Shown: positions 1 through 55,751 of the stretch, in pieces
How the letters are laid out: each line of letters opens with the position of its first letter
Position numbering within the stretch: the stretch's first letter is position 1
Assembly (NCBI GenBank): GCA_964570365.1
Contig: CAZMXT010000002.1
Location: 1 to 55,751 of the forward strand
Source of the DNA: an uncultured Pseudomonadales bacterium
GTDB lineage: Bacteria; Patescibacteriota; Microgenomatia; UBA1400; PJMF01
Length of the DNA stretch: 55,751 nucleotides
Direction: 5' to 3'
The notes under the pieces: model-generated
The model's input: the letters and a program-made list of their open reading frames with translations, nothing else
Database searches by the model: none
What the model was told of the DNA's origin: nothing
Position numbers and translations under genes: made by a program

Positions 1-113
1 AGCTCAGGAACTTAGTAAAAAATTCACAACTGAAAGTTCTCTAAACGCTTGCAGTTTGCCATTTCTCACCTTATTATTTACTTTAATGCTATTACCTCAT
101 TTATAGGAAATCT

Positions 114-533
114 ATGAAAGCTCTCACATTTTTGAAAGTCTGGTTTATTACGTATATTTTCTTCTTTGTGCTTGATATGTTGACTCATATTGTGTTACTC
201 GGACCAATTTTTGCCTCTCAGCTGGCAGGTATTACTTCTGAACAGGTCAACATGCCAGTGGTCATGTCCCAAACAATTATTATTTCCATCGCGACTGTGT
301 TTCTAGTCTGGAAAACCCTTGATCGCTCAAAATCACTTGCGCAAACTGCAGTAGTCGGTGCCGTGATTGGCTTACTGATCTATGGCATTCACGAGATGAC
401 TAGCTATGCCTCAATTCCCAACTGGCCACTTTATATCACTATTCTGCATACTGTAGTTGGTGTCATCCAAATGGCAGTGGTGGCAGTCATCGCTGAGCTA
501 GTGATTAAAAAATTTGGACCGACTAGTGAGTAA
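114..533 (+). CDS. DUF2177-like membrane protein
   Basis: 139 aa, about 4 hydrophobic segments; YGIHEMTSYASIPNWP resembles the DUF2177 YxxTNxAxxxxWP motif. Confidence 0.65.
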   Translation: MKALTFLKVWFITYIFFFVLDMLTHIVLLGPIFASQLAGITSEQVNMPVVMSQTIIISIATVFLVWKTLDRSKSLAQTAVVGAVIGLLIYGIHEMTSYASIPNWPLYITILHTVVGVIQMAVVAVIAELVIKKFGPTSE

Positions 534-578
534 ATTTTCTATTATAGTAAATGTATTTTCTTCGCATATAATTCGGGT

Positions 579-1661
579 ATGAGTACTCGTGAATCAACAC
601 CCAATCCTACTCATCACGTTGGCTCTGTTACAGATATTGGCCATGGCAACCCATCTACCTTAGAAGCCCATCGCCGGTTAGCAACTGAGGCTGGAATAGT
701 TCTTCATACACTCCCACTGCGTGGGGTAGCGGCTCCGGGAAAGTTGGCTCACGTGGCAATGACCCAGTTTGGTCGGGTAAGCTCGAAATATACGGAACAC
801 TCTGAAGGAATTAGAGCTAGCCTTCCAGCTCGCATTTTTGGTCAGCTCTTATTTCTGGAGTTTGCTGCGCGAGTCCTAGCATCTTCAAAAATAACTAGAA
901 ACGAAAAGAAGATTCACTGGTTGGTTGTTCAAGAACATGTGTTACAAGGTAGCTGGTCAACAGCTCTGGATTTCTTAGGCATAGATAAGATCACGGTTAG
1001 CGTGCCTGATGTCCTTCCCAAACAAAGTGCAGAAGATGCAGTGAGGAGTCACTCTGGTCGGGCTAGCTTTAGCGTCTGGAACACTTTTGCGCAAGAGCAT
1101 TTAGCAACACGCTTTCTCCCGTCAACTCTAAATCAACCGCCATTGTTAGCCGGATATTATCCAGAAACTTCCCAATTTATGAGAGAAGGTAAGAGAATCG
1201 TGGTGAAGTCTTCGGGAAGTGGGATGAAAAAAACTTGGATAAAAGCTTTAAATGAAGAGCTCAGAAAGATCAGTCCTCAGACTTGCATTCATCTTCCTGC
1301 TGGAAAATCTCTAGATGATTATCAAAATTTCATGAATGATTTAGGAGGAAAGACAAAATTAGTTATTGCACATCCTAGTGAGATAACCCAGATTGTGGCT
1401 TCAATGAGGGCGAGTGGTGTGGAAGTCACACTTCTAGCATTACCTCCACGGGGAACTCATGAAGAAATTAACTTAGAACACGCCATGCAAATGGGAATAG
1501 TAGCAGCTTTGATTGATTTTGAAGATGGATCAAATACCAGCAACCCTAAGTTTTCAAAGCTAGCGAGAATACGGCCTTGTGAAATAGCTGACCTACTTGG
1601 GACCCCCTCTGCCCTCTCAGATGTCCATCCGTTTTTAGGCACTGAGCCACTCATCCTTTAA
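579..1661 (+). CDS. Hypothetical protein, possible GT-B-fold glycosyltransferase-like
   Basis: 360-aa ORF; N-terminal DIGHGN and C-terminal HPSEI...PPRGTHEEIN recall GT28/MGDG-synthase-like motifs; TATAAT at 567-572. Confidence 0.45.
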   Translation: MSTRESTPNPTHHVGSVTDIGHGNPSTLEAHRRLATEAGIVLHTLPLRGVAAPGKLAHVAMTQFGRVSSKYTEHSEGIRASLPARIFGQLLFLEFAARVLASSKITRNEKKIHWLVVQEHVLQGSWSTALDFLGIDKITVSVPDVLPKQSAEDAVRSHSGRASFSVWNTFAQEHLATRFLPSTLNQPPLLAGYYPETSQFMREGKRIVVKSSGSGMKKTWIKALNEELRKISPQTCIHLPAGKSLDDYQNFMNDLGGKTKLVIAHPSEITQIVASMRASGVEVTLLALPPRGTHEEINLEHAMQMGIVAALIDFEDGSNTSNPKFSKLARIRPCEIADLLGTPSALSDVHPFLGTEPLIL

Positions 1662-2275
1662 TGTTTCTTATGGATGTCAGGGGTCACTACTGCCAGCGCG
1701 GCTCCTAAAACAGGACCAAGCGCATAGAGCAGAACTAGACTTAAGTTGTTGAAAAGATTACTGGGATTGAACAATAACGGTGCTAATCCCACCACCGGGT
1801 TAAATGCTCCTCCAGAAATCGGTCCTGCCACTGAAGCCCCCACGAACACTGCTGCCCCAATTGCAACTCCAAAATAATGATTACCTTTCACTCTGGGATC
1901 AACCGCCACCATCATAATGACTCTCATTAACAAAAAGGTGAATAAAACTTCCACAAAGAAAGCGAGCAGGAATGGCGTGTGTGCGGTAGGTTGCACAATA
2001 AAGTACGTACCTCGGATGAAAAAGTACACTGCAACTGCTGCTAATCCTCCCAGCAGTTGTGCTCCGATATACTTCAGAGCTTCTTCACTTGAAATTTTCT
2101 TCAATATATACAAAGCAATTGTTACGGCTGGATTAAAGTGAGCTCCAGAAATATGCCCACCTGCATACACCAGAATCATTAGCACTGCGCCAATGACTGC
2201 TGGACTGCCAGTCAAACTAATCACTACTAAAAGGAAAAAAGTACCGAAGAATTCTGTAATCAGTTTTGGATTCAT
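1658..2275 (-). CDS. Aquaporin (MIP family)
   Basis: GHISGAHFNPAVT and SGGAFNPV motifs, six TM segments; start placed at MNPKLITEF (2275). Confidence 0.92.
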   Translation of the reverse strand: MNPKLITEFFGTFFLLVVISLTGSPAVIGAVLMILVYAGGHISGAHFNPAVTIALYILKKISSEEALKYIGAQLLGGLAAVAVYFFIRGTYFIVQPTAHTPFLLAFFVEVLFTFLLMRVIMMVAVDPRVKGNHYFGVAIGAAVFVGASVAGPISGGAFNPVVGLAPLLFNPSNLFNNLSLVLLYALGPVLGAALAVVTPDIHKKH

Positions 2276-2318
2276 ACTGCTGTATATTGAATCACCAACG
2301 TACAATAAAGTCATTAGG

Positions 2319-2468
2319 ATGAAAATTACTTTAGTCTGTGTAACATCGCTCGATGGTAAAACCACTCGCTGGCACCAATCTGGAATTTATCAATGGACTT
2401 CCTCTGAAGATCAAAAGTATTTCTTTTCACTGATTAAAAAGAACTTAATCAGCGAGGCACAATCTTAG
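2319..2468 (+). pseudogene. Truncated dihydrofolate reductase/RibD-like N-terminal fragment
   Basis: MKITLVCVTSLDGK...WTSSEDQKYF matches the DHFR N-terminal pattern; it stops after 49 aa, directly against the convergent gene. Confidence 0.65.
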
Positions 2469-3206
2469 TTAAGTATGAAATTGTGCTAATGACGCTATCA
2501 GAATCAGCTTCCCTGCATTGATGGCTGGTCCCTCACTTGGGAAATGGAAGTGATAAATTCCTGGGGCACTGTTCACTTCTAAGATGAACGCTTCTCCTTT
2601 TTCTGCAACTAAGAAATCCACTGCCGCTAACTGTAAACCCATCACCGCAGCAGTCTTAATTGCTACAGCTACTGTCTCTTTATTCCAATCAGCTTTGGCA
2701 AAAGAAATTCTTTTTACATCTTCTGTTGTATTTATTGGCGTGTCGTAGACTCTTTGGTGAACTGCTAATACTTCGCCATTAAGAATTAAGTACCGATATT
2801 CTTTACCCAAAATATACTTTTCTAAAATAGAATTCTCAATGGAAAGACCCTCTAGTTCTTCCACTAAGTTGATCAGGTGAACACCCTCTGATCGTCTTCC
2901 TTGAGTAGGCTTTAGGACAATTTTTTGATGTTCTTCCAGAAATCTTTTTGCTTCTACTAAGCTTTTTGGTAAACAATAATCAATGTTTTTTAAGTTATGT
3001 CGTCCGAGAATGACTCGTGTTGCATGTTTGTTTTTAGCCAGGTAAATAGACAAATGTGAGTTCAAGATACTGGTATTGTAAAAACAATATTTTTCTTGAC
3101 TATCTTGCTGAAAAGAAAACAGTCCGTAATCGGTTAACCACTCAGGGTGAAGCTGTAACTTTTCTGCTTCCTCAAAAAGAATTTTTGCTGTGCTGATATC
3201 GTACAT
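2469..3206 (-). CDS. ATP-grasp ligase (RimK/cyanophycin synthetase-like)
   Basis: VLKPTQG, LEKYILGKEYR, AAVDFL, ILEVNSAPG motifs. Confidence 0.85.
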   Translation of the reverse strand: MYDISTAKILFEEAEKLQLHPEWLTDYGLFSFQQDSQEKYCFYNTSILNSHLSIYLAKNKHATRVILGRHNLKNIDYCLPKSLVEAKRFLEEHQKIVLKPTQGRRSEGVHLINLVEELEGLSIENSILEKYILGKEYRYLILNGEVLAVHQRVYDTPINTTEDVKRISFAKADWNKETVAVAIKTAAVMGLQLAAVDFLVAEKGEAFILEVNSAPGIYHFHFPSEGPAINAGKLILIASLAQFHT

Positions 3207-3217
3207 ACTTTACTTCA

Positions 3218-3847
3218 CTAGCGTTGGTACAGGTATACTCCCTCATCTTTTTTAGCAACCTGCCAGTCCGGAAAAGGAAAGCTGTTGCAAATAACCTGAG
3301 AGCCAGGTGGCAATTCCTTCTGTAGCTTTTTCTCTAAGTCTTTCATGATGTAAGAAATACCAAAAAGCGTGACCAGTTGAAACCCGGAAAAGTTCACGTG
3401 CCAAAAGCTAGCCCAGTGAATCTTGGCTAATTTATCCAGACCAGCTGCTTTCACTTTCATTCGTGACCAAATCACTAATAATGGATTGATTTCATACCCA
3501 TGAGCTTCAGCGCCTGCTCGAGCTAAAACAATAACTATCCGCCCATCTCCAGATCCTAAGTCAACGGCTTTCATACCGGTCCGAATTTGTGCAAGCTTCA
3601 ACATTCTCTCCACTTGAGCATCTTTACTCGGCACATAAATGGCACCTCCAATGGTCGGGAGCAAAAAGATTAAGTCAACAATAATTACGAAAATACAGAC
3701 TCCAGCTATTATCAGACCGATACTTTTTAAAAAAGGCATCTGCAAGTGTTCGGGCAACAAGACATAAATTACTCCCATAAAGAAAGTAATTACGAATAGT
3801 GCAACTACTGCAATTGGCCAGATACTTGAGATTTTCATGATACTCAT
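3218..3847 (-). CDS. Membrane-anchored SAM-dependent methyltransferase
   Basis: Two N-terminal TM segments, GAIYVPS, VDLGSGDGR motif I, GYEINP. Confidence 0.88.
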   Translation of the reverse strand: MSIMKISSIWPIAVVALFVITFFMGVIYVLLPEHLQMPFLKSIGLIIAGVCIFVIIVDLIFLLPTIGGAIYVPSKDAQVERMLKLAQIRTGMKAVDLGSGDGRIVIVLARAGAEAHGYEINPLLVIWSRMKVKAAGLDKLAKIHWASFWHVNFSGFQLVTLFGISYIMKDLEKKLQKELPPGSQVICNSFPFPDWQVAKKDEGVYLYQR

Positions 3848-3954
3848 TCTCGCTGATCAAATATCAAAATACAAATCACAAAATCTATACTGTTGTTTTT
3901 AAGTCATTTATAGAGTAAAATGTAAAGCTTCATTTGAAAGTTATGGGATGCAAT

Positions 3955-5385
3955 ATGATTCATATCTATTTAAGTAAGATTAAGAACTTTGTTCAAGTAG
4001 CATCCATGCGTGTAAAAAACTTTTTAGCTAGGTATAGGTTAGTCTTCACCGCAGTCCTGATTGCTCTTTTCTTAGTAGCTCTTATTGCCTCCAGAGCTAC
4101 TAAAAAGACTGCCTCACCAGAACCAGAAGTTACGGTCCAGCCACTCACGGTTAAGACATTAAAAGTGGGTGAGCAAGTACTTCGTGAGGAAACAGTTGGC
4201 ACGGTTAAAAATCTCACTTCTATAACTTTAGTAGCTCAAACTGCTGGACCTGTCAATAAAGTATATGTGACAGAGGGTAAGGAAATTAAAAAAGATGCAG
4301 CTATTAGTTACCAAACGACTGGGTATGGAACTGGAAATGTGAGCAGTGTCCAACGTCAAATCGCTCAAAAAAGCTCTACTCTCGCTGAAGAAACTCTCAA
4401 AAATACGGTAGAAATTGTGGCAAAAAACCGTGAGTCGGCAGATCTTAGTCAAGATAATAGCGATGAGCTACGAAAAATTTCTGAAGAATCTTTGAGTGGA
4501 ACTCGCAAGCTAGTTGATACCACTCGTTTAGTAGTTGAAAAGATTGAGGCAGATTTAAAAGCAACACCAACCACAGACTCGGCAACGATTCAGGGTCTTC
4601 GGCAACAACTAATTAGCTTTCAGAGTGGTTTAAATCAAGCAGAGTCAGGACTGAGGAATCTTGAGTACAGCGTCAATAAAGAAAAACCACCTTCAAAAAT
4701 CGTAAGTGCTACTAAAGAACTCGCCTACAAAACAACCGAGCTCCAACTAAAAGCTGCTGAATTAAGTCGAGATATTGCACAGCTAAATGTAAAAGCAGCC
4801 CAAATCGCTGAAGCCTTATCTAGAGTTGTCGCCCCTTTTGCAGGAACTGTAGAACGAGTCTATGTTCAACCTGGCCAGTATCTTTCTCCTGGTACCCCCA
4901 TTGCAAAAATTAAAGGTGAAGACAAACTCTGCTTAGTAATACAGGTCTCCGGATTTTTGGCTAGTCGTATCAGTTCTGGACAGCCGCTTCAACTTTTAGT
5001 AAATGGCAAGACATATCAGCTGCCTATCACACATATTTCTTCCAGCCCGACAGCAGGAAAACTTTATGAGGTGTTGGCTGTCGTCCCAAGTGAATATGCT
5101 GAATTTATTCAAGAAGATCAGACAGTGAACGTCAGCTTACCTTTATCTAGCACAGAAAAAATAAGTGGAGACCGCTTCCTACCGCTGGATGCAATTTTCT
5201 TAACAAATACTAGCAAATATGTACTAGTGGTAAAAAATGGTCAAGCAGAAAAACAAAGCATCGAAACAGGAGAAATTATTGGAGACCAAGTTCAGGTCAA
5301 AGTTGGAATTAATTTAGGTGATGAAGTTATTTTGGACCGACGCGTTATTGAAGGTCAACAGGTTCAAGTTGTGAATGGGAGCTAA
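3955..5385 (+). CDS. RND efflux membrane-fusion (adaptor) protein
   Basis: N-terminal anchor, split lipoyl halves (AQTAGPV...VTEG and APFAGTV...VQPGQ) around a coiled coil; overlaps the RND gene start; start uncertain (3934/3955/4006). Confidence 0.85.
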   Translation: MIHIYLSKIKNFVQVASMRVKNFLARYRLVFTAVLIALFLVALIASRATKKTASPEPEVTVQPLTVKTLKVGEQVLREETVGTVKNLTSITLVAQTAGPVNKVYVTEGKEIKKDAAISYQTTGYGTGNVSSVQRQIAQKSSTLAEETLKNTVEIVAKNRESADLSQDNSDELRKISEESLSGTRKLVDTTRLVVEKIEADLKATPTTDSATIQGLRQQLISFQSGLNQAESGLRNLEYSVNKEKPPSKIVSATKELAYKTTELQLKAAELSRDIAQLNVKAAQIAEALSRVVAPFAGTVERVYVQPGQYLSPGTPIAKIKGEDKLCLVIQVSGFLASRISSGQPLQLLVNGKTYQLPITHISSSPTAGKLYEVLAVVPSEYAEFIQEDQTVNVSLPLSSTEKISGDRFLPLDAIFLTNTSKYVLVVKNGQAEKQSIETGEIIGDQVQVKVGINLGDEVILDRRVIEGQQVQVVNGS

Positions 5386-8300
5386 TGAAAACAAAGAAGA
5401 ACACTGACACAGATTCACTTTATCTAAACAAGCTAAAGTTCGATCCCAAACTCTACCTTTCTCCTTTTTATAAGTACATGACAAATGTGCGTCTCTTAAT
5501 TTTGATTATGCTGAGCTTAGTTACAGCAGGAGTTCTGGCTTTCTCTCGTCTTCCTCGAGAACTAAATCCAGAGGTAGATATTCCTATTGTGGTCGTAAGA
5601 ACTGTACTCCCAGGAGCTTCCTCTAAAGATGTAGAAAGCTTGGTGACTAAAAAAATTGAGAAAATTCAGACTAATTTAACCAATCTTGATACGATGAACT
5701 CAACTTCAAGTGAGTCCTTCTCCGTGGTAGTGTTCCAATTCTTAAGTAATCAGGAGACTGATAAAGCTGTCGACGAAGTCAAGGAAGAAGTAGATTTAAT
5801 AATAAATGACCTTCCTACAGAAGCTGAGGATCCAGTTGTCGAGAAACTAGATTTTAATGACCAAGCTGTCTGGACCTTTGCGCTCACGGGGGACATCGAC
5901 ACTTTGTCATTATCTGATATTGCCAAGGAATTAGAGGATCGTTTAGAACGAACAAAAGGCATTCGGAAAGTTGAAGTCAGTGGCCAGGAATCTGAGGAAG
6001 TTTCAGTAGCCCTAAGACCAGAAGCGCTCAGCCAATATGGTATTTCTACCCAACAAGTTACACAGGCACTTCAAGCAAATAATATTAACTTTCCAGCTGG
6101 AAATATTGATATCAATAACTTGCGGTACAGCGTAGCCTTAAATAGTGAACTCAGTAGTGTTGAAGACATTCGTCGTCTCCCCTTATCCATTGGTCAGCAG
6201 GTACTCCAACTCTCAGAACTAGCAAATGTTCAGCTAAGGGCGGTAGAAACTTCTAGCTTTGTTAGCTACTCATCACCTCAGCAAGGAACAAAGACCGCGG
6301 TGGAGTTGTCAGTCTTCAAAGCAGCCGGAGAAAGTCCAGAAGGTTCTTACCAAAAAGCCAAAGCAGTGGTCGAGAGCGAACTCAAAAAGTATCCTCAGCT
6401 TCAATATATTACCGTGCTCAACGTTGCCACAGAAAGTACCGAACAATTTGAAGACCTTCAAGGAAACTTTACTAACTCGATCTTGTTAATTTTCATTGCC
6501 ATGTGCTTATTCCTTGGAGTTCGCCAAGCAATTACGGGTGCATTCTCGTTACCACTGACGCTTCTGACTGCTTTTTTCTTAATGTCGCTGATGGGAATGA
6601 CGCTGAATTTTCTATCACTCTTTTCTTTACTCTTGGCAATTAGTTTAATTGGTGATGATGCGATCGTTATCTCTCAAGCAACTCGCAGTTATGGTAAAAA
6701 GTTCTCACCAATTGAAACCGGACTCCTAGTCTTTAAAGACTTTGCCCTCCCGATTTGGGCAGGGACGCTAACGGTTGTTTGGTCTTTCTTACCATTACTT
6801 CTCGCAGGCGGAATTATCGGTGAGTTCATTAAACCAATTCCCCTTGTTGTTTCTGCCACTCTACTCTCATCCACTGCAATTGCGGTATTCATTAACTTGC
6901 CAATTAATGTTCAGCTCGCTCAACTCAAACTACCTCGCCGCGTCATTGTTTTACTTTTCATGCTTCTGAGCATCCTTGGTAGTGTTGTTGTCATTCAATT
7001 TGCCAGTGGCTCTCAATTTACCTCACTTACTTTCCTCTTTTTTATCTTAAGTTTGGTAGCACTCTTTTTATCTCGAAGCAAAATTACTCAACTGCTCAAT
7101 CGGATGGGGGCGGACTTAGCCCAGCGTTCTTCCTTTCTTAAAAGAACCGGCAACTACTTTAAAACTGGCAGCTTAATAAGAACCGGAATCATAGACATAA
7201 GCCCAGTAGTGAATCGCTATAAAGTTTTGCTTAGTTGGGTGGTAACTAAACGCCGCCGCCGCTTTGGCGTCTACGGTATTGTCATCAGTTTTATTGTCCT
7301 CGCAATTATTTTTGTGGCTTCTGGATTACTTAAGCAAGAGTTTTTTCCTAAAGTAGGGCAGGATCAAGTCTACGTCAATATTGAAGGTCCAGCCGGATGG
7401 CAAGTTCGACAAACTCAGCAGGTGATGGCTGAAGTACAAGCAGATCTTTTGACACTACCTGAAGTAACTTCAATCATTTCTCGCACCAACTCTAGTTTTG
7501 GAGATGAACCGACTTCTGGACCCAACTATGGCTACTTAAGAATTTTACTTAAAGATGAGAAAGACCGTCAGCGTGACTCAATCGAAATTTCTGACTCGCT
7601 TCGACAGAAGTTTTTGAGCTACCAAACCGCTAAAGTCAACGTTGTGGAGCTGAGTGGTGGCCCCCCAGCTGGTGCTGACTTCCAAGCAGATATCAAAGGC
7701 GGTGACCTCATAGAGTTAGAGAAAATCTCTGACCAGTTTATGTCCGAGCTGTCAGAAATTGAGGGCGTCGTAAATATTACTACTTCATTAAAGCTTTCTT
7801 CTGGTCAAATTAGTGTGACACTTCTTCCTACTGAAATGCAGACGCGAGGCCTTTCTGCGATACAAGTAGGTAGTTGGTTACGAACCGCTCTAAGTGGCTC
7901 AGAGGCACCAAGCCTGACTATTGATAATAGCGAGCTCGATCTCAAAGTAACTTTAGAGCAGGAAAAAGAAAGTCTCAGTTACTTACAAAATTTACCTATC
8001 TACAACCAAAGTGGTGAAAGATATACCCTCTCAGAAGTTGCGGTCTTTCACTTAGAAAATAGTCCCACCTCAATTACACGCTCTGGAAATGACCGCGTAG
8101 TCCGGGTAACAGCAACAGGTCGAAATCTTCCAGCGCCTGAACTACTCAAACAGTTTAATGAAAAAATGAAAGATTATGAGTTACCAGAAGGATATTCTTG
8201 GAGTGTAGGTGGCGCCAATCAAGAGAATGCCGAATCAGTGCAATCCATCATTCAAGCCATGGGCATATCTTTCCTGCTGATTCTAGTAACCATGGTCTTA

Positions 8301-8723
8301 CAGCTCGGATCATTTCGAAAAGCGTTCCTAGTTCTAGCTATTATTCCTTTAGCTATTTCTGGGGTCTTTATTAACTTTACTATCTTTGGCATTCCTCTTT
8401 CTTTCCCTGCCCTAATTGGTGTGCTGGCTTTATTTGGAATCGTGGTAAACAACTCAATCATGATTATGGAGAAAATTAATCTTAACCTTGAACAAAAGTT
8501 TGAGTTTTATGAAGGTGTTACTGATGCTTCTGCTTCCAGACTTGAACCAATTTTCTTGAGTTCATTTACCGCCATCTTGGGCTTACTACCTATTACTATT
8601 GCTGATCCCTTATGGCGTGGTTTGGGTGGTGCAATCGTGGCAGGGCTATCACTTTCTGGAGTAATAGTTTTGTTCTTACTACCTGCTTTATTTGTGGAAC
8701 TGTTTCACCCCCCTGAGAAGTAA
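5385..8723 (+). CDS. RND (AcrB/AcrD/AcrF family) transporter permease
   Basis: 1112 aa; PEVDIP, PGAS, GDDAIV (TM4 DD), GIVVNNSI, RLEPIFLSS, GLLP motifs. Confidence 0.93.
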   Translation: MKTKKNTDTDSLYLNKLKFDPKLYLSPFYKYMTNVRLLILIMLSLVTAGVLAFSRLPRELNPEVDIPIVVVRTVLPGASSKDVESLVTKKIEKIQTNLTNLDTMNSTSSESFSVVVFQFLSNQETDKAVDEVKEEVDLIINDLPTEAEDPVVEKLDFNDQAVWTFALTGDIDTLSLSDIAKELEDRLERTKGIRKVEVSGQESEEVSVALRPEALSQYGISTQQVTQALQANNINFPAGNIDINNLRYSVALNSELSSVEDIRRLPLSIGQQVLQLSELANVQLRAVETSSFVSYSSPQQGTKTAVELSVFKAAGESPEGSYQKAKAVVESELKKYPQLQYITVLNVATESTEQFEDLQGNFTNSILLIFIAMCLFLGVRQAITGAFSLPLTLLTAFFLMSLMGMTLNFLSLFSLLLAISLIGDDAIVISQATRSYGKKFSPIETGLLVFKDFALPIWAGTLTVVWSFLPLLLAGGIIGEFIKPIPLVVSATLLSSTAIAVFINLPINVQLAQLKLPRRVIVLLFMLLSILGSVVVIQFASGSQFTSLTFLFFILSLVALFLSRSKITQLLNRMGADLAQRSSFLKRTGNYFKTGSLIRTGIIDISPVVNRYKVLLSWVVTKRRRRFGVYGIVISFIVLAIIFVASGLLKQEFFPKVGQDQVYVNIEGPAGWQVRQTQQVMAEVQADLLTLPEVTSIISRTNSSFGDEPTSGPNYGYLRILLKDEKDRQRDSIEISDSLRQKFLSYQTAKVNVVELSGGPPAGADFQADIKGGDLIELEKISDQFMSELSEIEGVVNITTSLKLSSGQISVTLLPTEMQTRGLSAIQVGSWLRTALSGSEAPSLTIDNSELDLKVTLEQEKESLSYLQNLPIYNQSGERYTLSEVAVFHLENSPTSITRSGNDRVVRVTATGRNLPAPELLKQFNEKMKDYELPEGYSWSVGGANQENAESVQSIIQAMGISFLLILVTMVLQLGSFRKAFLVLAIIPLAISGVFINFTIFGIPLSFPALIGVLALFGIVVNNSIMIMEKINLNLEQKFEFYEGVTDASASRLEPIFLSSFTAILGLLPITIADPLWRGLGGAIVAGLSLSGVIVLFLLPALFVELFHPPEK

Positions 8724-8749
8724 GCTGCACCTCATGCTATACTGAAAAA

Positions 8750-10048
8750 ATGGTGATTGGGTCACTCTCTCCGCTACATGGATATTCACGAAATAGAAGG
8801 TTACCTCTAGCCTTTCTAATGACTCTGATAATGCTAGGCTTTTTTAGTATTGGATTTCTGGCTGGGGCCAAAGCTCTGCCAAAAGTGTTGGGTGACCGCA
8901 CTAGCAAACAGCGTGTAGTAGAACGACCCCCTGAGCAAAAAGATTACCCTTTACGTGATTACAGCATTCAGAATCTACAGAGTCGGCAATTCCAAGTCAG
9001 TGAAATCACGATTGAAAAAACCCTTGCTCAATTTCCTGAATATACTTCTTATCTTTTTTCTTATCGCACAGTTGGCAAAAAAATGACTGGTCAGATGAAT
9101 GTGCCGACAGGCCTCTCCACTGAGTATCCAGTCATTCTCTTAGTCAGAGGGTATGTCGAGGCAGTTGACTACATAACCGGTGAAGGGACTCGCCCGGCTG
9201 CTGCTGCCTTTGCGAAGAAAGGCTATGTGACCTTTTCTCCTGACTTTCTGGGGTTTGGGGGAAGTGATCCAGAGACAGCCGGTTGGACGGCTCGCTTTGA
9301 GAAGCCAATTAATGTAATAGAACTCATTCACTCTCTTAGACAACATTCTCAGTTAGAGTTACCGGGTAAAAAAGCTGACCGGAAAATCCAGCTTAATCCT
9401 GCCAAGTTAGGGATTTGGGCACACAGCAATGGTGGCCAAATTGCTTTAACAACTCTAGAAGTATTGGGCGAGCCAATTCCTACAACTTTATGGGCACCTG
9501 TGACTGCACCATTTCCCTACTCTGTCCTCTACTTCAGCGATGAAATGGAAGACGAAGGAAAGGCAATGCGCGGTTCAGTGGCTGCTTTGGAAAGAGAGTA
9601 CAATCTTCAAGAATTTTCCCTGACGCAGTACCTTAATCGCTTGCGGGCCCCACTCCAACTTCATCATGGCACTGCTGATGATGCAGCACCCAAAAGTTGG
9701 TCCGATGACTTCGTAGCCAGCCTTACAACTGAAAATAAGCGTCGCCTACTTAAAAAGGAAGCAGTCGTCACAGAGCTTGCTCGAGTTACACAAGAAGAGA
9801 AAAAACAAGCTGAGTTAGCAGCAGCAATTGAGAGTACAGAATCTGGAACAGCATCCGAGTCAGCCATTGTCCCAGTTTCTAACGCAAATCTTGAGAAGAC
9901 CATTACCACTACTATTCAAGCTGAGGATGCTTTTTTACAGCCCATCGAGGTAAGTTACTTTGTCTATCCAGGCGCAAATCACGCCATTCGGCCGGGCTGG
10001 GACGAGGCTATTGAGCGTGATATGAGCTTCTTCCAAAAGCATCTCTAA
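8750..10048 (+). CDS. Membrane-anchored alpha/beta hydrolase (S9-like)
   Basis: WAHSNGG nucleophile elbow, HHGTADD, YPGANH. Confidence 0.85.
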   Translation: MVIGSLSPLHGYSRNRRLPLAFLMTLIMLGFFSIGFLAGAKALPKVLGDRTSKQRVVERPPEQKDYPLRDYSIQNLQSRQFQVSEITIEKTLAQFPEYTSYLFSYRTVGKKMTGQMNVPTGLSTEYPVILLVRGYVEAVDYITGEGTRPAAAAFAKKGYVTFSPDFLGFGGSDPETAGWTARFEKPINVIELIHSLRQHSQLELPGKKADRKIQLNPAKLGIWAHSNGGQIALTTLEVLGEPIPTTLWAPVTAPFPYSVLYFSDEMEDEGKAMRGSVAALEREYNLQEFSLTQYLNRLRAPLQLHHGTADDAAPKSWSDDFVASLTTENKRRLLKKEAVVTELARVTQEEKKQAELAAAIESTESGTASESAIVPVSNANLEKTITTTIQAEDAFLQPIEVSYFVYPGANHAIRPGWDEAIERDMSFFQKHL

Positions 10049-10050
10049 GC

Positions 10051-11181
10051 TCATTCTGCTTCTTCTTCTAAGAGTGGAGCCTGCGCCGCTAATAAACTTC
10101 CCTGCTGGTATTTTTCAATCTTTTTTATTTTGCGATCCATTTGATTTCTTCTAGTTGTGGTCAACTGCTCATAGCCAGTTCTGATTGTCTCAATTGAGCG
10201 TCCAAACTTAGAGAACTCATCATTAAATTTGGTCCACTCAGTCGTAAACTCAGTGACATATCTGACAATATCTTTTAGCTTGTCCTCCATCATGAAGTTA
10301 CGATAACTTTCCAGCACTGTCCTGGCCACAATTAGGAAAGTAAAAGGTGATACTATCAGCACTCTTTTACCAATTGATTCATCTACAATTTCTGGAAGCT
10401 TTTGATTAATAAAAGAAAAAACCATCTCATTGGGAACAAATAAAATTGCATAATCTAAAGTATTTCTTTCAGGGCTAATGTACTCAGCTACTTTCTGAAT
10501 TTTACTGCGCAGGTCTGAGGCGAACTGTTTAAGATGCTGATCTTGTGCCGACTTTGTTTCGGCGGCCGCCAGCTTCTGAATTTCTGCATACGGGAACTTA
10601 ACATCTATGGGGACATTTCTGTTATTCGGTAAAAGTAAAGTAATGTCTGGTCGTAAAGTTGAGCCAGTTTGTTGTAACTGACGAGAGTAGTGAACGCCTT
10701 CGACTAAACCATTTGCCTGGAGCAGGTCTTCAATAATTCTTTCTCCCCAACCACCGCGAGTTTGGTTATTTGATAAAACGGATGCTAACTGTTGAGTAGA
10801 TATTCGTAACTCATCTGTTAGTTGACGATGATTTTCAATGGCGGTGGTAAGTTCGGCAAATTTTTTAGTTCGATCCTGCTCAAGCGATCGGATCTCTGTC
10901 TGACGGAGCTGCATTTCCTGTTGCAAGTTATGGACTAACTTCTCAATCGTTTGTTGTTTGTTTGCCAGGTCGACGTGAATTGTTTCCTTCTCACTACTTA
11001 AAATATCTCGACTTTGTTCGGCAATTTTCTGTGAGGCTAAACCAAAAACTTGATTTACCATTGCCTCCATTTGCTGAGTGGGAACAGCACGCGAGGATTG
11101 TAACATTTGATGCAGCACCATACTCATAGCCACAAACCCAATGACTAAGATGGCTCCAATAATTAGTACTTCACTACCCAT
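10051..11181 (-). CDS. rmuC: DNA recombination protein RmuC
   Basis: N-terminal TM plus coiled coil, RGGWGE, RPD, PIDVKFP, ILFVPNE. Confidence 0.93.
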   Translation of the reverse strand: MGSEVLIIGAILVIGFVAMSMVLHQMLQSSRAVPTQQMEAMVNQVFGLASQKIAEQSRDILSSEKETIHVDLANKQQTIEKLVHNLQQEMQLRQTEIRSLEQDRTKKFAELTTAIENHRQLTDELRISTQQLASVLSNNQTRGGWGERIIEDLLQANGLVEGVHYSRQLQQTGSTLRPDITLLLPNNRNVPIDVKFPYAEIQKLAAAETKSAQDQHLKQFASDLRSKIQKVAEYISPERNTLDYAILFVPNEMVFSFINQKLPEIVDESIGKRVLIVSPFTFLIVARTVLESYRNFMMEDKLKDIVRYVTEFTTEWTKFNDEFSKFGRSIETIRTGYEQLTTTRRNQMDRKIKKIEKYQQGSLLAAQAPLLEEEAE

Positions 11182-11231
11182 AGACTTAACTCCTTTTCTT
11201 CTAGTATACGCGAAGTGATAAAGTAGACGAA

Positions 11232-11717
11232 ATGCAAAATGTTCTAAGAGCTACGAAAGAGGCCCCAGCCAAACCCCAACCAGCCCCTTCTCTACCACCT
11301 TTGGCAGTAAAGTCTCGGCTTCAGCGCACTCTTCCCAAACCATCATTCAACAGAAAAAGATATTTTCTCCATTTACCCATTCTAGTACTCGGAATAGTCG
11401 GATATTTTTTAACTGGATTCGTCTTCCTTTATCTAGAGCCAGTGAGTATTAGAGATGTTCTTGTGACTAATACGTATCTGCCTTTGCTTATCCTCGTTGG
11501 CCTCAGTAACTTCTTTTTTTTCAGTTATCTTTTTCTTAACTCCAGAAGAGGGTTGGTGATTAGTCTATTAAGTATAGTTTTACTCTTTCTACGATTACAA
11601 CAAGTCCTAAGTTTCCCTCTCATCATCGGACTTATAGTTGTGGGTATAATCTTTGAAGTTATATTAACTTTTGCAGGACACCACCGCTCTACTTCAGCCA
11701 CTCATTCCTTGCTATAA
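11232..11717 (+). CDS. Hypothetical membrane protein
   Basis: 161 aa, Pro/Lys-rich N-terminus followed by about 4 TM segments. Confidence 0.7.
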   Translation: MQNVLRATKEAPAKPQPAPSLPPLAVKSRLQRTLPKPSFNRKRYFLHLPILVLGIVGYFLTGFVFLYLEPVSIRDVLVTNTYLPLLILVGLSNFFFFSYLFLNSRRGLVISLLSIVLLFLRLQQVLSFPLIIGLIVVGIIFEVILTFAGHHRSTSATHSLL

Positions 11718-11724
11718 TGTAGCC

Positions 11725-13164
11725 ATGTCTGATACTTCCCAACGCTACTACATCACCACTGCAATACCGTATGTAAACGCGAAACCACACTTAGGTCATG
11801 TTTTAGAATGGTTTCAAGCAGATGTTTTAGCCCGCTATCATCGGCTTCTTGGACATGAAGTAGCTTTTGCTTCGGGTGCTGATGAAAATAGTTTGAAGAA
11901 TGTACAAGCCGCCGAGAAAGCAGGGTTAGCACCACAAGCCTGGTTAGATCAATATTCAGAAATTTTTAAAGAGGCCTACGCACAGTTTGATATTTCCTTA
12001 ACTAGCTTCCGCCGTGGCAGTGACCAAGAAAAACACTGGCCTGGTGTGCAAGAGCTCTGGCGATTGTGTGAGAAGGCTGGAGATATTTACAAAAAGACCT
12101 ATACGGGTCTCTACTGTATCGGCTGCGAGTCATTTTACACTGCTGAAGAGCTAGTTGAGGGAAAGTGTCCAGAACACTTGACAGTACCAGAGCGAGTAAA
12201 AGAAGAGAATTACTTTTTCCGACTGTCAAAGTACCAAGCCAAAATTAAAGAATTGATTGAGTCAGATGACCTAAGAATAGTCTCAGCTCAATATAAAAAT
12301 GAGATGCTGGGCTTTATAAATAAAGGTCTAGAAGATTTTAGTGTCTCTCGCTCCACCAAGCGCGCCCGAGGACTTGGTGTACCAGTTCCTAATGATCCAG
12401 ATCAAATTATGTATGTTTGGTTTGATGCACTCAGCATTTACTTAACGGCAATTGGCTGGGGATATGACACTCAGTTATTTACCAGATTTTGGCCAGCCAA
12501 TGCCCATGTGATTGGCAAAGGCATCAACCGTTTTCACTCTGTGTACTGGATTGGGATGCTGCTTTCTGGAGGACTACCTACTCCAAGATCAGTTTCAGTT
12601 CATGGATATATCACCGTAAATGGCCAAAAAATGAGTAAGAGTATCGGCAACGTGATTGACCCGGTTACCGTTATTGAACAGTATGGCCTAGAACCTATTC
12701 GCTACTACTTGCTCAAAGAAGTCCCCACCCATTCAGATGGTGATTTTAGTCATGAGCGATTTCGCGAGCTATACCAAGGCGACTTAGCAAATGGCTTAGG
12801 CAATTTGTGTTCCCGGGTAGCAAAGTTATGTGAACGCTCAGCCAACTCATTCCAGCAACTAAGTAATGAAGCGCTCAGCAATTCTCCAGCCGTAAGAAAA
12901 GCCATTGAAGACTTTGAGTTGAAAATTGCCTTGGAACTCTTACAGCAAGAACTGACCAGTATCGACCAACAGCTGAACCATGATCAACCTTGGAAGTTAA
13001 ATGGTGACGCACAGTTTATCTCGCTCCAAAAAGCGGTCTTTGCCATTCAAAAGGTTTCTTATTTCCTCCAACCCTTTCTACCCAAAACGGCTGGACGCAT
13101 CTTCATTCACTTTTCACAACCCAAAATCTCGGCACTGGCACCTTTATTTCCTCGCTTGGACTAA
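11725..13164 (+). CDS. metG: Methionyl-tRNA synthetase (short form)
   Basis: YITTAIPYVNAKPHLGH, YCIGCE zinc knuckle, YVWFDAL, KMSKS; start placed at ATG 11725, 6 nt after TATAAT. Confidence 0.97.
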   Translation: MSDTSQRYYITTAIPYVNAKPHLGHVLEWFQADVLARYHRLLGHEVAFASGADENSLKNVQAAEKAGLAPQAWLDQYSEIFKEAYAQFDISLTSFRRGSDQEKHWPGVQELWRLCEKAGDIYKKTYTGLYCIGCESFYTAEELVEGKCPEHLTVPERVKEENYFFRLSKYQAKIKELIESDDLRIVSAQYKNEMLGFINKGLEDFSVSRSTKRARGLGVPVPNDPDQIMYVWFDALSIYLTAIGWGYDTQLFTRFWPANAHVIGKGINRFHSVYWIGMLLSGGLPTPRSVSVHGYITVNGQKMSKSIGNVIDPVTVIEQYGLEPIRYYLLKEVPTHSDGDFSHERFRELYQGDLANGLGNLCSRVAKLCERSANSFQQLSNEALSNSPAVRKAIEDFELKIALELLQQELTSIDQQLNHDQPWKLNGDAQFISLQKAVFAIQKVSYFLQPFLPKTAGRIFIHFSQPKISALAPLFPRLD

Positions 13165-13166
13165 TA

Positions 13167-13955
13167 ATGATCTTTGATACCCAATGCCACTACAATCTAG
13201 ATCCCCTTTTTAGTGAGGAGGGGGGCTGGAAACTTCATTGGCAGAAAGCCCAAGCTCATGGCGTAACGAAGTCCGTCGTCGTTGGCACCACCGTAGAAAG
13301 CAGCAAAGTGGCAATTAAGATCGCGGAGGAAGATGAGAATCTGTTTGCCAGCATAGGAGTTCACCCCAACGAAGCCGACGAAGAAATAGACATTGATAAA
13401 CTCACGTCTTTACTAAGTCATAAGAAGGTAGTGGCAGTAGGAGAAACCGGACTGGACTACTTCCGGATGAGCACAGAGAGTGATTCCCTAGAAGTGAAAA
13501 GGAAACAACAAGCCGCACTAGTCATCCACACGCAGCTCTCTACTAAAAAACAACTCCCCTTAATTCTGCATGTTCGGGACCAGGAAACTGAGGCGTATTT
13601 TGACACTTTACGTATTTTAGAAGAACAAAAGTTTGACCAGCCGTTTATTTTGCACTGCGTATCAGGTCCCTTAGCATATGTCCAAAAAGCTGTTGGCATG
13701 GACGCCTATATTGGTCTAGCTGGAAATGTGACGTATAAAAATGCTGACCGTCTGCGCGAAATTGCCAAAGTTGTACCTAGTAATAGGCTGATTGTTGAGA
13801 CTGATGCTCCCTTTCTTCCGCCCATGCCGCACCGGGGAAAGCAATGTGAGCCATGGATGATTAGTCTTACCGTCGAGTACTTGGAAAGTGAGCTCCACAT
13901 AGATCGCCAGCAGCTGTACCAGAATGCGATGGAAGTTTTCCGCTTAAAAAGCTAA
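13167..13955 (+). CDS. tatD: TatD family DNase
   Basis: GVHP, VGETGLDY, LHVR, LHC, ETDAPFL; usual position after metG. Confidence 0.93.
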   Translation: MIFDTQCHYNLDPLFSEEGGWKLHWQKAQAHGVTKSVVVGTTVESSKVAIKIAEEDENLFASIGVHPNEADEEIDIDKLTSLLSHKKVVAVGETGLDYFRMSTESDSLEVKRKQQAALVIHTQLSTKKQLPLILHVRDQETEAYFDTLRILEEQKFDQPFILHCVSGPLAYVQKAVGMDAYIGLAGNVTYKNADRLREIAKVVPSNRLIVETDAPFLPPMPHRGKQCEPWMISLTVEYLESELHIDRQQLYQNAMEVFRLKS

Positions 13956-13979
13956 AATGTTTATTGCTAGATAATTTTA

Positions 13980-15476
13980 ATGATTAAAAACTACGTTTTG
14001 CGTCATCCCATTCGCACTCAACGAGCTTTGGAAATCTTACCAGGCTTTGTGTCTTGGTCATTGATTCTCTTTCCCTTCTGGGGCTCATTTGTTTTTCCCA
14101 CTGCAGTGGCCTACTACGTCATTACTTTTGCTGTTTACTGGCTGTATCGTTCAATCTCTATCTCCATTCTCTCAATTGTTGCTCAACTAAAGATACGAGC
14201 TGCTAGCCGCTTTGAGTGGGTTCAGAACTTAAAACAGGAGTACCCTGAGATCTGGAACAGGACCCAACATATTATTGTTATCCCTACCTACCAAGAACCC
14301 CTGACTACTTTACAAAGAACACTTAAAGCCTTAACTAATCAGAGCTATCCCACCAAAAACCTACACATTATGCTGTCATTTGAGGAACGTGAGGGGCAAG
14401 CTGCCATGGAAAAAGCAAAAGTATTACTACAAGAGTTTGAGGGGAAGTTTGGCCATCTGTGGACCACTCAGCATCCTGACATCCTAGGAGAAGTAAAAGG
14501 TAAGTCAGCAAATACGTGTTGGGGAGCAAAGCATGCAAAAAAAATATTGGTAGATGAAGAGAAAACCAATATCGAACATGTAACTATTACAAGTGAAGAC
14601 GCTGACGCAATGTTTCATCGCCACTACTTTGCCAACTTGACCTATAGCTTCCTATCTGTAGCAAAACCCTTTAATAAGATCTGGCAGGGGGGGGTTGTCT
14701 TCTACAATAATATTTGGAAAGTTCATGCTCCGATTCGCGTACTTTCCTCGATTTTTTCAGTTTCCCAAATTTACATTTTAATGAGAAAAGATCGCTTGGT
14801 AAATTTTTCAACGTACTCTACATCCCTCAAGCATGTAGATGAAATTGGTTACTGGGACACAGATGTGATCCCCGAAGATTATCGACTATTCTTCAAGTCT
14901 TACTTTGCCAAAAAAGGTGACTTTGAAGTAGAGCCTATTTTTCTACCCATCTATGCCGATGCTGCCGAAGCACACACTTTCTGGGCTGCCATGAAGAACC
15001 AATACCAACAGCTCCAGCGGTGGGCTTGGGGTGTTAGCGACGATGCGTATATTATTCGCCAGTATATTTTGGTTGAGGGAATTCCATTCTGGGATAAGAC
15101 GGTGCGCGTCTTCAAAACGATCGAAGATCACTTTTTGTGGCCCGTGAACTGGTTTGCAATAACTGTATCAGCCATCTTGCCTCCACTTTTAAACGAGCAG
15201 TTTAGTCGAACAGTCTTAGGCAAAACCCTCCCTCAAGTCACTTCATTTTTACTGACCCTCTCATTAGTTTCTATGTTCGTTATCTTTGTGATTGATGCCA
15301 TTAATCGTCCGCCTCGCCCAAACAAAAATAATCCACTTTCCTACATTTTTCAACCCCTGGAGTTCTTGATGCTGCCCGTCGTCGGTTTCTTTTTCTCTGC
15401 TCTTCCTGGCATCGATGCTCACACGAGATTGATGCTGGGCAAATACATTGAGTACAGAGTCACAGAAAAAGTGTAG
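13980..15476 (+). CDS. GT2 family membrane glycosyltransferase
   Basis: IPTYQE, KGKSAN, EDAD, IPED, QLQRWAWG (QxxRW-type) motifs. Confidence 0.88.
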   Translation: MIKNYVLRHPIRTQRALEILPGFVSWSLILFPFWGSFVFPTAVAYYVITFAVYWLYRSISISILSIVAQLKIRAASRFEWVQNLKQEYPEIWNRTQHIIVIPTYQEPLTTLQRTLKALTNQSYPTKNLHIMLSFEEREGQAAMEKAKVLLQEFEGKFGHLWTTQHPDILGEVKGKSANTCWGAKHAKKILVDEEKTNIEHVTITSEDADAMFHRHYFANLTYSFLSVAKPFNKIWQGGVVFYNNIWKVHAPIRVLSSIFSVSQIYILMRKDRLVNFSTYSTSLKHVDEIGYWDTDVIPEDYRLFFKSYFAKKGDFEVEPIFLPIYADAAEAHTFWAAMKNQYQQLQRWAWGVSDDAYIIRQYILVEGIPFWDKTVRVFKTIEDHFLWPVNWFAITVSAILPPLLNEQFSRTVLGKTLPQVTSFLLTLSLVSMFVIFVIDAINRPPRPNKNNPLSYIFQPLEFLMLPVVGFFFSALPGIDAHTRLMLGKYIEYRVTEKV

Positions 15477-15487
15477 ACTTAATAAAC

Positions 15488-17068
15488 ATGAGGCAGAAAC
15501 TTCGTCAGCTTGATATTTTCTTAGATACGCATCGATATCTTCTTGGCTACTTAGCTTTGGTCGTAGGCTTGAGAGTCCCAAGCTTAGTAGAACCCTATTG
15601 GTACGGTGATGAGGGCATTTATCTGACCTTAGGTCAGGCCATGCGCAGTGGTGAACTCCTCTACACTGATATTGTCGATCATAAGACCCCCTTAATTTAT
15701 TACTTTGCAATGGTCCCGAATCAATTCTGGTTTCGGATCCTTATGATGGCAGCGATGGTAGTTACAACTTTTGGATTTATTTACCTGAGTAGACAGTTAA
15801 TTAAGCGTAGAGTAGCTCGGGTCATTGCCACCCTGCTATTTATTTTTGCGACTAACTTACCCGCTTTGGAGGGTAACATCCCCAATGGTGAGCTGTTTGT
15901 GATGTGCTTTATTTTTATGGGAGCGGCAGCATTAGTCAAAACAAATCTTTTTCAGTACTTAGCTTGGCCAGATGAGCGGAAAGTAATACCTGCCAAATCT
16001 AATCGTATTTGGTTAGTGGCCAGTGGCCTCTGTTTTGGTCTCGCAATTTTAACTAAGGTTCCAGCTGTTTTTGATGTACTCGCTTTCATGGCGATCGGCT
16101 GGTTTGGTGTTGCGACCCTTTTTCTAGAAAAACACCCGGATCGAACTCCAAAAACATTTAGCATCTTTACACAACTAGGAATTCTAGGTGCAGCGATACT
16201 AGCACCAATTATTTTATCAATCCTTTACTTTGTACTCCGGGGCTCTGGAGCCGCATACCTAAACTTTGGCTTACTCTACAACTTCCGTTATGCAGGCTCC
16301 TGGAAACCTAGCTTTGCGCTTCCCTTTGTAGGTGCTTTTTTTAGTCTCCCCGCCAAGATGGTGCTACTGAGTGGTTGGTTGTTGATTTTAACTATGTTAA
16401 GCCGCTATTTGACTAAGCGATTTCTTTTTCTAGCTGGTTGGGTTGCACTTGCGCTAGTTGCAGCGACTTTATCTAACAGACCATATCCCCACTACTTTCT
16501 CCAAGTCATACCTCCTTTGTGTCTGATGGTGGGGTATGTAATCAGTATTATCAAAGTCAAACTAAACTTCAAAGAGCTAAGCGAAGTTGCATTAGCGACG
16601 GTCAGCTTGGGGAGTGTAGTGGCAGTTATGTTGCTGCTACAAGTCACAGGATACCCCACCATTAGTTACTACCTTCGTTTCTGGCGATATGCAACGCACC
16701 AAATTTCCTGGGAGACCTACCGCGACGAGTTTAATTATATCTTGGCGGATAACTATGCAGCAACTCACTTGATCAAGACATCTTCAAATCCAGAAATGTT
16801 CATCTGGGGTACCAACCCAAACCTTTATGCACAAGCCAGGAAGAATCCAGTAGGCAGATTTACGGTAGCTTTTCACATTGCTGACTTTAAGGCAGAAGAA
16901 GAAACTTTGAGAGCTGTAGAAGAAAAACGACCTACTTATATTGTGGTCATGAAAGAAGAGAGAGAACTCCCTGGTCTAAACCGGCTCTTAGAAAACGAGT
17001 ATATGCCCAATACCAGCTTCCAAAACTTCGTTTTGTGGAAGCGGTGGGCAGATCAGCTTTCAAACTGA
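15488..17068 (+). CDS. GT-C (ArnT/PMT_2-like) membrane glycosyltransferase
   Basis: YGDEGIY, DHKTPL, YPHYFLQ; many TM segments. Confidence 0.85.
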   Translation: MRQKLRQLDIFLDTHRYLLGYLALVVGLRVPSLVEPYWYGDEGIYLTLGQAMRSGELLYTDIVDHKTPLIYYFAMVPNQFWFRILMMAAMVVTTFGFIYLSRQLIKRRVARVIATLLFIFATNLPALEGNIPNGELFVMCFIFMGAAALVKTNLFQYLAWPDERKVIPAKSNRIWLVASGLCFGLAILTKVPAVFDVLAFMAIGWFGVATLFLEKHPDRTPKTFSIFTQLGILGAAILAPIILSILYFVLRGSGAAYLNFGLLYNFRYAGSWKPSFALPFVGAFFSLPAKMVLLSGWLLILTMLSRYLTKRFLFLAGWVALALVAATLSNRPYPHYFLQVIPPLCLMVGYVISIIKVKLNFKELSEVALATVSLGSVVAVMLLLQVTGYPTISYYLRFWRYATHQISWETYRDEFNYILADNYAATHLIKTSSNPEMFIWGTNPNLYAQARKNPVGRFTVAFHIADFKAEEETLRAVEEKRPTYIVVMKEERELPGLNRLLENEYMPNTSFQNFVLWKRWADQLSN

Positions 17069-17082
17069 TATAATTTTAGATC

Positions 17083-17454
17083 ATGGCTCTTCTTTCGTTT
17101 TGGCATACCTCTCGTGGTCAATTAAAAGTTCCGAAATACATTCGGATTCCCTTCTTACTTTCGATTTTGCTAAGCAGTACAATCACCCTCATGGTCCTGG
17201 CCATGTACTTCCGACTTCAACCACAGGTACCAATTTTTTATTCTTTAGCCAACCCATCCGAGTATCTCGCTGATAAGCAGTGGATCATGCTCTTTCCACT
17301 ACTTTCTTTTTCCACCCTATTTATACATATTTTCGTGTTGTCCTCTCTAAAACTCTACGAAAAAATTATCAACCAAATGTTTGTTTGGACTACTGTGGTA
17401 ATTCAATCTCTCTTCTTTTTAGCAGTCGTTCGTATCTTGATAATTATTAGTTAA
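17083..17454 (+). CDS. Hypothetical 3-TM protein (DUF1648-like)
   Basis: LQPQVPIFYS between TM helices. Confidence 0.6.
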   Translation: MALLSFWHTSRGQLKVPKYIRIPFLLSILLSSTITLMVLAMYFRLQPQVPIFYSLANPSEYLADKQWIMLFPLLSFSTLFIHIFVLSSLKLYEKIINQMFVWTTVVIQSLFFLAVVRILIIIS

Positions 17455-17466
17455 TACACGGAGCAC

Positions 17467-18564
17467 ATGTTTTTCTTTCTTTTCCTCTTCTCTACTATTC
17501 TTGCGTTTGTCATAACTCCCCTAGTAATTAAGCTTTATAGGGCTCGGGGCTGGGTAGAAGATCCGCAAAAACAAAAGCACGTTAAAGTTACTCATAAGTA
17601 TCCTGTTCCTAGAGGCGGCGGGCTGGTGATTTGTAGTGTCGTACTTGTAGCTGCCTTAATATTTCTGCAGCTAGATAAATATCTTATTGCAATTCTCAGT
17701 GGCGCAGTTTTGCTTACCATCGTGGGAGTACTGGACGATATCTACAATATTCACCCAGCCGTGAGGCTAGGGACAGGCCTACTAGCTGCTTTAATTGTCG
17801 TAGGGGCTGGTATTGGTATTGCCTATGTGAGCAATCCATTTGGACCAGGAGTGCTGCACCTCAGTCATCCACAAGTAGAGATCTTCATACTCGGAAAGAC
17901 TCGAACTATTTGGTTGCTGGCAGACTTCTTGGCCGTTCTCTTTATTCTCTGGAATATGAATATTGTGAACTGGTCGAAAGGATTAGATGGACAAATGCCA
18001 GGTTTTGTCGCAATTGCCCTCGTTTTCGTGGGTCTGTTATCCCAACGATTTCTAGACGACCCTACCCAATTTAATACTGCTTCCTTAGCTTTTTTAGTGG
18101 CTGGTGCCTTTACAGGCTTTCTATTTTGGAATAGGTATCCACAAAAAATCATGCCCGGCTATGGCGCAGGTTCTCTAGGTGGATATTTTTTGGCAGTCCT
18201 CGCCATTCTGTCAGGAGCGAAGTTTGCTACGACGGTCATGGTGCTGGCTATTCCGACTGCAGATGCAATCTTCACCATTCTCAGGCGCCTCTACGCTGGC
18301 AAGTCTCCACTGTGGGGAGACAGAGGTCATCTCCACCATAAGCTGATGGACGTGCTTGGTTGGGGGAAAAGACGCGTGGCGGCCTTTTACTGGGTCACCA
18401 CTCTGATCATGGGAATGCTTTCTCTGTACTTAAATACCTGGGGGAAAATACTTACACTAGTGATTGTCACTCTTTTGGTTTTTAGTTTTCTAATATGGGC
18501 AAAGTTACACACAAAGAAAAGCTTGGCGTTTGGCTCAATTCACCGTACAATGAAGCATTCATAA
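17467..18564 (+). CDS. MraY/WecA/TagO family polyprenyl-phosphate sugar-1-phosphate transferase
   Basis: PRGGG, GVLDD, NWSKGLDG, DRGHLHH. Confidence 0.92.
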   Translation: MFFFLFLFSTILAFVITPLVIKLYRARGWVEDPQKQKHVKVTHKYPVPRGGGLVICSVVLVAALIFLQLDKYLIAILSGAVLLTIVGVLDDIYNIHPAVRLGTGLLAALIVVGAGIGIAYVSNPFGPGVLHLSHPQVEIFILGKTRTIWLLADFLAVLFILWNMNIVNWSKGLDGQMPGFVAIALVFVGLLSQRFLDDPTQFNTASLAFLVAGAFTGFLFWNRYPQKIMPGYGAGSLGGYFLAVLAILSGAKFATTVMVLAIPTADAIFTILRRLYAGKSPLWGDRGHLHHKLMDVLGWGKRRVAAFYWVTTLIMGMLSLYLNTWGKILTLVIVTLLVFSFLIWAKLHTKKSLAFGSIHRTMKHS

Positions 18565-19514
18565 TGAATAACAATACCCTTTATCTCGTACTGAAGTCTG
18601 CCCGTCCTCGCCAGTGGATAAAAAACTTGGCCATGTATGCAGCGCTGATTTTTTCTGGTTTTTTCTTTTATGTTCCTGGCAATGGAATCCCATACTTTGC
18701 AACAGTCACTTTTGCAGCACTCACTTTTAGTTTACTCACTTCGTCAATTTATATTATTAACGATATTATTGATGCCGATGCAGATCGCCTTCATCCATTT
18801 AAACGTAAACGACCTATAGCTTCTGGCGACTTGCCAGTGCAGAAAGCATTAATCGCAGTAGGTGTCTTACTTATTGGGGTATTTGTCTGCTCACTCTATC
18901 TGCCAGCTTTTTTTAGACTCACCGTAGTTGCCTACTTCTTACTTCAAATTCTCTATGCAACCACAACTAAGCACATTGCGATTCTGGATGTGCTTTCCAT
19001 TGCTGCCGGATTTTTACTGAGGATTTATGCTGGCGCAGTGGTGGTGAACTTGCATATGAATGTTTGGTTTTTGTTGACCGTCATCTCTGCTTCCTTATTT
19101 TTGGCCGTGGGAAAACGTCAAAGTGAACGAACTCTACTCAATGGGCAAGCAATCGGAGAAACACGGAAATCTTTGAAGAGGTACAGCCAAAGACTACTTG
19201 ATCAATACACTGGCATGTTTGCGAATGCGACCTGGCTTACATACGCACTTTTTGCTTTTCAGCGAGAAAGTGTAGAACCAGAAGGTAGCTTTTTAGTCGT
19301 CTTTACCCACCTACCCAAAACGCTTCAATCTCAAAAATTATTAATGCTAACTGTTCCGTTTGTGATCTTTGGAGTGATGCGCTACCTGCAGCTAGTCTAC
19401 GAAGAAAACCAAGGTGAGTCCCCAGAAAAAGTACTGCTCCGAGACAAGCCACTTTTAATTGCTACTTTTTTGTTCGGAATCACCACCATGATCGTGTTAT
19501 ACATTTTGAGTTAA
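18564..19514 (+). CDS. UbiA family polyprenyl-phosphate phosphoribosyltransferase-like protein
   Basis: RPRQWIKN, YIINDIIDADADRLHPFKRKRPIASG, GKRQSE; start placed at ATG 18564, overlapping the upstream stop. Confidence 0.88.
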   Translation: MNNNTLYLVLKSARPRQWIKNLAMYAALIFSGFFFYVPGNGIPYFATVTFAALTFSLLTSSIYIINDIIDADADRLHPFKRKRPIASGDLPVQKALIAVGVLLIGVFVCSLYLPAFFRLTVVAYFLLQILYATTTKHIAILDVLSIAAGFLLRIYAGAVVVNLHMNVWFLLTVISASLFLAVGKRQSERTLLNGQAIGETRKSLKRYSQRLLDQYTGMFANATWLTYALFAFQRESVEPEGSFLVVFTHLPKTLQSQKLLMLTVPFVIFGVMRYLQLVYEENQGESPEKVLLRDKPLLIATFLFGITTMIVLYILS

Positions 19515-19517
19515 TCT

Positions 19518-21074
19518 ATGCGAGGCATCTTAACTAAGTACTATATTCCTTTGCTGATCGCCATTTTAGTATTTGCTTTTGCTACTCGAATTTGGCGTCT
19601 TGGAGAGATAAAAGGCTACATCTTCGATGAGGTGTACCACACGATTACAGCCAAGCTGATTCACCGCAATGATCCCAGAGCATATGAATGGTGGAATCCA
19701 GCAATTGAACCAAATACCGCAGTTGACTGGCTGCACCCACCGTTAGCAAAATATACACAAGCTCTGGGTATGTCTGTCTTCGGAGAAAATAGTTTTGGTT
19801 GGCGAATAAGCTCAGTGATCTTTGGTGTACTCGTCATTTGGGTCACAGCCAGGCTTGCCCTCGACATCTTCAAGAACCATGCCGTATCTCTACTGGCAGC
19901 ATTACTCGCTTCCCTGGATGGGTTACTGCTGGTTCAATCGCGAATAACCATGAACGATATTCACGTCACTTTTTTTATTCTTCTCACTGTCCTGTTTTAT
20001 GTCCGATATCGGAAGTCAGCAACGCTTCATCGCCATCTCTACCTATTTGCCACAGGGGTAAGTGCTGGATTAGCAATGAGCTCTAAGTGGTCAGGTCTTT
20101 TTGCACTCGGAACCGTTTGGTTCTTAGAATTAATACGGTTTGCGGAATCTTTGTTTTATCATCACAAAGAAAAATTCCATAAACGATCACTTCTCAATCA
20201 CCCTTTCTTTTTTGGCTTTAATAAACTGATTATTTTGGGCTTAGTCCCAGTTGCGATTTATGTGCTGTCTTATTCCCACATGTTTCTGCAAGGAAAAAGC
20301 TTGGTCTGCGAAGGCGATGTGGTGGAACAAGGGCAGTGCTACTGCAATCCCAACTCATCTTGGTGGGTAACACCGATGAAGAAAATTGCTGGCGGAGATG
20401 GCACCTCATGGGAAAAATTAGAAGCGCGAGGGGGGTGCCAGCGGATGATCTCTCATTTTTCTGAGCTAAATAGAAATATTATTGCCTACCAGACTACCTT
20501 GGAAGCCACCCATACTTATCAATCCCGCCCTTACCAATGGTTCTTCAATTTGCGCCCTGTTTGGATGTATGTTCAGTATGATAATGACGTGGTTGCCAAT
20601 ATCTATGCTCAGGGCAATCCCGTACTTTTTTGGATTGGAGATCTGGCTATTCTCTTCAGCATTAGCTTTTTATTAATGAAGTTGTGGCACGCATACTACC
20701 TAAGTAATATAAATGGGGAACGCCAAAAGTTTAAAAACCTTTTCAAGCAGTTCCACCTTAATAATGAAGTAGGCCAGGTATTTTTAATTCTGACTGCCTA
20801 CTTTGCCGTTTGGTTACCCTGGCAAATTTCTCCTCGGATCATGTTCTTTTACCATTACACGCCAGCAGTACCATTGCTGTGTATTATTCTGGCCTATTGG
20901 TTAAATAAAATTTGGCTCTCAAAAAAATTGCGTGGAAAAGGAAGCCTGTTGGTAATTGGATGTATCACCTTGATTGCAGTGAACTTCCTTCTTTTCTACC
21001 CCAACTGGACTGGAATTCAGGTACCAAAGTCGGTGGCAGAGAAGATCTATTTTTTCATCCCGAGCTGGAAGTAA
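19518..21074 (+). CDS. Protein O-mannosyltransferase-like (GT39/PMT)
   Basis: FDEVYH, HPPLAK, KWSG, HTYQSRPYQW, RIMFFYHYTP. Confidence 0.9.
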   Translation: MRGILTKYYIPLLIAILVFAFATRIWRLGEIKGYIFDEVYHTITAKLIHRNDPRAYEWWNPAIEPNTAVDWLHPPLAKYTQALGMSVFGENSFGWRISSVIFGVLVIWVTARLALDIFKNHAVSLLAALLASLDGLLLVQSRITMNDIHVTFFILLTVLFYVRYRKSATLHRHLYLFATGVSAGLAMSSKWSGLFALGTVWFLELIRFAESLFYHHKEKFHKRSLLNHPFFFGFNKLIILGLVPVAIYVLSYSHMFLQGKSLVCEGDVVEQGQCYCNPNSSWWVTPMKKIAGGDGTSWEKLEARGGCQRMISHFSELNRNIIAYQTTLEATHTYQSRPYQWFFNLRPVWMYVQYDNDVVANIYAQGNPVLFWIGDLAILFSISFLLMKLWHAYYLSNINGERQKFKNLFKQFHLNNEVGQVFLILTAYFAVWLPWQISPRIMFFYHYTPAVPLLCIILAYWLNKIWLSKKLRGKGSLLVIGCITLIAVNFLLFYPNWTGIQVPKSVAEKIYFFIPSWK

Positions 21075-24000
21075 CTATCCTAAAAACTCAAGCCCTCGAA
21101 TCTCTCCCATCACCTGCTTAATAAGTTCTTTCAAAGCCTCGACATCTTCATCTAACAGCGGCACTGATCGGCGCACAAACTTGCCGTCCCGGTCAGGCTC
21201 TACAAAATCAAAAATACCTTCTGCCACACTGCCTTTAAAGCTCTTATCTAACTGGAGTAGCAACTTATAAAAAAGCAGTTGTCGTTTAAAAGGACCGCGA
21301 ATATTTTCTGGCAGCTCAAGTTCCCTTTCTGAAAACTCCGCTGTCCCAACACTTCCGGAGATCTCATTATCAGTCCGGCTTCGACCCGTTTTGTAATCAA
21401 TCACCCTGACGCTCTGAACTGCATGATCGATCAAGTCTACCCGATCAATTCTGCCTGTTAACTGAATGTCATCCAAAACAGTGGCGCTCCAACCATAACC
21501 AAAGAACTTCTCCACAAATAATGGAGCTATGACCTCATCTCCATATAACGCTAAGAACTGCGTTAAAACTTCTTCACCCCGGCGGAGTCGCAGCTGGAAC
21601 TCTTCCTTGGTTAGTACTTCTTTTTCTAAAGCTCGACGATAGACCCCTAAAACTTCACTTACCTTAGCTTTCTTTTTGTGCTCCTGAATAGATTTATAAA
21701 AAAATTCAAGCGCTGCATGGACTGCAGTACCAAATGCTTGATAGGGTTGGGTCACCTGTGGAACTTTCAATAAGGTAGTCTCTATAAACTCTTCGGGCGA
21801 CCGGAGGTACTGATTTAAAGAAGACGCTGACAACTTAAAGTCCTGAACAACTCGTTCTAACCACTCTCTCTCGGAAATACTCCAAGCTCGGGAAGGCGCT
21901 GGCGTCACTAACTGAGTCAAATATACATCTGGATTCTCAATCATATCTTCGTTTTTGACCAACTGTTTTCGTTCAGCCGCAATAGTTTCTATAAACATAC
22001 TCCCTAAGCTCGTCTTCGCCCGATTTGCAGTCATAGTCATTTCTGGATAGCTGATAATGACTTGTCTTTTTGCGCGGGTTAGAGCCACATAAAAAAGCCG
22101 CCGATCATCTTCATTCTGATCACGCTCTTCAGAGTCGCTGTGCCTGAGGATGCCGGAAGGCAGCGGCAAGCTCGTCATCTGCCGCGCGTTTCCCCACTTT
22201 CCATCTAGACACTGAGTGATGAAAACATACTGCCACTCCTGGCCTTTGGCTTTATGCACTGTGGAGAGATGAACTGCGTCAGCTCCTTCTGCGACTTGCT
22301 CAGTTACAATGCGGATACCATGGTTCTGCATAGTGGTAATTGCGCGTAAAAGTTCTTCGATGTGGAACTGTTGGTTGTGTTGAGCGAGCGCATGAACCTG
22401 ACGCGAAAAAGCAGTCAGTTGGTGCAGCAGCGTTACTTTATGTGGCTGACTTAAAATCCAATCTAGAAAACCCGATTCCTTCATCACCATTTCTAGCCAC
22501 GCTGGTACAGTCATCTCCGAATCTTGTTGTCCCCACTTGACCAATTTATTGGCAAAGTCTTCTAAAATAGCGAAATCAATTGCGGTGACACTTTCACAGA
22601 ACTGTAACTTGCAGAGCTCAATGTACCCGCGATTAATTCGGTCAAAGATCGACATCTTCGTTCTCCCAGCTGCTCGTGTGACAGTCATGACTAGTAAGTG
22701 ATTGAGCTGCGCCCAGGGGTAATTCATGACTTCAAAAAGTTCGTGTCCTTCGTTTGAATTTCTAAGATCAGTAATTACTCGAACCAAACTCAGAAACTGC
22801 TGGAGCTCTAGACTCTTCAGTGCATCATCACCGCCATCTATAATGTAAGGGAGCTGCCATTTTTCTAGCGCTGTTTGGATCTCCGTAGAGTCCGCATTAT
22901 TCTTGTAGAGAATAGCCACTTCTCGCAACGAGACTCCTTTATCCAGTAACTTCTTTATTTCTTCTGCGATGTAAATTGTTTCTAGAACTGTTGAGGGGGC
23001 TGCATGGACCTGAATGAGTTTCCCTTTCCCCGTTGTGCTCTGCAGCGGATCATGCAACTGCTCTAGCAATGCTTTCATCGGCGTACTGACCTGCAACACA
23101 TCTTCCTTTGATTGATCCTGATCATGGATAACTTCCGCAGCTGCATCGTAAATTACCTGTGGACAGCGATATCCAAGCTTCAAAGTCACTACTGCTGCTT
23201 TGGGATACCGTTCTACAAAGTTCAGGGTGTTTTCTAAAGAAGCACCTTGGAATCTATAAATGGATTGGTGTGGATCACCCACTACAAAAATATTAGCTTC
23301 CTCTCCCCAGAAGGAAGCTAATAAATCAACTACTCGATTTTGAGCGGCATTTGTATCCTGATACTCATCTACTAAAAAGTATGTCAGTTTCTCTTGGTAT
23401 TCAAGCAATAGCTCTGGCTCCCGTGCAAAGGCTTCGGCTACAAAAGCGATCATGTCATCATAGTCGTAGCGGGATCGTTTTCTGAGCTGCTCTTGATACT
23501 GTTGATAGAGGAGAACCAGCTCCTCCATTTTAGCCAGATTTTTCTTACGCTTCGCAAGCTCACCTTTTTTTAACTCAGTCTGCACTTTTTCAAACTCAAC
23601 TTTCTCTTCTAAAACAAGTTCCTCCAATCGCTTCTCATTCACACCCTCACGCTTCAAATCAGAGATGACCTTAATGATCGACTTTAAGTAGTGATAAGGA
23701 GAGTTGACTGTACGCAACGCAGTGAGCTCAGGATTACGCAATAATTCTTCCAGTAAATCATATCTCTCCAGGTCAGAGAGCACTTCACTGTTGGGAGCTA
23801 GAGGGAAGTGTTCTGGACAAGCTCTAAGGACCTCATCGCAAAAAGAGTGAAATGTTTGGACGTGCACCGAGTAAGCAGTTGGACCAATCAATGAGATCAG
23901 TCTTTGGCGCATATTCTGAGCCGCGGACTCAGTAAAGGTGAGTGCCAGGATGGCGTACGGCGATGTATCTGTCTTTAAAAGAATATTGGCAATCCGAGTA

Positions 24001-24131
24001 GCCAGAATTTGAGTTTTGCCCGTCCCAGGACCCGCTACTACCATGACTGGACCCTCAATAGTATCGACTGCCAGCTTTTGCTGCAGATTTAGTTGCTGGT
24101 AGGCGGCTTGAAATGGTGTGGAAGACTTCAT
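21075..24131 (-). CDS. UvrD/PcrA-like SF1 helicase with C-terminal PD-(D/E)xK nuclease
   Basis: AGPGTGKT, VDEYQD, VGDPHQSIYRFQGA, TVHKAKGQEW, YVALTRAK, then GRIDRVD...IDYKTG. Confidence 0.93.
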   Translation of the reverse strand: MKSSTPFQAAYQQLNLQQKLAVDTIEGPVMVVAGPGTGKTQILATRIANILLKTDTSPYAILALTFTESAAQNMRQRLISLIGPTAYSVHVQTFHSFCDEVLRACPEHFPLAPNSEVLSDLERYDLLEELLRNPELTALRTVNSPYHYLKSIIKVISDLKREGVNEKRLEELVLEEKVEFEKVQTELKKGELAKRKKNLAKMEELVLLYQQYQEQLRKRSRYDYDDMIAFVAEAFAREPELLLEYQEKLTYFLVDEYQDTNAAQNRVVDLLASFWGEEANIFVVGDPHQSIYRFQGASLENTLNFVERYPKAAVVTLKLGYRCPQVIYDAAAEVIHDQDQSKEDVLQVSTPMKALLEQLHDPLQSTTGKGKLIQVHAAPSTVLETIYIAEEIKKLLDKGVSLREVAILYKNNADSTEIQTALEKWQLPYIIDGGDDALKSLELQQFLSLVRVITDLRNSNEGHELFEVMNYPWAQLNHLLVMTVTRAAGRTKMSIFDRINRGYIELCKLQFCESVTAIDFAILEDFANKLVKWGQQDSEMTVPAWLEMVMKESGFLDWILSQPHKVTLLHQLTAFSRQVHALAQHNQQFHIEELLRAITTMQNHGIRIVTEQVAEGADAVHLSTVHKAKGQEWQYVFITQCLDGKWGNARQMTSLPLPSGILRHSDSEERDQNEDDRRLFYVALTRAKRQVIISYPEMTMTANRAKTSLGSMFIETIAAERKQLVKNEDMIENPDVYLTQLVTPAPSRAWSISEREWLERVVQDFKLSASSLNQYLRSPEEFIETTLLKVPQVTQPYQAFGTAVHAALEFFYKSIQEHKKKAKVSEVLGVYRRALEKEVLTKEEFQLRLRRGEEVLTQFLALYGDEVIAPLFVEKFFGYGWSATVLDDIQLTGRIDRVDLIDHAVQSVRVIDYKTGRSRTDNEISGSVGTAEFSERELELPENIRGPFKRQLLFYKLLLQLDKSFKGSVAEGIFDFVEPDRDGKFVRRSVPLLDEDVEALKELIKQVMGEIRGLEFLG

Positions 24132-24159
24132 GACTAGAGTCTACTACGAAAAATGCTGC

Positions 24160-24468
24160 TTAGAATACAAACGACGCAACAATTCCAATAATAATAGCAA
24201 TTACGAGCAAGTTACCTAAGCCACTAATAGCCAAAATTCCAAGCAGAGTCAGTAGCCACAAGGCGAACAAGACACCAGCAATCTCTCGGAACGGACTTGG
24301 CAGTATCCCGATTGCAGCCAAAACGACGAAGAAAATTAAAACATTCCAGAGGGTAATAGGTCTGCCATTGAGTTGAAAAAGAACGTAGTCAGGGATATTG
24401 AGCCCTCTAATGTCGATGTAGCCGAGAAACCAAAGCGCTATTAAAATAAGCAAAATGACTATTAGCAT
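24160..24468 (-). CDS. Small hydrophobic membrane protein
   Basis: About 102 aa, almost entirely hydrophobic; GGAGG upstream of ATG 24468. Confidence 0.7.
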   Translation of the reverse strand: MLIVILLILIALWFLGYIDIRGLNIPDYVLFQLNGRPITLWNVLIFFVVLAAIGILPSPFREIAGVLFALWLLTLLGILAISGLGNLLVIAIIIGIVASFVF

Positions 24469-24706
24469 AGAAGCCTCCAAATGATTTTACTTCGCTTTAA
24501 GTAAGTAAGAATAAAGAGATTATACCTAGTTGAGGATAGCTGAACAGTAAGGAATGGGTAAGAGGATGAGAGATTAAAGAAAAAAGTCAAGATTTAGTCT
24601 TCTTCTCCACTTTTAGTAACTTTTTCATCTCGAAGAGCCTGCTGAATTTGTCTATCTGCTTCTGCAACAGCTTAGGACCATTCTCATGTAAGCAACTCAC
24701 CTTATG

Positions 24707-24780
24707 TCGGGCTGGCGGGACTCGAACCCACGACCTCACGCACCCCATGCGTGCATTCTAGCCATCTGAACTACAGCCCG
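24707..24780 (-). tRNA. tRNA-Pro(GGG), CCA not encoded
   Basis: Minus strand reads CGGGCTG...CACGC-ATGGGGT-GCGTG...GGTTCGAGTCC...CAGCCCG-A, a complete cloverleaf. Confidence 0.96.
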
Positions 24781-24891
24781 AAACAACCGCTTCCTTGAGA
24801 TGAGAACTTATTAAGCAAACAAAAGACGAAGTTCCCTCTTACTATTTTCCTACACTTCATGTAAGAATTCTTTGTTAATCTAAATGGAATT

Positions 24892-24907
24892 CTACATTAT
24901 GATGTAG
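24892..24907 (+). promoter_or_regulatory. Palindrome over the recA -10 box (candidate repressor/SOS box)
   Basis: CTACAT-N4-ATGTAG overlapping TATGAT (24898-24903), 21 nt before the recA ATG. Confidence 0.4.
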
Positions 24908-24928
24908 TAACTGCCCAGAAGGACATCT

Positions 24929-26008
24929 ATGCCAAAAACAGCAGCCGTTCCCACCCCGGACACCAAACAGGAGTCTGGCCGTAATCAAGCAGTAAATATC
25001 GCCATTCAGCAAATTGAGAAGCAATTTGGGAAGGGCTCGATTATGAAGATGGGTGAATCTCCTAGTGTGCTTGGTCAAGTTCCTGTGATCTCTACAGGTT
25101 CACTTGCCCTCAATCTAGCCCTAGGAATCGGTGGCTTTCCTCGTGGTCGCATCATCGAGATCTATGGACCAGAAGCATCTGGAAAAACCTCTGTCTGTCT
25201 TCATGCCATTGCGGAAGTCCAAAAAGCTGGTGGTGTAGCTGCCTTTATCGACGTAGAAAATGCACTGGACCCTATTCGAGCTCAGAAAATTGGCGTCAAC
25301 ATCGATAACATGTTTATCTCCCAACCTGATTACGGTGAGCAAGCTCTCGAAATAGCGGAAACCTTAATTCGCTCAGGTGGCATGGACATCATTGTGATTG
25401 ACTCGGTTGCAGCCTTGGTTCCAAAAGCCGAGATTGAGGGTGACATGGGTGATGCGCAGATGGGACTCCAAGCCCGCCTCATGTCTCAAGCTATGAGAAA
25501 ACTGACCGCAGCCATTAACAAAACCAAAACTCTGGTCATCTTCACCAACCAATTGCGGATGAAAATTGGGGTGATGTTTGGCAACCCAGAAACTACTACA
25601 GGCGGAAACGCACTCAAGTTCTACGCTTCAATGCGGATAGATATTCGGAAGATTGGAAATATCCAAGAAGGCGATCAAATCGTGGGTAGTCGTCACCGAG
25701 TCAAAGTTGTCAAAAATAAGCTGGCACCTCCCTTCCGTTTAGCTGAGTTCGATATGGATGATGCCGGCATCTCTAGAGAAGGAGATATTGTCGACATCGG
25801 CGCCGAAAAAGAAGTGCTGGATAAGAGTGGGAGCTTCTATAAGTTTAAAGGGGAGGTAATTGGCCAAGGCCGAGAAGCTGCTAAACAGTATCTGCGAGAA
25901 AATCCAAATGTCACCAAGGAAGTAGAGAAATTGATTTGGGAAAAAGTTAAATCAGCTATAAAACCTTTGCCTAAAGCAGCTCCTGCGGAGGAAGCAGTAG
26001 CCACCTAA
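24929..26008 (+). CDS. recA: Recombinase A
   Basis: [36 protein letters not shown]. Confidence 0.99.
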
Positions 26009-26026
26009 AGTCATACCTACCTCTCT

Positions 26027-26063
26027 GCACAGCTGTATGCAAGCATTACAGCTGTGCTTTCTT
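26027..26063 (+). terminator. Intrinsic terminator after recA
   Basis: GCACAGCTGTA...TACAGCTGTGC stem followed by TTTCTT. Confidence 0.75.
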
Positions 26064-26097
26064 GAGGGCCACATCTGGTAAACTCTCTCCACGCTCA

Positions 26098-26126
26098 TTG
26101 ACGTTGAGCTCTAAAACGGGTACAAT
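26098..26126 (+). promoter_or_regulatory. Sigma70 promoter of rny
   Basis: TTGACG-17 nt-TACAAT. Confidence 0.75.
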
Positions 26127-26135
26127 AGTCGCAGC

Positions 26136-26264
26136 AATCATCAGAAAAACGGATTACTTAGAGTATATTTAGTATGAATTACCAAGCCGAGCCCCATACT
26201 CATATTTCTGCAACTGGACGAGCACACGCCGCACCAGTTTTTTCCGTTTAAGTTTCTGATGACT
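26136..26264. ncRNA. Structured RNA element upstream of rny (three-way junction)
   Basis: Closing stem CATCAGAAA-AACGGA / TCCGTT-TTTCTGATG encloses AGTATG/CATACT and AACTGG/CCAGTT hairpins; strand ambiguous. Confidence 0.55.
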
Positions 26265-26323
26265 CAAGTTATGTACTGTGAACGACGAATGATCGGCGTT
26301 CACAATTTTAGAATGGAGTTATC

Positions 26324-27967
26324 ATGTCATTTTTTGGCAATCTATCATCCCTATTCAACACTTCAACAAAAAAGACTGGTGTCGCTGGAAAACAACCAGT
26401 TCGCGTGCCTCAGTCACCCGCTTCAAGTGCTCCAGCGGGCTTACAGCCAGCACCAACACCAGCTGGAACTACAAAAGACCTAGGAAAAAGTAAATTTACT
26501 CCTCAAGCTCCCGTTGTTAAGCAGCCCACTCACGTTGACCAGATGGCTGCAGTGAACCATGAAGCAGCTGCTCGTGAAGCTCAGGCTCGTGCCCGTGAAA
26601 TTATTGTGGAGGCAAAAGACGAAGCCTTAGCGATTCGCACCAAAGCGGAGCATGATGCTCGAGATCTTCGTCGTCAGTTAGAAGAACAACAACGATCTAT
26701 TGAAGGCAAGCTCGATAAAATCGAAGTCCGACTGACTCAAATGGATGATCGTGAACAACAACTTGAAAAAATTCGCCAAGACCTTACTACCAGTAGACAG
26801 AAGTTGGATGAATCCAAGGATCAGGTACTCAAAGAGTTAGAAAACGTTTCGAGCATGACACATGATGAAGCTCGCGCCACCTTGTTTGAAAACTTAGAAA
26901 AGAAGCTTTCTAAAGAAATGGCTACGTTAATTCGTCAGAAAGAAGAAGAAGCCAAGAATGAAGCCCAAGAAAAAGTCAAAGAAATCTTAGTCGACTCAAT
27001 GAAGCATGGTGCCACTGATTATGTGGCTGAGTACACCGTTTCCATTGTCCAACTTTCCTCAGAAGAGGATAAAAGTCGGATCATTGGGAAAGCCGGGCGC
27101 AACATTCGTACCTTTGAGCGTGAAACTGGCGTGGATGTAGACCTAGATGTCTCACCTACTGAAGTTCGCTTATCTTCCTTCGATCCTGTCCGACGTGAAA
27201 TCGCCAGAATTTCTCTAGAAAGATTAGTCAAGGATGGTCGAATTCAGCCAGCTCGGATTGAAGAAGTGGTCAAAAAGGTAGCTACTGAGCTCGATAGGAT
27301 TATGTTTGAAGAAGGCAAGAAACTTTGCCAAGCTGTAGGTGTCTACAACATGCCTCCAGAGCTGACCCAGATGCTGGGTCGCTTCAAGTATCGTTTCTCC
27401 TATGGTCAGAATCTGATTGGTCATACCTTAGAAGAAACCAAGATTGGTATTAAGCTGGCACACGAGATGGGCTTAGATGTGAGTACGGTCAAGCTTGGCT
27501 GTCTGCTTCATGACATTGGCAAGGTCAGTCCAGACGAAGAAGGAAGTCACGTGGAGCTAGGTGTCAAGATTGCCAAGAAATATGGCATGCCTCAGGCAGT
27601 TATCGACTGTATCGCCCAACACCACGAGGATGAGCCGTTCAGCAGTCCAGAATCAATGATCGTCTATGTCTCTGACGCAATCTCTGGCGCACGCCCTGGT
27701 GCTCGCTACGAGAACTACGAAGAGTACGTCAAACGACTGGAGAAGCTAGAAACTATTGCTACTTCATACCCAGAAGTGGATCATGCATTCGCAATTCAAG
27801 CTGGTCGAGAAGTCAGAGTACTACTCATTCCAGAAAAATCGAAGGATGATGATGTACAAGTGCTAGCTCTCAAGATTCGTGATCGAGTCAAGAACGAAAT
27901 GACCTACCCTGGAACTGTAACAGTGACGGTCATCCGCGAAACTCGTGGCCAACAAGTTGCTTCATAA
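26324..27967 (+). CDS. rny: Ribonuclease Y
   Basis: Coiled coil, KH domain (RIIGKAGRNIR), HD domain (LLHDIGK), DAISGARPGAR. Confidence 0.97.
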   Translation: MSFFGNLSSLFNTSTKKTGVAGKQPVRVPQSPASSAPAGLQPAPTPAGTTKDLGKSKFTPQAPVVKQPTHVDQMAAVNHEAAAREAQARAREIIVEAKDEALAIRTKAEHDARDLRRQLEEQQRSIEGKLDKIEVRLTQMDDREQQLEKIRQDLTTSRQKLDESKDQVLKELENVSSMTHDEARATLFENLEKKLSKEMATLIRQKEEEAKNEAQEKVKEILVDSMKHGATDYVAEYTVSIVQLSSEEDKSRIIGKAGRNIRTFERETGVDVDLDVSPTEVRLSSFDPVRREIARISLERLVKDGRIQPARIEEVVKKVATELDRIMFEEGKKLCQAVGVYNMPPELTQMLGRFKYRFSYGQNLIGHTLEETKIGIKLAHEMGLDVSTVKLGCLLHDIGKVSPDEEGSHVELGVKIAKKYGMPQAVIDCIAQHHEDEPFSSPESMIVYVSDAISGARPGARYENYEEYVKRLEKLETIATSYPEVDHAFAIQAGREVRVLLIPEKSKDDDVQVLALKIRDRVKNEMTYPGTVTVTVIRETRGQQVAS

Positions 27968-27985
27968 ATGATAAAATAAAAAACG

Positions 27986-28201
27986 ATGCAAAGCTTCCTC
28001 TTGATTGCCCAAATTATCATTTCTGTTCTCTTAACTGTAGCAATTCTGCTCCAGGCACAGGGATCAGGCTTAGGTTCAACTTGGGCAGGTGGCGGTGAAA
28101 CGTATCACACCAAACGTGGTATCGAGAAAGTGGTCTTTGTCTTTACTGGCATTGCCATTGTCATCTTTACTGCGTTATCAGTGGCGAACCTAATCGTTTA
28201 A
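27986..28201 (+). CDS. secG: Preprotein translocase subunit SecG
   Basis: ILLQAQGSGLG...YHTKRGIEK between two TM segments. Confidence 0.92.
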   Translation: MQSFLLIAQIIISVLLTVAILLQAQGSGLGSTWAGGGETYHTKRGIEKVVFVFTGIAIVIFTALSVANLIV

Positions 28202-28220
28202 CGCCTACTCGACTTCGCTC

Positions 28221-29633
28221 ATGCGTAAGTACTACTGGTATATTTCAATCTTTTTTAAGAAGCACGGTCTGACGATTGTTGCCTCAGTTGTTGCGGCCAT
28301 CATTCTTTTTTCACTTTTCCTGCCATTCCTACTGCGGGTATTCGAGTCCAAACAGCGATCGTACATTGGAGTCATAGGCCGGTATAGCTTGAACGCTCTG
28401 CCAGTCAAAATTCAACATGAAGTGAGTAATGGCTTAACCTTCATCGAAGAAGATGGCTCTGCCACACCTGACCTCTCTGAGAGGTGGAGCATCGAGGATG
28501 AAGGGAAAACCTACCGGTTTTTACTCCGCCAAAATGTGAAGTGGCAAGATGGCAAGGCTCTTGAAGCTTCAGATATCTCTTATCAGTTTAAAGATGTCCA
28601 AACTATTTCGACCGCGAACGAAATTATTTTCAAGCTCAAAGATCCCTTTGCTCCCTTCCCCACTGTCGTAGCCCAGCCCATTTTTCGCACTACAACTGAA
28701 CCATACCTCTTTTTCTTTCGTCGCAAGAAACTCTTAGGCACTGGCAATTATCAAGTTGCCAGCTTCAAAGAAACTGGCGAGCGTTTACAAGAGATTGTTT
28801 TAGATAATCCACGTGATCAAAAAATCTATCGTTTCTACCTAACTGAAGAGGATGCAATAAATGGTTTCAAGAGAGGGGAAATTGATGAACTACCAGAGCT
28901 TTCTCATCTAGCCGATCTACGATCATGGCCAACAGTTGAAGTCAAAGAAACCCTCGATCAACAGACGTACTTGGGTGTTTTCTTTAACCTAAATGACGAT
29001 GTTTTCAAGAACAAAGAGTTGCGACAGGCACTCAGCTACACTTTAGCAAAACCTACGGATGAAACCCGGGCAGTGGGACCAATTAGTTCTACTTCTTGGG
29101 CTTTTAAAGACGTGGGTAAAACCTACGAGTATGATGTCAATCGCGGCATTGAACGGCTGCTATCTACTAATGGTCTCCCTCGCCAACCGATTCGGTTTGT
29201 GCTCAAGACCACCCCCAACTTCTTAGGTGAAGCCGAACAAATCAAGCAACAGTGGCAGCAGTTTGGCCAACGAGCTGCACAAGTATGTTTAGAGACGAAA
29301 GAAATCAAAGAAAAAGAGCTGTGCAATAACATGAAGATGGAGATTGATATTGTGGTAAATAACGTGCCTGATACAAGTAACTTCCAAGCTTTGCTGGTAG
29401 GTCAAGTCTCCCCGAGTGACCCAGATCAGTACCATCTCTGGCATAGTGATCAGCCCACTAACTTTACTGGATATCAGAATACTCGGATTGATAGCCTTTT
29501 AGAACGTGGCCGTCAAATAGATGATCAAAAAAGGCGTCTGGAAATATATCAGGATTTCCAACAATTTTTCTCTGAAGATGCAGCGGTCATTTTTCTGCGA
29601 CACTTACCCAAGTTAACTGTCAAACGGAAGTAG
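28221..29633 (+). CDS. ABC transporter substrate-binding protein, family 5 (peptide/nickel-like)
   Basis: PDLSERW, YRFLLRQNVKWQDG, LRQALSY, DPDQYHLWHS. Confidence 0.87.
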   Translation: MRKYYWYISIFFKKHGLTIVASVVAAIILFSLFLPFLLRVFESKQRSYIGVIGRYSLNALPVKIQHEVSNGLTFIEEDGSATPDLSERWSIEDEGKTYRFLLRQNVKWQDGKALEASDISYQFKDVQTISTANEIIFKLKDPFAPFPTVVAQPIFRTTTEPYLFFFRRKKLLGTGNYQVASFKETGERLQEIVLDNPRDQKIYRFYLTEEDAINGFKRGEIDELPELSHLADLRSWPTVEVKETLDQQTYLGVFFNLNDDVFKNKELRQALSYTLAKPTDETRAVGPISSTSWAFKDVGKTYEYDVNRGIERLLSTNGLPRQPIRFVLKTTPNFLGEAEQIKQQWQQFGQRAAQVCLETKEIKEKELCNNMKMEIDIVVNNVPDTSNFQALLVGQVSPSDPDQYHLWHSDQPTNFTGYQNTRIDSLLERGRQIDDQKRRLEIYQDFQQFFSEDAAVIFLRHLPKLTVKRK

Positions 29634-30656
29634 TTACAGCTTGCGCATTTTTCTGCGAACTGTCTCAAAAAGCCGAGTTGCTCCATAACTCCAGTGCATT
29701 GACAGGTCTTGTGCTGGTAGGTATGGTACTTCTTCGCCGCCAAAGCCACGCTTGAATAAAGAAACTCCAGCAAAGCGATGTTCGGGCTGATCTTCTGGAG
29801 CAATTCCCCAAAAATTATAGCGTCTGCCCCCATTAGCTTTGGCCCACTTGATTGCTGCCCACTGGCATGCGTAGGAACCTGGCAGCCGGTCATTGGCTGG
29901 CGTGGAAATACCATAGTGGTAAACAGCTTCACCCTGATAAAAAAGAATGAACGCCGAAGCGAGGAGCTGTTCATCTTTATACGAGTGGAACAAAATGACT
30001 TGGTTGTCTGCTACAAAGGTCTCGAACTGCTTACTGAGGAATTCATAGCTAAAAGGCACAAAGTTATGTTTCTTGGCTAACGCAACTTGATGTTCATAAA
30101 AAAGTTTTATATCTTCAGGATTTCTGGACTCTCGAACAAGAATACCCTCTTTTTCACTACTGCGAACTTCATAGCGAGTATTCTTGCGCATCCCAGCCAA
30201 CAGCTCTTCTTCTGTCTTGGTCAGATCCAGCTGCAACGTTAAGTCAGCTGTCAGGTGCATGGGTGATTCTTGAAAACCTAGCGTAGCCACTGTTTGACGC
30301 AGGACTGGTTGATCCAGTTCCTGAGGTCGAATTCTGACAAAAACACAGCCGAGCTGGCGAGCACGTTCATTCAAAGCCTCAAAAAAGAACTTGACTTGAG
30401 CAGGATCCTGCCAGTTGAGTAATGGGCCACCAGCAATGCTCAGATACGTACCTCGTTTCGCTGTTTCCTTGATGCAGATTGCGCCTCCAACCAACTGACC
30501 GGCTTGTTTTAAACCTATTCTCAGAACTTGCTTACCGAGTTGTTGGTGAAAAACACCCCAGTTCCAAGATTGCAGAAAGTTGGCTTCAGGCCGAGTCAAA
30601 ATAAAGTCTTCCCAAACTTGTTTTTGATCAATTTCTTCCAAGGTAATGTCTGCCAT
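29634..30656 (-). CDS. FemABX family peptidoglycan bridge aminoacyltransferase
   Basis: FLQSWNWG, GGPL, RKNTRYEVR, YNFWGI, FKRGFGG. Confidence 0.92.
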   Translation of the reverse strand: MADITLEEIDQKQVWEDFILTRPEANFLQSWNWGVFHQQLGKQVLRIGLKQAGQLVGGAICIKETAKRGTYLSIAGGPLLNWQDPAQVKFFFEALNERARQLGCVFVRIRPQELDQPVLRQTVATLGFQESPMHLTADLTLQLDLTKTEEELLAGMRKNTRYEVRSSEKEGILVRESRNPEDIKLFYEHQVALAKKHNFVPFSYEFLSKQFETFVADNQVILFHSYKDEQLLASAFILFYQGEAVYHYGISTPANDRLPGSYACQWAAIKWAKANGGRRYNFWGIAPEDQPEHRFAGVSLFKRGFGGEEVPYLPAQDLSMHWSYGATRLFETVRRKMRKL

Positions 30657-30662
30657 AGCTTT

Positions 30663-31910
30663 CTAATTGTACGGTATCTCTGGGGTAACAGCGAGCAACG
30701 CTTCTGCGAGTTGCTCAGCAGCTTGAGGAGTAACATACCGATGAGTGGGCAAGTTAAAGACATGCTCGGCCGCTGCTTCCGCAGTTGGGCAACTGCCAGC
30801 TTTATATTGGGTTGGTCTAGGCTGAGCACCACCATCGACTGGCTGTCGGTACCAACGGTCACTCAGGAAAAAATTGTGTGACTGCAGTTGAGTAGCAAGC
30901 GTAGAAGGATCTTGTACTAAGACCGGAACCCTCAAGTGGAGATCCGTAGTCGAGCTAGTAGCACTGGCCAAGAGCCTAACCTTGGAGTTACCCTCAAGCT
31001 TCTTTAGGTAGACTGCTGCAATCTGACGACGATGACGAAGTTGAAAACTCAAGTTTTTGAGTTGCTCCAAGGCCAAAGTGGCATACGCAGCTGCCATTGG
31101 GGTTACAACGTTGGTGGGACTCTCAATTGGTGAAGTCAGTAAGTGGGCACGCTTTGCTAGCTGAAAAAGCACCTTTCCCAGCCCCCAGGAATGAGTTGTG
31201 CGGATCCACCAAGTCAGGAATGGGTAGCACATGTCACAGCAGACAATCAATCCAGAAACAGATTGACTAGACAGTACTGGCTCTCTGGCCTCTTTACCCA
31301 GCTTGTGCCAAAAAGAAGGTTTAAAGATGACCGCGCCACCAGAAACTGCATCGATCACTTTATCCCGACCAAATGAGCAGATAATGACGTCCCCGTAACT
31401 CCCAAGCTCTTTTCCTTCACTGTCCTGACCTCCAAAGCTCTGTGCCAAGTCCTCAATCAGTAGTAGATTCTGAGCATCGCAAAACTCACGTATCTTTCTG
31501 ACCGGGTTGGCATATCCTAGGCTATGCTGGATGAGGACAGCTTTTACTTGAGGTTGATTTTCAAAGACAACTTTCAAGGTCTCTAGAGAAGGTGAAAGCG
31601 AGTCCCTGGCCAGATCCATGTAGACGGCACGCGCACCCGCTCGCTTGATACCTTCTTCAATTGCTGAGCAGGCAAAAGCTTGCGTCATCACTTCTCGATC
31701 TTTTAGCCCAGCTGTTTGGAGTGCCAGCTCAATTGCATCTCTTCCCTTAAAAACCAGATATGCTCTGCCACCAAATCTTTCTTCCAGAGTGGTCCGTAAC
31801 ATCTGCAAAGCTGCTGGGTTAGCAGCCACGAGCTGCTTGAGGGCTAAAAGCGCAAAGTGAAGTGAGTAGTTGGAACCCAGACTGTTAAAGATTCTGTTCA
31901 TAGAGGACAT
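30663..31910 (-). CDS. DegT/DnrJ/EryC1 family PLP aminotransferase
   Basis: IEDLAQSFG, SFGRDK (PLP lysine), SGGA, FNLPTH; start may be 31901. Confidence 0.88.
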   Translation of the reverse strand: MSSMNRIFNSLGSNYSLHFALLALKQLVAANPAALQMLRTTLEERFGGRAYLVFKGRDAIELALQTAGLKDREVMTQAFACSAIEEGIKRAGARAVYMDLARDSLSPSLETLKVVFENQPQVKAVLIQHSLGYANPVRKIREFCDAQNLLLIEDLAQSFGGQDSEGKELGSYGDVIICSFGRDKVIDAVSGGAVIFKPSFWHKLGKEAREPVLSSQSVSGLIVCCDMCYPFLTWWIRTTHSWGLGKVLFQLAKRAHLLTSPIESPTNVVTPMAAAYATLALEQLKNLSFQLRHRRQIAAVYLKKLEGNSKVRLLASATSSTTDLHLRVPVLVQDPSTLATQLQSHNFFLSDRWYRQPVDGGAQPRPTQYKAGSCPTAEAAAEHVFNLPTHRYVTPQAAEQLAEALLAVTPEIPYN

Positions 31911-33348
31911 TTTCTAGGGCTTTGGGAATCCTGCCTTCAATTAAAATCAAGGTTTGTGAGTCAAACTTGGGCCTAAATTGGGTTTGAAACTGCTCCTCGT
32001 TGAGAAGCCGGTCATCAAAAACAGCACTAAACTCTACTCGCCCTTCCTCACCTAGATATAGAACAGCGTCAAAGCATTCCTGAGCTAGCTGAGCCAGCTC
32101 TTGATGCACCGCTGAAGTTTCTGTGCCAAGATCAACTATGCCACTACAGACGAGAATCTTTTTTTGCTGCGACAAAGCTCTGGCTAACTCAATAGCAGCC
32201 ATAAAACCTTTCGGGTTACTAGTTCCTCCATCATCAATTAGCAATGCACCTGACGATAACACCTGACTACAAACAAATGAGCTGGAAGGAACAAATGATG
32301 TTAACCCTGTCACCAGTTGTTCTTTACTCAAACCGAGATGCTGTCCAACCGTCAGTACCGCTAAAATATTAGGCAAATAATGTGCACCTATCAGCTGGGT
32401 TTGAACGACTTCACCCTCCCAAGTAAAGCTGAGTTGGCCTTGTGCATTTATCTTTGGCTGGCTAGCTAAAACTTCTGCAGTAGGCCCAGTATAAGAAATC
32501 ACTTTGACCTGATTTTTCTGTTGACCCAGCGCACAAATTTTAGCGGCGCCTTCATCTGCAGTATTGCAGAAAGCAATCCCGTCGCTTGGCAACGCTGCTA
32601 TTAACTCAGACTCAGCGTGCAGGCTATTTTCTGCTGATCCAAATAGCCCTAAGTGTTGCAAGGTGAAGCCAGTTTCTACTGCCATTTGCGGCGGAAACCA
32701 CTTGGTCATCACTGAGATTTCGCCTTGTTTATACGCACCGTACTCTAAGATGGCAATTTCTTGTCCTGCGTAGGATTCACAAATACTTTTGGCGACTGAG
32801 TACTTGGTATTATGAGATTTTGGCGTCACAAAAACACTAAACTTTTGGGCCAGTACTTGACTCAATAAGTGCTTAGTCGAGGTTTTACCGTAACTGCCAC
32901 CAATACCAATCACCTGAGGATGCCCAGCAATCAGTTTTTGGCGAGCCCGCTGCAGTGTCACTTCAGTGAGCAAAAAAGCCAGGATAACCGACGGCATACA
33001 GGAGATGAGCAGGGCCACCGGCAGCAAAACGTACGCCAGAATGGCAAACAAAAACAATAAACCTAGCTGATACCCTATCGCAAACCAGACTGCCATCAGT
33101 GCGAAGCTGATCAGCCCCACCACTGCCACTCGCATGGTCCTCACCGGCCTTTTTAAGCCAGTCCGGGTAAAATCATGTGCCCTGGGGAAAAGTGTAAAGA
33201 AATTTTCCTGCCCTTCAGCTGAGTAAAAAAAACTCAGCAAGCGGTCAACCCGATACTCTTTTTGTTGCACAATCGCTAGCCACCTAAACCAACGTTGTAA
33301 AAAAAGTGGCAGTAATCCAGCCAGTAAAAGAAGTTCAATAAGTAACAT
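31885..33348 (-). CDS. murF: MurF-like Mur ligase with N-terminal membrane domain
   Basis: GIGGSYGKTSTK, EYGAYKQGEI, QHLGLFGS, IDDGGTSNP; QQKEY N-terminal TM region. Confidence 0.75.
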   Translation of the reverse strand: MLLIELLLLAGLLPLFLQRWFRWLAIVQQKEYRVDRLLSFFYSAEGQENFFTLFPRAHDFTRTGLKRPVRTMRVAVVGLISFALMAVWFAIGYQLGLLFLFAILAYVLLPVALLISCMPSVILAFLLTEVTLQRARQKLIAGHPQVIGIGGSYGKTSTKHLLSQVLAQKFSVFVTPKSHNTKYSVAKSICESYAGQEIAILEYGAYKQGEISVMTKWFPPQMAVETGFTLQHLGLFGSAENSLHAESELIAALPSDGIAFCNTADEGAAKICALGQQKNQVKVISYTGPTAEVLASQPKINAQGQLSFTWEGEVVQTQLIGAHYLPNILAVLTVGQHLGLSKEQLVTGLTSFVPSSSFVCSQVLSSGALLIDDGGTSNPKGFMAAIELARALSQQKKILVCSGIVDLGTETSAVHQELAQLAQECFDAVLYLGEEGRVEFSAVFDDRLLNEEQFQTQFRPKFDSQTLILIEGRIPKALENVLYEQNL

Positions 33349-34064
33349 TACTTTCCAGTTCTGATTGTTATTGTAGGGCCAAGAAACTGCTTTACTAAAC
33401 GGGCAACTTCTTGGGTATGAGTAAATTGCGGTGAGTGCTTGGCTCCAGGCAAAACGTGAAGTTGGCTGTTCTTGATCCTTTGGTGAAAAATCTCTGCATG
33501 ACTTAACGGAGTAGCGGTATCATGAGCACCCCAGATTATTAACGTCGGACACGCTACCATAGGCAAATCCGCGATAATCTCTTCCTCAAGCACATTTCTG
33601 AGCGTCGGCCGCAGCGCCGGAGAAGCAGTCAAATAATCTTTTTCTCGAGCAACTTTATAGAGAAGCTTCCGGAAGATATCAGCGCGAAAAATTGGTTTAC
33701 CCAACTTGGCCGCTCCTCCAAAAACCAACCGCTTTAAACGAGCTTTGAGTGTGCGCGAGCGAACACCCGCAGGATCAATCAAAACTAGTTGAGCCACTTT
33801 CTCAGGATGAAGGGCAACAAAACGGACAGCGACCTGCCCACCAAATGAGTGACCTATTAAAATTATATGTTCCAAATCTGCAACCTCTTGTTCAACCCAA
33901 CTCACAAAATCACCTAAGTGCCAGACTTCTTCTAGTGAGCTGGAGAGTCCTGGTATTTTGAGAAAACGATACTCAGTTCCTGCTTCCCTTAGCAAATCCG
34001 TGAAAGGCTGCCACTTTTGCTCGCTTGTTGAATCAACTGCCCAGCCATGAAGAATCACTACCAT
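33348..34064 (-). CDS. Alpha/beta hydrolase
   Basis: LHGW, GHSFGG, WGAHD, AKHSP. Confidence 0.9.
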   Translation of the reverse strand: MVVILHGWAVDSTSEQKWQPFTDLLREAGTEYRFLKIPGLSSSLEEVWHLGDFVSWVEQEVADLEHIILIGHSFGGQVAVRFVALHPEKVAQLVLIDPAGVRSRTLKARLKRLVFGGAAKLGKPIFRADIFRKLLYKVAREKDYLTASPALRPTLRNVLEEEIIADLPMVACPTLIIWGAHDTATPLSHAEIFHQRIKNSQLHVLPGAKHSPQFTHTQEVARLVKQFLGPTITIRTGK

Positions 34065-34076
34065 ACTATATCCTCG

Positions 34077-34913
34077 TTAAATTAACTCTGTTTCAAATAA
34101 AGCCATTCCCCCAAAAAGTGCGCTATTCTCACCTAAGCTGGCCAGCTCCAGGTTTGCTAAAGGCAGAATACTCTGCCTATTGGATAAAATGGCTTTCACC
34201 TTTTCAAGGAGGAAGGGTCGTCTCAAGATCACTCCACCTCCAAAAAGAATGTGTTGGGTGGGGTGAAACGCCACAGTATTGAGCACTGTTTGCGCCGCGC
34301 GTTGGGCAATCTCGTCCCAAGTCGGATCTTCTTCAGGAATGTCGCCTAAATGTCTTTGTAGGTAGGTGTTTAGGCTTTTCCCTCCCAAGTACGCTTCTGC
34401 ACAGCCGTGCTGGCCGCATGCACAAGCTCGACCTTGCCAATCTAGAATATGATGACCAACTTCAAAAGAAGTTAAGTGAATACTCTTTCCCAAGCGCTCA
34501 CAAACTGCGCCTCCAACTCCTGTCCCCCAAATGAAGTACACAAAGTGATCCCAGTTCTGGCCCACCCCATAAACTCCTTCACCTAAGGCGGCCGTCGCTA
34601 CATCATGCTTGACCCGTACGGGGATCTGTAACGCCTGCTCTAATAATGCCAAGAAGGGTCTGCCTTGCCAGTCTGGCAAGTTGGTCATTACTGTAGTCTT
34701 GCCCTCGTCGTCCTGACGACCAGGTAAACAAATACCTACCCCTTTAATCTCATCTTGCTCTGAAATACTATGAATATCTGCCACCAACTGAGCAAAACCT
34801 GGCTCAAAATCCTGACTGACTTTATACGCCTGAGATCGTACAATCTGTTTTGTGGCTGGGTTCAAAACCGCAATCCGTGTATTTGTGCCACCAATATCAA
34901 TTCCTATATACAT
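34077..34913 (-). CDS. ROK family sugar kinase
   Basis: GIDIGGT, GTGVGG, EVGH, CACGQHGCAE. Confidence 0.92.
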   Translation of the reverse strand: MYIGIDIGGTNTRIAVLNPATKQIVRSQAYKVSQDFEPGFAQLVADIHSISEQDEIKGVGICLPGRQDDEGKTTVMTNLPDWQGRPFLALLEQALQIPVRVKHDVATAALGEGVYGVGQNWDHFVYFIWGTGVGGAVCERLGKSIHLTSFEVGHHILDWQGRACACGQHGCAEAYLGGKSLNTYLQRHLGDIPEEDPTWDEIAQRAAQTVLNTVAFHPTQHILFGGGVILRRPFLLEKVKAILSNRQSILPLANLELASLGENSALFGGMALFETELI

Positions 34914-34934
34914 ATGCGCTATACTATACTGGAT

Positions 34935-35633
34935 ATGCGACTCAGATACAGCCTCTTAACTTTAATTGCCTCAAGTAGTATTCTGCTTTCGGGTTGCGCC
35001 CCCCAATTGCCTGTTGCCGACGAGCCGTTAGTTCCACTCAGCGAATCTGGCATGACGAATGATAATTTCTATAATCAAGATGACGTACAGCTTTTAAGTT
35101 CTTCGTCAGCACAACCAGCAGCTCAACCAGTTGCTAAGGAAGGAAATCAAATGAAAACCCTCGCCGAGTTTGAACCAATCAAGGCAACTGAAGCCACCAT
35201 TACTACTGCTAAAGGTGAGATTACTTTTACGCTCTATGGCGATAAAGCTCCGTTGACTGTCACCAACTTTCTGAACTTAGCGAAATCAGGTTTCTATGAT
35301 GGGATAAAGTTTCACCGGATTATTCCTGACTTCATGGCTCAAGTGGGCGACCCCAAGAGCAAAGATGACGCCCAAAAAGCCGCGTGGGGGTCTGGTGGAC
35401 CAGGCTATATGATTGCTGATGAGTTCAGTCCAGACCTAAAGCATGATAGTGAAGGCACTGTCTCGATGGCCAATGCCGGACCAAACTCAGGTGGCAGTCA
35501 ATTCTTCATCACCTACGAAGCCACTTCTTGGTTAGATGGCAAGCATGCTGTGTTTGGCAAAGTCACAGCTGGCATGGATGTCTTGAAACAGCTCGAGATT
35601 GGCGACCAGATTGTCAAGATCAGCTATAAGTAA
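34935..35633 (+). CDS. Cyclophilin-type peptidyl-prolyl isomerase, lipoprotein
   Basis: LSGC lipobox; FHRIIPDFMAQVGDP, SMANAGPNSGGSQFFI, LDGKHAVFG. Confidence 0.93.
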   Translation: MRLRYSLLTLIASSSILLSGCAPQLPVADEPLVPLSESGMTNDNFYNQDDVQLLSSSSAQPAAQPVAKEGNQMKTLAEFEPIKATEATITTAKGEITFTLYGDKAPLTVTNFLNLAKSGFYDGIKFHRIIPDFMAQVGDPKSKDDAQKAAWGSGGPGYMIADEFSPDLKHDSEGTVSMANAGPNSGGSQFFITYEATSWLDGKHAVFGKVTAGMDVLKQLEIGDQIVKISYK

Positions 35634-35652
35634 TCTCTTGTACAATAAGCTG

Positions 35653-37284
35653 GTGAAAGCTCGATATATCTTGATCGTTGGTGCAATAACGCTACTGCTT
35701 TTTGTAGCAGCAAGTTTGTTATTCGCGATTGTGAACACTCGTCAAGCGCTCAGCCATCTCCAAGATTTCGAGTTTCACTCTGCCAATCTAGCTGCAAAGC
35801 GAGCCGAAGTGGTAGTCCAACCTCTGGCAACGCTTACTCTCCATAAGTCATCGCTGATGAACGGCTGGGAATCCAGTCTCCAGAGTATTACCGTAATCAA
35901 CTCCTTAGCGGAAACTGCTCAAAAGTACTTACCAGCAGCACTTCAAGCCAGTCCGGAATCGAAGCAACTGGCCATCCTCCTCCATCAAGATGTAGTTGAG
36001 CTGGTCAGCGAATTAAGCACTGCTGCCAAAACTGTTGAGAGTCATGGCTGGTTAAAAAAGCTCGTTATTAATCAGCTTTCACCAAATCTTCAGCAGCTGA
36101 TTAAAGACCCTGAAGTTCTCCAAAAAACTCTCGCAGACGCCCAATTTCTGACCCAAAAGATTCTTACAGGCCAACATCGTTACGTAATTGTGTTACAGAA
36201 TTCTGAGGAGCTGCGTGCCACGGGTGGCTTTATGGGTTCATACGCTGTGCTTGAACTCAGTGATGGGCAAGTCATGACATTTAAAGTCCAAGATATTTAT
36301 GAACCAGATGGCCAATTTTCCGGCTTGGTAGAAGCGCCACCAGGATTAAAAGAGTACCTCAGTGGTGGCAAAGGGATGCGCCTGCCGGACTCTAACTGGC
36401 ATCCCGACTTTCCGAGTGCAGCCCAAGAAATTCTGCAGTTCTTTGCTCTAGGCAAGCAAAGCGGGAATGATGGCTTAGTAGCCATCAACCTCCAAGTCAT
36501 CGAGCAAATCCTAGAAGTCATCGGACCCGTTCAGCTTCCCGAAAATAAGCAATTTGTAAATGCGCAGAACCTCTCTTCGATTGCTCGATCTGATCGGAGC
36601 ACGTTTTTCCCTGGCTCTCAACAAAAGAAAAACTTTCTGCAATCACTTTTAAATCAGCTTGAGATTGTGGCTAGCAACTTGCCAATCGAGAAACAACAAC
36701 AAATAGTCCGAGTTTTAGCGCGCCAGTTTACTGCCAAGAATATTCAGGTTTTTAGTCATGATCTGCAGATTCAACAAGTACTCCACCAATATCACTTCGA
36801 TGGTCAAATTACTGCTGAGGATGCCCAGGCGTACTTTTTCTTAGTCGAGTCAAATGTCGGCATCAATAAAGCTAATAAAGATATTCAGCGCCAAGTCCAG
36901 ATTGAAGTGGAAGAGTACCGAACGCGAATAACAATTACTTTTATGAACCACAGTGATTCATTGGCGTACATTAACTATCAACGACTGATTACTCTGCCAG
37001 ATACAAAAGTTCACCAACTCGTCGTCGCGGGAACTCTACAAACTCAATGGGATGAGCAGATCCTTAATACCGCGGATGGCAGAGCGTTTAACCAACTAGG
37101 CTTTTTGGTCATCAGCCCTCCTTTAGAACAGACTACCGTTGTGATGGAGGTCAGTCACCCTTCCCGACCTGACTCAAGTCTCAAAGTGCAACGGCAAGCA
37201 GGATTACCTTCTACCCCGTATACTATTAAGCATCAAGGAAAAACCACCACCTTTTTACTTGAGGAAGATCACCTCATTGAGTAA
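35653..37284 (+). CDS. DUF4012-containing membrane-anchored protein
   Basis: [34 protein letters not shown]; GTG start 6 nt after TACAAT. Confidence 0.82.
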
Positions 37285-38378
37285 TGAATCAACAACTCCG
37301 CGAAAACGCCACTACTCAACTCGAAAAAGCCACACAGATGCTGGCAGCTTTGCAGTTGTCAGAATTACTACAGCGCAAAGAAGCACTGGAGCAACAAACC
37401 TTCTCCGCTGATTTCTGGAGCTCTCCCGAGGCCAAACGCGTCATGCGGGAGGTTTCTTCACTCAAAACCCAGATTGACCAAATTGAGGAAGTCGAGAGTA
37501 AGAAGGCAGATTTAGAAGCCTACTTTGAGCTGCTCAATGAACAAGACCCTGATCCAGAAACCGAGCAAGAGCTGGCGAAGACGATAGGGGAGTTCACTCG
37601 AGCTATTCAAGCTGCGGAGCTAACCCAGTTTCTGAGTGGTAAGTACGATAGCTATGCGGCAATTCTGTCAGTCCACGCAGGCCAAGGAGGCACGGAGGCG
37701 ATGGACTGGGCCAGTATGCTCCAGCGGATGTACATTCGCTACGGCGAACGGAAGAACTGGAAGTTCACCTTGATAGAAGAGTCTCGAGGCGAAGACGCTG
37801 GCATCAAGTCAGCGGTCTATGAAGTTCGAGCTCCATATGCCTACGGCTACCTGAAGGGAGAGCGCGGTACCCATCGGTTAGTGCGCCAAAGTCCATTTAA
37901 CGCTGATAACTTGCGTCAGACCTCTTTTGCCTTAGTGGAAGTACTCCCATTGATCGAGAGTGATGACACCGAAATCGTCGTCAAAGATGAAGAGCTGGAA
38001 TGGCACTTTTCTCGAGCTGGCGGAGCTGGTGGTCAAAACGTCAATAAAGTGAACACAGCCGTCGAGTTAACCCATACTCCCACTGGCCTAGTCATCAAGT
38101 GCCGAGAAGAACGCTCGCAAGGTCAGAATAAGGATCGAGCACTTTCCCTACTCAAAGCGCGTTTAGCACAACTCGAAGAAGAACGTCTGGAACAAGAAAT
38201 TGCCAACATTAAAGGCCAACATGTCCAAGCTAGCTGGGGAAACCAGATTCGCAACTATGTCCTTCACCCATATCACTTGGTCAAAGATACCCGTACTGAG
38301 GTGGAAACTTCAGACACTTCTGGCGTACTAGATGGGGATATTGAGCCGTTTATTCAGGCGAAGTTGAAAGTCCGCTAG
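37284..38378 (+). CDS. prfB: Peptide chain release factor 2
   Basis: SPF anticodon-mimic motif, [18 protein letters not shown]; single uninterrupted frame. Confidence 0.97.
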
Positions 38379-38411
38379 CATCCACCTCCGTGGCTGTAGT
38401 ATGATCAAAAT

Positions 38412-39047
38412 ATGTTCAGCGTTGACTCCCAATCCACCCCACCTACTGATGTGCGTCCACCACTTATTCATCAAGTAAATATGGATTCCGACGTAAATCC
38501 TTCAATAGCTAACTTTGCTCCTCATGAGACCACTGAATCTGTGAAAGGAAATATGAAGAAATCCTCTTCTCTGTTTATCCCCTTATGTCTAATGGTGATC
38601 ATTGGCGGAGCTGCTACAGGCATGGGTCTTGGCCAACTGCGAGCGAAAACCAGTAGTGAACCAGGTACCTTCCAGGGAGAAGTCGTTCAAAAAGTGGCTG
38701 GTGAAAATATCACGGCAGGTCAGATTTTTGGTAGCGCCAATGAAACTGAGTTTAAAGATAGCGCTGAAGGCTTTTTAGAGCTGGGGGGACTTGATGGTGA
38801 AGGCTCTCATAAACTACTCCGCGCCGGAGGCATCAGTCAAACCGTCTACCTGACATCTTCTGTCACTGATTTAAGCAAGTTTGAGGGCATGAAAATAAAA
38901 GTCTGGGGCGAAACCTTTAAAGGTCAAAAAGCTGGCTGGCTAATGGACGTGGGACGAGTCCAAGTCATCGACACCGCCGCACAAGCTCCTTTTACTGACA
39001 AAGCAACTCAGGGTAAACAAGCCCCAGCTGCTGGCAATGAAGAGTAG
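38412..39047 (+). CDS. Hypothetical single-TM protein
   Basis: 211 aa; disordered N-terminus, one TM, beta-rich C-terminal domain (VYLTSS...WGETF...GWLMDVG). Confidence 0.75.
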   Translation: MFSVDSQSTPPTDVRPPLIHQVNMDSDVNPSIANFAPHETTESVKGNMKKSSSLFIPLCLMVIIGGAATGMGLGQLRAKTSSEPGTFQGEVVQKVAGENITAGQIFGSANETEFKDSAEGFLELGGLDGEGSHKLLRAGGISQTVYLTSSVTDLSKFEGMKIKVWGETFKGQKAGWLMDVGRVQVIDTAAQAPFTDKATQGKQAPAAGNEE

Positions 39048-39089
39048 TACCGCTAGACCGAGTACCCTCATTTCGAGTAAACTAAACTC

Positions 39090-40145
39090 ATGATTACGTT
39101 TTCTAACGTCACCAAACAATTTGGAGATAATCCACCATCACTGGAAAACATTTCTTTTGAAGTCGACAAAGGCGAGTTTATTTTTTTAACCGGACCGTCA
39201 GGCTCGGGAAAAACCACCTTGCTCAAGCTCTTAATCAAGGAATATACCCCAAATGAAGGTGATGTTTTATTTGAAGGAGAGTCTCTAAACAAATTGAGTG
39301 GCTCCAAAGTTCATCACCATCGTCGTAAAATCGGTGTGGTGTTCCAAGATTACCGGCTTCTGCCGGAGCTAAACGTCTGGGAGAACATTGCCTTGGCACT
39401 CCAGATCATCGGTCGTCCCCAGTCTGAGATCGAAGAGCGTGTCACAGACCTGCTTGAGCTGGTGCAGCTGACTGATAAAGCCTTCTTCTTCCCTGCTGAA
39501 CTGTCAGGCGGGGAGTCGCAGCGCGTCGGGATTGCCCGCGCCCTTTCTACTGCTCCCGGAGTTTTACTTGCTGATGAGCCTACCGGAAACCTCGACCCGC
39601 ATACCACCTTGATGATTGCCAAGTTATTCAGCAAAATTCACGAGCTTGGAACCACCATTCTCTTTGCCACTCACGACCTCTCCATCCTCTCTACCTTTCA
39701 GCATCGTCGAATTCACCTCGAGAAGGGCCAGCTCATCACGGATTCAGGCAAAGACCCAGAATCCAAGAAGTCAGTGAAAACTGAGCCAGCCGCCCAAAAA
39801 TCAGAAAAACCCACCAGCTCTGCAGCTGGTACTAAAGTACACACAGACCCTGAAACTACAAAAGAAGTTGCTCAAGAAGAACCTAGTAAGGAGTCAGAAA
39901 AACCAGCCCACTCGCGGCGTTTGAAGCTGCCTCACTTTTCTTTCAAGTTGCCATTCGGTCGCAAGAAAGCAGCTGCTCCAGAGGTTTCTGAAGCCGAATC
40001 TGGTGAGCCTGACGAACCTGAGACTAAGGCTGCTCAAGGAGCCCAAGAAAAAAAGGAAACTTCTTCAGCAATGGAAAAACCTAAGAAAGCCAAGGACGAC
40101 AATCAGCAGATGACGGAAATGCTTGTCCAAATTGAGGATTTATAA
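39090..40145 (+). CDS. ftsE: Cell division ATP-binding protein FtsE with long C-terminal tail
   Basis: GPSGSGKT, VVFQDYRLL, LSGGESQR, LADEPTGNLD; lies upstream of ftsX. Confidence 0.92.
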   Translation: MITFSNVTKQFGDNPPSLENISFEVDKGEFIFLTGPSGSGKTTLLKLLIKEYTPNEGDVLFEGESLNKLSGSKVHHHRRKIGVVFQDYRLLPELNVWENIALALQIIGRPQSEIEERVTDLLELVQLTDKAFFFPAELSGGESQRVGIARALSTAPGVLLADEPTGNLDPHTTLMIAKLFSKIHELGTTILFATHDLSILSTFQHRRIHLEKGQLITDSGKDPESKKSVKTEPAAQKSEKPTSSAAGTKVHTDPETTKEVAQEEPSKESEKPAHSRRLKLPHFSFKLPFGRKKAAAPEVSEAESGEPDEPETKAAQGAQEKKETSSAMEKPKKAKDDNQQMTEMLVQIEDL

Positions 40146-40146
40146 G

Positions 40147-41019
40147 ATGAAACACCTTTCCAGCGCTCTCACCGCCATTCGTCGTTCACCCTACCAGGCC
40201 TTGTCGGCAGTGCTGTTGGTGTCAATTACTTTTTTTGTCGCCTACACCTGTTCCATTTTCTTCTTTGGAACCGAGCAAGTCCTTCGTTACTTTGAGACCA
40301 GACCACAGATCACCGCTTTTTTCCAGCTCGATGCAGATGCAGTTACCCTCCAACAAGTAGAGAAGACCATGAAAGAAAAACCCTATGTTGATCGAGTAAC
40401 GATGACCAGCAAGGAACAAGCGTTGCAGATCTATCGTGAAGATAATAAAAAAGATCCACTCCTGCTCGAACTGGTCACTGCTGATATCTTGCCCGCTAGT
40501 ATTGAAGTATCCAGTAAAGATGTTGGTTCATTGGTCAAAATCAAGGAAGACCTAGAGAAATCTGCCGGTATAGAGGAAGTGGTTTTTCAACAAGATGTGG
40601 TAGACACCCTAGAATCTTGGACCAACTCCATTCGCTATATCGGGGTAGCAAGTGTTGCCATTCTGGCATTCACCTCCCTGCTGCTGATTATTATCATCAC
40701 TGGTTTGAAAGTAGTCAACAGACGCCGCGCTATCCAAATTATGCGGATCTTGGGTGCCAGCAAATGGTATGTCAAAGCGCCGTTTATCTATGAAGGAATG
40801 CTCTATGGCCTATTTGGTTCCTTTTTAGGGTGGTCAATGATGTATGTGGGCGTTTTATATTTGACTCCTTGGCTCAAAAACTTCTTAGGAGAAGTCCCCT
40901 TATTTCCTTTAGCTTGGAGTTTCTTTGCCGCCCAGCTTGGCACGGGCTCACTAGTAGGGATTCTGTTGGGCGCGTTTGCCAGCTCAATTGCCACCCAACG
41001 AATCATGAGACACAGTTAG
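40147..41019 (+). CDS. ftsX: Cell division permease FtsX
   Basis: TM1, large extracellular loop, IMRILGAS...PFIYEG, three further TMs. Confidence 0.92.
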   Translation: MKHLSSALTAIRRSPYQALSAVLLVSITFFVAYTCSIFFFGTEQVLRYFETRPQITAFFQLDADAVTLQQVEKTMKEKPYVDRVTMTSKEQALQIYREDNKKDPLLLELVTADILPASIEVSSKDVGSLVKIKEDLEKSAGIEEVVFQQDVVDTLESWTNSIRYIGVASVAILAFTSLLLIIIITGLKVVNRRRAIQIMRILGASKWYVKAPFIYEGMLYGLFGSFLGWSMMYVGVLYLTPWLKNFLGEVPLFPLAWSFFAAQLGTGSLVGILLGAFASSIATQRIMRHS

Positions 41020-41045
41020 ACCACAGCTTGAAAACGGACCTCTGT

Positions 41046-42257
41046 ATGCGTATACGACCTCAGTTTTCTTTCATCATTTTCAGTATCTTAATACTTGGTT
41101 TGCTTTGGTTATTACCTGTCTCAGAGCCAGTGTACTCGGCGGAAGAATGCGCCTGTCCTGAAGGCCAAGAAGAACTGGATTGCAATAAATTCAAACAAGC
41201 CTGCTGGGGTGGAAAGATTGGCCAAAAAAAAGAAGAAGCCACCACGCTTGCCAGCTTGATTAGTGTCCTCAATGGCCAGATTAAGGTCCAAGAGCTACAA
41301 ATCAATCAAACCAAGCTGGAAATTGCGAAGCTGGTCAAGGAAGTCGACCAACTCAGTGAACGCATCTCCGGCCTGGACATCTCACTCGATCGGATGACTG
41401 GAGTGTTGATTCAGCGCGTCGGCACCAACTACAAACGGCGCCTGACTAATCCGCTCAATGTCTTGCTTATTGCAGACTCGATGCAGAGCTTTTTTAGTAG
41501 ATATAAGTACCTGCAAGTCGCCCAAAAACACACTACTGAGCTGATGAGCCGGGCGGAAACGCAGAAAATAGACTTTGACCAGCAAAAAGCTCTGAAGGAA
41601 AAGAAACAAGCAGAAGTTGACCGCAAGAAACTCGCTCTGCAGACACAGCAAGAAGAAATTACTCGACAGCGAGCAGATCAGCAAACTTTGCTCCAGCAAA
41701 CTCGCAACGATGAAGCCCGCTACCAACAAGAACTCGCCAAGACCTTAGCCGAGTTGAACGCCATTCAGTCCATCGTCGCTGGGGGCGGTGACGAAGAAAA
41801 GCTGAAAGATGTTGCCCAAGGTGACACGATTGCCAGCATTATCAATGGCGCTTCGACTTGCTCAACTGGCACCCACCTGCACTTCGAGGTGGTGAAAGGT
41901 GGTAGCCACCAAAACCCAGCAGGCTATCTTAAACCGATCTCGGCAGTCTGGAATAACTCCCCAGATGGAGAGTTTGGCTTTGGCGGAGACTGGGACTGGC
42001 CAGTGGATAATGCAGCCAAGATCAATCAAGGCTTTGGGATGACCTGGTACGCAAGGGTCAGGCGCTCATACGGGGGCGCTCCTCACACGGGCATTGATAT
42101 GATGAGTAAAACGGCTGGCGACTTCCGAGTCAAGGCAGTCAAATCTGGTGAACTATACAGAGGCAGCATCAAGTGCGGCAAGGGCTTCCTGAGGTATGTC
42201 AAAGTAGCCCACAAGGACAGTGACCTCAGCAGTTATTACTTACATGTGAATTATTAA
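41046..42257 (+). CDS. Coiled-coil (EnvC/PcsB-like) protein with circularly permuted M23 peptidase domain
   Basis: Signal peptide, long coiled coil, STGTHLHFEV before HTGID and YYLH; start placed at ATG 41046. Confidence 0.82.
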   Translation: MRIRPQFSFIIFSILILGLLWLLPVSEPVYSAEECACPEGQEELDCNKFKQACWGGKIGQKKEEATTLASLISVLNGQIKVQELQINQTKLEIAKLVKEVDQLSERISGLDISLDRMTGVLIQRVGTNYKRRLTNPLNVLLIADSMQSFFSRYKYLQVAQKHTTELMSRAETQKIDFDQQKALKEKKQAEVDRKKLALQTQQEEITRQRADQQTLLQQTRNDEARYQQELAKTLAELNAIQSIVAGGGDEEKLKDVAQGDTIASIINGASTCSTGTHLHFEVVKGGSHQNPAGYLKPISAVWNNSPDGEFGFGGDWDWPVDNAAKINQGFGMTWYARVRRSYGGAPHTGIDMMSKTAGDFRVKAVKSGELYRGSIKCGKGFLRYVKVAHKDSDLSSYYLHVNY

Positions 42258-42341
42258 ACACCTCTTTCCTTACATAATCCGTAGGAAAAACTCATTTGCT
42301 AGACCCCTCGGGTTCTTAATACCCAAACATCCCTATAACTA

Positions 42342-42370
42342 TTGACAAAGTGACGTCCGTATAATATATT
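42342..42370 (+). promoter_or_regulatory. Sigma70 promoter
   Basis: TTGACA-17 nt-TATATT, with an overlapping TATAAT. Confidence 0.6.
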
Positions 42371-42442
42371 ACACAGCAACTATAAGAATATCTTTGTTGA
42401 TCAAACATTACCTAAATCAAATTATAGAAGGTGAAGGAACAT

Positions 42443-42787
42443 ATGAAGACATTTGGAAAATACATCGCTGCTCTCTTATTAAGCGTCCTTGTATTCACGT
42501 CGTTTACAACCGTTGCTGGAGCAGATACTACTGGCCAGAAACAGGAAATAAACCAAAACGTAAAAGTGAACTGTAGCGTCGGCTCATACGGTCAAAGTAC
42601 CGAATGTACAGCTGAAGGCACACAGAATGCAAAACAAGAGTTCATTACTCGCGCTGACGGCATAAAAATCCGTAAGCACAAAGTAGCTGCAACTAGTATG
42701 AACCAGACTGTTCTCATGGCAGTTGCTGTCACAGCAATCGGCACAATGGGACTTGGACTCGTTAGCTTAAAAAAGAGAAGCATTTAA
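42443..42787 (+). CDS. Small secreted protein with C-terminal membrane anchor
   Basis: Signal peptide, Cys pair (CSVGSYGQSTEC), C-terminal TM plus KKR; AAGGA RBS. Confidence 0.75.
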   Translation: MKTFGKYIAALLLSVLVFTSFTTVAGADTTGQKQEINQNVKVNCSVGSYGQSTECTAEGTQNAKQEFITRADGIKIRKHKVAATSMNQTVLMAVAVTAIGTMGLGLVSLKKRSI

Positions 42788-42809
42788 TTCTTCTTAAATA
42801 AGAACTTCG

Positions 42810-42836
42810 AAACCCCTCTACAAAGAGGGGTTTTTG
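42810..42836 (+). terminator. Intrinsic terminator
   Basis: AAACCCCTCT-ACAA-AGAGGGGTTTTTT. Confidence 0.85.
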
Positions 42837-42891
42837 TGGCGTGTCGGAGGTGAAGAGGAAATTTTAGATGTTTTTTCACGCGGATTTTAGG

Positions 42892-42929
42892 CAACAAAAA
42901 ACCACCCCTTTCAGGATGGTCTTTTGTTG
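42892..42929. terminator. Bidirectional terminator-like hairpin downstream of the tmRNA-like element
   Basis: CAACAAAAAACCA...TGGTCTTTTGTTG inverted repeat with A/T tails. Confidence 0.65.
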
Positions 42930-43020
42930 AAGCACTACGAGTGCTGAGCCCTAAGTCTACGCTAAAGACAGTCTGTGCCAGTACCCCTCGTTTTCAATAA
43001 GCAACTTATATTCTCGAGTG

Positions 43021-43088
43021 TGGAGATGAGGGGAATTAAACCCCCGTCCCGAGTTTCGTAGATCTGGGTCTGCTCCAGCAGCATCCCT
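43021..43088 (-). ncRNA. tmRNA tRNA-like-domain-only element (or ssrA/att remnant)
   Basis: Minus strand reads AGGGATG-CTGCTGGAGCAGAC-CCAGATCTACGAAACTCGG-GAC-GGGGGTTTAATTCCCCT-CATCTCC-A: acceptor stem with G3-U70, T-arm, no mRNA-like domain. Confidence 0.6.
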
Positions 43089-43149
43089 ACACTACCCACG
43101 AGCGTACAACATAATTCTTGCAAAGAGGTGACATTGTTGCAGAGAGGTA

Positions 43150-43500
43150 TTAACGCGCCACACGTTTTGCAGCAAACCAAACCTACTAAGGACCAATCGT
43201 GTTTGCGGGAGCGATCAACACATTTGTTGTGTTTTTGCATAATGTCCTTTGATTTTTGTGTTCTTTCATAGTCACGATGCAAGCGTGAAAACCGTCGTAC
43301 ATTTTGCCATCATAGCGAACCTTTCCTGCGAACCGAACATCTGTCAGCATTCGATGAATGGCATTGGCTCTGACACGATTGCCTATAGGTGTGCGGAAGC
43401 CTTCGGCAAATAGTTCCTCTTCAAGTCGATAGATGGAATAGCACTCAGCGCCTATGTGGTAGAGGTGATAGGTTTCTCGAATGAGAAACTTACGTTCTGT
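43150..43500 (-). pseudogene. Decayed large serine recombinase (recombinase and zinc-ribbon fragments)
   Basis: GFRT...IHRMLTDVRFAGKVRYDGKMYDGFHACIV, a frameshift near 43255, then RSRKHDWSLVGLVCCKTCG; no catalytic N-terminal domain. Confidence 0.8.
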
Positions 43501-43570
43501 ATCAGTAGCTGTCAAGCAAGCTGTTTGATCTGTGAAAAGGAAAGACGCTTCATACCTTCGTTTACTCACC

Positions 43571-45193
43571 TTACTCAGTATACCCAAGTTTAGTGGCGGA
43601 TCGGTAGCCAAAGCGACGAGACTTCATCAAAAAGAAAGTCTCTTTGACTGCACCATAAATGACGTCCCAACGCGCGCCTGTTTGGGCGCCGTAGTGACGA
43701 GGATAGTGGGTTACACCAACCTGATCGTACACGTAATCGTGATCAATTACCTTCAACAATAGTTCGGTTGAGACCATTGCGCCGCGACTTTCTAGCGGCA
43801 TCAAGTCATCAACTACACTACGGTGGATCAATTTGAATGCACAGTCAATGTCTCGAATGGTAGATGGAAACTGGAAGAAGACGGCGTTCCAGATCTTTAG
43901 CATTTTTGCCAAAAGCAAACGCGACCACTTATCAGCACGTTTGATTCGATAGCCTATGACGGCTAAGTTTTCAGAAGTGAGAGGAACAAATTTGGTAAGT
44001 TCACCAAGATCAAACTGAAGGTCACCATCGGCAAAAAAGATCCATTCATGTTTTGCGGCGCTAAAACCAGTCTGAAGTGCACCGCCGTACCCTAAGTTTA
44101 CTTGATCAATAACGACGATGTGTTTATCTTTTTTGGCGAGTTGATGGGCAATGACAGAAGTCTTATCTTTACTCCCGTCGTTGACCACGATGATCTCGTA
44201 CTTCTCAGCGAGTTGAGGAACAACCTTTTGTGCTTGGGAAATCACCCGGGCAATATTTTCCTCTTCGTTATGCATTGGGAAGAAGACAGAGAGTGAGCGC
44301 AAACGTTGCGGGGTATTGAGTTTATGTCCCGCGATAGCCTCCACCGAAAGTGAAACAGGAGCTGACCAACCGCGAAGCTTGGTGTAGAGCTTGTAGAGCA
44401 CTGATTCAGGCAAGGAAATCACTAATGTTGCTTGGGCAAGTGTAGACACCAAACCCTGAAGGTTCGGCTTGTACCCGTGCTTAAAGACTGCATTCCAACG
44501 CGCACGTGCAATCTGCCAAAAGTCTTTCTTTGGATGGCGAGACGAGATGTTTTTGCTATGCATGCGGTAACTGAGCAGCTTATCTGGCATGTTTGCAATT
44601 TGGCCGTGCTGTAACAAACGGAATAACAGCTCATGTTCTTCAGCTGTCGCTAAGCCGTCTTCATACCAGTGAAAACCTTTTGGTAACAACATCGTGTTGA
44701 CCATCATGGTTGGTTGTTGGACGCTGGCAAAAGAAAACAGCATTTTACTGACCTGTGAAGGTTTGGTAGGAAAACGTTTATGACCAATAACTTGGCCAAA
44801 CTCGTTAATGACATCACACTGACCACCGACAGCCACAATTTCTGGATGTTTCACCAGGTACTTGAGCTGCACAGCCAAGCGGGTAGGCGAAGCGATATCA
44901 TCACTGTCCATACGCGCAATAAAGTGACTTTGGGCAAGTTTAATCGCTTTATTGGCAGTGTAGGACACACCTCGATTTTTTTGATTTCGGATGGCTTTAA
45001 TGCGTGAGTCTTTTTTTGCGAAACGCTGCAAGATCTCCCAAGAACCATCTGTAGAGTGGTCGTCAATGACAATCAGCTCCCAGTTCTTGTGAGTTTGTTT
45101 TTGAATACTTTGAAGGGCAGCCGGCAAAAACGAAACCGTGTTGTAGACCGGCATGATGATGCTGATACTTTGGTTTTGTGTATGACTTTTCAT
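43571..45193 (-). CDS. Tandem GT2-GT2 glycosyltransferase fusion
   Basis: Domain 1 IIMPVYN/IDDHSTD/RMDSDD; domain 2 (DPM1-like) VFFPMHNEE/VNDGSKD/FADGDLQF. Confidence 0.9.
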   Translation of the reverse strand: MKSHTQNQSISIIMPVYNTVSFLPAALQSIQKQTHKNWELIVIDDHSTDGSWEILQRFAKKDSRIKAIRNQKNRGVSYTANKAIKLAQSHFIARMDSDDIASPTRLAVQLKYLVKHPEIVAVGGQCDVINEFGQVIGHKRFPTKPSQVSKMLFSFASVQQPTMMVNTMLLPKGFHWYEDGLATAEEHELLFRLLQHGQIANMPDKLLSYRMHSKNISSRHPKKDFWQIARARWNAVFKHGYKPNLQGLVSTLAQATLVISLPESVLYKLYTKLRGWSAPVSLSVEAIAGHKLNTPQRLRSLSVFFPMHNEEENIARVISQAQKVVPQLAEKYEIIVVNDGSKDKTSVIAHQLAKKDKHIVVIDQVNLGYGGALQTGFSAAKHEWIFFADGDLQFDLGELTKFVPLTSENLAVIGYRIKRADKWSRLLLAKMLKIWNAVFFQFPSTIRDIDCAFKLIHRSVVDDLMPLESRGAMVSTELLLKVIDHDYVYDQVGVTHYPRHYGAQTGARWDVIYGAVKETFFLMKSRRFGYRSATKLGYTE

Positions 45194-45246
45194 GAGCCTT
45201 CTTTTATGAAACCTCAATTACTTCTACAGTTCGAATGAAACGTGGA

Positions 45247-45486
45247 TTATTTGTTGTTTTTCTTAAGCTGGAGACACTTGTTATAGATGTCTTCGACAAC
45301 CATGATGGAGTTCGTGCCAGCTTTGTTGTCTTGGTAGACAAACTTGGAAACATTCATACAACCATCGACAGACTGGCTATACATGGCTTGTTTCTGGATA
45401 CTTAAGAATGATTGACCTAAGTACGCAGCCACAGCAACACTAGCCGCTAAGACAGCTACGAATAAGATGTTTGTTGATACCTTCAT
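45247..45486 (-). CDS. Small membrane-anchored/secreted protein with a Cys pair
   Basis: MKVSTN, hydrophobic helix, VDGC...YNKCL; AAGGA RBS. Confidence 0.7.
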   Translation of the reverse strand: MKVSTNILFVAVLAASVAVAAYLGQSFLSIQKQAMYSQSVDGCMNVSKFVYQDNKAGTNSIMVVEDIYNKCLQLKKNNK

Positions 45487-45640
45487 ATCTTCCTTTTTCT
45501 TTTTAATTAACACGCTGACGTTCACAAAGTCTCACGAGTGAGGCTCTCTGAACGTCAGGCATACAGGTTTTGTAGTTAGCCCGACGTTATCTTACTGGGG
45601 GACGGTTTTTGAGGCCGTCCCTATGCGGAGTGCGAGTGTG
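45472..45640 (-). ncRNA. Structured 3' trailer that pairs with the 46394-46723 leader
   Basis: Local hairpins at 45515-45558 and 45599-45621, plus segments complementary to the leader (45472-45492, 45506-45512, 45557-45568, 45569-45591). Confidence 0.75.
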
Positions 45641-46393
45641 CTAGCTGTCGAGCGAGCTCACAACGCGATTGATTCGTGCCTGCAAGATAGGGCGCACGGT
45701 GTCCGGGACTTCATCTTCCCAGTAGTTCACGACACCACCTCCTGCCCATCCCCACACGGGGGACTCGACCAGAAGGCAGTTGCCGTTATCGCACAGGTTG
45801 TTATCGGAAGCCCCGAGTCCGACGTGCCGCGAAAACACCGTGTCGCCCGGGGCGACCATCAAGGTGTGGTTTTCGCCGGTTGAACGACGAAATTCGGGCC
45901 ACGGGGTAAGGACGACCAAACGGGCGCTGTTGGGATCCTGACTGACAACCCAGACATGATCCAGCAGTTCGGTGTCGGTGAGGTCTTCACAGTCCTCCAT
46001 CGCCACCTGCTGCTTCGCCAGTTCCCATGACAGGACGGCGATTTCGTTCATGGCTTCAGTGACGGCGGGGTTGAGTTCCCACACGACGAAACCAAAGTCC
46101 TGACCCCCCGCGTTGCGGGCGTAGGTGTCAGGCAGAAGAACAGCCTGCTGGCAGCCGCCTGTCAAGGTGGCTTCGCCATCGGCGGTCTGAAAGCGGAGAG
46201 AATGACCCACCATCGTGGCGACTTCATTCTCGGACGTACCAACGCCGGGGCGGCTTAGACCCAGTTCAGGGCCATAGCTGCTATCGGACACGCGGCGGAC
46301 ACGCCATTCGGAATCTTCTTGCGCCATCGCGGGTGCGACGGCGGTCATGAAGATGCTCATGACCAGCAGAGCGAAAAACAGTTTGGTACGCAT
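45641..46393 (-). CDS. Secreted hypothetical protein, high-GC cargo ORF
   Basis: Sec signal ending AMA-Q, four Cys, acidic; AAGGAG RBS at 46402-46407; two sampled 60-nt lines gave 60% and 62% GC. Confidence 0.85.
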   Translation of the reverse strand: MRTKLFFALLVMSIFMTAVAPAMAQEDSEWRVRRVSDSSYGPELGLSRPGVGTSENEVATMVGHSLRFQTADGEATLTGGCQQAVLLPDTYARNAGGQDFGFVVWELNPAVTEAMNEIAVLSWELAKQQVAMEDCEDLTDTELLDHVWVVSQDPNSARLVVLTPWPEFRRSTGENHTLMVAPGDTVFSRHVGLGASDNNLCDNGNCLLVESPVWGWAGGGVVNYWEDEVPDTVRPILQARINRVVSSLDS

Positions 46394-46723
46394 CGATATT
46401 GCTCCTTAGTGAGACGGTTCGAATTTTGTTCGCAGTTTTCCCTTGCGGGTACTCTGCCAGCTCTAAACGCGTCCTCAGATGAGAGAGAACACGTTGAAAG
46501 CTGACAGAATTGCGAATTCGATCATCAGGAGACTATAAATTTATCTCTTTCGAGATACCTGTATGCCTTGTTAATGTGCTCTCTTGCCTTTCACCTTGCG
46601 GTAAAAAGCAAAAGCACTTGTGCTACCGGCAGAACTCTTTGGCCGTAATGGCTAGGAGTGCTGTATATCGGCAGCGAGGTAGATACCTAATACCCACTTC
46701 GCTAAAGACATCAAAATTCAACA
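46394..46723 (-). ncRNA. Highly structured leader of about 330 nt (unassigned RNA motif)
   Basis: GCAA-, GAAA- and GCAA-capped hairpins (46576-46617, 46542-46557, 46440-46449) and a 25-bp stem (46451-46510); G-U pairs work on the minus strand only. Confidence 0.85.
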
Positions 46724-46729
46724 GGTCAT

Positions 46730-46758
46730 ACTATATCAAAATACTGTCCATTTGTCAA
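46730..46758 (-). promoter_or_regulatory. Consensus sigma70 promoter driving the structured RNA/cargo unit
   Basis: TTGACA (46753-46758)-17 nt-TATAGT (46730-46735) with extended TG. Confidence 0.85.
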
Positions 46759-46914
46759 TGTTATAGGCTTATTAAGCCTAGTTGGTGGGTTTGGGGTACA
46801 TTCTATCTCAAAAAAGCAGCGATCTGCCAAGAAAATAGAGTGAGTGTATACTCTTGCTAAAGCTTTTCTGCATCACAAAATTCTGTCTAAGTTAGTTACA
46901 ATCGATCAAGCAGT

Positions 46915-49900
46915 ATGAAAAAAATCTGGGAGTTACTTCAGCTTCATTGGCCAAAACTACTTTTGTGTTTTATTTGGCTGGCCATCGTTGTCACCAACTA
47001 CCAGCCAGGTACTTGGTTAAGTGGTTGGGATAATTTACACCCTGAATTTGACTTTTGGTTAAGTGTAAAAAGATCTTTTTCGGCTACATGGCAAGAATAC
47101 CAGGGAGTGGGCTTACTGGGTGGCATGAGCCATGCCGCAGATGTCACCCGCCAACTATTTCTATGGGCTCTATCATTTGTTTTCCCCCGTGACACATTGC
47201 GTTACATCTGGCATTTCTTAATGTTACTCATCGGACCACTGGGTGTACTGTCCCTGGCTACTTTCTTACTTTCACCAAAGTCGTCTCGGAAGAAACTAAG
47301 TCTTAAGGCTGCTAGTTTTATGGCTGGCTCATTTTATTTACTCAATTTAGCTACTGTTCAATACTTCTTTACTCCTTTTGAAACTTTTTCTAGCTTCTAC
47401 GGGTTTTTACCTTGGCTATTATATGGCGCGCTACGCTACTTAAAGTCACACAGTTCCAAAGATTTACTGCTCTTCTTTGCTATCTCAGTAGCAGCTAGTT
47501 CTGCCTTTTATGTCCAAACTTTATTTGTGGTTTATAGCTTGGTTTTGGGGATTTTTATGCTTAATGCTGCTTGGCCGTTTAGGGCTTTACAACTCAAAGC
47601 CTCTCTTAAACTAGCCCTAACAATTCTAGCCAGTAATGCTTTCTGGTTACTACCATCACTTTACTTTACCTTAACCGCCTCTGTTACCACGCTTCAAGCC
47701 AAACAAAATGTGATTTCCACTCCAGAAGTTCAGTATATGAATCAATACTTTGGGACTTTATCTGATATTGCCTTACTCAAAGGGTATTGGTTTAATTATC
47801 TTGACTTTGATACCTCACAGAAGAAGCCTGTCTTTTTATTTCAAGCTTGGCGAGATCACTTAGCTCAGTCACCCACGCAATGGGTAGGTTTTAGTTTTTT
47901 TATCATGGCAGTGCTAGGAATAATCTTTTTGATTAAAAAGAAAAACTTTGCTTTTGCTCCGGCCATTGCTTTTGTTTTTGCGCTGGTGGTTTTAATTCTG
48001 ACTGCCGGCAACGGTATCTTTGGGGTGGGTTTTACTTTTTTGTCTGACCACGTACCCTTGTTTGGCCAAATTTTTAGAACTGTTTTTACTAAATGGTCAA
48101 TTGTGGCTGCGCTCATTTACAGTTTAGGTTTATTTAATTTTTTTCACACTTTACTCAGTTTTAGAATGCATCGTTTTGCTGCCTACCTCAGATTACTGAT
48201 CGTACCCCTCTTTATCAGTCTGTTAATCTTCTACACCTTACCAATTTTTAAAGGTCATTTTCTGGCTGACTTAGTCCGAGTTAAGATTCCCACGCCCTAC
48301 TTTGAATTATTTAGTTTTTTCAAAACGCAACCTAAACAAGCTCGAATTGCTTCTTTTCCCGTTCAGTCTGGGTGGGGCTGGGGGCTGCATACCTGGAAAT
48401 ATAGTGGTAGCGGTTTTTTGTGGTATGGGATTGAACAACCAATTTTAGATCGAGCCTTTGATGTTTGGAGTCCTCACAATGAAACCTATTTCAACCAGAT
48501 TTCTGAGGCAGTCTACGGTAATGATCCTCAAGCCCTAGCTAATACGCTAAAACAGTATCAAGTGTCGTATCTTTTGATTGATGAAAGCATTACCACCTAC
48601 GACCGCGACCAAGCCTTTTTATTTTTCCCTGAAACTAAAAATTTGTTAAGCCAAATTGGCGCAAAAGTCGTCTGGCAAAAAGATTTCTTAACTATTTATC
48701 AAACTCCATTTAGTTCTCGTTCTTTTCTTAATGCTCCAGCTAGTTTTAGTCATATTGATGTTAATACGGTTTACGGTCGAAGGGATCAAGCCTTTGCGCA
48801 ATACGGCAATTACATTTCGCTTAATAACATTGAAACTGAACTACCCTCAGTAATTTTGCCTTTTCATAGTTTGTATTCTACAAACCTTAAAGATATGGCC
48901 GTTGAGAATCAGAAGGTGGTAATTAGAAAAAATGTCCCGCTTCACGGACAAACTCAAGTGGTAATACCAGCCTTAGCCACTGGTCAGAACTATACAACTC
49001 CAGCCGAAATTAGCTACAGCAATGCTCAGATATCAATTACTTTTCCCATTCCCAAACTAGATATCAATGATCACTCATTTACTCTGGCTCAGCTCCCAGC
49101 AGTGTCAATCAAGGCTCCAGTGGCTTCAGAGAATATTGTGCTCCAGATAGCTGACCAGCAAATTTACCTTAAACCTCAGCAACTAGTTTCAGTCAGTTTT
49201 GTTTTACCGGCTGGTAAAGAAATATCTGCTTCAGTTTTTGATGAAGCAGATATTGACTTCTCCACTTCTGAGCCTGTCATTGGTCAAGAAGATGTGATTG
49301 AAGATGTTCTCTCTCCTAGCATCTGGACAGAGTTGCTTAACCCTCAGACCTTCCCAGTTAGTCCGGAAAATAACTCAGTTAATTTAGCCATTTCATTGCC
49401 CGTCACCGCCCAAACCATTCCTTCCACCCAATCTTCAGATACAAATTGTGATGCTTTTCAACGAGGTGAATTTACCAATCTAACAGAAGGGGCTAAAACT
49501 TTTTTTACCGCTGATAATTTTGCGATTCTCTGCCATATTTCGAATGTATATCCGGTCTCAACTCGTAACAGCTATTTAGTTCATATTAAAGGCGAAAATC
49601 TTCTAGGGCGCAGCTTGCGACTCTTTGTCTACAATAAAGAAACAAACCGTTCTGATCTGGAAGAAATTTTACCCAAGAAAAAATTTGATAGTTTTTACAG
49701 TCTTTTGAGTTGGCCATTAATACCAGAAAATTTTTACGATTTAAATTTAGTGACTCGTTCATTTGGCCAGAAAAGTCAGAATGTAACTGAAAAAGTTGAG
49801 ATCTACCCTTTTCCTCTAGAGTATGTATCACAGATTTACCTGTCTGCGGCTGATACCCAGAGCTCACTCAATCTTAAGAATTCCACCAAGCTTTCTCAAA

Positions 49901-50193
49901 CTTGGAAACGGGAGACCTATCAATACGGTGGCCATGTAACCGCAGCTAGTAATTCCGGACTACTGACCTTAGGTCAAGGTTACAACTCAGGCTGGATCGC
50001 TTTTAGTTTGCAACGCTTCCAAATATTACCCCATGTCAAATATAACGGCTGGGCCAACGCCTGGATTTTGCCTGAAGGCAACTACAGCTTTGTGATTTTC
50101 TATCTGCCACAATTATTTAATACTTTTGGCTTCCTTCTTTTAGCTGTTACATTAGCTTTCTTGGTTCGAGCACTGCGAAAAAATGTAAGCTAA
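46915..50193 (+). CDS. Large GT-C-like membrane protein (YfhO/AftD-like architecture)
   Basis: 1092 aa, about 12 N-terminal TMs (GWDNLHPE, QIFRTVFTKW), beta-rich ectodomain, C-terminal QGYNSGWIA...YNGWANAW and TM. Confidence 0.75.
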   Translation: MKKIWELLQLHWPKLLLCFIWLAIVVTNYQPGTWLSGWDNLHPEFDFWLSVKRSFSATWQEYQGVGLLGGMSHAADVTRQLFLWALSFVFPRDTLRYIWHFLMLLIGPLGVLSLATFLLSPKSSRKKLSLKAASFMAGSFYLLNLATVQYFFTPFETFSSFYGFLPWLLYGALRYLKSHSSKDLLLFFAISVAASSAFYVQTLFVVYSLVLGIFMLNAAWPFRALQLKASLKLALTILASNAFWLLPSLYFTLTASVTTLQAKQNVISTPEVQYMNQYFGTLSDIALLKGYWFNYLDFDTSQKKPVFLFQAWRDHLAQSPTQWVGFSFFIMAVLGIIFLIKKKNFAFAPAIAFVFALVVLILTAGNGIFGVGFTFLSDHVPLFGQIFRTVFTKWSIVAALIYSLGLFNFFHTLLSFRMHRFAAYLRLLIVPLFISLLIFYTLPIFKGHFLADLVRVKIPTPYFELFSFFKTQPKQARIASFPVQSGWGWGLHTWKYSGSGFLWYGIEQPILDRAFDVWSPHNETYFNQISEAVYGNDPQALANTLKQYQVSYLLIDESITTYDRDQAFLFFPETKNLLSQIGAKVVWQKDFLTIYQTPFSSRSFLNAPASFSHIDVNTVYGRRDQAFAQYGNYISLNNIETELPSVILPFHSLYSTNLKDMAVENQKVVIRKNVPLHGQTQVVIPALATGQNYTTPAEISYSNAQISITFPIPKLDINDHSFTLAQLPAVSIKAPVASENIVLQIADQQIYLKPQQLVSVSFVLPAGKEISASVFDEADIDFSTSEPVIGQEDVIEDVLSPSIWTELLNPQTFPVSPENNSVNLAISLPVTAQTIPSTQSSDTNCDAFQRGEFTNLTEGAKTFFTADNFAILCHISNVYPVSTRNSYLVHIKGENLLGRSLRLFVYNKETNRSDLEEILPKKKFDSFYSLLSWPLIPENFYDLNLVTRSFGQKSQNVTEKVEIYPFPLEYVSQIYLSAADTQSSLNLKNSTKLSQTWKRETYQYGGHVTAASNSGLLTLGQGYNSGWIAFSLQRFQILPHVKYNGWANAWILPEGNYSFVIFYLPQLFNTFGFLLLAVTLAFLVRALRKNVS

Positions 50194-50451
50194 ATGTCAG
50201 AATTCAGGTTTATACCTGAAGCATGACCTGATGCAGCCGGATCATTTGCTGCGGAAGCTTCCAACAAAATTCGAAACCATTTGGTCCTTTTACAGTACTT
50301 CTACCTAGTGATTGTTGAGGTCGATTCTAGAGTTAAAGGGCAGGCAGGATCTGGCTCAGATTATGACGGCGGAATAGTATTTAAACCTGAAGTGCCATTT
50401 GAGAAAGGGAAGAAGCTTTACAGATCTTACGCAATGATGTTACTGAGTTAG
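50194..50451 (+). pseudogene. Degraded minimal nucleotidyltransferase-like gene
   Basis: ATG directly after the upstream stop, in-frame TGA at codon 11, then DSRVKGQAGSGSDYDGGIVF resembling GSxxxGxxxxxSDxD. Confidence 0.45.
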
Positions 50452-50660
50452 ATCAAATTGAAAAGTCTTTAGAACTTTCGTTAAGACACACAGATGGTGG
50501 ATACAGCTTGTCAAGCCCCCCATTCATGAAGACCGGATTCTGGGAAATGTAATCGGGCAAATGAAACAGGAGACATTTTGAGTGATCGATGAATCCTTTT
50601 GTAATTGTAATACTTGATTTGAGAATAAATCTCTTCAATTCATTCTCCAGCAGTAACTAA

Positions 50661-50981
50661 ACTACAAAAAATGGGACGTATGGATATCACTTCCATGCCA
50701 GTGCTAAAACTGAGCAAGGTCTTTTTATACTAGGACAGGGATTTAACAAAGGGTGGATCGCATTCAACAGTAGTAAACCTTCCAAACTTTTTGAGCACAT
50801 CAAGTACAATGGCTGGGCAAATGCTTGGATTATTCCTCAAGGGGAGTACGATATTCTGGTAATTTATTGGCCACAACTTCTAAGTTTTTCAGGCTATATT
50901 TCTGCGCTAATTGTTCTGATTCTATTGGCGTTCAGATTCCTTACTTCACGCCATTTCAAAAAACCCTACGCTTCCCGCTAG
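50661..50981 (+). pseudogene. C-terminal relic of a paralog of 46915-50193
   Basis: Start-less frame GLFILGQGFNKGWIAF...HIKYNGWANAWIIPQGEYDILVIYWPQL aligns with GLLTLGQGYNSGWIAF...HVKYNGWANAWILPEGNYSFVIFYLPQL. Confidence 0.85.
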
Positions 50982-51003
50982 AATCACTCACTAGATTAAG
51001 AGT

Positions 51004-52310
51004 GTGAGAATATTTCGACACACGCTTCTGCTACTGCTGGAAATTGCCTTCTTTTGCCTGCTGACTGTCTTCATTTCTTCTGTCGCTTTTGCCCAGGTAG
51101 TAATAAATGAGCTTCATCCCGCACCGAGCAGTGGCAATGAGTGGTTTGAGCTCAAGAATGTCGGTACTGCTTCAGCAGATCTCTCAACTTGGTCAGTCAG
51201 TGACAGCGCTGCAACTTTGAACCCTTCACCTACATTTACCAACAGAATTATAAATCCCGGTGAGTACGCTGTCTTCGAGCTGAGTAATAAGCTAAATAAT
51301 ACTGGCGACAAGCTGATTTTGTACGCCCCCAGCTCGGTGGTTATCGACCAGTTTGAGTATAGCTCCTCTCAAAGTGACGTGAGTTGGGCCAGAAGTCCTG
51401 ACGCTACCGGCTCGTTTGCGTTGCAACCACCGAGTCGGGGAGTGAGTAACTTTGCACCCAGTCCAACTCCAGCTCCCTTAGCTACTCCTTCGACATCAGT
51501 GTCACCATCCCCAGGCTCTTCGCCGACTCCAACTCCAAACCCCTCACCTACTCCAACAACGTAAAACTCTCGGAGATTATGGCCTGCCCAGAAACCGGCA
51601 ACAGCGAGTGGATTGAGCTCTATAACCCGGACTCCAGCACATACACGTTAGACAGCTGGAAAATTCGCGACTCAGCCGGGACTCGAAAGACTATCTCCGG
51701 CAGTATTCCAGCCCAGGGCTATGCCACTTTTCAGCTCTCCACCTCAATTCTCAATAATGACGGAGATCAAGTTTCGCTAGAAAACCCTATCGGAGTGACC
51801 CTCGCTACTGTCAGCTTTGGCGAGTGTCAGAAAGGAACCAGCTTTATTGATCATGAAGGAACTTGGCAACAAACTTTTTCAGTCACTAAAGACTTCGCAA
51901 ATATTTTCTTTTCTGACGCTGAGAATACCTCAGAGGAAGAATTTGCTAAATCAGATGAAAGTAGTATTAGCTCCCCCTCGCCTTCACTAAAATCTAGCTC
52001 ACTTCGCCCTTTAGTATCAACTGCCAGCTCTGCCACATCCAAAATTAAAAAAACCCCATATCCAGTGGCTAGTTTTTCTGCTGAATTCCTGGCCTCCCTT
52101 ACAGATCTGCATTTTAAACAGGTCGCCACGGTCAGCACTGGTACTGTGGAGGAAAAGCCTTTTCTCCCCACATCCCCATCGAAGCTCCCAGGTAAGTTCT
52201 TGATTCTTGGACCAATGGCTATTGGCATCTCTTTGATGGCCACCAGCAGTTACCTCTACTACAAATGGTATACTGAAAAACGTGCACAAGAAGATTTTGA
52301 TTTTGCTTAA
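51004..52310 (+). CDS. Two-lamin-tail-domain surface protein split by a frameshift near 51540
   Basis: VVINELHP...EWFELKN, PT/PS linker, then in the -1 frame TYSNNVKLSEIMACP...EWIELYN, C-terminal TM. Confidence 0.8.
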
Positions 52311-52680
52311 TGCCTACTTACCACCATTTCTATGGGCGAGCGTAATATTTCTTTTTTCTTCTCAAAGTCAGTTACCTGGTCTGAGTGTTTCAATGTTCGA
52401 CTTTTTTTTCAAAAAAAGCGCGCATATGTTTGTCTATGCCGTCTTCTATTTTCTCCTCCATCGAGGAATTAACTTCCATCGTTATGCTCATCTGCCCATC
52501 TCACAGCGACCTCACTTTGTAACTAACTGGTGGCTGCCATTCCTTTTTACGCTGCTTTACGCTGCCCTCGATGAGTTCCACCAGATGTTTACCCCAAACC
52601 GCTATCCTACTATTCGGGATGTCGGATATGACATGCTCGGGGCTTGGGTTTCTTTTCTCTGGATTTACAGGTATATCTAG
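52282..52680 (+). CDS. VanZ family membrane protein
   Basis: IFLFSSQ, KKSAHMFVY, YAALDEFHQMFTPNR...DVGYD. Confidence 0.9.
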   Translation: MHKKILILLNAYLPPFLWASVIFLFSSQSQLPGLSVSMFDFFFKKSAHMFVYAVFYFLLHRGINFHRYAHLPISQRPHFVTNWWLPFLFTLLYAALDEFHQMFTPNRYPTIRDVGYDMLGAWVSFLWIYRYI

Positions 52681-53150
52681 GCTAAGAACTGTTCAATAAC
52701 CTCTCGTTGCAATGGGTTCAGGTTACTCAATCGACTGAGCTGACCCAGCCTATCTCTCCCAACCATCGTTACAAGCTCACTCTTTACACTTGCAAGCAAC
52801 GTCACATCGCTTTCCCCCATTTGCTGGGCGGCCACTCGGAAATGTAAACCTATATATACTAATTTACTGACTAGCTTGCGCTCATCTTGATGAGCATATC
52901 TCAGTTGTCTGACATTCTTTTGTTGATGGGTGAAGAACTGCTGCCACTGAGTTGGCTTTCTCAGAAACTTTCCTTCTAATCTGCCTAGCAACTCCACTAA
53001 ATCTGAATAGAATCCCAGTACTTCATTAGTCTGAGCAGGAAGTAATTGTCTAAGAATTGCTGACTGACGGTGAAATGCAGCCAAAGTCTCCGAGCTAGCT
53101 GTATCTATATCCGTTGCAACCAGGAGTAATCGGTATAATCTGAAGATCAT
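52677..53150 (-). CDS. Hypothetical helical protein
   Basis: Open frame that fills the gap between vanZ and hup; start uncertain (53150 or further upstream). Confidence 0.55.
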   Translation of the reverse strand: MIFRLYRLLLVATDIDTASSETLAAFHRQSAILRQLLPAQTNEVLGFYSDLVELLGRLEGKFLRKPTQWQQFFTHQQKNVRQLRYAHQDERKLVSKLVYIGLHFRVAAQQMGESDVTLLASVKSELVTMVGRDRLGQLSRLSNLNPLQREVIEQFLA

Positions 53151-53217
53151 AGATAGTTCTTTGCGGATATCACCGGAATCACCTAACTCAGCACCGAGTT
53201 CCCCCCCCAAACTGCAT

Positions 53218-53246
53218 TTGGCACGACAGAGTCTATATGGTAGGAT
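53218..53246 (+). promoter_or_regulatory. Sigma70 promoter of the HU gene
   Basis: TTGGCA-17 nt-TAGGAT with extended TG; GAGGAGG RBS downstream. Confidence 0.65.
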
Positions 53247-53299
53247 CACCGTATCATTGATAGATAGTACTTTATCCCATTTCGTTTGAGGAGGAACTC

Positions 53300-53575
53300 A
53301 TGACAAAATCACAGCTGATCAATATTGTGGCCAAAAAAGCGCACTTAACCAAAAAAGCTTCAGAAGAGGCAGTTGAAACAATATTTGAAGAGATTATTCG
53401 TAGTTTGCGCAAAGGTGATAAAGTGGTTATTTCTGGATTTGGCACTTTTTACTTAGGCAAAGTCAAGGATAAGCAAGTCGTCCCATTTGGTGACGAAGAC
53501 AAGCGTCAAGTGATTAAAGGTCACAAAGTGGTCAACTTTAGAGTTGGCAAACCACTCAAGCGCGCAGTTTGGTAA
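53300..53575 (+). CDS. hup: HU family DNA-binding protein
   Basis: MTKSQLINIVA, VVISGFGTF, VNFRVGKPLK. Confidence 0.92.
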   Translation: MTKSQLINIVAKKAHLTKKASEEAVETIFEEIIRSLRKGDKVVISGFGTFYLGKVKDKQVVPFGDEDKRQVIKGHKVVNFRVGKPLKRAVW

Positions 53576-54375
53576 TGTGGCGCCGTTTTACTCATCTCAT
53601 TAAGCATTCTTTTCTTGTGTCTCTCGGATATCGTTCAGAGGTTTTCCTATGGATTCTGCTGAGCATTGTGCCCACGGCAGTCGTTTTATTGATCTGGGTG
53701 AGTGTATACCAGGGTGCATCCGAACTACGTGGATTCCAACTTAGTCAGCTCTTGCAGTACTTATTTATTGCTACCGTAATTAGCGGTATTACTTCATCTC
53801 ACTTCGAGAGCTGGCGAGCTAGAGAAATTCGCGAAGGCAAGATTGACTACTTGCTGACTAAGCCAATCTCCTATCTCACTCAAGTATTTTTGCATGACTT
53901 GGGAGCGAAAATTTTTTATATTGCTTACTCAATTCCGATCTTTATTTTTAGTTATTGGTTCTTAAGCCAAGTACTACCAATAAGTGGAATTCAATTTTCT
54001 CTCATCAACTTCCTTCAGTTTTGCATCCTAATTGTCTATGGCTACCTGGTAGAGTTTTTCCTTGCCTTGATTGTGTTACTCCTAACATTTTGGTTCGAGA
54101 ACGGAGAAGGCCTAGAACACTTCAAGATGCTGACTATCAGCTTGCTGAGTGGGATGATGATACCAATTGTATTTATGCCTCCTTGGCTCCAAAGTATTGT
54201 ACAAGCACTACCACTAAAGTATATGTATGCCTGGCCAATTGAAATTCTCCAGCAGCGCCAAACGCTGCAGATACAGGATCTGCTGTATGCAGCTGCTTTC
54301 CTACTATTTCTCTATGGACTGGTGAGACTGCTATGGCGACGAGCTCTCTTGAGATACTGCTCGGCTGGAGGTTAA
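53575..54375 (+). CDS. ABC-2 family (DUF990-type) permease
   Basis: EIREGKIDYLLTKP, LTFWFE, LSGMMIP, LPLKY. Confidence 0.88.
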   Translation: MWRRFTHLIKHSFLVSLGYRSEVFLWILLSIVPTAVVLLIWVSVYQGASELRGFQLSQLLQYLFIATVISGITSSHFESWRAREIREGKIDYLLTKPISYLTQVFLHDLGAKIFYIAYSIPIFIFSYWFLSQVLPISGIQFSLINFLQFCILIVYGYLVEFFLALIVLLLTFWFENGEGLEHFKMLTISLLSGMMIPIVFMPPWLQSIVQALPLKYMYAWPIEILQQRQTLQIQDLLYAAAFLLFLYGLVRLLWRRALLRYCSAGG

Positions 54376-54385
54376 AAATATAATC

Positions 54386-55186
54386 ATGTATAAATCACTG
54401 CGTAAACACTGGCGTCTTTTCTGGAAGTTTCGGCAACTTCGCTTGATGTTATTACTAGAGTACCGGAATAGTTTCTTTTTTTGGTCGCTGGTATCCGTGC
54501 TTTGGACTGCCTTTAACTACTTTTTCTTTAGCCTGATTGTCAGCGCGAACAACACTATTGCCGGTTGGAACCAATCTGAGATGTACGTTTTGATCTCTAC
54601 TTTTACAATTCTGGATGCTTTTACCTGGTCATTTTTTTATGCCAATATGACTACCTATACTAAGTCGATTTTTTATGGTGAGATGACCACCTACTTAACT
54701 CGGCCCGTGAGTACTCAATTTCTGGTTTCGATCCAAAATAATAGTTTTAATAATATCTTTCGTTTGGTGATTGGGATCGTCGTACTGGTCAAGGCAGTTC
54801 AAGCAACGCAGGTACCTCTCAGTCTAGGAACCATCCTCCTCTACGTTACGTTCATGATTCTGTCACTGCTTTTTATTTACAGCTTGTGGTTTATCGTCGC
54901 TACATGCGCCTTTTGGGTAGAGCGACTTGATAATATTAACGAGCTGATTCCAGCCACTCGCCGGATGTGGCAAGTCCCGCGGGGAGTGTACAGCGGGCTA
55001 GCCTCTACGTTATTTACCGTCATCCTCCCCTTGGGCTTAATCTCGACTATTCCAAGTGAAATTTTACTCGGGAAAGGTGAACTAAGGTGGATGGTGTACT
55101 ACGGAATTTTTGCAGTCGGCAGCTTGCTTTTTTCAACCTGGTTTTTTCGTATTTCAGTCAAACGCTACTCTGGAGTCGGCAACTAA
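54386..55186 (+). CDS. ABC-2 family (DUF990-type) permease
   Basis: LEYR, IAGWN, GEMTTYLTRP, AFWVE, RYSGVG. Confidence 0.88.
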   Translation: MYKSLRKHWRLFWKFRQLRLMLLLEYRNSFFFWSLVSVLWTAFNYFFFSLIVSANNTIAGWNQSEMYVLISTFTILDAFTWSFFYANMTTYTKSIFYGEMTTYLTRPVSTQFLVSIQNNSFNNIFRLVIGIVVLVKAVQATQVPLSLGTILLYVTFMILSLLFIYSLWFIVATCAFWVERLDNINELIPATRRMWQVPRGVYSGLASTLFTVILPLGLISTIPSEILLGKGELRWMVYYGIFAVGSLLFSTWFFRISVKRYSGVGN

Positions 55187-55187
55187 T

Positions 55188-55751
55188 ATGGCAAAGTACT
55201 GGTTGGTCTTCAAGCTCTCGCTCCTTCAATTACTGGAGTATCGCCTGGACTTGTTTTTAGGTACCTTTCGCTACGCCGCATCGATTATGCTGCTCGCACT
55301 GCTGTGGATGGCAGTAGCCAAAGAAAGTACTGCTTTTATTGATACCAGGTATCTGTTGCAGTACTATGTTGCGGCGGCAATTTTGTACGGCCTTTCCAAC
55401 TTTCATCTCGACGAAGTAGAGGAAGACATTCGTTTAGGCTATATCTCCAAATACTTAGTGAAACCAATCTCCCCGTTTCTGTTTTACTTTATAAATAGTG
55501 GGACGAAGACGTTTGCCGAAGTAGTCATTAAAGCATTCGTGATGATTCCGATAGCTGCTCTTTTAGGTGTGTCTTTTGGGACAAGCCTCGCAAATCTATT
55601 TATTTTCTTCTGCTTTATGCCGGTTATTTTCTTTGGCATGTTCTCACTCTACTTGGTGGCTACCAGCTTGGCTTTTTGGTTCACCTCAGTAGACTCTATT
55701 CGACTAAGTATTATGTTTGTGTTCAGATTTTTATCTGGAATCTTCATACCA
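55188..55751 (+). CDS. Third ABC-2 family permease (partial, runs off the window)
   Basis: Hand translation gives MAKYWLVFKLSLLQLLEYR...EDIRLGYISKYLVKP...LAFWF...FLSGIFIP; absent from the ORF track because it has no stop. Confidence 0.85.
   Translation, partial: MAKYWLVFKLSLLQLLEYRLDLFLGTFRYAASIMLLALLWMAVAKESTAFIDTRYLLQYYVAAAILYGLSNFHLDEVEEDIRLGYISKYLVKPISPFLFYFINSGTKTFAEVVIKAFVMIPIAALLGVSFGTSLANLFIFFCFMPVIFFGMFSLYLVATSLAFWFTSVDSIRLSIMFVFRFLSGIFIP

Follow-up and report, generated by a model that had tools for sequence, protein, structure and literature searches.

Gene content and promoter of the locus

The window analysed here, a stretch of 55,751 nucleotides in all, holds on its minus strand a 250-codon gene that lies between two non-coding segments able to pair with each other, with a promoter in front and further genes on the same strand behind (Table 1). 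We refer to the enclosed gene as the cargo, and to the two segments as the leader and the trailer. An earlier note on this DNA, made from the letters alone, had placed a consensus minus-strand promoter in front of the leader, and the match to consensus bears this out. A conserved CCYATAAC box stands 5' of the promoter; this promoter block is common to the window, to locus L005 and to most of the related loci, and the same block is also found upstream of other secreted-protein genes in G010 and G021.

Beyond the trailer, ORFs of 69-80 aa homologous to the small membrane protein gene lie 3' of the cargo in L005, G137, G126, G002, G014 and G172, and either glycosyltransferase or large membrane-protein genes follow the hairpin P5 in most of the related loci, generally on the same strand and 40-150 nt past P5. 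The NCBIfam matches of the glycosyltransferase gene in the window fall below the equivalog cut-offs. Leader and trailer are single-copy in the genome, at one conserved chromosomal locus, and no silent cassette archive was found in this genome.

Table 1. Features of the locus, with positions in the window
Feature	Positions	Strand	Remarks
Extended -10 sigma-70-type promoter	46730..46758	-	TTGACA, 17 nt, TATAGT, upstream TG; 11/12 consensus match
Structured 5' leader, ~330 nt	46394..46723	-	Several hairpins, the last being P3; MFE fold
H1 5' arm	46704..46723	-	Transcript 5' end; in MFE fold
P3 hairpin	46576-46617	-	Final hairpin of the 5' leader before the H2/H3 arms
H2 5' arm AUUAACA	46569..46575	-	Includes the invariant UUAAC
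H3 5' arm AGGCAUACAGGU	46557..46568	-	Conserved scaffold core; 12-bp perfect complement of 45557-45568
P4 hairpin AUCUC-GAAA-GAGAU	46543..46556	-	Directly 3' of the H3 5' arm
Leader helix	46401..46533	-	CUCCU (46527-46531) with cargo Shine-Dalgarno region (46402-46406); encloses a long hairpin
Cargo ORF, 250 aa	45641..46393	-	N-terminal signal peptide; GC 0.60, GC3 0.70
Hairpin with A-rich loop CUCAAAAA	45599..45621	-	Just past the cargo stop codon
H3 3' arm ACCUGUAUGCCU	45557..45568	-	Complement of the H3 5' arm
P5 hairpin	45515..45556	-	Directly 3' of the H3 3' arm; terminator-like position; inverted repeat I1
H2 3' arm UGUUAAU	45506..45512	-	MFE fold, pair probabilities
H1 3' arm	45472..45492	-	Overlaps the small ORF downstream at its RBS and AUG (45486-45484)
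Small membrane protein gene, 79 aa	45247..45486	-	AUG at 45486; conserved neighbour 3' of cargo
Two-domain family-2 glycosyltransferase gene	43571..45217	-	Pfam PF00535, E 5e-64; operon context

Predicted pairing of leader and trailer in the window

It had been proposed in the earlier note that the non-coding ends of the transcript pair in strictly nested order through four helices, H1 to H4. In the MFE fold of 46725..45465, H1, H2 and H3 are present and nested, with ensemble pair probabilities of 0.85-1.0, 0.53-0.67 and 0.62-1.0, respectively, whereas H4 (46520-46539 with 45569-45591) reaches a maximum pair probability of 0.018, its leader strand pairing locally with 46401-46420 and not with the proposed trailer partner. 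Together, H2 and H3 amount in the window to 19 bp with one unpaired A. When the leader (46723-46520) was joined to the trailer (45600-45465), 55 inter-arm pairs formed with a ddG of -26.7, against means of -6.9 for trailer shuffles (z -7.0) and -7.4 for leader shuffles (z -5.9), and the observed value was reached by none of the 200 shuffles in each set. The leader-trailer pairing in the window is real and non-random.

H1 is a different matter, for the prediction stands but neither the shuffles nor the related loci support it. Taken alone, H1 is about what chance would give, its local duplex of -18.1 kcal/mol comparing with a shuffle mean of -18.6 (z 0.2); against a narrower target the z-score was -1.7, with 5 of 60 shuffles equally good. 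Only one of six other loci with a small downstream ORF has a counterpart (L005). H1 and H4, the helices that had made the scaffold look closed at its extreme ends, are both without support. Type I toxin mRNAs such as hok are closed at full length by pairing of their 5' and 3' ends, and the predicted H1 resembles them in covering the ribosome-binding site ahead of the small ORF downstream. Unlike in hok, however, the enclosed ORFs encode secreted proteins of 176-464 aa and no small toxic peptides, and the closing helix is near chance and not conserved. A type I toxin fold-back (hok/aapA) was rejected, the ORF enclosed in the window coding for a secreted protein of 250 aa, whose homologues have 249-348 aa.

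Recurrence and covariation of H3

The leader motif UUAAC(A)AGGYAUACAG occurs in 20 of 286 genomes of the order, once in each, where the reversed pattern used as control gave 0, and in 18 of 401 genomes of a class sample, where the control gave 1. Wherever downstream sequence was available, the complementary trailer arm was present (30/30 loci, 18/18 plus 12/12), at an arm spacing of 710-3015 nt, and the resulting H3 helix has 11-18 bp and a dG of -16 to -29 kcal/mol. TTAAC is invariant in all 19 aligned leaders, and the core GGYAUACAG with the adjoining UUAAC hardly changes, if at all, from one family of the class to another.

H3 also covaries. The Y of the motif is U in five loci, and in all five the opposite base is A, so that a C-G pair is replaced by U-A. 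Over the 30 loci, the first extension column of H3 holds 20 G-C, 5 A-U and 2 G.U pairs, and the second 12 A-U, 9 G-C and 3 U-A; contiguous extension pairs number 76, as against 47.6 +/- 4.7 with the trailers permuted (0/2000). There are G.U wobbles within H3 in G002, G128, G155 and G285, few of them in the core, and some A.C or other mismatches, e.g. in rows G167 and G625. On our reading, H2 has a 7-bp counterpart in G172, where the end pair is compensatory, and 5-bp counterparts in G126, L005 and G225, and is not contiguous or conserved in every locus. The comparative support lies with H3 and partly with H2; the covariation that the earlier note looked for across its four helices is there for H3 and in part for H2, and H1 and H4 have no comparative support.

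No known RNA family accounts for the structure, as had been surmised. Searched whole against Rfam, the window gave tRNA-Pro as its sole match; for 45200-47000 at E<=10 the best was mir-8338, whose 28.6 bits fall short of its gathering score of 80, and 20 related loci (119,828 bases) gave 0 matches. Among the curated Rfam families considered (introns, riboswitches, HEARO, GOLLD, ROOL, OLE and leaders) nothing came up at gathering score.

The core of H3 is conserved far beyond what a plain helix would need, which points to a sequence-specific partner, be it a protein or a tertiary contact. It could be argued from the same near-invariance of GGYAUACAG and UUAAC across families that the arms are sites of one sequence-specific protein, acting in DNA looping or repression or on the RNA, and that their complementarity is a by-product of opposite orientation. 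However, the positions flanking the core vary yet stay complementary, as the permutations show, and C-to-U is matched by G-to-A in 5/5 cases, which a helix would lead one to expect and two copies of a site, each read on its own, would not. Part of this covariation could also arise if the two sites evolved in concert; even so, we regard two protein sites as very unlikely.

Hairpins beside the arms

The local hairpins that had been noticed at the junctions are found again, P4 after the 5' arm and P5 after the 3' arm. Over the 30 loci, hairpins at the P3 position have a mean z of -2.7 (below -1 in 29/30), those at the P4 position likewise -2.7 (below -1 in 22/30), and those at the P5 position -4.8 (28/30 below -1; window -3.4), P5 beginning within a few nt of the H3 3' arm. 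The hairpins at both arms are unrelated in sequence from locus to locus. In the leader of the window, the helix that joins CUCCU to the cargo Shine-Dalgarno region was read from the MFE pairs of the window sequence alone, and the A-rich-loop hairpin past the stop codon has a similar one 3' of the homologue in L005.

In the P5 interval of the window no U-tract terminator was called. A U-rich tract follows P5 in several loci (G008, G115, G145, G155 and G474) and is absent after P5 from the window and many related loci; in the window, a processing step would therefore have to form the 3' end of the cargo mRNA. The loci with a U-rich tract fit the notion that leader-trailer pairing competes with or promotes P5 as a terminator or attenuator and so sets transcription into the downstream glycosylation and membrane genes, as does an alternative pairing, found by eye in G013 and the f45-family loci G498, G462 and G589, between the 5' strand of P5 (GUUGU) and the invariant leader sequence AACAA. 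Yet this pairing, drawn by eye, is short at 3-5 bp, H3 and P5 do not overlap in most loci, and a switch of this kind is hard to square with the window and the many loci that have no U tract; we think it quite unlikely.

With same-strand genes so close behind P5, a processing step is plausible, and H3, stacked on H2 in the window, could be a stalk cut by RNase III, freeing the cargo mRNA from the glycosyltransferase genes. Leader-trailer duplexes are processed by RNase III in rRNA operons and in phage T7 early mRNA. The genome encodes the enzyme (PF14622, 121.8 bits), and the 19 bp of H2 and H3 speak for such a stalk in the window. In most loci, however, H3 has just 11-18 bp, which is short for a canonical RNase III site, H2 is not kept throughout, and the sequence of the helix is conserved more strictly than is usual at RNase III sites. 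We hold this alternative to be unlikely, although a 5'/3'-UTR duplex that is an RNase III substrate is described for icaR (PMC3868564).

The enclosed genes and their exchange

By BLASTP, the main ORFs between the arms fall into at least 17 unrelated groups, so that homologous scaffolds around different ORFs, as the earlier note had anticipated, do exist in the genomes that carry the motif. In 29/29 loci the longest ORF lies on the leader strand. The N-termini, judged by eye, are signal peptides, lipoprotein signals or membrane anchors, and of ten cargos scanned against Pfam, eight had no family and two an SH3b domain. The cargo of the window has 9 homologues of 57-99% identity and no family in Pfam or NCBIfam; its AlphaFold2 model (pLDDT 77) found no PDB fold match at E<=0.001, with a best full-length TM of ~0.2. 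Its Shine-Dalgarno sequence lies at ~46401-46406, and the H3 5' arm is 164 nt upstream of its start.

The cargo had been called foreign-looking, and its composition agrees: no other among the genome's 815 ORFs with 150 aa or more has as high a GC3, the means being GC 0.445 and GC3 0.43. Because ribosomal-protein genes and EF-Tu have GC3 of 0.32-0.49, the excess is not the codon bias of those genes. Inner GC exceeds flank GC in 28 of 30 loci (0.512 vs 0.427), and a homologue in G137, which stands without the scaffold, has an ordinary GC of 0.43-0.46. In a synonymous-codon shuffle the window cargo (z -2.2) was not set apart from four control genes (-0.5 to -2.1). The GC excess of unrelated cargos, missing in the homologue that lacks the frame, calls for an explanation and deserves a study of its own.

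Foreign composition and closed-end geometry are all that would favour a clamp that marks the mRNA for export or packaging, for passage into a host cell or for being made circular. We give hardly any credence to this idea: Rfam showed no motif of ribozyme, intron or ligase type, the unit heads an ordinary operon, and the bacterial signal peptides or lipoprotein signals of the cargos, together with their strong Shine-Dalgarno sites, are in keeping with proteins made and secreted by the cell itself.

Natural populations swap the whole unit. In one variant, a contig of 3894 nt, the 1563 letters between 45166 and 46730 give way to 1934 others, and contigs of co-occurring relatives part from the window exactly at 46730. 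No RNA run was found to contain the stretch. The ORF of the window itself is not a recent insertion, its family having the same downstream neighbour in relatives. Complementarity by itself is the same for an RNA helix and a DNA inverted repeat, and the arms might be sites of site-specific recombination, by which a segment is inverted or captured and a surface-protein gene is varied in phase or swapped. The gene lies between perfect 12-bp inverted repeats, the locus varies strongly both from genome to genome and inside a natural population, and recombination between the arms would keep the two alike. But the constant orientation of the longest ORF tells against inversion, and the replacement in the population breaks at the promoter and inside the glycosyltransferase gene, not at the repeats; G.U-type mismatches in four loci, and RNA-style hairpins, some with GAAA loops, beside both arms, also do not suit DNA repeats. 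By eye, no recombinase-like ORF was apparent beside the loci whose ORFs were listed, a few of the neighbours also being compared with Pfam or NCBIfam, and contigs of four runs showed no strand-changing joint, a weak argument as contigs drop rare variants. An invertible segment or shufflon is not supported, a second orientation having been seen neither in the 29 loci nor, for what such contigs are worth, in the four runs, and we consider recombination at the arms highly improbable.

Discussion

We interpret the locus as a previously undescribed, lineage-wide structured mRNA frame, a clamp that would stabilise or delimit the mRNA of a variable surface protein, and we rate the chances of this reading as about even. 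The covariation, the variety of enclosed ORFs and the lack of an Rfam family all support the earlier view of an undescribed structured-mRNA cassette, and of the functions then proposed a nuclease-resistant mRNA fits best; export, packaging, circular forms and a mobile RNA or ssDNA unit find no support in an element that is single-copy at one conserved chromosomal locus.

Under the clamp interpretation, one strong extended -10 promoter would drive a structured leader of 170-1000 nt, whose invariant UUAAC(A)AGGYAUACAG would pair with the segment just past the stop of the enclosed gene or genes, immediately 5' of the very stable P5, so that H3 would join the cargo segment at its 3' end to the 5' UTR. 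The genes between the arms, GC-rich and coding for secreted, lipo- or membrane-anchored proteins, are interchangeable and head an operon in which glycosyltransferase and large membrane-protein genes follow. Clamp and P5 together may protect the leader against endonucleases and the 3' end against exonucleases; a long-lived mRNA of the cargo segment would then build up, with lower expression of the downstream genes. The interchangeable cargos and the glycosyltransferase operon lead us to read the unit as an expression site for variable, probably glycosylated, cell-surface proteins, a role suggested by the N-terminal signals judged by eye and the neighbouring glycosyltransferases.

The stabilising mechanism is proposed on the model of the hbs mRNA of B. 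subtilis, in which 14 bp join the 5' and 3' UTRs. There (Braun, Durand & Condon 2017, PMC5737220), a 14-nt segment that lies 3' of a hairpin in the 5' UTR pairs, with a dG of -19 kcal/mol, just 5' of the terminator, the mRNA is abundant and stable, and compensatory mutants show that RNase Y cleavage in the leader and decay at the 3' end are curbed by the pairing. H3 is alike in length and stability, and in its place between P3 and P4 on one side and immediately 5' of P5 on the other: 5'/3'-UTR complementarity of at least ~12 bp is present in the window (12 bp; 11-18 bp in 30/30 loci), and the 3' arm lies directly upstream of the hairpin P5, with a U tract behind it in some loci. The hbs case concerns one housekeeping gene in one lineage over a 0.3-kb span, whereas the H3 arms occur across families of the class, 0.7-3 kb apart, around unrelated genes. 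Their near-invariant sequence, the much larger leader and the often operon-internal P5 are also unlike hbs, and the structure described here is predicted from sequence.

In icaR of Staphylococcus aureus, the 3' UTR pairs with the same transcript's 5' UTR, masks the Shine-Dalgarno sequence and represses translation, and the duplex is cut by RNase III, according to Ruiz de los Mozos et al. 2013 (PMC3868564). Pairing of the mRNA's own two ends and an encoded RNase III are common to both, but the 5' arm in the window is far upstream of the cargo start and off the cargo ribosome-binding site. Pairing of the icaR type was rejected, since the cargo Shine-Dalgarno sequence pairs with a leader segment and not with the trailer.

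Two further systems bear comparison. Stalks of leader and trailer, made by conserved complementary flanks 1-3 kb apart, join the ends of functional RNAs in rRNA operons; unlike these, the RNA enclosed here is a variable mRNA and the helix, a predicted duplex, is shorter. Expression sites of variable surface proteins have conserved untranslated flanks, such as the leaders of S-layer genes or the 16-mer in the 3' UTR of trypanosome VSG, and the likeness would extend to a single, strongly expressed site between conserved non-coding sequences, to surface-protein genes that can be interchanged and to glycosylation neighbours, here putative. Unlike such sites, the present one has no silent archive that we could find, varies between genomes and strains, and has flanks that pair with each other.

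A bolder version, to which we would give somewhat less than an even chance, is a portable RNA expression frame of ultra-small bacteria in this class, in which 5' and 3' modules clamp any secreted-protein gene, foreign and rapidly exchanged genes for surface or host-interaction proteins are turned from one strong promoter into unusually stable GC-rich mRNAs, and some sequence-specific factor reads the helix. If true, this frame would represent a large cis-acting RNA structure of a new class, and a bacterial counterpart to the closed-loop or expression-site logic of eukaryotes. In different families of a class of tiny-genome bacteria the two arms are retained, and covary, while the gene between them changes. 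If the clamp is confirmed, it would be a new, large and conserved cis-acting RNA architecture found in no Rfam family, and would offer a natural system for the effects of end-to-end structure and GC-rich coding on mRNA life-time. It would also mean that a simple sequence signature marks the variable surface-protein expression site of mostly uncultured organisms, whose cell-surface and host-contact proteins are almost unknown.

Results

When the conserved leader motif was searched for as the pattern TTAACAN{0,1}GGYATACAG, with the reversed pattern as a control, 20 of the 286 order genomes had it, each in a single copy, and the control had 0 matches; the carriers were the window's own genome, 18 of the 139 other genomes of its family and 1 of the 6 in another family. 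When the class was sampled evenly, 401 genomes gave 18 carriers and 1 control match; 15 of these 18 were new, with 11 of the 15 from one other family. The strict pattern probably undercounts diverged copies. Longer stretches were analysed for 17 and 12 genomes, leaving out matches at contig ends (G022, G165, G204, G311) and two class-level matches that look like chance (G570, G431), and in every locus with downstream sequence (18/18 and 12/12) a complementary arm was found 710 to 3015 nt downstream. The pairing has 11 to 18 bp and -16 to -29 kcal/mol, and the arm lies past the last enclosed ORF and has a strong hairpin directly after it. In two loci a second trailer-arm copy, CTGTATGCC, lies past the small membrane-protein gene and right before the next gene (Table).

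In 29 of 29 loci the longest of the ORFs enclosed by the arms has the orientation of the leader (G115, whose ORF is masked by N, was left out). By BLASTP (E<=1e-5, at least 60 residues) these main ORFs form six groups and 11 singletons, and therefore at least 17 unrelated kinds of cargo, so the same scaffold does surround different ORFs, a result that the earlier note had named as support for its idea. Three of the groups join genomes from different families. By eye, the cargo N-termini look like signal peptides, like lipoprotein signals (...AC/GC) or like a membrane anchor with Pro/Thr-rich linkers behind it, and Pfam found an SH3b domain in 2 of 10 cargos and no family for the other 8. GC content between the arms exceeds that of the flanks in 28 of 30 loci (0.512 vs 0.427). 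On the 3' side of P5, the hairpin directly following the 3' arm, the same strand encodes, usually within 40-150 nt, glycosyltransferases, the small membrane protein or a membrane protein of 880-1100 aa. The stretch from the 5' arm to the main cargo can take up insertions: metagenome contig L005 has one of ~350 nt (about 420-750) with a minus-strand 73-aa membrane ORF, locus L044 (G167) has an AT-rich (GC 0.29) 138-aa ORF at this place, and extra membrane proteins of 116-147 aa occur in G002, G155 and G285 (the small membrane ORFs of loci L036, L042 and L049).

The central helix, H3, was present as claimed in the minimum free energy (MFE) fold of 46725..45465, with ensemble pair probabilities of 0.62-1.0, and it covaries across 30 loci. 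Its arms are AGGCAUACAGGU and ACCUGUAUGCCU in the window and AGGUAUACAGAA and UUCUGUAUACCU in G126, a difference of three compensated positions. At the only core position that varies, 25 loci have C and 5 have U, with A opposite in 5/5 of the U loci, and the U variants come from three families (G006, G126 and G128; G348; G599). Beyond the core, the first extension column has G-C in 20 loci, A-U in 5, G.U in 2 and other combinations in 3, and the second has A-U in 12, G-C in 9, U-A in 3 and others in 6. Contiguous extension pairs numbered 76, against 47.6 +/- 4.7 with the trailers permuted among loci (0/2000), a figure that overstates significance and is not a true probability, as these statistics are pair counts and permutations that ignore phylogeny. 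The compensated changes are spread across several lineages. H3 contains G.U wobbles in G002 (three), G128, G155 and G285 and small bulges in G128, G155, G014 and G474. The adjoining helix H2, which pairs the invariant UUAAC with GUUAA-like trailer segments, was likewise found in the MFE fold as described, with ensemble pair probabilities of 0.53-0.67; judged by eye, it has 7 bp in the window and G172, the end pair A-U vs C-G being compensated, and 5 bp in G126, L005 and G225, and it is contiguous with H3 in G128, G013 and the second family.

Three hairpins flank these helices at positions that are fixed, although their sequences are unrelated between loci. P3, ahead of UUAAC, has a mean z of -2.7, with 29 of 30 loci below -1; P4, directly 3' of the 5' arm and often with a GAAA-type loop, also averages -2.7 (22/30 below -1); and P5 averages -4.8 (28/30 below -1, the exceptions being G348 and G599). 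The leader hairpins were scored by per-sequence z instead of by the RNAalifold consensus of the leaders (MAFFT alignment A2), which gave 0 pairs because the variable hairpins were misaligned.

Joining the leader (46723-46520) through a linker to the trailer (45600-45465) gave 55 inter-arm pairs and -26.7 kcal/mol beyond the separate folds, whereas dinucleotide shuffles of either partner averaged -6.9 and -7.4 (z -7.0 and -5.9; 0/200 each), so the end-to-end pairing stood up against shuffled controls. The nested order of H1, H2 and H3 was reproduced by the MFE fold. The outermost pairing, H1, fared less evenly: it forms in that fold, with pair probabilities of 0.85-1.0, but taken alone it is no better than shuffles. 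It is rich in A/U and G.U pairs, its -18.1 kcal/mol is reached on average by shuffled 5' ends too, and window-restricted duplex tests gave z 0.2 and -1.7 (RNAduplex with unrestricted loops returned meaningless alternative duplexes). Counterpart tests gave z -4.6 and -4.0 in L005 and z >= -0.1 in G002, G126, G014, G167 and G172; since L005 alone of the other loci scored, H1 does not belong to the conserved scaffold. The proposed H4 found no support, its pair probability being 0.018 at most; the leader arm assigned to it forms a local helix with 46401-46420 instead. In the MFE fold of this one sequence, the leader CUCCU (46527-46531) pairs with the cargo Shine-Dalgarno (46402-46406), and because it covers that site the helix may be one of translational control.

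Rfam gave nothing relevant for the whole window at gathering score or for 45200-47000 at E<=10, and no match for 20 related loci at gathering score, which agrees with the earlier note's inference of an undescribed cassette. Integron attC core sites read RYYYAAC/GTTRRRY, a motif not matched by CTTTAAC or CATTAAC of the leader. The CsrA site, RUACARGGAUGU, agrees with G013-type leaders only; the sequence in many leaders is ACAGAAA. A likeness to the Xer dif site motif was also dropped.

Features of the window locus and of related loci (window positions unless a locus is named)
Feature	Position	Strand	Remark
Extended -10 promoter (TTGACA, 17 nt, TG-TATAGT)	46758-46730	minus	11/12 consensus positions
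Leader	between promoter and cargo ORF	minus	~330 nt
H3, 5' arm with 3' arm	46557-46568 with 45557-45568	minus	12 bp
Cargo ORF	46393-45641	minus	250 codons; N-terminus signal-peptide-like
Spacer	between cargo and small membrane-protein ORF	minus	155 nt
Small membrane-protein ORF	45247-45486	minus	79 codons; AUG at 45486
Two-domain family-2 glycosyltransferase gene	45217-43571	minus	
Membrane-protein gene	starts 46915		1092 codons; divergent to cargo unit
tRNA-Pro (GGG)	24706-24780	minus	sole Rfam or ARAGORN match in window
Small membrane-protein ORF, L005	2383-2607		
Small membrane-protein ORF, L008	2318-2551		
Small membrane-protein ORF, L009	2365-2592		
Promoter-block relative, L002	1497-1545	minus	
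Promoter-block relative, L003	about 1490-1540	minus	
Second trailer-arm copy, L043 (G014)	near 4044		
Second trailer-arm copy, L045 (G172)	near 3911		

In the window, the promoter was found where it had been called (Table). Together with an upstream CCYATAAC box (46759-46775), the promoter block shares 83-89% identity with promoters of G010 and G021 that drive other secreted or anchored proteins and have different leaders without the H3 motif; this looks like one type of strong promoter used in common for envelope proteins. There is one copy of the element in its genome (1.06 Mb, 28 contigs), where BLASTN with 45400-46800 returned the locus itself only and short-motif scans stayed at background level. 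The cargo ORF is compositionally foreign, as the earlier note had remarked: its GC is 0.60 and its GC3 of 0.70 is the highest of 815 ORFs with 150 aa or more, against genome means of 0.445 and 0.43. The codon bias of highly expressed genes was rejected as the source of this GC3, ribosomal-protein genes and EF-Tu having values of 0.32-0.49. Under synonymous-codon shuffling the window cargo gave z -2.2 (0/40) and is not distinctive, because four control genes of the same genome range from -0.5 to -2.1; the test does not tell it from EF-Tu. The cargos of G006 (z -5.4) and G013 (z -12.4; L037 2488-3544, oriented, -496.6 vs -395.1 +/- 8.2 for the shuffles) scored lower, the control genes all coming from the window's genome.

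The window cargo has 9 relatives of 57-99% identity among 5.8 billion proteins and no family in Pfam or NCBIfam; its ESM Atlas scores are <=0.85, and its moderately confident AlphaFold2 model (pLDDT 77) has no PDB fold match at E<=0.001. Searching by protein gave 0 related loci in two genome-contig scans, 3 in metagenome contigs and 5 among the 286 order genomes. L005 (56% identity), G126 (L009) and G137 (L008) have the same gene order: next to the cargo homologue comes a relative of the small membrane-protein gene, and after it a large membrane or glycosyltransferase-like gene. L005 and G126 share the promoter block, leader motif and trailer motif with the window; G137 has a short AT-rich leader with neither motif, and its homologue gene has an ordinary GC of 0.43-0.46. 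From these comparisons, the window cargo is an old resident rather than a fresh insertion. The small membrane protein, found behind the cargo in many loci, has 69-80 aa, a single membrane pass, two cysteines and the tail ...(V/D)(E/D)D(I/L)YxKCL...KG, and has no family in Pfam or NCBIfam. A near-identical strain (98-99% at the nucleotide level) has a 66-nt in-frame tandem duplication within the cargo ORF (L004, about 2240-2310), its product P0001 having 271 aa vs 249/250 aa.

The stretch is contained in 17 DNA runs, mostly microbial-mat metagenomes, and in none of the RNA runs; contigs of four runs were placed on 44800-47400, with runs X10 and X11 lacking cover in parts. A 3894-nt contig of a co-occurring relative matches 44898-45166 and 46730-47326, with 1934 other letters replacing 1563, and in two further runs the contigs part ways exactly at 46730, the end of the -10 box. 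The whole predicted transcription unit, which runs from its start site a short way into the glycosyltransferase gene, is therefore an allele that can be exchanged in natural populations. The contigs of the four runs showed no joint that changes strand. In two runs, 83 nt that span the ribosome-binding site of the cargo and the first part of its signal peptide (46371-46453) are swapped for 75 letters; the replacement fits the alternative N-terminus MRKLFPVLL... of the homologues P0001-P0003.

Discussion

It is very probable that the H3 helix is a real, selected and undescribed element. As to its role, we give about even chances to a clamp on the mRNA that acts jointly with P5 to lengthen the life of the cargo segment and to separate it from the distal genes. 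This reading is favoured by the strong promoter, the large structured leader, the covarying helix next to a very stable 3' hairpin, the interchangeable GC-rich secreted cargos and the genes behind them, and by the pairing geometry of hbs: a 14-nt segment past the leader hairpin pairs right upstream of the terminator, and compensatory mutants proved that both RNase Y cleavage in the leader and decay from the 3' side are held back by it (PMC5737220). By analogy, the element would work like the hbs long-range interaction, and the clamp together with P5 would prolong the life of the cargo mRNA segment. The GC-rich cargo fits the logic of a clamp because a GC-rich coding sequence would leave fewer AU-rich single-stranded nuclease sites, and we infer that GC-rich coding is tied to mRNA stability in this way; alternatively, the GC excess may come from GC-biased conversion or foreign origin. 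The element is set apart from icaR because its ribosome-binding site is not in the helix, and from a fold-back of the hok type because it encloses no small toxin and H1 is unsupported; it is a member of none of the Rfam families.

The clamp has several less probable rivals. The helix could be a stalk for RNase III, or belong to an exported RNA. P5 could be a read-through switch; it is followed by a U-rich tract in G008, G115, G145, G155 and G474, and by none in the window and many other loci. A protein site is another candidate, and the near-invariance of the helix sequence, which exceeds what pairing accounts for, suggests a sequence-specific reader. The arms might also be a DNA recombination site; the allele breakpoints fall in conserved flanks, not in the H3 repeats.

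Within the literature searched, no description of such an element in Patescibacteria/CPR was found. The genes behind the cargo form an operon for envelope glycosylation. The novelty lies in the combination: different families retain one and the same pair of arms although the gene between them changes, and these arms belong to a structured leader of much greater size, at an envelope locus that is itself conserved.

Follow-up and report, generated by a model that had tools for sequence, protein, structure and literature searches.

Genomic context of the leader

The stretch of DNA under study (hereafter the window) consists of the first 55,751 bases of contig C2 in the 1.06-Mb genome of a CPR (Patescibacteria) bacterium; this genome comprises 28 contigs, is 97% complete and has a G+C content of 44%. 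The segment of interest, positions 46394-46723 on the minus strand, sits within a 521-nt gap separating two divergent genes, both of which are open under translation table 11. One of them encodes a large membrane protein. The other encodes an exported orphan protein and is followed on its 3' side by genes for a 92-aa membrane protein and a family-2 glycosyltransferase (GT2). The genes and expression signals of the region are as follows:

46915-50193, plus strand: 1092-aa membrane protein, the divergent neighbour of the leader
46730-46758, minus strand: sigma-70-type promoter, TTGACA-17 nt-(TG)TATAGT, with 11 of 12 matching positions and a TG extending the -10
46407-46402, minus strand: SD sequence AAGGAG, 8 nt 5' of the ATG
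46393-46391, minus strand: start codon ATG, at the end of the leader
45641-46393, minus strand: 250-aa ORF, an exported orphan with a signal peptide-like N-terminus, which the leader is proposed to control

Judging from the position of the promoter, transcription would start at about 46723, and a scan of the window revealed no terminator-like site between the promoter and the ORF. The promoter consensus, with an upstream CCTATAA element, also occurs in related genera, and the family-wide form, CCTATAAnATTGACAAATGGAC...GATATAnTAT, precedes other genes as well.

Predicted secondary structure

The minus strand of the interval has a minimum free energy of -129 kcal/mol, against -84.7 +/- 4.5 kcal/mol for 100 dinucleotide shuffles, none of which is as stable (z -9.94); the z-score for the plus strand of the same interval is -3.82. 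This agrees with the original prediction, in which a strand-specific RNA was proposed on the basis of its G-U pairs, and such pairs make up 17 of the 117 in the predicted fold. The individual hairpins listed there are likewise all present in the sequence and in the minimum-energy folds, as are the three GNRA loops that it claimed (GCAA, GAAA and GCAA). The box and the anti-SD, which are central to what follows, were absent from that list. From 5' to 3' on the transcribed strand, the following elements are predicted:

46702-46709, minus strand: second, 5'-proximal anti-SD-like stretch GUCUUUAG, partner of the SD in an alternative predicted fold
About 46675-46703, minus strand: predicted hairpin P1, kept through changed pairs in a relative from another genus
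46622-46675, minus strand: predicted helix P2, GCUGCCG (46675-46669) with CGGUAGC (46628-46622), enclosing an inner hairpin
46576-46617, minus strand: predicted GCAA-capped hairpin P3, stopping 1-2 nt 5' of the box
46558-46574, minus strand: conserved box UUAACAAGGCAUACAGG, the family hallmark, predicted to be single-stranded or in alternative pairings
46542-46557, minus strand: predicted hairpin P4, UAUCUC-GAAA-GAGAUA
46526-46532, minus strand: anti-SD UCUCCUG, partner of the SD in one predicted fold
46411-46523, minus strand: variable 3' domain, with predicted closing stems, a 14+11-bp hairpin (46510-46451) and CCC-GCAA-GGG (46449-46440)

The structure extends to the SD and takes it in. Two near-isoenergetic folds are predicted, and in each the SD is masked by a different partner: UCUCCUG (46532-46526) in one, and GUCUUUAG (46709-46702) in the other, which has an energy of -128 kcal/mol and pairs SD positions 46407-46403 with 46704-46708. 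The 5' end of the leader is paired in both. When the ribosome-binding site is kept open during folding, the CCUG of the anti-SD pairs with the CAGG of the box (46561-46558). The predicted cost of opening this site is ordinary, 5.8 kcal/mol compared with 6.8 +/- 2.7 kcal/mol for 40 control genes; values for other leaders of the family range from 4.0 to 14.9 kcal/mol.

Comparison with described RNA families

The leader belongs to no described family among those tested. With Rfam 15 at gathering scores, nothing was detected in the whole window except a tRNA at 24707-24780. When the region 46200-47000 was searched at E<=10, the best match was mir-8338, with 28.6 bits against a gathering score of 80, and a search with 13 related leaders at E<=0.1 yielded two matches at chance level and no family. 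In particular, the raiA motif (RF03072) has no match in the window leader in the Rfam search, and the SRP RNA and 6S RNA models (RF00169, RF01854 and RF00013) have none in the genome, leader included. The Rfam comparison that had been suggested with the original prediction thus identifies an uncatalogued structured RNA in leader position. A search of article listings on structured RNAs of CPR bacteria and of passages of the review PMC11665869 revealed no leader of this type.

Close relatives and strain variation

A genome from another genus of the same family (G117) carries a leader with 68% identity by BLAST over the promoter and the first ~120 nt, which include P1-P3. It precedes an unrelated, equally GC-rich exported protein, and its own fold has a z-score of -7.6. 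The similarity of the two promoters can be attributed to the family-wide promoter consensus. RNAalifold applied to the two leaders gave 41 pairs, 10 of which are changed on both sides. A covariance model of P1-P3 (R1) recovered only G117 among 139 other genomes of the family; it also matches a near-identical metagenome contig (L025). Homologues of the 3' domain were found only in near-identical strains (L025 and a contig of sequencing run X13) and none past these.

Variation at the strain level was assessed on contigs; DNA of the organism itself is present in sequencing runs X1-X9. The variant contig of run X13 aligns with the window over 46315-46686, where 19 letters differ and 10 are gaps. 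Unlike the leader, two stretches of the ORF in this contig are too diverged for alignment. Eight of the 13 listed differences in the leader affect unpaired bases, and the loop of the long hairpin accounts for six of these eight. Contigs from a more abundant relative (runs X9-X11) match the upstream gene and the promoter (46730-46900) and diverge exactly below 46730, just past the -10 hexamer. The same promoter therefore appears to drive a different transcribed cassette in that relative.

Two coding explanations of the interval were considered and rejected. A 116-aa antisense ORF spans 46510-46860; G117 has stops in all three frames, and the mismatches between the sequences are spread over the codon positions (18/56, 26/56 and 23/56). 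The interval might also be a decayed N-terminal coding region of the downstream gene, of which homologues with a longer N-terminus exist, yet the closest relatives begin as the window ORF does.

A conserved box defines a wider leader family

Short BLAST matches between P3 and P4 led to a box, UUAACAAGGCAUACAG, that recurs in long intergenic leaders of other genera. This near-invariant and predicted single-stranded element, CUCUUUAACA(A)GGCAUACAGG, is the hallmark of the family, and it exists in two main forms, CUCUUUAACAAGGCAUACAG and CUCUUUAACAGGCAUACAGG. It may resemble a conserved stretch of 16S rRNA. Members of the family carry the box as UUAACA(A)GGCAUACAG on the sense strand, 5' of an SD-led ORF. 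The window leader is one of them: the exact 12-mer lies at 46574-46563, and the start codon is 181 nt 3' of the box.

In the 140 family genomes, 24 of which contain it, the 12-mer has 28 matches, compared with 11 for its reversed control; 13 of the 28 are intergenic and show the extended consensus. The box and its flanking sequence were turned into a profile (R2) using 16 seeds, including the window, which as a seed scores 39.7 bits (E 2.8e-10). At E<=0.05 this profile matches 58 of the 140 family genomes, counting the unpublished genome G066; at E<=1e-3 it matches only 32, each with a single match, and 14 of these 32 were seeds. The window genome contains one real copy of the box. A candidate second copy (C12:5390-5450, E 0.02) falls inside a coding frame and was discarded.

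The box extends beyond the family. Among 151 genomes sampled across the order, 18 match R2 at E<=1e-3, and in other families of the order it was found in 12 of 126 sampled genomes (8/24 in f10, 2/6 in f9, 1/2 in f4 and 1/24 in f15). Seven of these 12 were inspected: six show the context of the box and one is a false match on a real SD. The 16-mer has 19 matches in viral contigs, all of them lacking the extended context CUCU, and the 18-mer variant has none there; on these grounds there is no sign of a phage origin of the box.

The position of the box is constrained. It lies 135-850 nt 5' of the start codon, on the sense strand in every case, and an SD-led ORF follows it in 26 of 30 family loci, the other four having either no such ORF or too little DNA. 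A consensus promoter lies 148-294 nt 5' of the box in 7 of 13 members, which would place the box inside the transcript. No conserved -10 element was found 3' of the box.

Stems and anti-SD sequences around the box

The P3 stem stops at most 4 nt from the box in 25 of 30 leaders, and in the window it ends 1 nt 5' of the box. An alignment of this stem (A10), produced with a third model grown from 4 seeds, comprises 10 pairs in 22 leaders, including that of the window (row L064). Standard pairs occupy 92.5% of its 174 cells, against 75.1 +/- 1.8 in shuffled alignments and 42-66% in slid controls, and 9 of the 10 pairs are changed on both sides, against 3.9 +/- 1.0 when shuffled, figures biased towards structure because the alignment was fitted to the model. 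The stem was also sought by plain complementarity. In 19 of 30 leaders (4.6 expected), the 10 nt 5' of the box have an ungapped complement of at least 7 pairs no more than 80 nt upstream, and the mean best complement run is 6.97, against 5.42 +/- 0.20, a value equalled by none of 300 shuffle sets. A cruder test based on hairpin positions gave a weak signal (12/30, where shuffles averaged 7.05 and reached at most 11), and RNAalifold detected only 3 pairs in a plain MAFFT alignment of 12 leaders, which is not structure-aware.

On the other side of the box, local folds give stems within 65 nt in all 30 leaders. These P4-type stems start about 1 to 30 nt past ACAG, and only some open directly there. 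In several leaders the end of the box (CAGG or AGGA) pairs, in local folds, with a downstream CCUG or UCCU at the base of the first stem.

The sequence CUCCU is enriched in this downstream region. Of 29 leaders, 12 contain it at +16 to +110 of the box, compared with 1.4 +/- 1.1 in mononucleotide shuffles (maximum 5 in 500), 3 in reversed segments and 4 in upstream segments; it is absent from the other 17. Partition-function folds of 24 leaders give a mean pairing probability of 0.80 for the SD, and in 12 of the 24 its main predicted partner is a CUCC-type stretch located 20-80 nt past the box. The window belongs to this group, the UCUCCUG at 46532-46526 being its predicted SD partner. In genus g7, P4, CUCCU and a run of U together resemble an intrinsic terminator.

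Other parts of the leader are less widely shared. The region 5' of the box differs widely among genera, save for the base of P3. Block 1, GCUGC[AC]GA, which corresponds to the 5' strand of P2, is found 101-175 nt 5' of the box in 8 of 30 leaders, so P1 and P2 mark a sub-family; in the relatives' folds, as read by eye, the partner strands of P2 are unlike that of the window. The GNRA loops, P1, P2 and the 3' domain are not part of the conserved core of the family.

The search for homologues in CPR genomes that accompanied the original prediction as a suggestion has thus led, by way of the box, to a wider family of leaders. With this family, its compensatory changes and the lack of an Rfam match, the proposal of a new ncRNA or cis-regulatory motif is strengthened; nothing was found in support of the more specific functions then considered, namely GNRA-receptor contacts, ligand binding or ribozyme activity.

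Genes downstream of the leaders

The proteins encoded downstream of the box share little except their likely destination. Of the 26 SD-led downstream ORFs, 25 have a hydrophobic segment at the N-terminus (a Sec signal, a lipoprotein signal or an anchor), compared with 247 of the 884 ORFs of the window genome, and the window ORF, with its signal peptide-like N-terminus, is among the former. No Pfam family was recognised in 22 of 25 downstream proteins, the exceptions being one with SLBB/HHH and two with SH3. By BLAST, they fall into five small families and many singletons, amounting to at least 15 unrelated orphan exported proteins without a metabolic theme. The downstream genes are also GC-richer than the rest of their locus (mean +0.131, and more than 0.05 in 23 of 26). 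The window ORF has 60% GC, and its GC3 of 0.70 is the highest of the 884 ORFs (0.43 +/- 0.07). The other genes of high GC3 in this genome are not evident candidates for high expression. Several members of the family are found in the neighbourhood of GT2 genes and of homologues of the large membrane protein.

The window protein itself has 9 homologues in a large protein collection and no match in Pfam. Its AlphaFold2 model is of moderate quality (pLDDT 74, pTM 0.67), and a Foldseek comparison of this model with the PDB produced no match at E<=0.001, the TM never exceeding 0.23.

The placing of one type of promoter and leader before unrelated exported proteins in different genomes is reminiscent of the UHB/Erp expression modules of Borrelia. 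Unlike these, the leaders described here occur as one copy per genome and do not serve a multigene family, and the shared part consists of an RNA box and stems found across the order, with no recent duplication.

A possible switch at the ribosome-binding site

Taken together, the position, folding and conservation of the interval 46394-46723 lead us to regard it, with somewhat better than even confidence, as a cis-acting 5' leader in which the anti-SD would switch between the SD and the AGG of the box, under the control of a factor that binds the box. The leader would form the ~330-nt 5' UTR of the mRNA for the 250-aa exported protein, transcribed from the promoter at 46758-46730. The core of the family would be arranged as P3, box, P4, often a CUCCU anti-SD, a variable 3' domain, and finally the SD and start codon. 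Such a leader would act in cis on the initiation of translation and probably also on the stability of the mRNA. Pairing of the anti-SD with the SD would close the 3' domain and mask the ribosome-binding site, while pairing of the anti-SD with the AGG/CAGG of the box would extend P4 and free the site. The balance between the two states may be set by a factor that recognises the box beside P3; a protein, a ligand and the ribosome are all conceivable in this role. Such a factor is suggested by the conservation of the box, which goes far beyond the needs of pairing.

Leaders controlled by CsrA/RsmA offer one precedent for a protein acting at such a site. Targets of this regulator carry GGA motifs, one of which overlaps the SD. 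The box is similar in being a short purine-rich motif (AAGGCA / CAGGAAA), unpaired or in a loop, with a related sequence at the SD. It differs in having GGC in place of GGA, in being much longer and in occurring once per leader and about once per genome. Moreover, neither CsrA (PF02599) nor Hfq was found in the 97%-complete genome; with no PF02599 and with GGC in its box, the window leader does not fall among CsrA leaders.

Alternative functions of the leader

The leader might instead be constitutive, a structured 5' UTR that stabilises the mRNA and sets a fixed, high level of translation of an abundant exported or surface protein, with no switch and no sensing. S-layer (slpA) and ompA mRNAs have long structured 5' UTRs of this kind, described as stabilisers. 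The window leader is like them in its strong promoter, its length of hundreds of nucleotides and its stable stems beginning at the 5' end, and in preceding the gene of an exported protein at a single locus per genome. Several observations fit: the near-consensus promoter, the pairing from the 5' end onwards, the export of the products, the ordinary opening cost of the ribosome-binding site, the envelope and glycosylation genes (GT2, large membrane protein) that are neighbours here and near other members too, and the relative that keeps the promoter and carries another transcribed cassette. However, stabilisation requires stems and not a near-invariant single-stranded box of 16-25 nt kept across families of the order. 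To our knowledge, the slpA and ompA leaders share no conserved sequence box across genera; the window family has such a box together with an enriched anti-SD, and there is no sequence or Rfam relationship between them and the window leader. The enrichment of the anti-SD and its two alternative partners would also be left unexplained. High expression would be putative, and a high GC3 is no mark of known highly expressed genes in this genome. A purely constitutive role is a minor possibility, if the likeliest of these alternatives.

Part of the same evidence could be read as a riboswitch for a metabolite or an ion, with P2, P3 and the box as aptamer and P4, the anti-SD and the SD as expression platform. 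As in translational riboswitches and other SD-sequestering leaders, CUCCU of the window has two possible partners, the SD and an SD-like AGG within a conserved element further upstream, and covarying stems flank conserved unpaired bases. The alternative predicted partners of the anti-SD and the terminator-like P4, CUCCU and U run of genus g7 are what an expression platform might look like, and, as there is no match in Rfam, such a riboswitch would represent a new class. On the other hand, conservation is limited to the box and the base of P3, unlike a ligand pocket, which is built from several conserved junction strands. No known aptamer is present, the upstream domains vary between genera and the ribosome-binding site is not unusually costly to open. 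The controlled genes, at least 15 unrelated orphan exported proteins, have no metabolic theme, and there is one copy per genome. A riboswitch in this sense appears unlikely.

P1-P3 and the box could also form a small RNA with its own function, made independently or processed from the 5' part of the leader, and lying 5' of the ORF by position only. Such an RNA would have its own strong promoter and would be present in a single copy per genome, as housekeeping RNAs are; since neither 6S RNA nor SRP RNA was found in the genome, some RNA roles may be vacant. Against this, no terminator precedes the window ORF, the structure reaches into the SD, and the box is always in sense orientation and 5' of an SD-led ORF where the locus is readable (26 of 30). 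Its occurrence in 32 of 140 genomes at E<=1e-3 is too patchy for a housekeeping RNA. We consider this explanation quite improbable.

Finally, a contiguous, near-invariant stretch of 16-25 bp with variable flanks has the look of a protein-binding DNA site, whether an operator bound by a transcription factor or an element of an internal promoter, beside which the RNA folds would be secondary, but this is very improbable for a box that is not palindromic, is always in sense orientation 135-850 nt before the start codon, lies 148-294 nt past a consensus promoter in 7 of 13 members, has a covarying RNA stem within 4 nt in 25 of 30 leaders and is not followed by a conserved -10.

The SRP pathway in the class

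A separate observation concerns protein export in this lineage. The SRP pathway (Ffh, FtsY and SRP RNA) was not found in the class to which the organism belongs. In the window genome, searches for small and large SRP RNA, for the SRP54 M domain and for SRP54-type GTPases were all negative, and six-frame translation revealed no DT[AS]GR motif. RF00169 was detected in 0 of 41 genomes of the family and PF00448 in 0 of 5 genomes rated 100% complete; a search of 61 genomes from the class with PF00448 gave nothing beyond weak, partial P-loop matches (at most 22.6 bits). The controls for these searches were positive in at least 10 and up to all 14 of the known genomes, varying with the family used. 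No report of an absence of the SRP pathway in this class was seen among the article listings and the passages of PMC8321541 searched. Such an absence, if true, would be important in its own right.

Biological implications

Returning to the proposed anti-SD switch, one may ask what a conserved box would achieve in front of so many unrelated proteins. The box and its stems could be the docking site of a lineage-specific factor tying synthesis of the one fast-evolving, GC-rich exported protein of each genome to a signal such as contact with a host. In its boldest form, this idea would make the leader an RNA device for pausing translation or for taking the mRNA with its ribosome to the membrane, in a class where no SRP pathway was found. 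This is a highly speculative extension, to which we attach little credence.

No published conserved cis-regulatory RNA of uncultivated Pacebacteria-like CPR bacteria was found. The box provides a short, searchable mark for one exported, fast-evolving orphan protein in each box-bearing genome, near genes for envelope and glycosylation functions, and the orphan proteins so marked are natural candidates for surface or host-contact functions. The leader family, with its box, anti-SD and covarying stem, offers testable material on gene control in ultra-small bacteria, and the leader could serve as a native expression leader.

Promoter and the cassettes behind it

The promoter that precedes the leader in the window follows a consensus common to the whole family, with a CCTATAA element upstream (CCTATAAnATTGACAAATGGAC...TATTTTGATATAnTAT), and promoter and element together are conserved between genera at the nucleotide level.

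Family-wide promoter consensus
46730-46770, minus strand: window promoter; same consensus at loci L003, L004, L005, L008, L010 and L015

Contigs of a relative, known from sequencing runs X9-X11, retain the upstream gene and the promoter (window 46730-46900) and part from the window exactly past the -10 hexamer (below 46730). In this relative, the same promoter is followed by another cassette, which is predicted to be transcribed.

Composition and gene neighbourhood

Genes behind the leader family are richer in GC than their surroundings, by 0.131 on average (loci L062-L091), and the excess is above 0.05 in 23 of 26; the window's ORF (45641-46393, minus strand), encoding a 250-aa exported orphan protein, has the highest GC3 among 884 ORFs. 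As a source of this high GC, horizontal transfer does not fit, the trait being common to numerous unrelated proteins across many genera. In P0003, a homologue of this protein from a metagenome, a stretch of about 21 residues is duplicated in tandem within the chain, relative to the protein of the window.

The genes that often adjoin leader loci encode glycosyltransferases of family 2, small membrane proteins or homologues of the 1092-aa membrane protein that is encoded divergently from the window's leader; such neighbours hint at a surface-glycoconjugate setting.

Glycosyltransferase and membrane-protein neighbours
43571-45525: window neighbours on one side
46915-50193, plus strand: 1092-aa membrane protein
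Other loci: L015, L067, L068, L069, L083 and L097

SRP pathway and other RNAs

Whole-genome searches of the window's genome (G000) gave no match to the small or large SRP RNA (RF00169, RF01854), the SRP54 M domain (PF02978) or the SRP54-type GTPase (PF00448), and the DT[AS]GR motif is absent from its six-frame translation. RF00169 matched none of 41 family genomes. PF00448 matched none of five genomes rated 100% complete, and across 61 class genomes it gave weak, partial P-loop matches only. As judged from such searches, the SRP pathway was not found in G000 or in the genomes searched from its family and class; no published description of its absence appeared among the papers listed by literature searches.

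Searches of G000 for 6S RNA, CsrA and Hfq found none of the three. The match to RNase P RNA, at positions 48-378 of contig C27, scores 99.8 bits, slightly below the family gathering score of 100.

Terminator-like leaders

In genus g7, the hairpin 3' of the conserved single-stranded box, together with CUCCU and a U run, resembles an intrinsic terminator.

Terminator-like leaders of genus g7
L067 (genome G009)
L065 (genome G007)
L072 (genome G010)

Some members of the leader family may therefore act through transcription attenuation, instead of or alongside masking of the Shine-Dalgarno site.
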